Below are positions 1-20,000 of a stretch of 20,000 bases of DNA, in pieces. Each line of letters opens with the position of its first letter. Position 1 is the first letter of the stretch. This DNA comes from Cirrosporium novae-zelandiae (Eukaryota): contig JAPETS010000039.1 of NCBI GenBank assembly GCA_026023565.1, forward strand, positions 242,965 through 262,964, read 5' to 3'. Both the position numbers and the translations under genes were made by a program. The notes under the pieces were generated by a model, which was not told the DNA's origin, did no database searches, and saw nothing but the letters and a program-made list of their open reading frames with translations.

Positions 1-291
1 AACACAATTCCTAATAGCTCCAACCCCCACAGCCATGCACTCGGATCCACCTTACAACCCATGGAAGTAATCATCGAAGAAGACGAAGCCAATGGAACAA
101 AAGTCGCTGAGAAGGATAATCTGCAAGGCTCCAAGGTGTTACCTGACAAGGAGGAGAGCCAGTCTTCAGAAGAAGAGCCACCGTCACGTCGCTGGAGGAT
201 TGTTGGCAAGGCGGTTCTTTGGGGATGTCCTACTCTGTATTGGGATGGCGAGGTTGTCACTCTCCATGAACACCAAAGTGTATATGGCTAA
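1..291 (+). CDS. 3' end of a hypothetical protein running in from the left edge (C-terminus loosely resembles HET-domain protein tails)
   Basis: Frame 1 is open from base 1 to TAA at 289-291. An acidic linker is followed by RWRIVGKAVLWG...HQSVYG, which resembles the (Y/W)R(L/I)VGxxx(V/L)xG strand at the end of many fungal HET proteins. The family call is weak. Confidence 0.5.
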   Translation, partial: NTIPNSSNPHSHALGSTLQPMEVIIEEDEANGTKVAEKDNLQGSKVLPDKEESQSSEEEPPSRRWRIVGKAVLWGCPTLYWDGEVVTLHEHQSVYG

Positions 292-661
292 ATGTATATA
301 CTTTGATGTTAATGCGCAGTGATGGTTTGATCACCCGCAACAACGCCCTATGGCATGGAAATCGATCCCACCACTGGTAGCAAGAAGGTTTCCGTAGTAA
401 CAAAGAAGATAAAAAGATCTAGTTTCAGAACAGCAGTTTTCATTGTTTACCTTATTTTATGCAATCTCTATGGCATTAGGCGCGACATCACTTGTTGCAT
501 ACTCGCTTCTACTCCTCTCCTCTCCTCCGCTTATAGGAACATTATCAAATCATCTAGACTATAACCCTAAGTTGAATAAATTCTTTAAAACCACTCGGCT
601 CTAGCCGTTACCACCACATTTTAGGCTTATCCTGCCTCCTCAGACTATCTACCTTGAAAAA

Positions 662-1147
662 ATGCCAGTCAACAGACGGCGTGGCTATCCAATGCCACAC
701 GAGTCCCAAGAGACCACCTCGAACGTACCATCTGAATCTTCATCAGACCCCAACCTGCTTAACGATCCAACTCCCCTCGACATCGCTCACGCCCACGCGA
801 TTCGCGCCCTCCGCATCGCTCATCAAGATGCAACCTACTCCTCCCTAACCCTCTACCGGATTATGAACAACCTCACCTCACCCCCAGCCCACGAACCATT
901 CTCGCCAATGCTCCCTGTCGAAATCCAAGAGATGATCACGCAGCATCTGGGTCTGCTCCATAAGATTGCTTGGAAGTATACTTGCCGGGCCAACTATAGG
1001 GGGACGCAGGTGGATAGGAAAATGAGAATAGAGCTTCAGAGGTGGGTGGTGACGGGGTGGAAATTTCAGGGGATGAGGGAGGCATGGATTGAGGAGGGGG
1101 GGTTGGCGAGGTGGATTGGGGAGATGATGTATTGGGAGGGGGTTTAG
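662..1147 (+). CDS. Small F-box-like protein (161 aa)
   Basis: ATG in AAAATG context, no intron needed. MLPVEIQEMITQHLGLLHKIAWKYTCRANY fits the F-box pattern LPxEIxxxIxxxL...xxTCR. Confidence 0.65.
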   Translation: MPVNRRRGYPMPHESQETTSNVPSESSSDPNLLNDPTPLDIAHAHAIRALRIAHQDATYSSLTLYRIMNNLTSPPAHEPFSPMLPVEIQEMITQHLGLLHKIAWKYTCRANYRGTQVDRKMRIELQRWVVTGWKFQGMREAWIEEGGLARWIGEMMYWEGV

Positions 1148-1152
1148 AAAGG

Positions 1153-1175
1153 GGATGGATGGATGGATGGATGGA
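1153..1175. repeat. (GGAT)5 microsatellite
   Basis: ggatggatggatggatggatgga just downstream of the F-box stop codon. Confidence 0.9.
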
Positions 1176-1398
1176 ATATTCAGAGATGGGGTAAACTATG
1201 ATATGTACAGTAGGCCTAGCTAAGATCACCCTGGTTTATAGGGTTTAGACTAAGGGGGCGGGGGGGAGGAGGGTGCAGATGTTGTTTTCTGATACCATCA
1301 AAGAACTAACAATGATTGACTGAAGCAATGAAACATGAAAACAATCCCACTCTGTATTTTCTAAATCATGAGTCTGATTGCTAGTCTATACTAAGGCT

Positions 1399-1419
1399 AT
1401 CAATCAATCAATCAATCAA
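1399..1419. repeat. (ATCA)5 microsatellite
   Basis: atcaatcaatcaatcaatcaa. Confidence 0.9.
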
Positions 1420-1537
1420 AACTGATCAAGCTCGCACATATTATTACAAAACCATCCGCGTGAGGTTTTTTTCTTCTATCCCAGCCCGCCGTTACTAAGT
1501 AATATAAACATTATTGATGTAGTCTAAATATTTTTTA

Positions 1538-1560
1538 TATAGATATAGATATAGATATAT
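1538..1560. repeat. (TATAGA)3 simple repeat
   Basis: tatagatatagatatagatatat in an AT-rich intergenic tract. Confidence 0.8.
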
Positions 1561-1627
1561 GTAGATGCTAATTAATAGATGCAATATGGACGTTTTGTAT
1601 ACCTTTTAATTAATTTCTTTACATACT

Positions 1628-1645
1628 TAGGTAGGTAGGTAGGTA
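1628..1645. repeat. (TAGG)4 microsatellite
   Basis: taggtaggtaggtaggta. Confidence 0.85.
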
Positions 1646-3063
1646 TATGCATATATACTGTACAAATCTTGCCTTTGTTTGGAGGGGTTTTGACTTCCGG
1701 GTTTGCTATAGATATATAATTTATGCATGCAACATGCGACATGCACATGCAAGCAAATGGATAATAGCAAGCGTCAAATGATTCCTTTAGCACGGGACAT
1801 TTTTAAGTTTTTTTTTTTGTTCTGTAAAATGTTAATTGCGTTGTTCCCCTTTCCAATGCTTATCATGATATCTAGATGGATTCACTTTTTGATGGATGCT
1901 TGAGGAGCTAATATATAGATGAAGAGAGTATCATTAATTAGTAGTACTTCTCCAAAATTAAAGAAAAATTTTTTTTTTTCATCATCATTATCATGAGCTT
2001 GTCTCTGCCCTTTTTTCTTTCATCGAGATATGGATGCTTTGCGTATCTATTTATCTACCTACCTTTTTTCATGTCATGGACGCGCTTTTTGATATTCGGA
2101 AGCAGCTTGTTTCAGGGGGAAAGAGAAAAGAGAAAGAGAGCAAGAAGATGAGAGGAACTAGCTATTATATAGATACAACAGGGGAGAGGGGACTTATATT
2201 GATTGATCCTCTTGATGATGATGGTTCTGATGAGCACCCACAAAAGCCAATGAAAATGGGAATTGAGAATGTCAATAATGCATGCATGTGTACTGCTAAT
2301 ACTGTGTTATACTCTCTCCTCTTTTGCTCTTCGATGTACCTACTATCTGGATACCCACCACTTCTCTGCATTCACAAGTAACACACCTCGTCATTGAGTT
2401 TTGATTTAGATAATTTCAGATGACGATGGGAAGAGTTATCGAATGCTTTGGGGGTTGTGTTAGTATAGCACCGCACCTGGAGATGAATGATGAACTTACT
2501 GGTGACGATGAATTTATCTCAACTGTGTGTTCTTGTCTCTTCAGGTGCAAAGAAAGGTAGGAGTGCTGTCGCGATATATATGATTGTATGAATGATGGCA
2601 TATCTCAACACATTGAGATGGTATAATTTGTTTTTGAAAAATTTTCAAGAGGTGTAGGGCCTGTGGTAGTTTACTTGGTTAGAGACGAGTCGGAAAAGCC
2701 TGTAAGTCTTTGATTAGATGCTTGATTTAGCAGCTTATTTAAATTTGCCGTGGATAGGCGTGTGGTGTTGAGAAGAGTGAATAGTGATGGTGTGCGCTGC
2801 GCCGTCCATTTTGTCAACACCAGAAGAATCATACACCTGAGAGCACCTCCAAGCTCTCTACTACTCACGCTTCTCTTCTGATCCTAACTCAGAATTGGAG
2901 TTTTCTGTTTTCCATCTTGGTTGTATCAACCTCTTCCTTTTTAACCTCGAATTGACTACTTCAACTTCAACTCTTTTGAATCCGCAGTCATTTTCCTCAA
3001 CTCATCCACATTTTCTTCTTACCATTCAGAAACTTAACCTTTAAAGGACCTTAAAGAGGAAAT

Positions 3064-4311
3064 ATGGCGTCCTCAAACAGTAAACCTAGAAAGACAAGAG
3101 GTAGGTATGCTCTCCAATAACAAATGATCAGAGCTGATATAAAAACAGACCATACAAAAGCATCTCCCCATGTTACCATGTCCGGGATAACCCTTTACAC
3201 AAATGAGCCCGGGAAACTAGGTTTGTTCTTGCCATAAATCAGAGGCAGCTAATAATGCTAATGGTTTCGAATAGTAGAAGCTGTGTTTCTTCACCAAATG
3301 AAGCTCTCACCAGCAGAGTCGCTGAACAATTATGGTATATTAACACTGCTTTGGGACAAAAGTAGAAACCCACTAATAATCGTAGATCACAAACCTAAGC
3401 AAGGGAAAAGGACTGCTGACCTCACATCATACATCCCACTCCACAGAACATGGGGTCCTGGGCGTGCTGAACGACCAGAGATATTATTTGAGCTCAACAA
3501 CATCAACCCTCCTTGTACGGATCCTGTAACCTTTCTCAAAGATAGCAACGGAAGAGTCGTCCTAGACACACTGGGCTGGGTAGTCAGAGACATTCCTCAC
3601 ATTCCAAGAACCATATCGACAAAGGTTGAAGGGTGGAGGATAGAAGCAATTTCTCGTGCAGACTCTTGGATTTGTATGCAAGACTTTCGGGCGCGCATGC
3701 CACTCTCCCTGACTCCTACTGGTGGAGATTCTCGCCCATCTACTGGAACTGTAGCCATGAGGGCAAACCGTTGGAGAGAGGAAGGACGGTGCCTTTCATG
3801 AAAACCAAGCGGAGAATCTATTCGACTCAAAGACAAACTCTTTAAAGAGTTGACCCCCCAGATGGTGGAAGGTAACACAACACGGGGCCTGAGAGACCTT
3901 ACACGAACTGAGGTAGGGGCATTGTATAAAGAAGGTTATGGAACGGGCTTTCACAAAGCTGGCAAAAGAAAGTTGACCGATACTCAACGACAGCAAAACA
4001 AGGAGCAGTATGCTGCAGATTTGCACGGTGAAAAGACTGATACCGAAGGCCAAAAAACCAATAATTTGCAACAAGAACCCCAAAAGATCATGAGTGAAAT
4101 GGAAAAGAATCCGGAGACAAGTTTACAAAAGTTTATAACCGAAACCCTTGCTGAGATAAAAGCCATCAAAGCTGATCACCAAAAGTTCTTAGCTCAACAA
4201 CCTTGGAACCAAGCTGACACTCCTAGAGGGGCTACTGTTCAAGGCGTTAGTAATAGGAATAGTGATCCAACCTCTTCCCGTGGATCCGAACCTGGACGAT
4301 ACATGAATTAA
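3064..4311 (+). pseudogene. Four-exon fungal hypothetical-protein gene with one in-frame TGA
   Basis: Predicted exons 3064-3100, 3149-3220, 3275-3334 and 3386-4311 splice in frame (introns GTAGGT..CTGAT..CAG, GTTTGT..CTAAT..TAG, GTATAT..CTAAT..TAG). ORFs 3283-3801 and 3850-4311 share one frame, separated only by TGA at 3799-3801. Motifs PRTISTKVEGWRIEAI..DFRARMP..MR..RWREEGRCLS*...NTTRGLRDLT resemble a recurrent Pezizomycotina hypothetical family that I recall as reading CLSW at this position. Confidence 0.65.
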
Positions 4312-4982
4312 AAATTTGTTCAATCGGCACAACATATAGAAAATATCGAAAAAAGTCCCACAATGGCCATAGCCTACAAAGACTTTCTCCTACTTCGATT
4401 GAACAGTTCGTTGGGTGGAGGGTTTCGGAAGAATGGAAGGTGAAAGGCGATTTTTCCTTCACATTCCTAAACTTTCAAGGTAGATATCTGTTTTCCGTGT
4501 TTGGCGTTAATGCTGGCTGTCCTATAATTGGCATGCTAGAGAGTTGCAGGAGGGTTAGGCTAGTTGAAGGACAAATCAGTGAATAGGTTTCAACAAGCTA
4601 GTCTAGTAGTTCTCATTCAAAGACTCCCATAAAACCGTCGTTATTGCTTTGTTGTCTATTATTATAGAATAATTCCTCAATCGTGTAACTTGGATGTTGA
4701 CTTCAATGACGTTGATTGCCAAGGGGCTATGCTATCGGAATTCCTTATCGTATACTTAATTATGTAAGTATTGAAACATTAGATAGACTAATTAATGCCC
4801 ATGTACTTTATTACGAACAGACGGAATCCCTCCGCCATCACTTCTAGTGCTTCCCCACAATTGCATTATCAATCTATCGTCATCATCAAGAACAGGGATT
4901 AAAAGTCCTCCAAGGCTTAAACTTTTGGCCCTTTTCGAAAAAATGGCATTCTCATTTTTGATCTACCTTCCTATAGTTCCCT

Positions 4983-6831
4983 ATGACTTCCAACATGGCC
5001 CTCGCGATGCCGGATCCTATTCAGCACCATCCCCACAAATACGATGACGGTACCGAGGATGCAAAGAGATCATCAATATCAGGAGCGTCTTTGTATTCCG
5101 GGGTATCAGGTATAGGAACGGTTGAGAATATACGAAGTATTGAGATTTGTGAGCCAGAGCGAGAACCACATGAAAAGGCATTTCGAGGACAAGCGGTAAT
5201 GCAATCGAGACGAGTAATAGAAGAAAAAGCTAACATGACTGAGCATGAACTTACCTTCATTATCGTCGTTATAATGGCTCAGCTATTCACCCAAATGAAT
5301 CTCGGGAATACAATAATCCAATTGAAACAGGTTGGACAGGCCCTCGGAGTGGGCGATAGCACCACCGAGGGGAGTTGGTTCGTAGCTTCATATTCAATGA
5401 CAGTTGGGGCATTTGTTCTTGCCACGGGCCGTCTTGGAGACATATACGGTTTCAAGACGTTATGGATAATTGGATGGATATGGACTGCTGCCTTCAGTCT
5501 CATTTGCGGTTTCTGTGGTTATATGCACTCGCCAATTGCTTATGACATATTCCGCGCCCTGACGGGAATTGGTCCATCTATTCTGATGCCAAATGCTGCT
5601 GCTTTGATCGGAACTGCCTTCAACCCTGGATTCAAAAAGAACCTTGCCTTTGCACTCTTTGGGGCCGTTGCCCCTGGAGGATATGTATTAGGATTACTTT
5701 GGGGAGCACTCTTTGCGCAATTGGTTGACGACTGGAGATGGACCTATTGGGCCATGTGCTTAGTTTGTTTGGTCTTGGCAGGGATTGCATATGTGGTCAT
5801 CCCTACAGAGTTCAATAAAAAGGGCCATGGCACGTTTGATTACTTGGGAACAGTAGTTGGCGTATCTGGACTGGTCCTGGTCTTCTTTTCATTCAAGTAT
5901 GTCCCCTCGAACTCGCCTTGTTGGTAATAAGCCTGTCAAATCCAGCCAAGCGGCTAGGAATATTCATCCTACCTAAACGCATGCTAAGTATACTCGTTTT
6001 TGGTATACAGCTTTGTCGGTTTGGTTACTTGTCGTCATTGTTGAGACCAAGAAACACTCCTAGTTACAATTGCTAACCTGATGCGCTCTATCTAGTGGTG
6101 CTCCAAGCTTCAATTGGTCAACCCCATATATTCCTGTTCTCCTGGCTGTTGGCCTCCTCTTGCTTGCCGCCTTCGTCTACATTGAGAATCATACGGATCA
6201 TCCTGTGATGCCCATGAGCCTCTTCCTCAACCCCGTGTTCTCCGCGGTAATCATTAGCCTGATGTGTGGTTGGATGAGCTTCGGGATGTACCAATACTAC
6301 ACTCCAAATTTCCTCCTCCACACCCGATCCCTTACCCAAATAAATGTGGCTGCACAGTTCATTCCCAGCGCTATAAGTGGCGGACTGGCTGCTCTTATTG
6401 CTGTCTACCTCCTCCCTCGCGTTTCTGCCTGGCCACTCTTCCTTGCCTCCATGGTATTCTTTTGTGCTGGCCAAGTTCTCCTTGCCCTAACTCCAGTCGA
6501 CCAAACCTACTGGGCAATGACTTTCCCGACAATCGTTCTCACGTCCCTAGGCCCAGATCTATCTTTTGCCTCTGGTAGTCTGATTGTAAGTGACGCAAGC
6601 CCAAGGGACAAGCAAGGTATTGCGGGAAGCTTTGTGAATACGGTGGTGAATTATAGTATAGGATTGGGACTAGCGTTCGGAGGAAGTGTGGAAAAGGCGA
6701 CAAATCTTGGGGGCAAGGATGTCGTAAGGGGGTATAGAGGGGCGTGGTGGTTGGGGACAGGATTTGCAGGACTGGGAATTGTGGTCACGGTGCTTTTCAG
6801 GAAAAGGATGGAAAAGAGCCACAAGGCTTGA
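4983..6831 (+). CDS. MFS drug:H+ antiporter, Atr1/DHA2 (14-TM, aminotriazole-resistance-like), ~549 aa
   Basis: Exons 4983-5896 and 6096-6831, intron GTATGT...GCTAAC...TAG. Motifs SWFVASYSMTVGAFVLATGRLGDIYG (MFS motif A), RALTGIGPSILMPNA, DWRWTYW, FDYLG, GPDLSF, QGIAGSFVNTVVNYS, GYRGAWW. The splice junction restores FSFN-GAPSFNWSTPY. Confidence 0.93.
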
Positions 6832-7254
6832 ACCCTGAGTGGCGATTGATGGTTTATCACCATCACATTTATCGGCTTCAAAACAAGTCCATGGTCATAC
6901 AGGATAGAAAGAAAGGGTTTCACCAGTTAGAATTTATACTATTAAGATGATAGATAGGAAAGGCTGTGGAAAATGCTCATTGCTAATATTATTCCTGGAT
7001 ATTCCTTCTAGACAATCCATAAAATCAATTAGAATATGAACTTCTTATCTGCCTCCCAAATTATGCACAAAAAATACACTCTGAAATCTATAAAGGACTG
7101 GTACCCGAAATAATTTCATCCAATACGGGATTCTCGAAGCCCTAGCCGTAGATTTTCTCCATGTTTTTTTAACGCTTCTGCAATATATCACCCAAATACC
7201 CCAGAATTCACATCAAGTGTGTAAACTTGGGATACAATCAACCCCTAAGGCACA

Positions 7255-8793
7255 ATGTCGAATGTGCCGGTTGAATTTTCAACATCCACACTTATTTTTC
7301 CACTAGCATCACAAAACTTCTCCCACACACTATCCTCGATCCGCCGATCGACCCTCTCCATATCTAACCGTCTCACATCATGCAAACGCGACTCCATCTT
7401 TGTTCAGTCGGTGGCAGAACACCTCAATCTCCCTTTGGTTGCAAATGAAAGATGTGGAAGTTGGTACATTCCTCTAGATAAAAAGGCGGGAAGCACATAC
7501 TTCAAAAGTACAGACGGGCATACAGGGCAATGGAAATTTAGTCTACGAAGGCTGAATCTGCAGGTTTTGGATATCATCGGACAAAATGGAGGGTAGGCTA
7601 GGACCAATATTAGCTTAAGATGGAAACGCTGAAATTGGTAGGTGTATCATTGTTGATTCTACACGGAGGGGCAAGAGTACGTTGGCGCACTACGTTCTCT
7701 TTATACTTTTGTGGCAATTAGCAACTGATTTTAACTGAAGAAATGTAGGCATGCCCGATGCGCTCTCGAAAACTGTCCCAATGTGGTGTGCCGTCATCAA
7801 TAGATGCTTATTCCCAGCATCCACTGAATGCCATGCCTTGAGTACCCCACCCGAGGCTGTTGGTGAGTCTGAGCATGCTCAAATGGAAGCCAAGTTGGAT
7901 AGTTTTGTTACGGACTTCAAAGTACAGCACGTCTACCTCAGTTGCACTCTTTCTGGACTAACATCATTTAGGAACTCGATATCGATGTCCCCGTCCTCAG
8001 AATGAAACTCAAAAAGCCACTTAAAGTCGACTGGGTCTACCCAAATTCCCCCTCCTTCCCTGACACCACTCTTTCCGAAAATTACAATTACGCCATTCTC
8101 TGTACAGCATCCCATCGAGTTCATGGAGCAGAGGCATCAGAGAATGGCTATATCCAAGGCGCAGGCGACGACAGCGAAGGATGGTCTCACGGTCTTACAC
8201 CCCCTCTATTCTGGGCCAACCAAGAACTTTTGTTTAAGACCGAGGAAGCAAATCTACCTGGTTTGATCGAGAAGCTGAAGCAGGAGGACCAGCAGAATAA
8301 TAAAAGCACAACAGCAACATTGATAAAACCAACGCCAAATATCTTCCTGGGAACCCTGGATACATTGACGGGTACTACCCAATTTGACATTATAATAGCA
8401 TGCTCGGAGAGCCCATTGCCAGTTTCCAGCCAGGAAAACTTCCTAGAACTCCGCTGTGCATCAGGAAAGCTAGGAAGTAAAGATCTCCGCAAAGGACTTG
8501 CTCAAGTACGCGATTTCATTGTCTCTACGTCTGCGAAACTAGGTAAATCCACTCCTAAAATTTTAATTACCTGTCCAACAGGAAAGGATCTCTCTGTGGG
8601 TGTAACACTGATGGTTCTCTCCCTCTTCTTCTCCAACGAAGGCATCTTTTCCCCCACGCCGTTGGAGGGCAATGGCATCACCAAAGCCTTTATCCGACAG
8701 CGCCTGGCATGGATAACGCTGTCAAACCCGGATTCAAATCCCTCTCGTTCAACATTACAAGCCATAAACAGTGTTCTTATGCAAAGACCTTGA
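7255..8793 (+). CDS. RIT1: Initiator tRNA A64-2'-O-ribosylphosphate transferase (~455 aa)
   Basis: Exons 7255-7592, 7642-7676, 7749-7921 and 7972-8793 join in frame. Signature motifs ANERCGSWY, YFKSTDGHTGQWKFSLRRLNL, CIIVDSTRRGKSMPDALSKTVPMWCAVINR, YIQGAGDDSEGWSHGLTP, C-terminal CPTGKDLSVGV and NPSRSTL. Confidence 0.97.
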
Positions 8794-9063
8794 ATTAATC
8801 GATAGTAGCATAGATGAGCTATTGGAACTAAATGAGGTATCAAACGCTAGAATCAAGTAATCTCGTTCTATGGACATAAGAAAACGGCATGAAGCGCTCA
8901 GCAAGCCAACCTGCCTCTCCCCAACATCATAGACTACCTCAAAGAATCCAGCACTCAACCCATCTTGTATTATCGTCCGGGCCTCATGGGGAAAGGGTCA
9001 GGGTTTAGCAACGAGAATCTTAGGTTACATATCTCATCCATCATTCACGTCATGATCAACGCT

Positions 9064-9607
9064 CTAGAAACCAGGTGGACCGGGTGGGCCTGGAGGGCCG
9101 CCGGGACCACCTCCTGGGCCATCATCTCCACAGCAGTCACCGCAGCAGCATTCTAGGCATTCGAACGCACAGCAGCCAGCACACCTGCAACGAAGAAATG
9201 GTTAGTTTGGGTTGATGTTGCAGATTTGGATAGAGGAAAAGAGAGATATAAACATACAGTCCGCAGCAGAGACCGCCACCGTTACCACCTCGTGCCATTG
9301 GAGCCATGTCCATCGATTGTTGAAGACCCTATAATTCAAAGAAATCACATTTGCCGTTAGTTCACACTATCCTTAGATTTCCTCAAACATAGCGATTCCA
9401 CAGAGTAATATTCATGGCAAATATATCTCAAGTTCGAATTCAAACAATCAAGAGACACATTTCCCATAATGTTATTCCTCCTACAAAAGATAGAACTGGC
9501 TAACAAATGATATGAGAAGGGCTTACAGGCTGTTGGCTGACGGGTCCGTTTCCTTGTTCAGGAACTCCCATCTGTTGGGTAGGTCGAGGTTGCTGGGTAT
9601 CTGCCAT
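9064..9607 (-). CDS. Small Gln/Pro-rich, Cys-rich (CYSTM-like) protein, 90 aa, three exons
   Basis: Minus-strand exons 9607-9527, 9328-9258 and 9184-9064, with GTAAGC..CTAAC..TAG and GTATGT..CTAAC..CAG introns. Translation: MADTQQPRPTQQMGVPEQGNGPVSQQPGLQQSMDMAPMARGGNGGGLCCGLCAGCCAFECLECCCGDCCGDDGPGGGPGGPPGPPGPPGF*. Absent from the ORF track because of splicing. Confidence 0.88.
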
Positions 9608-10559
9608 AATTGCAGAGGATATAGCAGTACTCTCTTTCTGTGTGTTCGTAAGAGAGAATATAGATGCTGGACTCAATGTGAATTTGTCTGTTGATGACGA
9701 ACAAGCTGTCTGAGGGAAGCTTATGTTTATGTGCCAAAGAGTAATTAGCTTCCGGCCCTGAAATGAAGCTTCTGTCTCACATAGGTCGAAGAAAGGAGAG
9801 CCCTTGCTAGGTCATACACGTATCAGCACCAGACGTACGTTGTATTACACCTACATCCATAAATCAAAGCAAATGTTTCTTGTATTGACTTTGCATCTCT
9901 TTCGATCAGCATTCATCCAATCCGATGGCTAGTTTCTCTCCCAGTTCCAATGAACACCAAGCCCTAGACGGCGGAATTACTCAATTGTTACCTATACAGC
10001 CACATGCTACGAATAAGTTTCAGCTGCGCAGGGGAGATACCTTGTGTCTTGGTTGAAGTAGCCCACATAGCATTACAAGACATTACCTATTGTATCTATT
10101 GTCGTCGCAACCTTCAATATTCACAGCCAATGGGAGGGGGGTACAAAATTGGGCGGGTTAAGCAATCGCCAAGCTGGGTAGGGCCGAGAGTTTATGGCCG
10201 CTTCGGTTCGGTGAGGCATTGCCGTTCATAGCTAAGCGCGAATTAAACAAACGCAACGGTATTATTGGAGCACGGACCATTTAGCCGGTATATCCGTCAG
10301 AGCCGCAATGGGCGGAAGGAACGTCGTGGAAGATACCAAGAAACAGAGGGACCAGGATGGATATAACTACAGGCACAGTACAAGAATAGGGCTGCTAACT
10401 CATACTTCTGCAAAGTATATGCATACATCATCGAAACTTGCAGTTTAACTATCAAATTGATTATATCTCATCATGTACCTAAAATCCTTAGTTATTCGTG
10501 ATGCAAGCAACTAAAGTATCCCTCATATCGTCCTATCGCTTTATGAAACGCCTCAAGTA

Positions 10560-11180
10560 ACAACCTCCTCATGACCTAGAAAAGGTAATTTCCATCAATT
10601 GCGAATAAATCCATAGGGTATCAAGCAAAGATGTTGGAATGAAACTAGAAACATCGATGTTTGTCAAACCTAGCTACACACGACTGTTTGAGAATTGAAC
10701 ATGTGAGAAATAGCACCTTTTCAATCACACAGCCTTTACAGGAAAATTATAAAAACTCGGAATAGCGCTTTTCTAATCGCCCTCTAACGCAAACGTTCCT
10801 TATCAGCAGTGGAAGATCTCTCTAAAAGCAGCCCCTCATACTCCAATACACTTACCATTTGGGACAACCACCGGAAACTCGTCCGACTTTGACCCGATCG
10901 TCATCCAATAACGACATAATTCGAAGTGTGCTGATTCTTTGTGGTTTATCCGAAAAGCGCCAACCAATTAGAAAGTCCCAAACCAGAGTTTCTTCATATC
11001 TCTTATTTCTCTTCTGTACTTAGCTAAGTCATCTTGTGAAGGAAGGAGGCTCCCAAGGTAGTTAAATTTTTGTCTCTCTTGAACGATCTTTGAAATTTGC
11101 TCTTGGGGGGTGCAATAGCTTTTGTCATATTTAGATTCTAAAAAAGGGTTTCTCTTGTTTATTAAGATAGATGAGTATCA
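10560..11180 (-). pseudogene. Possible heavily decayed gene relic of unknown family
   Basis: One minus frame reads ...ESKYDKSYCTPQEQISKIVQERQKFNYLGSLLPSQDDLAKYRREIRDMKKLWFGTF*LVGAFRINHKESAHFELCRYWMTIGSKSDEFPVVVPN. This is followed by an intron-like GTAAGT (10855) ..GCTGAT..TAG (10784), then further stops. Boundaries are approximate. Confidence 0.25.
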
Positions 11181-11320
11181 TATCAACTTCAAAGTTGTTG
11201 CTTATGTTGTTATACGTTTTTTTTTTTTGATATTTATGACATACATACGAATGATGGGTACTACGTGAGCCCTGCGGTTGGTTCGTGAATACGGAACTGA
11301 GATATTAAGTATAATGTTAA

Positions 11321-11552
11321 GGAGTGAATGTCTCTATACTGGAGTGAAGGCTATACTGAAGTGAATGTTATACTGAAGTGAATGTTATACTGAAGTGAAT
11401 GCCTCTATACTGAAGCAGCGTTGTCGATGGACTGGCCCAAATAGACGATCTACTCTAGACCGTCTATAGACCTTAGACCGACCAGACCAAAGGAGCCGGT
11501 CTGGTCTATCGACAACGCTGCACTAAAGTGAATACCTCTATTGGAGTGAATG
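11321..11552. repeat. Degenerate 17-22 bp minisatellite, core GRAGTGAATG..TATACT, about 7 units
   Basis: Units GGAGTGAATGTCTCTATACT, GGAGTGAAGGCTATACT, GAAGTGAATGTTATACT x2, GAAGTGAATGCCTCTATACT, one unit split by the MITE, and GGAGTGAATG. Confidence 0.9.
11416..11520. mobile_element. 105-bp non-autonomous TIR element (MITE), probably hAT-derived
   Basis: Perfect 13-bp TIR CAGCGTTGTCGAT / ATCGACAACGCTG that extends imperfectly inward. 8-bp flanks TACTGAAG (11408-11415) and CACTAAAG (11521-11528) match 6/8, both differences being transitions. Internal AGACC/GGTCT motifs recur. Removing the element plus one flank restores the minisatellite unit. Confidence 0.8.
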
Positions 11553-14418
11553 CATCAGGTAGCAATCTGAAAATATCCGAAGGTTGAAAAATTCACTCTA
11601 GCGCTGTGAATATCCCCTGCCCTTTTTCTCTATCAAGATGCCAATATCCCTTCAAAAACCTTCCCACTCTCCTTTCTCTACTCTCCTTACTCATATCTAT
11701 CTCTACATATATAGTAAAAGTTCATATCTTCTAACTCGTTTTAATGTGATATAAAAGTTTCTCGTCTCTGAGGTCTAACTTCATATTGATTATACTTCCC
11801 CTTACCTTTCCTTCTCCCCCCCCTCAACTTATCACAGCGTATGCAAAAAGATACCGCCATTTATTACACAGTTCTGCACCCCCTTCCTACCTCATAGTAA
11901 CCATTACGGTTACTGAAGTCGTGCACATAATTTATGTCACTTCTCACAGTCTTGCGAGACTTTTACTGATCGCTTCGTGCGTCGACATTACATATATCTC
12001 TACAGTCTTTCAAGACTATCGCTCGGCGCTTCGTGCGGCGGCGTGAAAATTATATAAATTGGCTCCTGGGTCACATCGAGGTGGTTCCTCCAAGCGAGAA
12101 CGCAGAGCAGTCCCCGCTCCTCCGAACTCTCAAGAAGTTCAAAATTCACTCCAAGTGGAGCACCAATTCCTGTGGAGGAGATGGATACTGACCTCACAGA
12201 GGACCAGATCAAGCATGATGAGTGGTTGGCGAAGAGGCTTCAGGAGGAACTTGAAGAGCGCGACATTGCAGACAAAATGAATAACCTGAGTAGTTTGGGC
12301 TTGAATTCACCAGAAGCCAGTCTAAGTTGAGTAGGTAGGTTAAACTCGAGAGAAGGTCGAGGAGGTTTCTAGATGTTCGAAATCAGCTTCTTGACAGCTC
12401 CAAAGCAAGACCTTATGAAAGGGCTCGTGCTCGCTAATATGTACGAAAATCAGCCACTTGAGACGAAGATGAGGGAGGTCCGCTTAAAAAGTGACCAAAC
12501 CCTCAAGCCGCTCGATGGTGATCACTCCAAGTTGGAGAAGGACGTTTTAAGGGTCAGAGCAGTGGTGGCTAGTAGCAGCAGCGAGCTATTAACTCTAGCC
12601 CCACTAGTTAGAAACAGTTACGGCGCCTTCCATAAAATTCACCCATTTGACAGCCGGAATTGACATGCCAGGTATCGCCGTGGTTGCCGACGGTGTCATG
12701 TGCAAAACACTTTCGCCCGGTCCAACTGGAATTGAGAGAATAGAAGCCATACCTTACCCAGCCGTACGTGAGTTTTCTAACGGTCAAGGTGCGGTTGCTT
12801 TTGCTCGAATGATGCTTGTCAGGGGATCTCGTTTTTCGTATAGCAAGCTGGCACCTCTCTCGACGGGAACGCATACCTGCTGGATCATCCAGACCATCGA
12901 CCAGACGAATCCTGATGAAGTTCCCGATACAGAGACGATCGACAAGGACAACGAAAGCAAAGGCAAAGGGAGAGAATCAGAGGTCCTAGAGTGGCCCAAA
13001 ATTACTTCAAAAAGGCAATGCAAGTCACCATCTTCGTCCAGCTCGACCCAAAGCAAGGGGTTCCGGATAATATCCCACCAATCGGTGCAGATCTCAACTT
13101 CATATTTTTGAACGAAGCGGGCTTTCGTGAATCGAAACGAGGTCATTACTGTAGTATTGTTATTAGTGTTGATATTCGTTTTCTGGACAGCTATAATTTT
13201 GCTGCCAGCGGCTACAAGTCCTCCATCGCATCCCTAGCAGCTGTCCTGGCGGGACATCAAGCAGGCCAAGAAAATGGCCCTAAAAGGTATTAGCTGCCAT
13301 ATGAGGTCGTTCACCAGCACCGATCAGACTACGAAGTCAACGGATGTATTTAAGAACCTTGTTCACCCACATAGACAGATCCAGTACTTCCTACAGGCCT
13401 TCCGTGGGCGGAACCCAGGTGCACCACCGATCGACTATGCTTCTGAGGGTCTGAGGAAGAAGATTAGCCTCCCCGCTGGCTGGACGCTTACAGATAGCCA
13501 GCTTGAGGTAGTGAGTCGTTGTCTGCTCGGAGAGCTTCTTACACTTGTTAGAGGTCTCCCTCCCGGGTGCTGGAAAAATTACAACGATGTGTACTATACT
13601 ACTCATACATGTGCAACTTGGCAACAAACCCTTTGCATGCGCCCCCGGCAACGTTGTAGTTGATAAAATAGTGCGCAAACTCCAAAAGTTGCTAGAACTC
13701 GCTGGTAATATGGACGTCGACATCATCCGCCTGCATGTCAACTCGAGAGAATTCGGTGAGGCATTAGAAAACAAAGAGCTAACTTCGGAAATGCTTGTAG
13801 GTCCCCAGGAAAGAGACGAGGCAATGTTAGCTCAAGAGATAATGTCAATGATCGTAGACCTAAGTGGACTAGAAACCCTCAACCTGAAGCTATATTATTA
13901 TAGTTTTTAAAGATATATATAACGATTTTTGATGACCTAGGGTCATTAAATCAATTTACTATTGCAATAAGCCCTTACATTAAGTATTTAAAACTTATCT
14001 TAAGGTTATAAAGCCTACTATTCCGATATCAAGAGAGGCTAGATGGCTTTCCAAGGAAGTTCGCTTGCTGCAGCTGTTCGTTGGGTGACCAAAGTATGCG
14101 ACATTTTAGCAGGGACATGTACCGTTATCCTTCAGTATCTTCCTAAACTCTTCAAACCAACGGTAGGATTGGGATTGATTGACGGGGCAGCTCAGGCGTG
14201 CGATGCTGATACTATGATCCCACATGGTACGTTTTTCAAGACCCTCAAGAGTACAATTTGGGCTGACAACGATCGTCAGCCTCAGCCTATAGCCGTAGGG
14301 CACTCTTAAAACGATATTCACAAGCAGGCAATGTTCTCGACATTCCAACAGTTCTGTGAGAGTGGACGATTTCCACTAGTAGAAATGAACGAGCAACATA
14401 ACTTCCGGCTGTACCAAG

Positions 14419-14790
14419 GGTTGATCTCGGGCATCGGGACCGACGACTGGGCAGCTGAATTTACGGAGCTACCACATACGACAATAAGGACGGTGGAAAT
14501 CCCGGAGACAAAAGTGGAGGGAAAGGGTGCATGGAGTTGCCAAGTCGTCGCGGAAAGCTCTCCATGCCATTTTTGTAACCAAAATGAACACGAACAAGAT
14601 GCCGCCGCGTGCGGCAGCCTGAAGTTCATGGCGGCTTCAAATCATGCACCTATTAACACCCTCCCAAAAAATGAATAGTACAAATAATAGCATAATTATT
14701 ACGTCTGTGAATATAAATGGAGCATCTGACCGCGACCGGATGCGAAAAGTGTATACATGGATGCTGGCTAACGATGTAGCCGTAATGGAT
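14419..14790. other. 372-bp insertion into the helicase flanked by CAAG direct repeats
   Basis: CAAG at 14415-14418 and 14791-14794. Deleting the insert plus one CAAG gives CTG TAC CAA GCC ACG ATC ACC GAC CAT = LYQATITDHDSV and reconciles the frame change between ORFs 14331 and 14644. Confidence 0.6.
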
Positions 14791-15430
14791 CAAGCCACGA
14801 TCACCGACCATGATTCAGTGAAGCACGACAACCCGGTCCGTAAGGTTGTTCGTGCTTTTAACATGGCTCACTTCGGTTCGGAATCTTCACTACTCCAGCT
14901 GGATATGATCTTTGGACAAGCCCGGACCGAAAAAGGAGGCTATTCTTTGTATAACTGGCCAGAAGTCTTTCTCGCTGTTGATATTGTTAAAGGCCTTCTT
15001 TCGAATAAGAGCAAAGTTATTTAAGAAGGTTATATCGGAGTTATAACTCTATACCATGGCTAGCGAGATCTAATTAAACAGTTCTTGACTGAAACAGGTT
15101 TCGATAACGTGGAGGTATCTAACGTGGATGATTTTCTGGGCCGCGAGCACAAATGCATTATCTTTACGGTTGTTGCTACTCCGGGATCTTATTATGGCCC
15201 AAACATTTTCATAAGGAATCCAAATCAGCTGTGCGTTGCAGTAAGCCGGGCCAAGAATGGCTTATGGATCATAGGCAAGCTCCAGAGCCTAGACAAAGGG
15301 AAAGAGGAAAACGCTATGAAAGATGTGATCTACTACATCCGCAACGACAAGGACGCATGGTCACGAGGACTCGGCCACGATGAGTACATCGACAACTCTC
15401 TAGCGGCTTAAGAAGAGACCGAGGCCATCA

Positions 15431-15829
15431 TTGATATTACCTGAGCTAGAATACCCTCTTTCAATTGCTCTGCAGAATCTTTCATTCAAGGAAAGGACTC
15501 CACCGTTTGCCATTCCGGTCAAAAAGAGAGTCCTGGGAGTCTTCCACACTATATTCCCTTCCAATGCCGACGATATTGACATAGCAGATACGCCGTGGAA
15601 GGATTTTGAGCAGGTTATGAAAGCTGTTGGTTGGTTTTCTACTTCTAACGGAGGTTTAGCCATCACTTTCGAAAAAGCCGACAATGCTTTGCTGGGCCCG
15701 AATGGCAGTATTGTCTTTCATAAACCCCACCCCGATTCCAAAGTTGGTATAGATAGGTTACGCACATTTGGGAAGAGGTTGAACAGGAGGTATAATTGGG
15801 AAAGGGAGGCATTTGAGGCTGCAAGATGA
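15431..15829 (+). other. HicA-toxin-like domain (W.DF...M...G...F...G.I.FHKPHP...GKRL.R.Y.W)
   Basis: PWKDFEQVMKAVGW-STSNGGLAITF-...GSIVFHKPHP (15716-15733)-DSKVGIDRLRTFGKRLNRRYNW resembles the alpha-beta-beta-beta-alpha HicA-type pattern with its FHxPHP motif. The ORF starts at TTG, with no ATG until 15617, so it is most likely the C-terminal part of the helicase gene. Confidence 0.7.
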
Positions 15830-16650
15830 AACTTCTCGTAACGCAACTGAGATTGACGTGGAACTGTCAATAATGAAATTCTTGAATATGGATTGGGTTG
15901 GGCTTGGAATTCGAAGTTGAAACCAGATTTCCTGAAATTCTTTTGTATTATTTCTTCGCTACGATAGATAACTTAATGCTTTCCGAATCTTATGGCAAAA
16001 CTATTTACTTGTGGTTTTGCTTGGTCCCCTACATTGTAGCGGCTAGCGGGGAAGACAGGCGGATGGTGCAGGCTGAGAAATAGGGTACAGTAAATCCTCA
16101 GCGCCAAGTATTTAGACTTCCACCACCAACAACAACAATCTCTGGTAGAACTACACGCGCGCGTTGTTAGATAGGTACCTAGGTAGTTTCCAGTGTTGTT
16201 TGCCTGTCGCTAGTGATTGATGAATATGATTAAAGTGATAAAGAAAAACTCATGGTTGATTACTTAAATTAGGAAAGGTTTGATTTGATTTGTATGCAGA
16301 TGGGGCCGACGATGAGACCGACTTCAAGAATGAAGAATAGCAGTGAATTCCTATCTCCACCGCATTATCATTACCTCTGCCGTTATAGATGATATCTTTT
16401 GGGTTCTATTGACTAGTTTATTGATTGAATGGCATGGGTTATTGCGTTCTTTGTTCACCTGGCATCCTCGCTATTCAAGACTGGCCCTTCATCTCTTACT
16501 CTATTTAGTCATTTCTGCCCCCTATATCCAAAGATTCGAGCTTCTTGAGATTCGCTCAACAGGTGCACTGACCATAATCATTTTTATAGCCAAGATTACT
16601 TCTTCAAAAGAGAATACAGATATCCTACACATTGAATCATATTCATCAAC

Positions 16651-17840
16651 ATGGCAAAACAGTCCCGAAGTCTACTTGTGAAGCTTCGGACTCGATTCAA
16701 ACACGTACCAAAACCAGTAAAGAAACTTGTGTGGCAGAACGATCTCAAAAATGCGGTGACCTACGCAGAGTTCTTGGAATGCAGGCAGACAGATCATACT
16801 AAGGAGTATAACGCAGCAATTGACGAAAGGGACGCAGCATGCAGTGAACTAGCAACTGTTCAGAACTAATATCGCATTGAAGCCGAGTCCCTGAAGGAAA
16901 AAGTCAAAGATCTTAAATCTATCATCAATAGCCTATCCAGAGAAAAATGCAGCCAGGAAGGTCAACCATTTCCACCTTTCGGAATTTCTCCCCACACAGA
17001 TGATCTCACACAGATACTCTTTGACTACGCTCGGTCCTTGGGAGACAAGATTGAGCAGTCAGCTGATAAATGGGGTGATCAAGCAATGGTAAACGTCAGT
17101 TTAAAGGCGGACATTCGTCAAGAGCGGCTATCAAAAGAGATAGCTGTGGCAAGACTTGTTGTTAAGCTAGGAAGGACGGCGCATGACGATAGGATAAAGT
17201 TTCAGAGGTTTGACCTAATCGAACTTGAGCGCAGTGAGCTCGAGGAGGTGAATGATCAACTGGAGAAAGTGTCGCAGATTTCATGAAATCCTGCCTTCTG
17301 AACCACGATGAGGAAGAAGCTATTCACCGGGTTCTACGCTGGAAGAAGTCTCACAGCCATGATGGCGGGTTTGCAACAAAGCTACAGACTGTCACTCATA
17401 AGAATTTCTTTGCACCAAATCAGAACTCAGCAACATCCTCAAACGCTACCTCTAATATCCTGTACGATTCACCGAACCACAATGACTTACCTTCTACCTA
17501 CCCTAATCTACATGATCTACTTTTGGCAGCTGCGTCGGACACAGTAGCAGCTGATATATTAAAAATCGACATTGGCGCACATAATAGCGCCACCCTAGAA
17601 ATCCTCGGTAGACCACAAGCTTCGAGCCTTTCCCCTTCGAGATCCAAAATCAGCTCCGCAACTCAATCACCCATCACAAACAACTTTCTGTCTGCTGCCA
17701 TAAGAGATTATTGGAAGAGAGTGAATGCAGAACGAGAAGCATCAGGTAGACCTAGCACTTCGTTGAAGACCTTGACGAGGGGAAGGGATACCTTTTCCAA
17801 GCCCAGCTTCTTTAGCTGCTATGGTTCTAACAGCAATTAA
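16651..17840 (+). pseudogene. Coiled-coil hypothetical protein pseudogene
   Basis: ATG at 16651. After TAA at 16867-16869 the same frame stays open (YRIEAESLKEKVKDLKSII...) into ORF 17038-17286. A GT duplication near 17269-17272 (GAG AAA GT GTC GCA GAT TTC ATG) links it to ORF 17283-17840. The N-terminal half is charged and heptad-like, the C-terminal half Ser/Thr-rich. Confidence 0.6.
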
Positions 17841-18543
17841 TCACTAGAAATAGGGAGAGATCATGAAACCCTCTCGACTAATACTAAGGGCTCGATCATT
17901 CGAACTACAGTTCTTCCTGTCCAAAATACCGAAGACAACCTGCTTAAAGTCCCATGTTTTGGTTATGTTGAGAATACAAAGCTTGTATCGGGATCAGGTC
18001 CCGAATCAAAAATTAGTGGTCATTCGGACTTTGACGGCTCTACGTACAGGTACAGTACAGTGGTCTCTAGGACAGGGAGATGGCGAACGAACGAGCCACA
18101 GAAGCTCGATAGCATGTATTCCTATTCCATTTTCTTTACCCTTCTAATTTCTATTAAATACCGAAGGTTCCCGATTACTACTATTATCACTTTGCTCGAT
18201 TAGGGATGATGGGGTTTATGATATTATCCAAAAGCCTAAACGGCAAAAATCAATTACAAAGGTACATTCGACGGGTAGAAATGAAAGCGACCAGAGTATT
18301 TGTAGATATCTAATTGAAGATGTTACATTCTGATTATCTATAAAAAATAGTACTGTACGCCTTGACGTTTCTTGGCAGGGGAAAATAAAATTCCAGAGAG
18401 TCCAAATGCCAGTAAAGTTAACAGGGATGACTTCATGGTAATTCTAGTGTCGTTCCATAGAGCTTCTTATCAACATTACTTCTTCCACCTTTAGATTTTT
18501 CCATCATGTTTTTGATTAGAGTCTAGTCGCATTCTCCTCAACC

Positions 18544-19885
18544 ATGACGACCGAGGACGACATCTATCGCACCTCCACTCAATACCGCCTTTGGTCCTTT
18601 ACCCCCGAGTCACTCGCCTCTCTTCGGTCCAGCACGAATGAACTAGCTGCCGAGCATGTACGCGAAGCCATCAAACGAGCCCGGGAATCTCATGACACCA
18701 CTGCGCAAGCTGCCTCACCCGCGAATGGAATTGATGGAGAGCCGATAATAGGCCAGGATCAAGAAAATGGCGATGGAAGTAAAGAAGAGATTGAGTGTTT
18801 GGCCGTCGAGGAGGAGCAGAAATTAGTTGGATTTTACTGCCAGAAATGTTTGGAGCTGGCCGATGCTATCCCTCAGCCTCATGGACCCCTCCCTACTCAC
18901 GTCAAGGTATGTTATATTTTCTTGAGGATATTCTACTTCTGCGAAGCTTGACAGAAGAATTTCTGACTCAGTCCTTTAGGCAACCGCTGTGCAGTACCTT
19001 AAGCGCTTCTATCTCAGCAACAGCCCAATGACATATCATCCCAAATCCCTTATGCCCTCTGCTCTGTTCCTGGCCACCAAAACGGAAAACCATTACATCT
19101 CCCTCTCCAAATTCTCAAGCTTCGTCAGGAATTCAACCCCCGACACCATAATAGCGCCCGAATTTCTCTTAACCCAGTCCCTCCGGTTCACCTTCTCCGT
19201 CCACCATCCTTTCCATGGCCTCGAAGGGGGCTTCATGGAACTCACCGCCCTAGCCAATGGCGACGGCTTTGGCCTTCCCAACGAGCTCGAATCCGAAAAG
19301 GCGGAAATCCAGTCACAGATGCTCAATCTCCCCATAGTAGGAGGTGGATTCAAAAAACGCCCCCGCCAGACCGTCACCGAGGTCAAAACCAGTGTGAAAA
19401 CAGGCTGCGACCGTGCGCGGGAAACACTTAAAACCTCCTCCGTCCTCGGAGACGCCTATTTTCTCTTCACGCCAGCCCAAATCTGGCTTGCGGCGCTAGC
19501 CATCCACGACAAACCACTCGCGGATTTCTATCTCGACGCAAAACTGCAGGTCGTTTCCTCTTCATCTAGCCCCGCTATACAGAAAACAAGAGAAGCTTTA
19601 AAAACAAAACTCCTTCGCACCCTCAACAAATGCACCTCCCTTCTCCAATCCTACACCGGTCCCGTCGCACGAGGCTCCCCCCAAATGGAAGAGCTCCGAA
19701 ACATCGACAAGAAGCTCTACAAATGCACAAACCCCGAGAAAAAAGACATTGTGAGCTTGAACCGCGCTGTCAAGCGCGAGAAGGTGGACGGAGTGGGGCG
19801 GGAAGAAAAAGAAGCAAAGAGGAGAAGGACAGAAAAAGAAAAGGATGACCTTTTTGGCCCGTCGTTGACGGTTCAAACTAAATAA
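18544..19885 (+). CDS. CCL1: Cyclin H (Ccl1/Mcs2), TFIIH/CAK cyclin, ~422 aa
   Basis: Exons 18544-18906 and 18980-19885, intron GTATGT..CTGAC..TAG. Motifs EDDIYRTSTQYRLWSFT, EEEQKLVGFYC, VK|ATAVQYLKRFYLSNSPMTYHPK, LFLATKTEN, PEFLLTQSLRFTF.V.HPF, DAYFLFTPAQIWLAA, IDKKLYKCTNPEK. Confidence 0.96.
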
Positions 19886-19923
19886 TTTTTTTTGGTTGAA
19901 GATTTTGGGATTTTGTGGAGTTT

Positions 19924-19946
19924 GGGAGGGGGGGGGGGGGGGTGGG
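19924..19946. repeat. Poly-G tract (G15 at 19928-19942) downstream of CCL1
   Basis: GGGA G15 TGGG about 40 nt after the stop codon. Confidence 0.85.
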
Positions 19947-20000
19947 TAAAGCTGGAGTTTTATACTAGCCATGGTAACTTTTGAGCTGAAGGCTCGTTCG

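What the first reader, a model, noticed from the sequence alone, without database searches (positions are those of the whole stretch)
12059..15829. Reconstructed MIU + Upf1-like helicase + HicA-like domain fusion: candidate fungal RNA-defence/conflict effector
Seen: a full ordered set of SF1B Upf1-family motifs ends at SRAKNGLWIIG. After ...SLAA*EETEAIID and a single frame change near 15430-15440, the sequence runs into a domain with W.DF..M..G, a central beta strand, FHKPHP and GKRL.R.YNW. That domain has no start codon of its own before 15617. Established: HicA toxins are small His-dependent RNases with a dsRBD-like fold. Upf1-like helicases act in RNA surveillance and silencing (Upf1, Neurospora SAD-3, S. 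pombe Hrr1, ZNFX1, MOV10) and are paired with nucleases in some prokaryotic defence systems. Inference: the ancestral gene was one sensor-helicase/toxin-RNase protein, possibly antiviral, allorecognition cell-death or meiotic-drive related. Its accessory location and inactivation would fit conflict-gene turnover. I know of no characterised fungal protein with this architecture.
Basis: partly seen in the sequence, partly recalled or inferred. Interest (0 to 1): 0.85.

Follow-up and report, generated by a model that had tools for sequence, protein, structure and literature searches.

The report
Dead helicase gene with HicA-like tail
A fungal RNA-helicase gene that has decayed into a pseudogene is followed directly by a domain with the fold of the bacterial HicA toxin, but whether the two were ever one protein cannot be shown, and that domain normally belongs to a different, widespread and unstudied fungal protein family.

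Summary
The sequence observation holds in part. Window 12181-15411 (+) is a decayed Upf1-like SF1B helicase gene. It has Pfam AAA_11/AAA_12 matches, a frameshift inside the P-loop, GKT>GKI, and two stop codons inside the motif IV remnant. Window 15404-15829 is an open 141-codon frame with no usable start. It encodes a HicA-fold domain: the four best of 48,161 PDB chains are all HicA-family. This domain is the C-terminal module of a large fungal family (954 clusters at E<=1e-3). In 136 of 140 long members the module follows one helical N-terminal domain of about 670 aa. None of the 207 members examined carries a helicase, and no intact relative of this helicase was found. The fusion is therefore plausible, because the two parts abut on one strand and their reading frames overlap by 8 bases, but it is unproven (about even odds). 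The family has Ala where bacterial HicA has its functionally essential His, so RNase activity cannot be assumed. The neighbours are Rit1, a cyclin and an MFS transporter, and I saw no RIP or transposon signs, so an "accessory" location is not supported. The locus is dead now. Interest is modest.

The parts
12181..12330 (+). First coding segment (frame 1), starting at ATG 12181. It holds the MIU-like stretch DEWLAKRLQEELEE at 12217-12258.
   Evidence: Translations. Pfam found 0 families. The MIU pattern is recalled and was not tested.
12373..13293 (+). N-terminal non-helicase region, spread over frames 1, 2 and 1 (12373-12663, 12608-13111, 12919-13293). I could not decide whether each frame change is a small intron or a lesion.
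   Evidence: There was no Pfam family at E<=0.01.
13238..13910 (+). Helicase domain 1A. The lead-in LTDSQLEVVSRC..LVRGLPPG is in frame 2. The P-loop PGAGKITT (GKT>GKI, Ile codon 13578-80) and motif Ia PFACAPGNVVVDKIV (13629-13673) are in frame 0. The frameshift lies inside the P-loop at ~13556-13568.
   Evidence: Pfam AAA_11 E 7.1e-6. Alignment to IGHMBP2 'PPGTGKTTT..CAPSNIAVD'. Nucleotides.
14043..14678 (+). Frame-0 segment with the motif II-like LIDGAAQA (14175-14198, DE>DG) and the motif III-like WADNDRQPQPI (14259-14291). An in-frame stop sits at 14307-14309, followed by MNEQHNFRLYQGLI.
   Evidence: Motif assignment is by eye. There was no PDB helicase hit for 14043-14306.
14623..15063 (+). 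Frame-1 segment ending in the motif IV remnant YIGVITLYHG (15031-15060), bracketed by in-frame stops TAA 15022-24 and TAG 15061-63.
   Evidence: Translation. The public gene model P0153 removes 15016-15081 as an 'intron'.
15064..15411 (+). Helicase domain 2A end: motif V VSNVDDFLGREHKCIIFTVVA (15115-15177) and motif VI QLCVAVSRAKNGLWIIG (15226-15276), then a 45-codon tail and TAA at 15409-11.
   Evidence: Pfam AAA_12 E 7.1e-13, 49 bits. PDB ZNFX1, Upf1 and Sen1 hits. PADLOC MkoA 1.2e-10.
15380..15411 (+). Junction. It holds the frame-2 ATG 15380-82, the frame-2 TAG 15401-03, the frame-2 ORF opening at 15404, and the frame-1 TAA 15409-11. The two open frames overlap by 8 bases (15404-15411).
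15404..15829 (+). HicA-like C-terminal module, an open frame of 141 codons. RLKKRP (15404-15421) aligns to the family's KiKtRp linker motif. An extra strand and helix lie at 15512-15553. The HicA-fold core spans ~15587-15820. GGLAI (15650-15664) sits where the family has GGSAV and bacterial HicA has G-S-H. FHKPHP is at 15716-15733 and the TGA at 15827-29.

Best explanation
The locus is a dead gene. A lineage-specific Upf1-like (SF1B) helicase gene of Cirrosporium novae-zelandiae has decayed through frameshifts, nonsense codons and changes in ATPase motifs. It abuts, on the same strand and with overlapping open frames, the 'basic linker + HicA-fold' module that normally ends a widespread fungal protein family of about 830 aa.

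The most likely history, at about even odds, is this. A 3' fragment of such a family gene became the last part of the helicase ORF, giving one helicase-HicA-like polypeptide. The whole gene was later inactivated, and the junction now carries one more small lesion.

If it was once active, the inferred mechanism is as follows. A 5'-3' RNA/DNA helicase motor was tethered through a disordered basic linker to a small dsRBD-like nucleic-acid-binding domain that may or may not cleave RNA. Nothing is made from the locus today, beyond possibly a fragment.

What is shown: the helicase identity, the lesions, the HicA fold, and membership of the module family. What is inferred: the former single ORF and any activity.
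For: Pseudogene status:
- A frameshift lies within the P-loop, GKT is GKI, and stops sit at 14307, 15022 and 15061.
- The public model salvages only 296 aa by splicing out the motif IV remnant.
- A second assembly agrees with the sequence.

Module identity:
- A phmmer search found 954 representatives at E<=1e-3.
- The family profiles score 119.8 and 128.8 bits on the window's module.
- The AF2 model has pLDDT 85.
- The top 4 of 48,161 PDB representatives are HicA-family, Z 4.9-6.0, with the next at 3.5. Searches agree.

One former ORF:
- The frame-2 ORF opens at 15404, 5 bases before the helicase stop codon begins, on the same strand.
- It has no ATG until 15617.
- The family linker motif aligns immediately after the TAG.
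- The module is C-terminal in 203 of 207 relatives.
- The other gene gaps seen in the window are at least ~300 nt.
- All 14 short 'stand-alone' relatives checked come from short metagenome or Logan contigs (771-7975 nt), not from annotated genomes. Evidence for true stand-alone genes is therefore weak.

Module decay:
- Family-invariant Ser is Leu, and near-invariant Gly is Asn.
- The module's score is at the 12th percentile of the family.
Against: None of the 207 module relatives has a helicase. Whole-window blastx at E<=1 found none. Pfam found AAA_11/AAA_12 in 0 of 60. Precomputed Pfam found them in 0 of 67.

In 136 of 140 long relatives the module is tied to one other N-terminal domain, so it is not a promiscuous module.

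No intact helicase relative was found to show what its C-terminus looks like.

A one-lesion repair of the junction needs an indel within only 5 bases (15404-15408); otherwise two lesions are needed.

A frame-2 ATG at 15380 followed by TAG 15401 allows a separate small gene killed by one nonsense change.

The module has no internal stop or frameshift, while the helicase has many. That outcome has a probability of about 0.3 by chance at the helicase's lesion density (my estimate).
Confidence: 0.5

Rival explanations
1. The two parts were never one protein. The module is a translocated 3' fragment of a gene of the ~830-aa family, or a small independent gene beginning at ATG 15380 and killed by TAG 15401. 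It merely lies behind an older dead helicase gene.
For: The module's usual partner is a different domain (136 of 140). No helicase fusion occurs among the 207 relatives. A frame-2 ATG lies at 15380. The module is better preserved than the helicase: no stop in 141 codons, and 13 of about 15 strongly conserved positions kept. The nearest ESM Atlas cluster is a 185-aa Ascomycota cluster of 233 members, at score 0.86, which is a lead only.
Against: Zero spacing between two same-strand coding regions is not how separate fungal genes lie. A promoter would have to sit inside the helicase coding region. An ATG within 8 codons occurs by chance about 1 time in 8 (my estimate). The short relatives checked (14 of 14) are calls on short metagenome or Logan contigs, so they may be exon fragments. 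No trace of the family's N-terminal domain exists anywhere in the window.
Confidence: 0.4
2. The locus is still functional. On this view the apparent lesions are introns or errors, and the module is expressed by splicing to the helicase (for example a GT..AG interval 15325-15403) or from the ATG at 15617.
For: GT at 15325 and AG at 15402-03 would join frame 1 to frame 2 in phase (my reading). The module ORF is open.
Against: The P-loop frameshift and the stops inside the motif IV remnant cannot be introns. The donor GTGATC is poor, and my scan found no branch-like site in that interval. A start at 15617 would remove helix 1 of the fold. A second assembler reproduces every lesion.
Confidence: 0.05
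3. This is the first reader's full reading: the relic of a sensor-helicase fused to a His-dependent HicA RNase toxin, acting in antiviral defence, allorecognition or meiotic drive, and lost through conflict-gene turnover in an accessory region.
For: The HicA fold is real. Two invariant His residues lie in FHxPHP, and the second aligns to the P-H-P of B. pseudomallei HicA. That paper says 'many others contain' a His at this position, 'close in space to His24' (PMC3969222 passages). Helicase-RNase toxin fusions exist in bacteria: PhoH2 (PMC4826407 passages). The helicase end resembles Mokosh MkoA.
Against: The canonical His24 position is Ala in the window and the family consensus. The fusion is unproven. 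The neighbours are Rit1 and cyclin genes. There is no RIP signature and no repeats. No polymorphism or distribution data were available.
Confidence: 0.15

Closest known systems
Bacterial HicA toxins (Pfam PF07927; PDB 1WHZ, 6G26/4C26, 4P78, 5YRZ, 6HPB)
   Same: It has the same small alpha-beta-beta-beta-alpha dsRBD-like fold. VIA gives Z 6.0 (68 aligned, rmsd 2.7), 5.0, 5.0 and 4.9 for the four best of 48,161 chains. The G-S turn and the P-H-P loop align. Family members reach Pfam's cut-off, for example 86.1 and 46.7 bits.
   Different: Ala stands at the His24 position needed for toxicity. There is an extra N-terminal strand and helix and a C-terminal strand. An additional invariant His occurs in FHxPHP. 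The domain is the C-terminal part of large eukaryotic proteins, not a ~60-aa toxin. No HicB partner was seen among the large ORFs scanned. The window's own Pfam score is below the cut-off (21.6 against 27).
Fungal 'YcfA/HicA domain-containing' proteins of ~830 aa (e.g. Fusarium, Hypoxylon, Fulvia, Elasticomyces entries; uncharacterised)
   Same: The window's module matches their C-terminal module at 119.8-128.8 bits, including the KxKTRP-like linker motif. The conserved signature is the same: W..F..AM..GF, GGSA, FH+PHP, GKR..KWFGW.
   Different: Their ~670-aa helical N-terminal domain is absent from the whole window. A helicase stands in its place.
Upf1-like SF1B helicases (ZNFX1, Upf1/Nam7, IGHMBP2, Sen1; Pfam AAA_11/AAA_12)
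   Same: The order and sequence of motifs I, Ia, V and VI match.
   Different: The gene is broken and its ATPase residues are altered. The only other protein found by the word search is the public model of this same locus. The N-terminal ~450 codons match no family.
Helicase/ATPase-RNase toxin fusions of bacteria (PhoH2: PIN + PhoH) and helicase-nuclease defence proteins (Mokosh MkoA/MkoC)
   Same: The concept is the same: an NTP-driven nucleic-acid motor coupled to a toxin-type nuclease fold. MkoA models hit the helicase end at E 1.2e-10. PhoH2 is described in PMC4826407 (passages).
   Different: The folds and the domain order differ, the host is a eukaryote, and the coupling here is unproven. 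The PADLOC hit covers only the generic motif V-VI region.

Membership tests
HicA toxin (PF07927) | Match to the Pfam model at or above its gathering score | tested here: not met
   The window scores 21.6 bits against a cut-off of 27, E 2.4e-4. Relatives do pass: 11 of 60 reach >=27 bits and 33 of 60 reach E<=1e-3. The family as a whole therefore connects to the model.
HicA toxin (PF07927) | dsRBD-like alpha-beta3-alpha fold | tested here: met
   The AF2 model has pLDDT 85. Foldseek's top 3 are HicA, with probability 0.87-0.96 and TM by target 0.67-0.71. In VIA-wide the top 4 of 48,161 are HicA-family, Z 4.9-6.0, with the next at 3.5.
HicA toxin (PF07927) | Conserved His in the G-S-H turn between strands 1 and 2 (His24 of B. 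pseudomallei HicA, required for toxicity) | tested here: not met
   The profile alignment puts the family's GGS-A on the G-S-A of the H24A mutant chain 4C26. The window reads GGLAI. The role of His24 comes from PMC3969222 (passages).
HicA toxin (PF07927) | Small stand-alone toxin encoded beside a HicB antitoxin | tested here: inconclusive
   The module is C-terminal in long proteins in 203 of 207 relatives. Only ORFs of >=110 aa in the window were scanned, and none matched HicB. No dedicated HicB search was run.
Fungal ~830-aa HicA-like family | C-terminal module with W..F..AM..GF / GGSA / FHxPHP / GKR..KWFGW | tested here: met
   hmmsearch gives 119.8 bits with the profile built without the window (12th percentile of 207), and 128.8 bits with the full-length profile. 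Two conserved positions are changed: S>L and G>N.
Fungal ~830-aa HicA-like family | N-terminal ~670-aa helical domain upstream of a disordered linker | tested here: not met
   Whole-window blastx against all family proteins at E<=1 finds nothing outside the module. The domain is seen in 136 of 140 long relatives and in the AF2 model.
Upf1-like SF1B helicase (AAA_11 + AAA_12) | Pfam AAA_11 and AAA_12 matches in order | tested here: met
   AAA_12 scores 49 bits (cut-off 27). AAA_11 scores 26.4 bits on a fragment (cut-off 27). PDB hits are to Upf1, ZNFX1, IGHMBP2 and Sen1.
Upf1-like SF1B helicase (AAA_11 + AAA_12) | Intact ORF with Walker A GK[ST] and Walker B DE | tested here: not met
   There is a frameshift in the P-loop and GKI in place of GKT. 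DG stands at the presumed DE, read by eye. There are at least 3 in-frame stops.
MIU ubiquitin-binding motif | Short helix with the recalled pattern acidic-x-hydrophobic-L-A-x-x-L-Q-x-E | not tested
   DEWLAKRLQEELEE is present at 12217-12258. The pattern is recalled. No model exists in the libraries used, and Pfam gave 0 families.

The most novel reading that the evidence does not exclude
The locus is the fossil of a real single polypeptide in which an Upf1-like RNA helicase carried a HicA-fold effector. That effector would use the family-invariant His pair of FHxPHP in place of the bacterial His24. It would be a eukaryotic counterpart of bacterial helicase-nuclease defence or toxin proteins. 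By extension, the large fungal family with this module would be a domesticated bacterial toxin fold acting on RNA in a conflict or surveillance role.
Probability: 0.15. Interest if true: 0.6.

Novelty: new variant of a known kind. Interest (0 to 1): 0.3.

Why it matters
This locus matters little on its own. It is a pseudogene, and the one unusual feature, the helicase-HicA join, cannot be verified with the data reachable here.

The useful by-product is the family behind the module. A HicA-fold domain with Ala at the canonical His and an invariant FHxPHP sits at the end of ~830-aa proteins. The family occurs across Ascomycota, with members in Basidiomycota and Mortierellomycotina. Four searches of the held literature found no study of it. 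If that module is an RNase or an RNA binder, it would be a case of a bacterial toxin fold taken into eukaryotic proteins. A helicase fusion, if confirmed in an intact relative, would point to its substrate.

Tried and rejected
- **Own genome.** It is not held, so paralogues and synteny could not be checked.
- **Read-through of 14623-15408.** The stop-free piece 15064-15408 was used instead. It found only the public model of this same locus: 1 hit among 48 candidates.
- **JGI metagenome contigs.** The helicase model matched 50 pattern stretches and none was confirmed. The module matched 135 and none was confirmed. Alignment A1 was not usable for this tool.
- **Sequencing runs.** No RNA holder was listed. 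The only holder may be the source sample.
- **ESM Atlas.** The helicase gave only generic AAA_12 clusters, scores <=0.85. The module's best cluster scored 0.86, and one bacterial cluster had HicA_toxin on 29% of members. These are leads only.
- **Earlier findings of this scan.** Nothing relevant turned up.
- **RIP.** TpA/ApT is 0.84 and (CpA+TpG)/(ApC+GpT) is 1.20 over 12059-15829. The values are shifted slightly against the neighbouring genes (0.61-0.71 and 1.26-1.39) but are not at the recalled RIP thresholds.
- **Transposon signs.** There are no flanking repeats.
- **Rfam.** No match.
- **Intron scan.** It did not explain the frame changes.
- **Module against PDB by sequence.** The single sequence gave 0 hits at E<=10. 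The profile gave only HicA, at E 0.74-0.8.
- **N-terminal domain of the ~830-aa family.** There was no Foldseek PDB match at E<=0.001 for the whole 832-aa model. The domain alone was not searched.
- **Literature on fungal HicA-like proteins.** Searches found none. Most 'HicA'/'YcfA' word-start hits were unrelated terms; for example PMC12773724 has 0 whole-word occurrences.
Full report
**Source and setting**

The window is eukaryotic. A 296-aa public protein, 'MAG: hypothetical protein M1834_006207 [Cirrosporium novae-zelandiae]', matches 15064-15408 at 99% identity. The organism is an ascomycete of the Xylobotryomycetes. No whole genome is held for it.

ORFs around the finding match these families:
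- an MFS transporter (4977-6831)
- Rit1 (7249-8793; Rit1_C 1.5e-37, Init_tRNA_PT 5.8e-32)
- a cyclin (18980-19885; Cyclin_C_2 2.9e-25)

RIP dinucleotide indices over 12059-15829 are 0.84 and 1.20. They are shifted only slightly from the neighbouring genes. There are no flanking repeats and no Rfam match. The 'accessory location' in the finding therefore has no support.

**The helicase**

The + strand from ATG 12181 to TAA 15409-11 carries pieces of one Upf1-like SF1B helicase, spread over all three frames.
- Pfam gives AAA_11 on 13515-13910 (E 7.1e-6, 26.4 bits) and AAA_12 on 15064-15411 (E 7.1e-13, 49 bits).
- PDB sequence searches give ZNFX1 (5e-5), Upf1/Nam7 (about 5e-4) and Sen1 for the C-terminal half, and IGHMBP2 (1.2e-4) and Upf1 for motifs I/Ia.
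- PADLOC's MkoA/MkoC models hit the generic motif V-VI region.

The gene is broken beyond doubt.
- The lead-in LVRGLPPG is in frame 2 and PGAGKITT is in frame 0, so a frameshift lies inside the P-loop at ~13556-13568.
- The Walker Thr is Ile.
- A stop lies at 14307-09, between the motif III-like and following segments.
- The motif IV remnant reads VI*EGYIGVITLYHG*, with TAA 15022-24 and TAG 15061-63.

The other frame changes (about 12610-12660, 12920-13000, 13240-13290 and 14610-14670) and the stop-rich AT-rich stretch 13911-14042 may be introns or lesions. My intron scan did not settle them.

The public gene model keeps only 296 aa. It reaches that by splicing out 15016-15081, which is the motif IV remnant.

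A contig built by another assembler covers 12000-15900 with 0 differences and 0 gaps. It comes from a run that may be the source sample, so it excludes assembly slips but is not independent data.

No other relative of this helicase was found:
- The word-index search returned 1 hit among 48 candidates, and that hit is the locus itself.
- In JGI metagenome contigs, none of 50 pattern matches was confirmed.

**The terminal domain**

Frame 2 is open from 15404 to TGA 15827-29 (141 codons), and its first ATG is at 15617.

Sequence evidence:
- Pfam HicA_toxin matches at E 2.4e-4, 21.6 bits, below the cut-off of 27.
- An exhaustive phmmer search of 1.84 billion representatives found 954 proteins at E<=1e-3 and 66 at E<=1e-10. 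The best was 2.3e-24, and the top 150 were listed.
- A profile search added 67 longer proteins.
- Named members come from Fusarium, Hypoxylon, Fulvia, Elasticomyces, Zymoseptoria, Botrytis, Xylographa, Mycena, Coprinopsis and the mortierellomycete Gryganskiella. Some are labelled 'ycfA domain-containing protein'.
- An alignment of the window with 27 short members has W65, G76, H106 and H109 invariant. Its consensus is W..FV.AM.DAGF.A...GGSAV.F...G.IVFHRPHP..KID...LR..GKRL.KWFGW.RE.FV.

Fold evidence:
- AlphaFold2 on that alignment gives pLDDT 85 and pTM 0.70. The model has an extra strand and helix (37-50), an alpha-beta-beta-beta-alpha core (65-130) and a final strand.
- Foldseek's top three PDB matches are HicA chains 6G26 and 5YRZ (probability 0.87-0.96, TM by target 0.67-0.71, E 0.2-0.4).
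- VIA-align against 48,161 representative chains, run independently of Foldseek, ranks four HicA-family chains first: 1WHZ Z 6.0 (68 aligned, rmsd 2.7), 6G26 5.0, 4P78 5.0 and 5YRZ 4.9. The next chain is at 3.5, and E. coli HicA 6HPB is at 3.1. One search agrees.
- These Z values are modest, as expected for a 60-residue domain. However, the matches cover nearly whole targets and stand apart from the rest.

The HicA-like fold is therefore supported.

**Catalytic residues**

The family profile finds only HicA in the PDB (E 0.74-0.8). It aligns the family's G-G-S-A onto the T-G-S-A of 4C26 and its PHP onto that chain's PHP.

4C26 is the H24A mutant. In B. pseudomallei HicA, His24 is the most conserved residue, and H24A or G22C abolishes toxicity. 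The same paper notes that 'many others contain' a His at residue 40, 'close in space to His24' (PMC3969222, abstract and passages of sections 22 and 25).

The window (GGLAI) and most of the 27 aligned short members, which typically read GGSAV, have Ala at that position, and none has His there. The family does keep the PHP His and adds another invariant His three residues earlier. RNase activity is thus possible through a different arrangement of His residues, but it cannot be assumed from HicA.

**What the module normally belongs to**

Of the 208 proteins in hand other than the helicase model, 207 carry the module. It ends within 40 residues of the C-terminus in 203 of those 207.

Of the 140 with at least 150 residues before the module, 136 fall into one single-linkage cluster by their N-terminal regions. 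A further 3 are basidiomycete proteins that cluster together, and 1 is alone.

A 44-sequence alignment of ~830-aa members gives an AlphaFold2 model with pLDDT 86.6 and pTM 0.87. It shows a ~670-aa helical domain, a disordered linker (670-723) holding an invariant K.K(TR) motif, then the module. Foldseek finds no PDB match at E<=0.001 for the whole model. The domain alone was not searched.

No member has a helicase:
- Pfam found AAA_11/AAA_12 in 0 of 60.
- Precomputed Pfam found them in 0 of 67.
- blastx of the whole window against all members at E<=1 hits only the module.

Nor is any trace of the helical domain present in the window.

Fourteen short 'stand-alone' members were checked, and all 14 are gene calls on short metagenome or Logan contigs of 771-7975 nt. 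They may be fragments.

**The junction**

The helicase frame (frame 1) ends at TAA 15409-11, about 45 codons after motif VI. That is roughly where solved Upf1-like cores end (my reading).

Frame 2 opens at 15404, directly after TAG 15401-03. The full-length family profile aligns its KiKtRp linker motif to RLKKRP at 15404-15421 with low posterior support, and the rest of the module follows at 128.8 bits.

Three ways of joining or separating the parts remain:
- a single indel within 15404-15408 would join the two frames
- a frameshift further upstream plus the TAG would also join them
- the frame-2 ATG at 15380 could start a small separate gene killed by that TAG

A GT (15325)...AG (15403) interval would join the frames in phase, but its donor is poor and my scan found no branch-like site.

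The module shows some decay. A Ser invariant in the 44-sequence full-length alignment is Leu in the window, a near-invariant Gly is Asn, and its score is at the 12th percentile of the family.

**Weighing**

For one former ORF:
- the two parts lie on the same strand at zero distance with overlapping open frames
- the module has no start codon of its own
- the module is C-terminal everywhere else
- many small lesions of the required kind exist in the same gene

Against one former ORF:
- the architecture is unseen among 207 relatives
- the module is tied to one other partner domain
- no intact helicase relative exists for comparison
- the ATG/TAG alternative remains open

I put the former fusion at about 0.5, mere juxtaposition at about 0.4, and present function at about 0.05. 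Whether the ancestral protein was a defence or conflict effector is untested. The genomic setting does not suggest it.

**Comparison with known systems**

- The module has the fold of bacterial HicA but fails two membership features: the Pfam cut-off for this copy, and the His24 position.
- It is a member of the uncharacterised fungal family by its module but lacks that family's N-terminal domain.
- The helicase is a broken Upf1-like SF1B member.
- Bacterial PhoH2 (PIN RNase plus PhoH ATPase; PMC4826407 passages) and Mokosh helicases are functional analogies only.
- Four literature searches found nothing on fungal HicA-like proteins. The held library lacks most subscription journals, so this is weak evidence of absence.

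**Verdict**

The locus is a pseudogene with a possibly unique but unverifiable domain join.

Noticed in passing
Proteins P0001-P0209 (relatives of window 15404-15829); model m98dc45f01e3d: A large fungal family of ~830-aa proteins: a ~670-aa all-helical N-terminal domain with no Pfam match and no Foldseek PDB match at E<=0.001, then a disordered linker with an invariant K.K(TR) motif, then the HicA-fold module. The AF2 model has pLDDT 86.6 and pTM 0.87. Members occur in Ascomycota, Basidiomycota and a mortierellomycete. I found no literature on it.
   Followed up: partly
Alignments A1 and A2 (columns matching window 15650-15664 and 15716-15733): The fungal family consensus has Ala where bacterial HicA has its essential His, and none of the aligned members has His there. 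The family has two invariant His residues in FHxPHP. This suggests either a relocated active site or a non-catalytic RNA-binding role.
   Followed up: partly
window 15016-15081 and P0153: The public gene model for this locus (296 aa) removes a 66-nt GT..AG 'intron'. That interval is in fact the motif IV remnant, containing two in-frame stop codons. The model is an artefact of forcing an ORF through a pseudogene.
   Followed up: yes
P0004 (514 aa), P0101 (706 aa), P0206 (391 aa), P0003, P0006, P0055: Some family proteins carry 2 to 4 copies of the HicA-like module in one chain.
   Followed up: no
window 11335-11401: Three tandem copies of a 17-nt unit (TATACTGAAGTGAATGT-like) lie in the AT-rich stretch upstream of the helicase start. 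The 11001-12000 interval is the only one in the window with a RIP-like composite index above 0 (0.06).
   Followed up: no
window 16870-18203 and 605-1147, 3262-4311: Long open frames have no Pfam match. 16870-17840 looks coiled-coil-rich by eye. The stretch from about 8850 to 12000 has no ORF of 110 aa or more.
   Followed up: no
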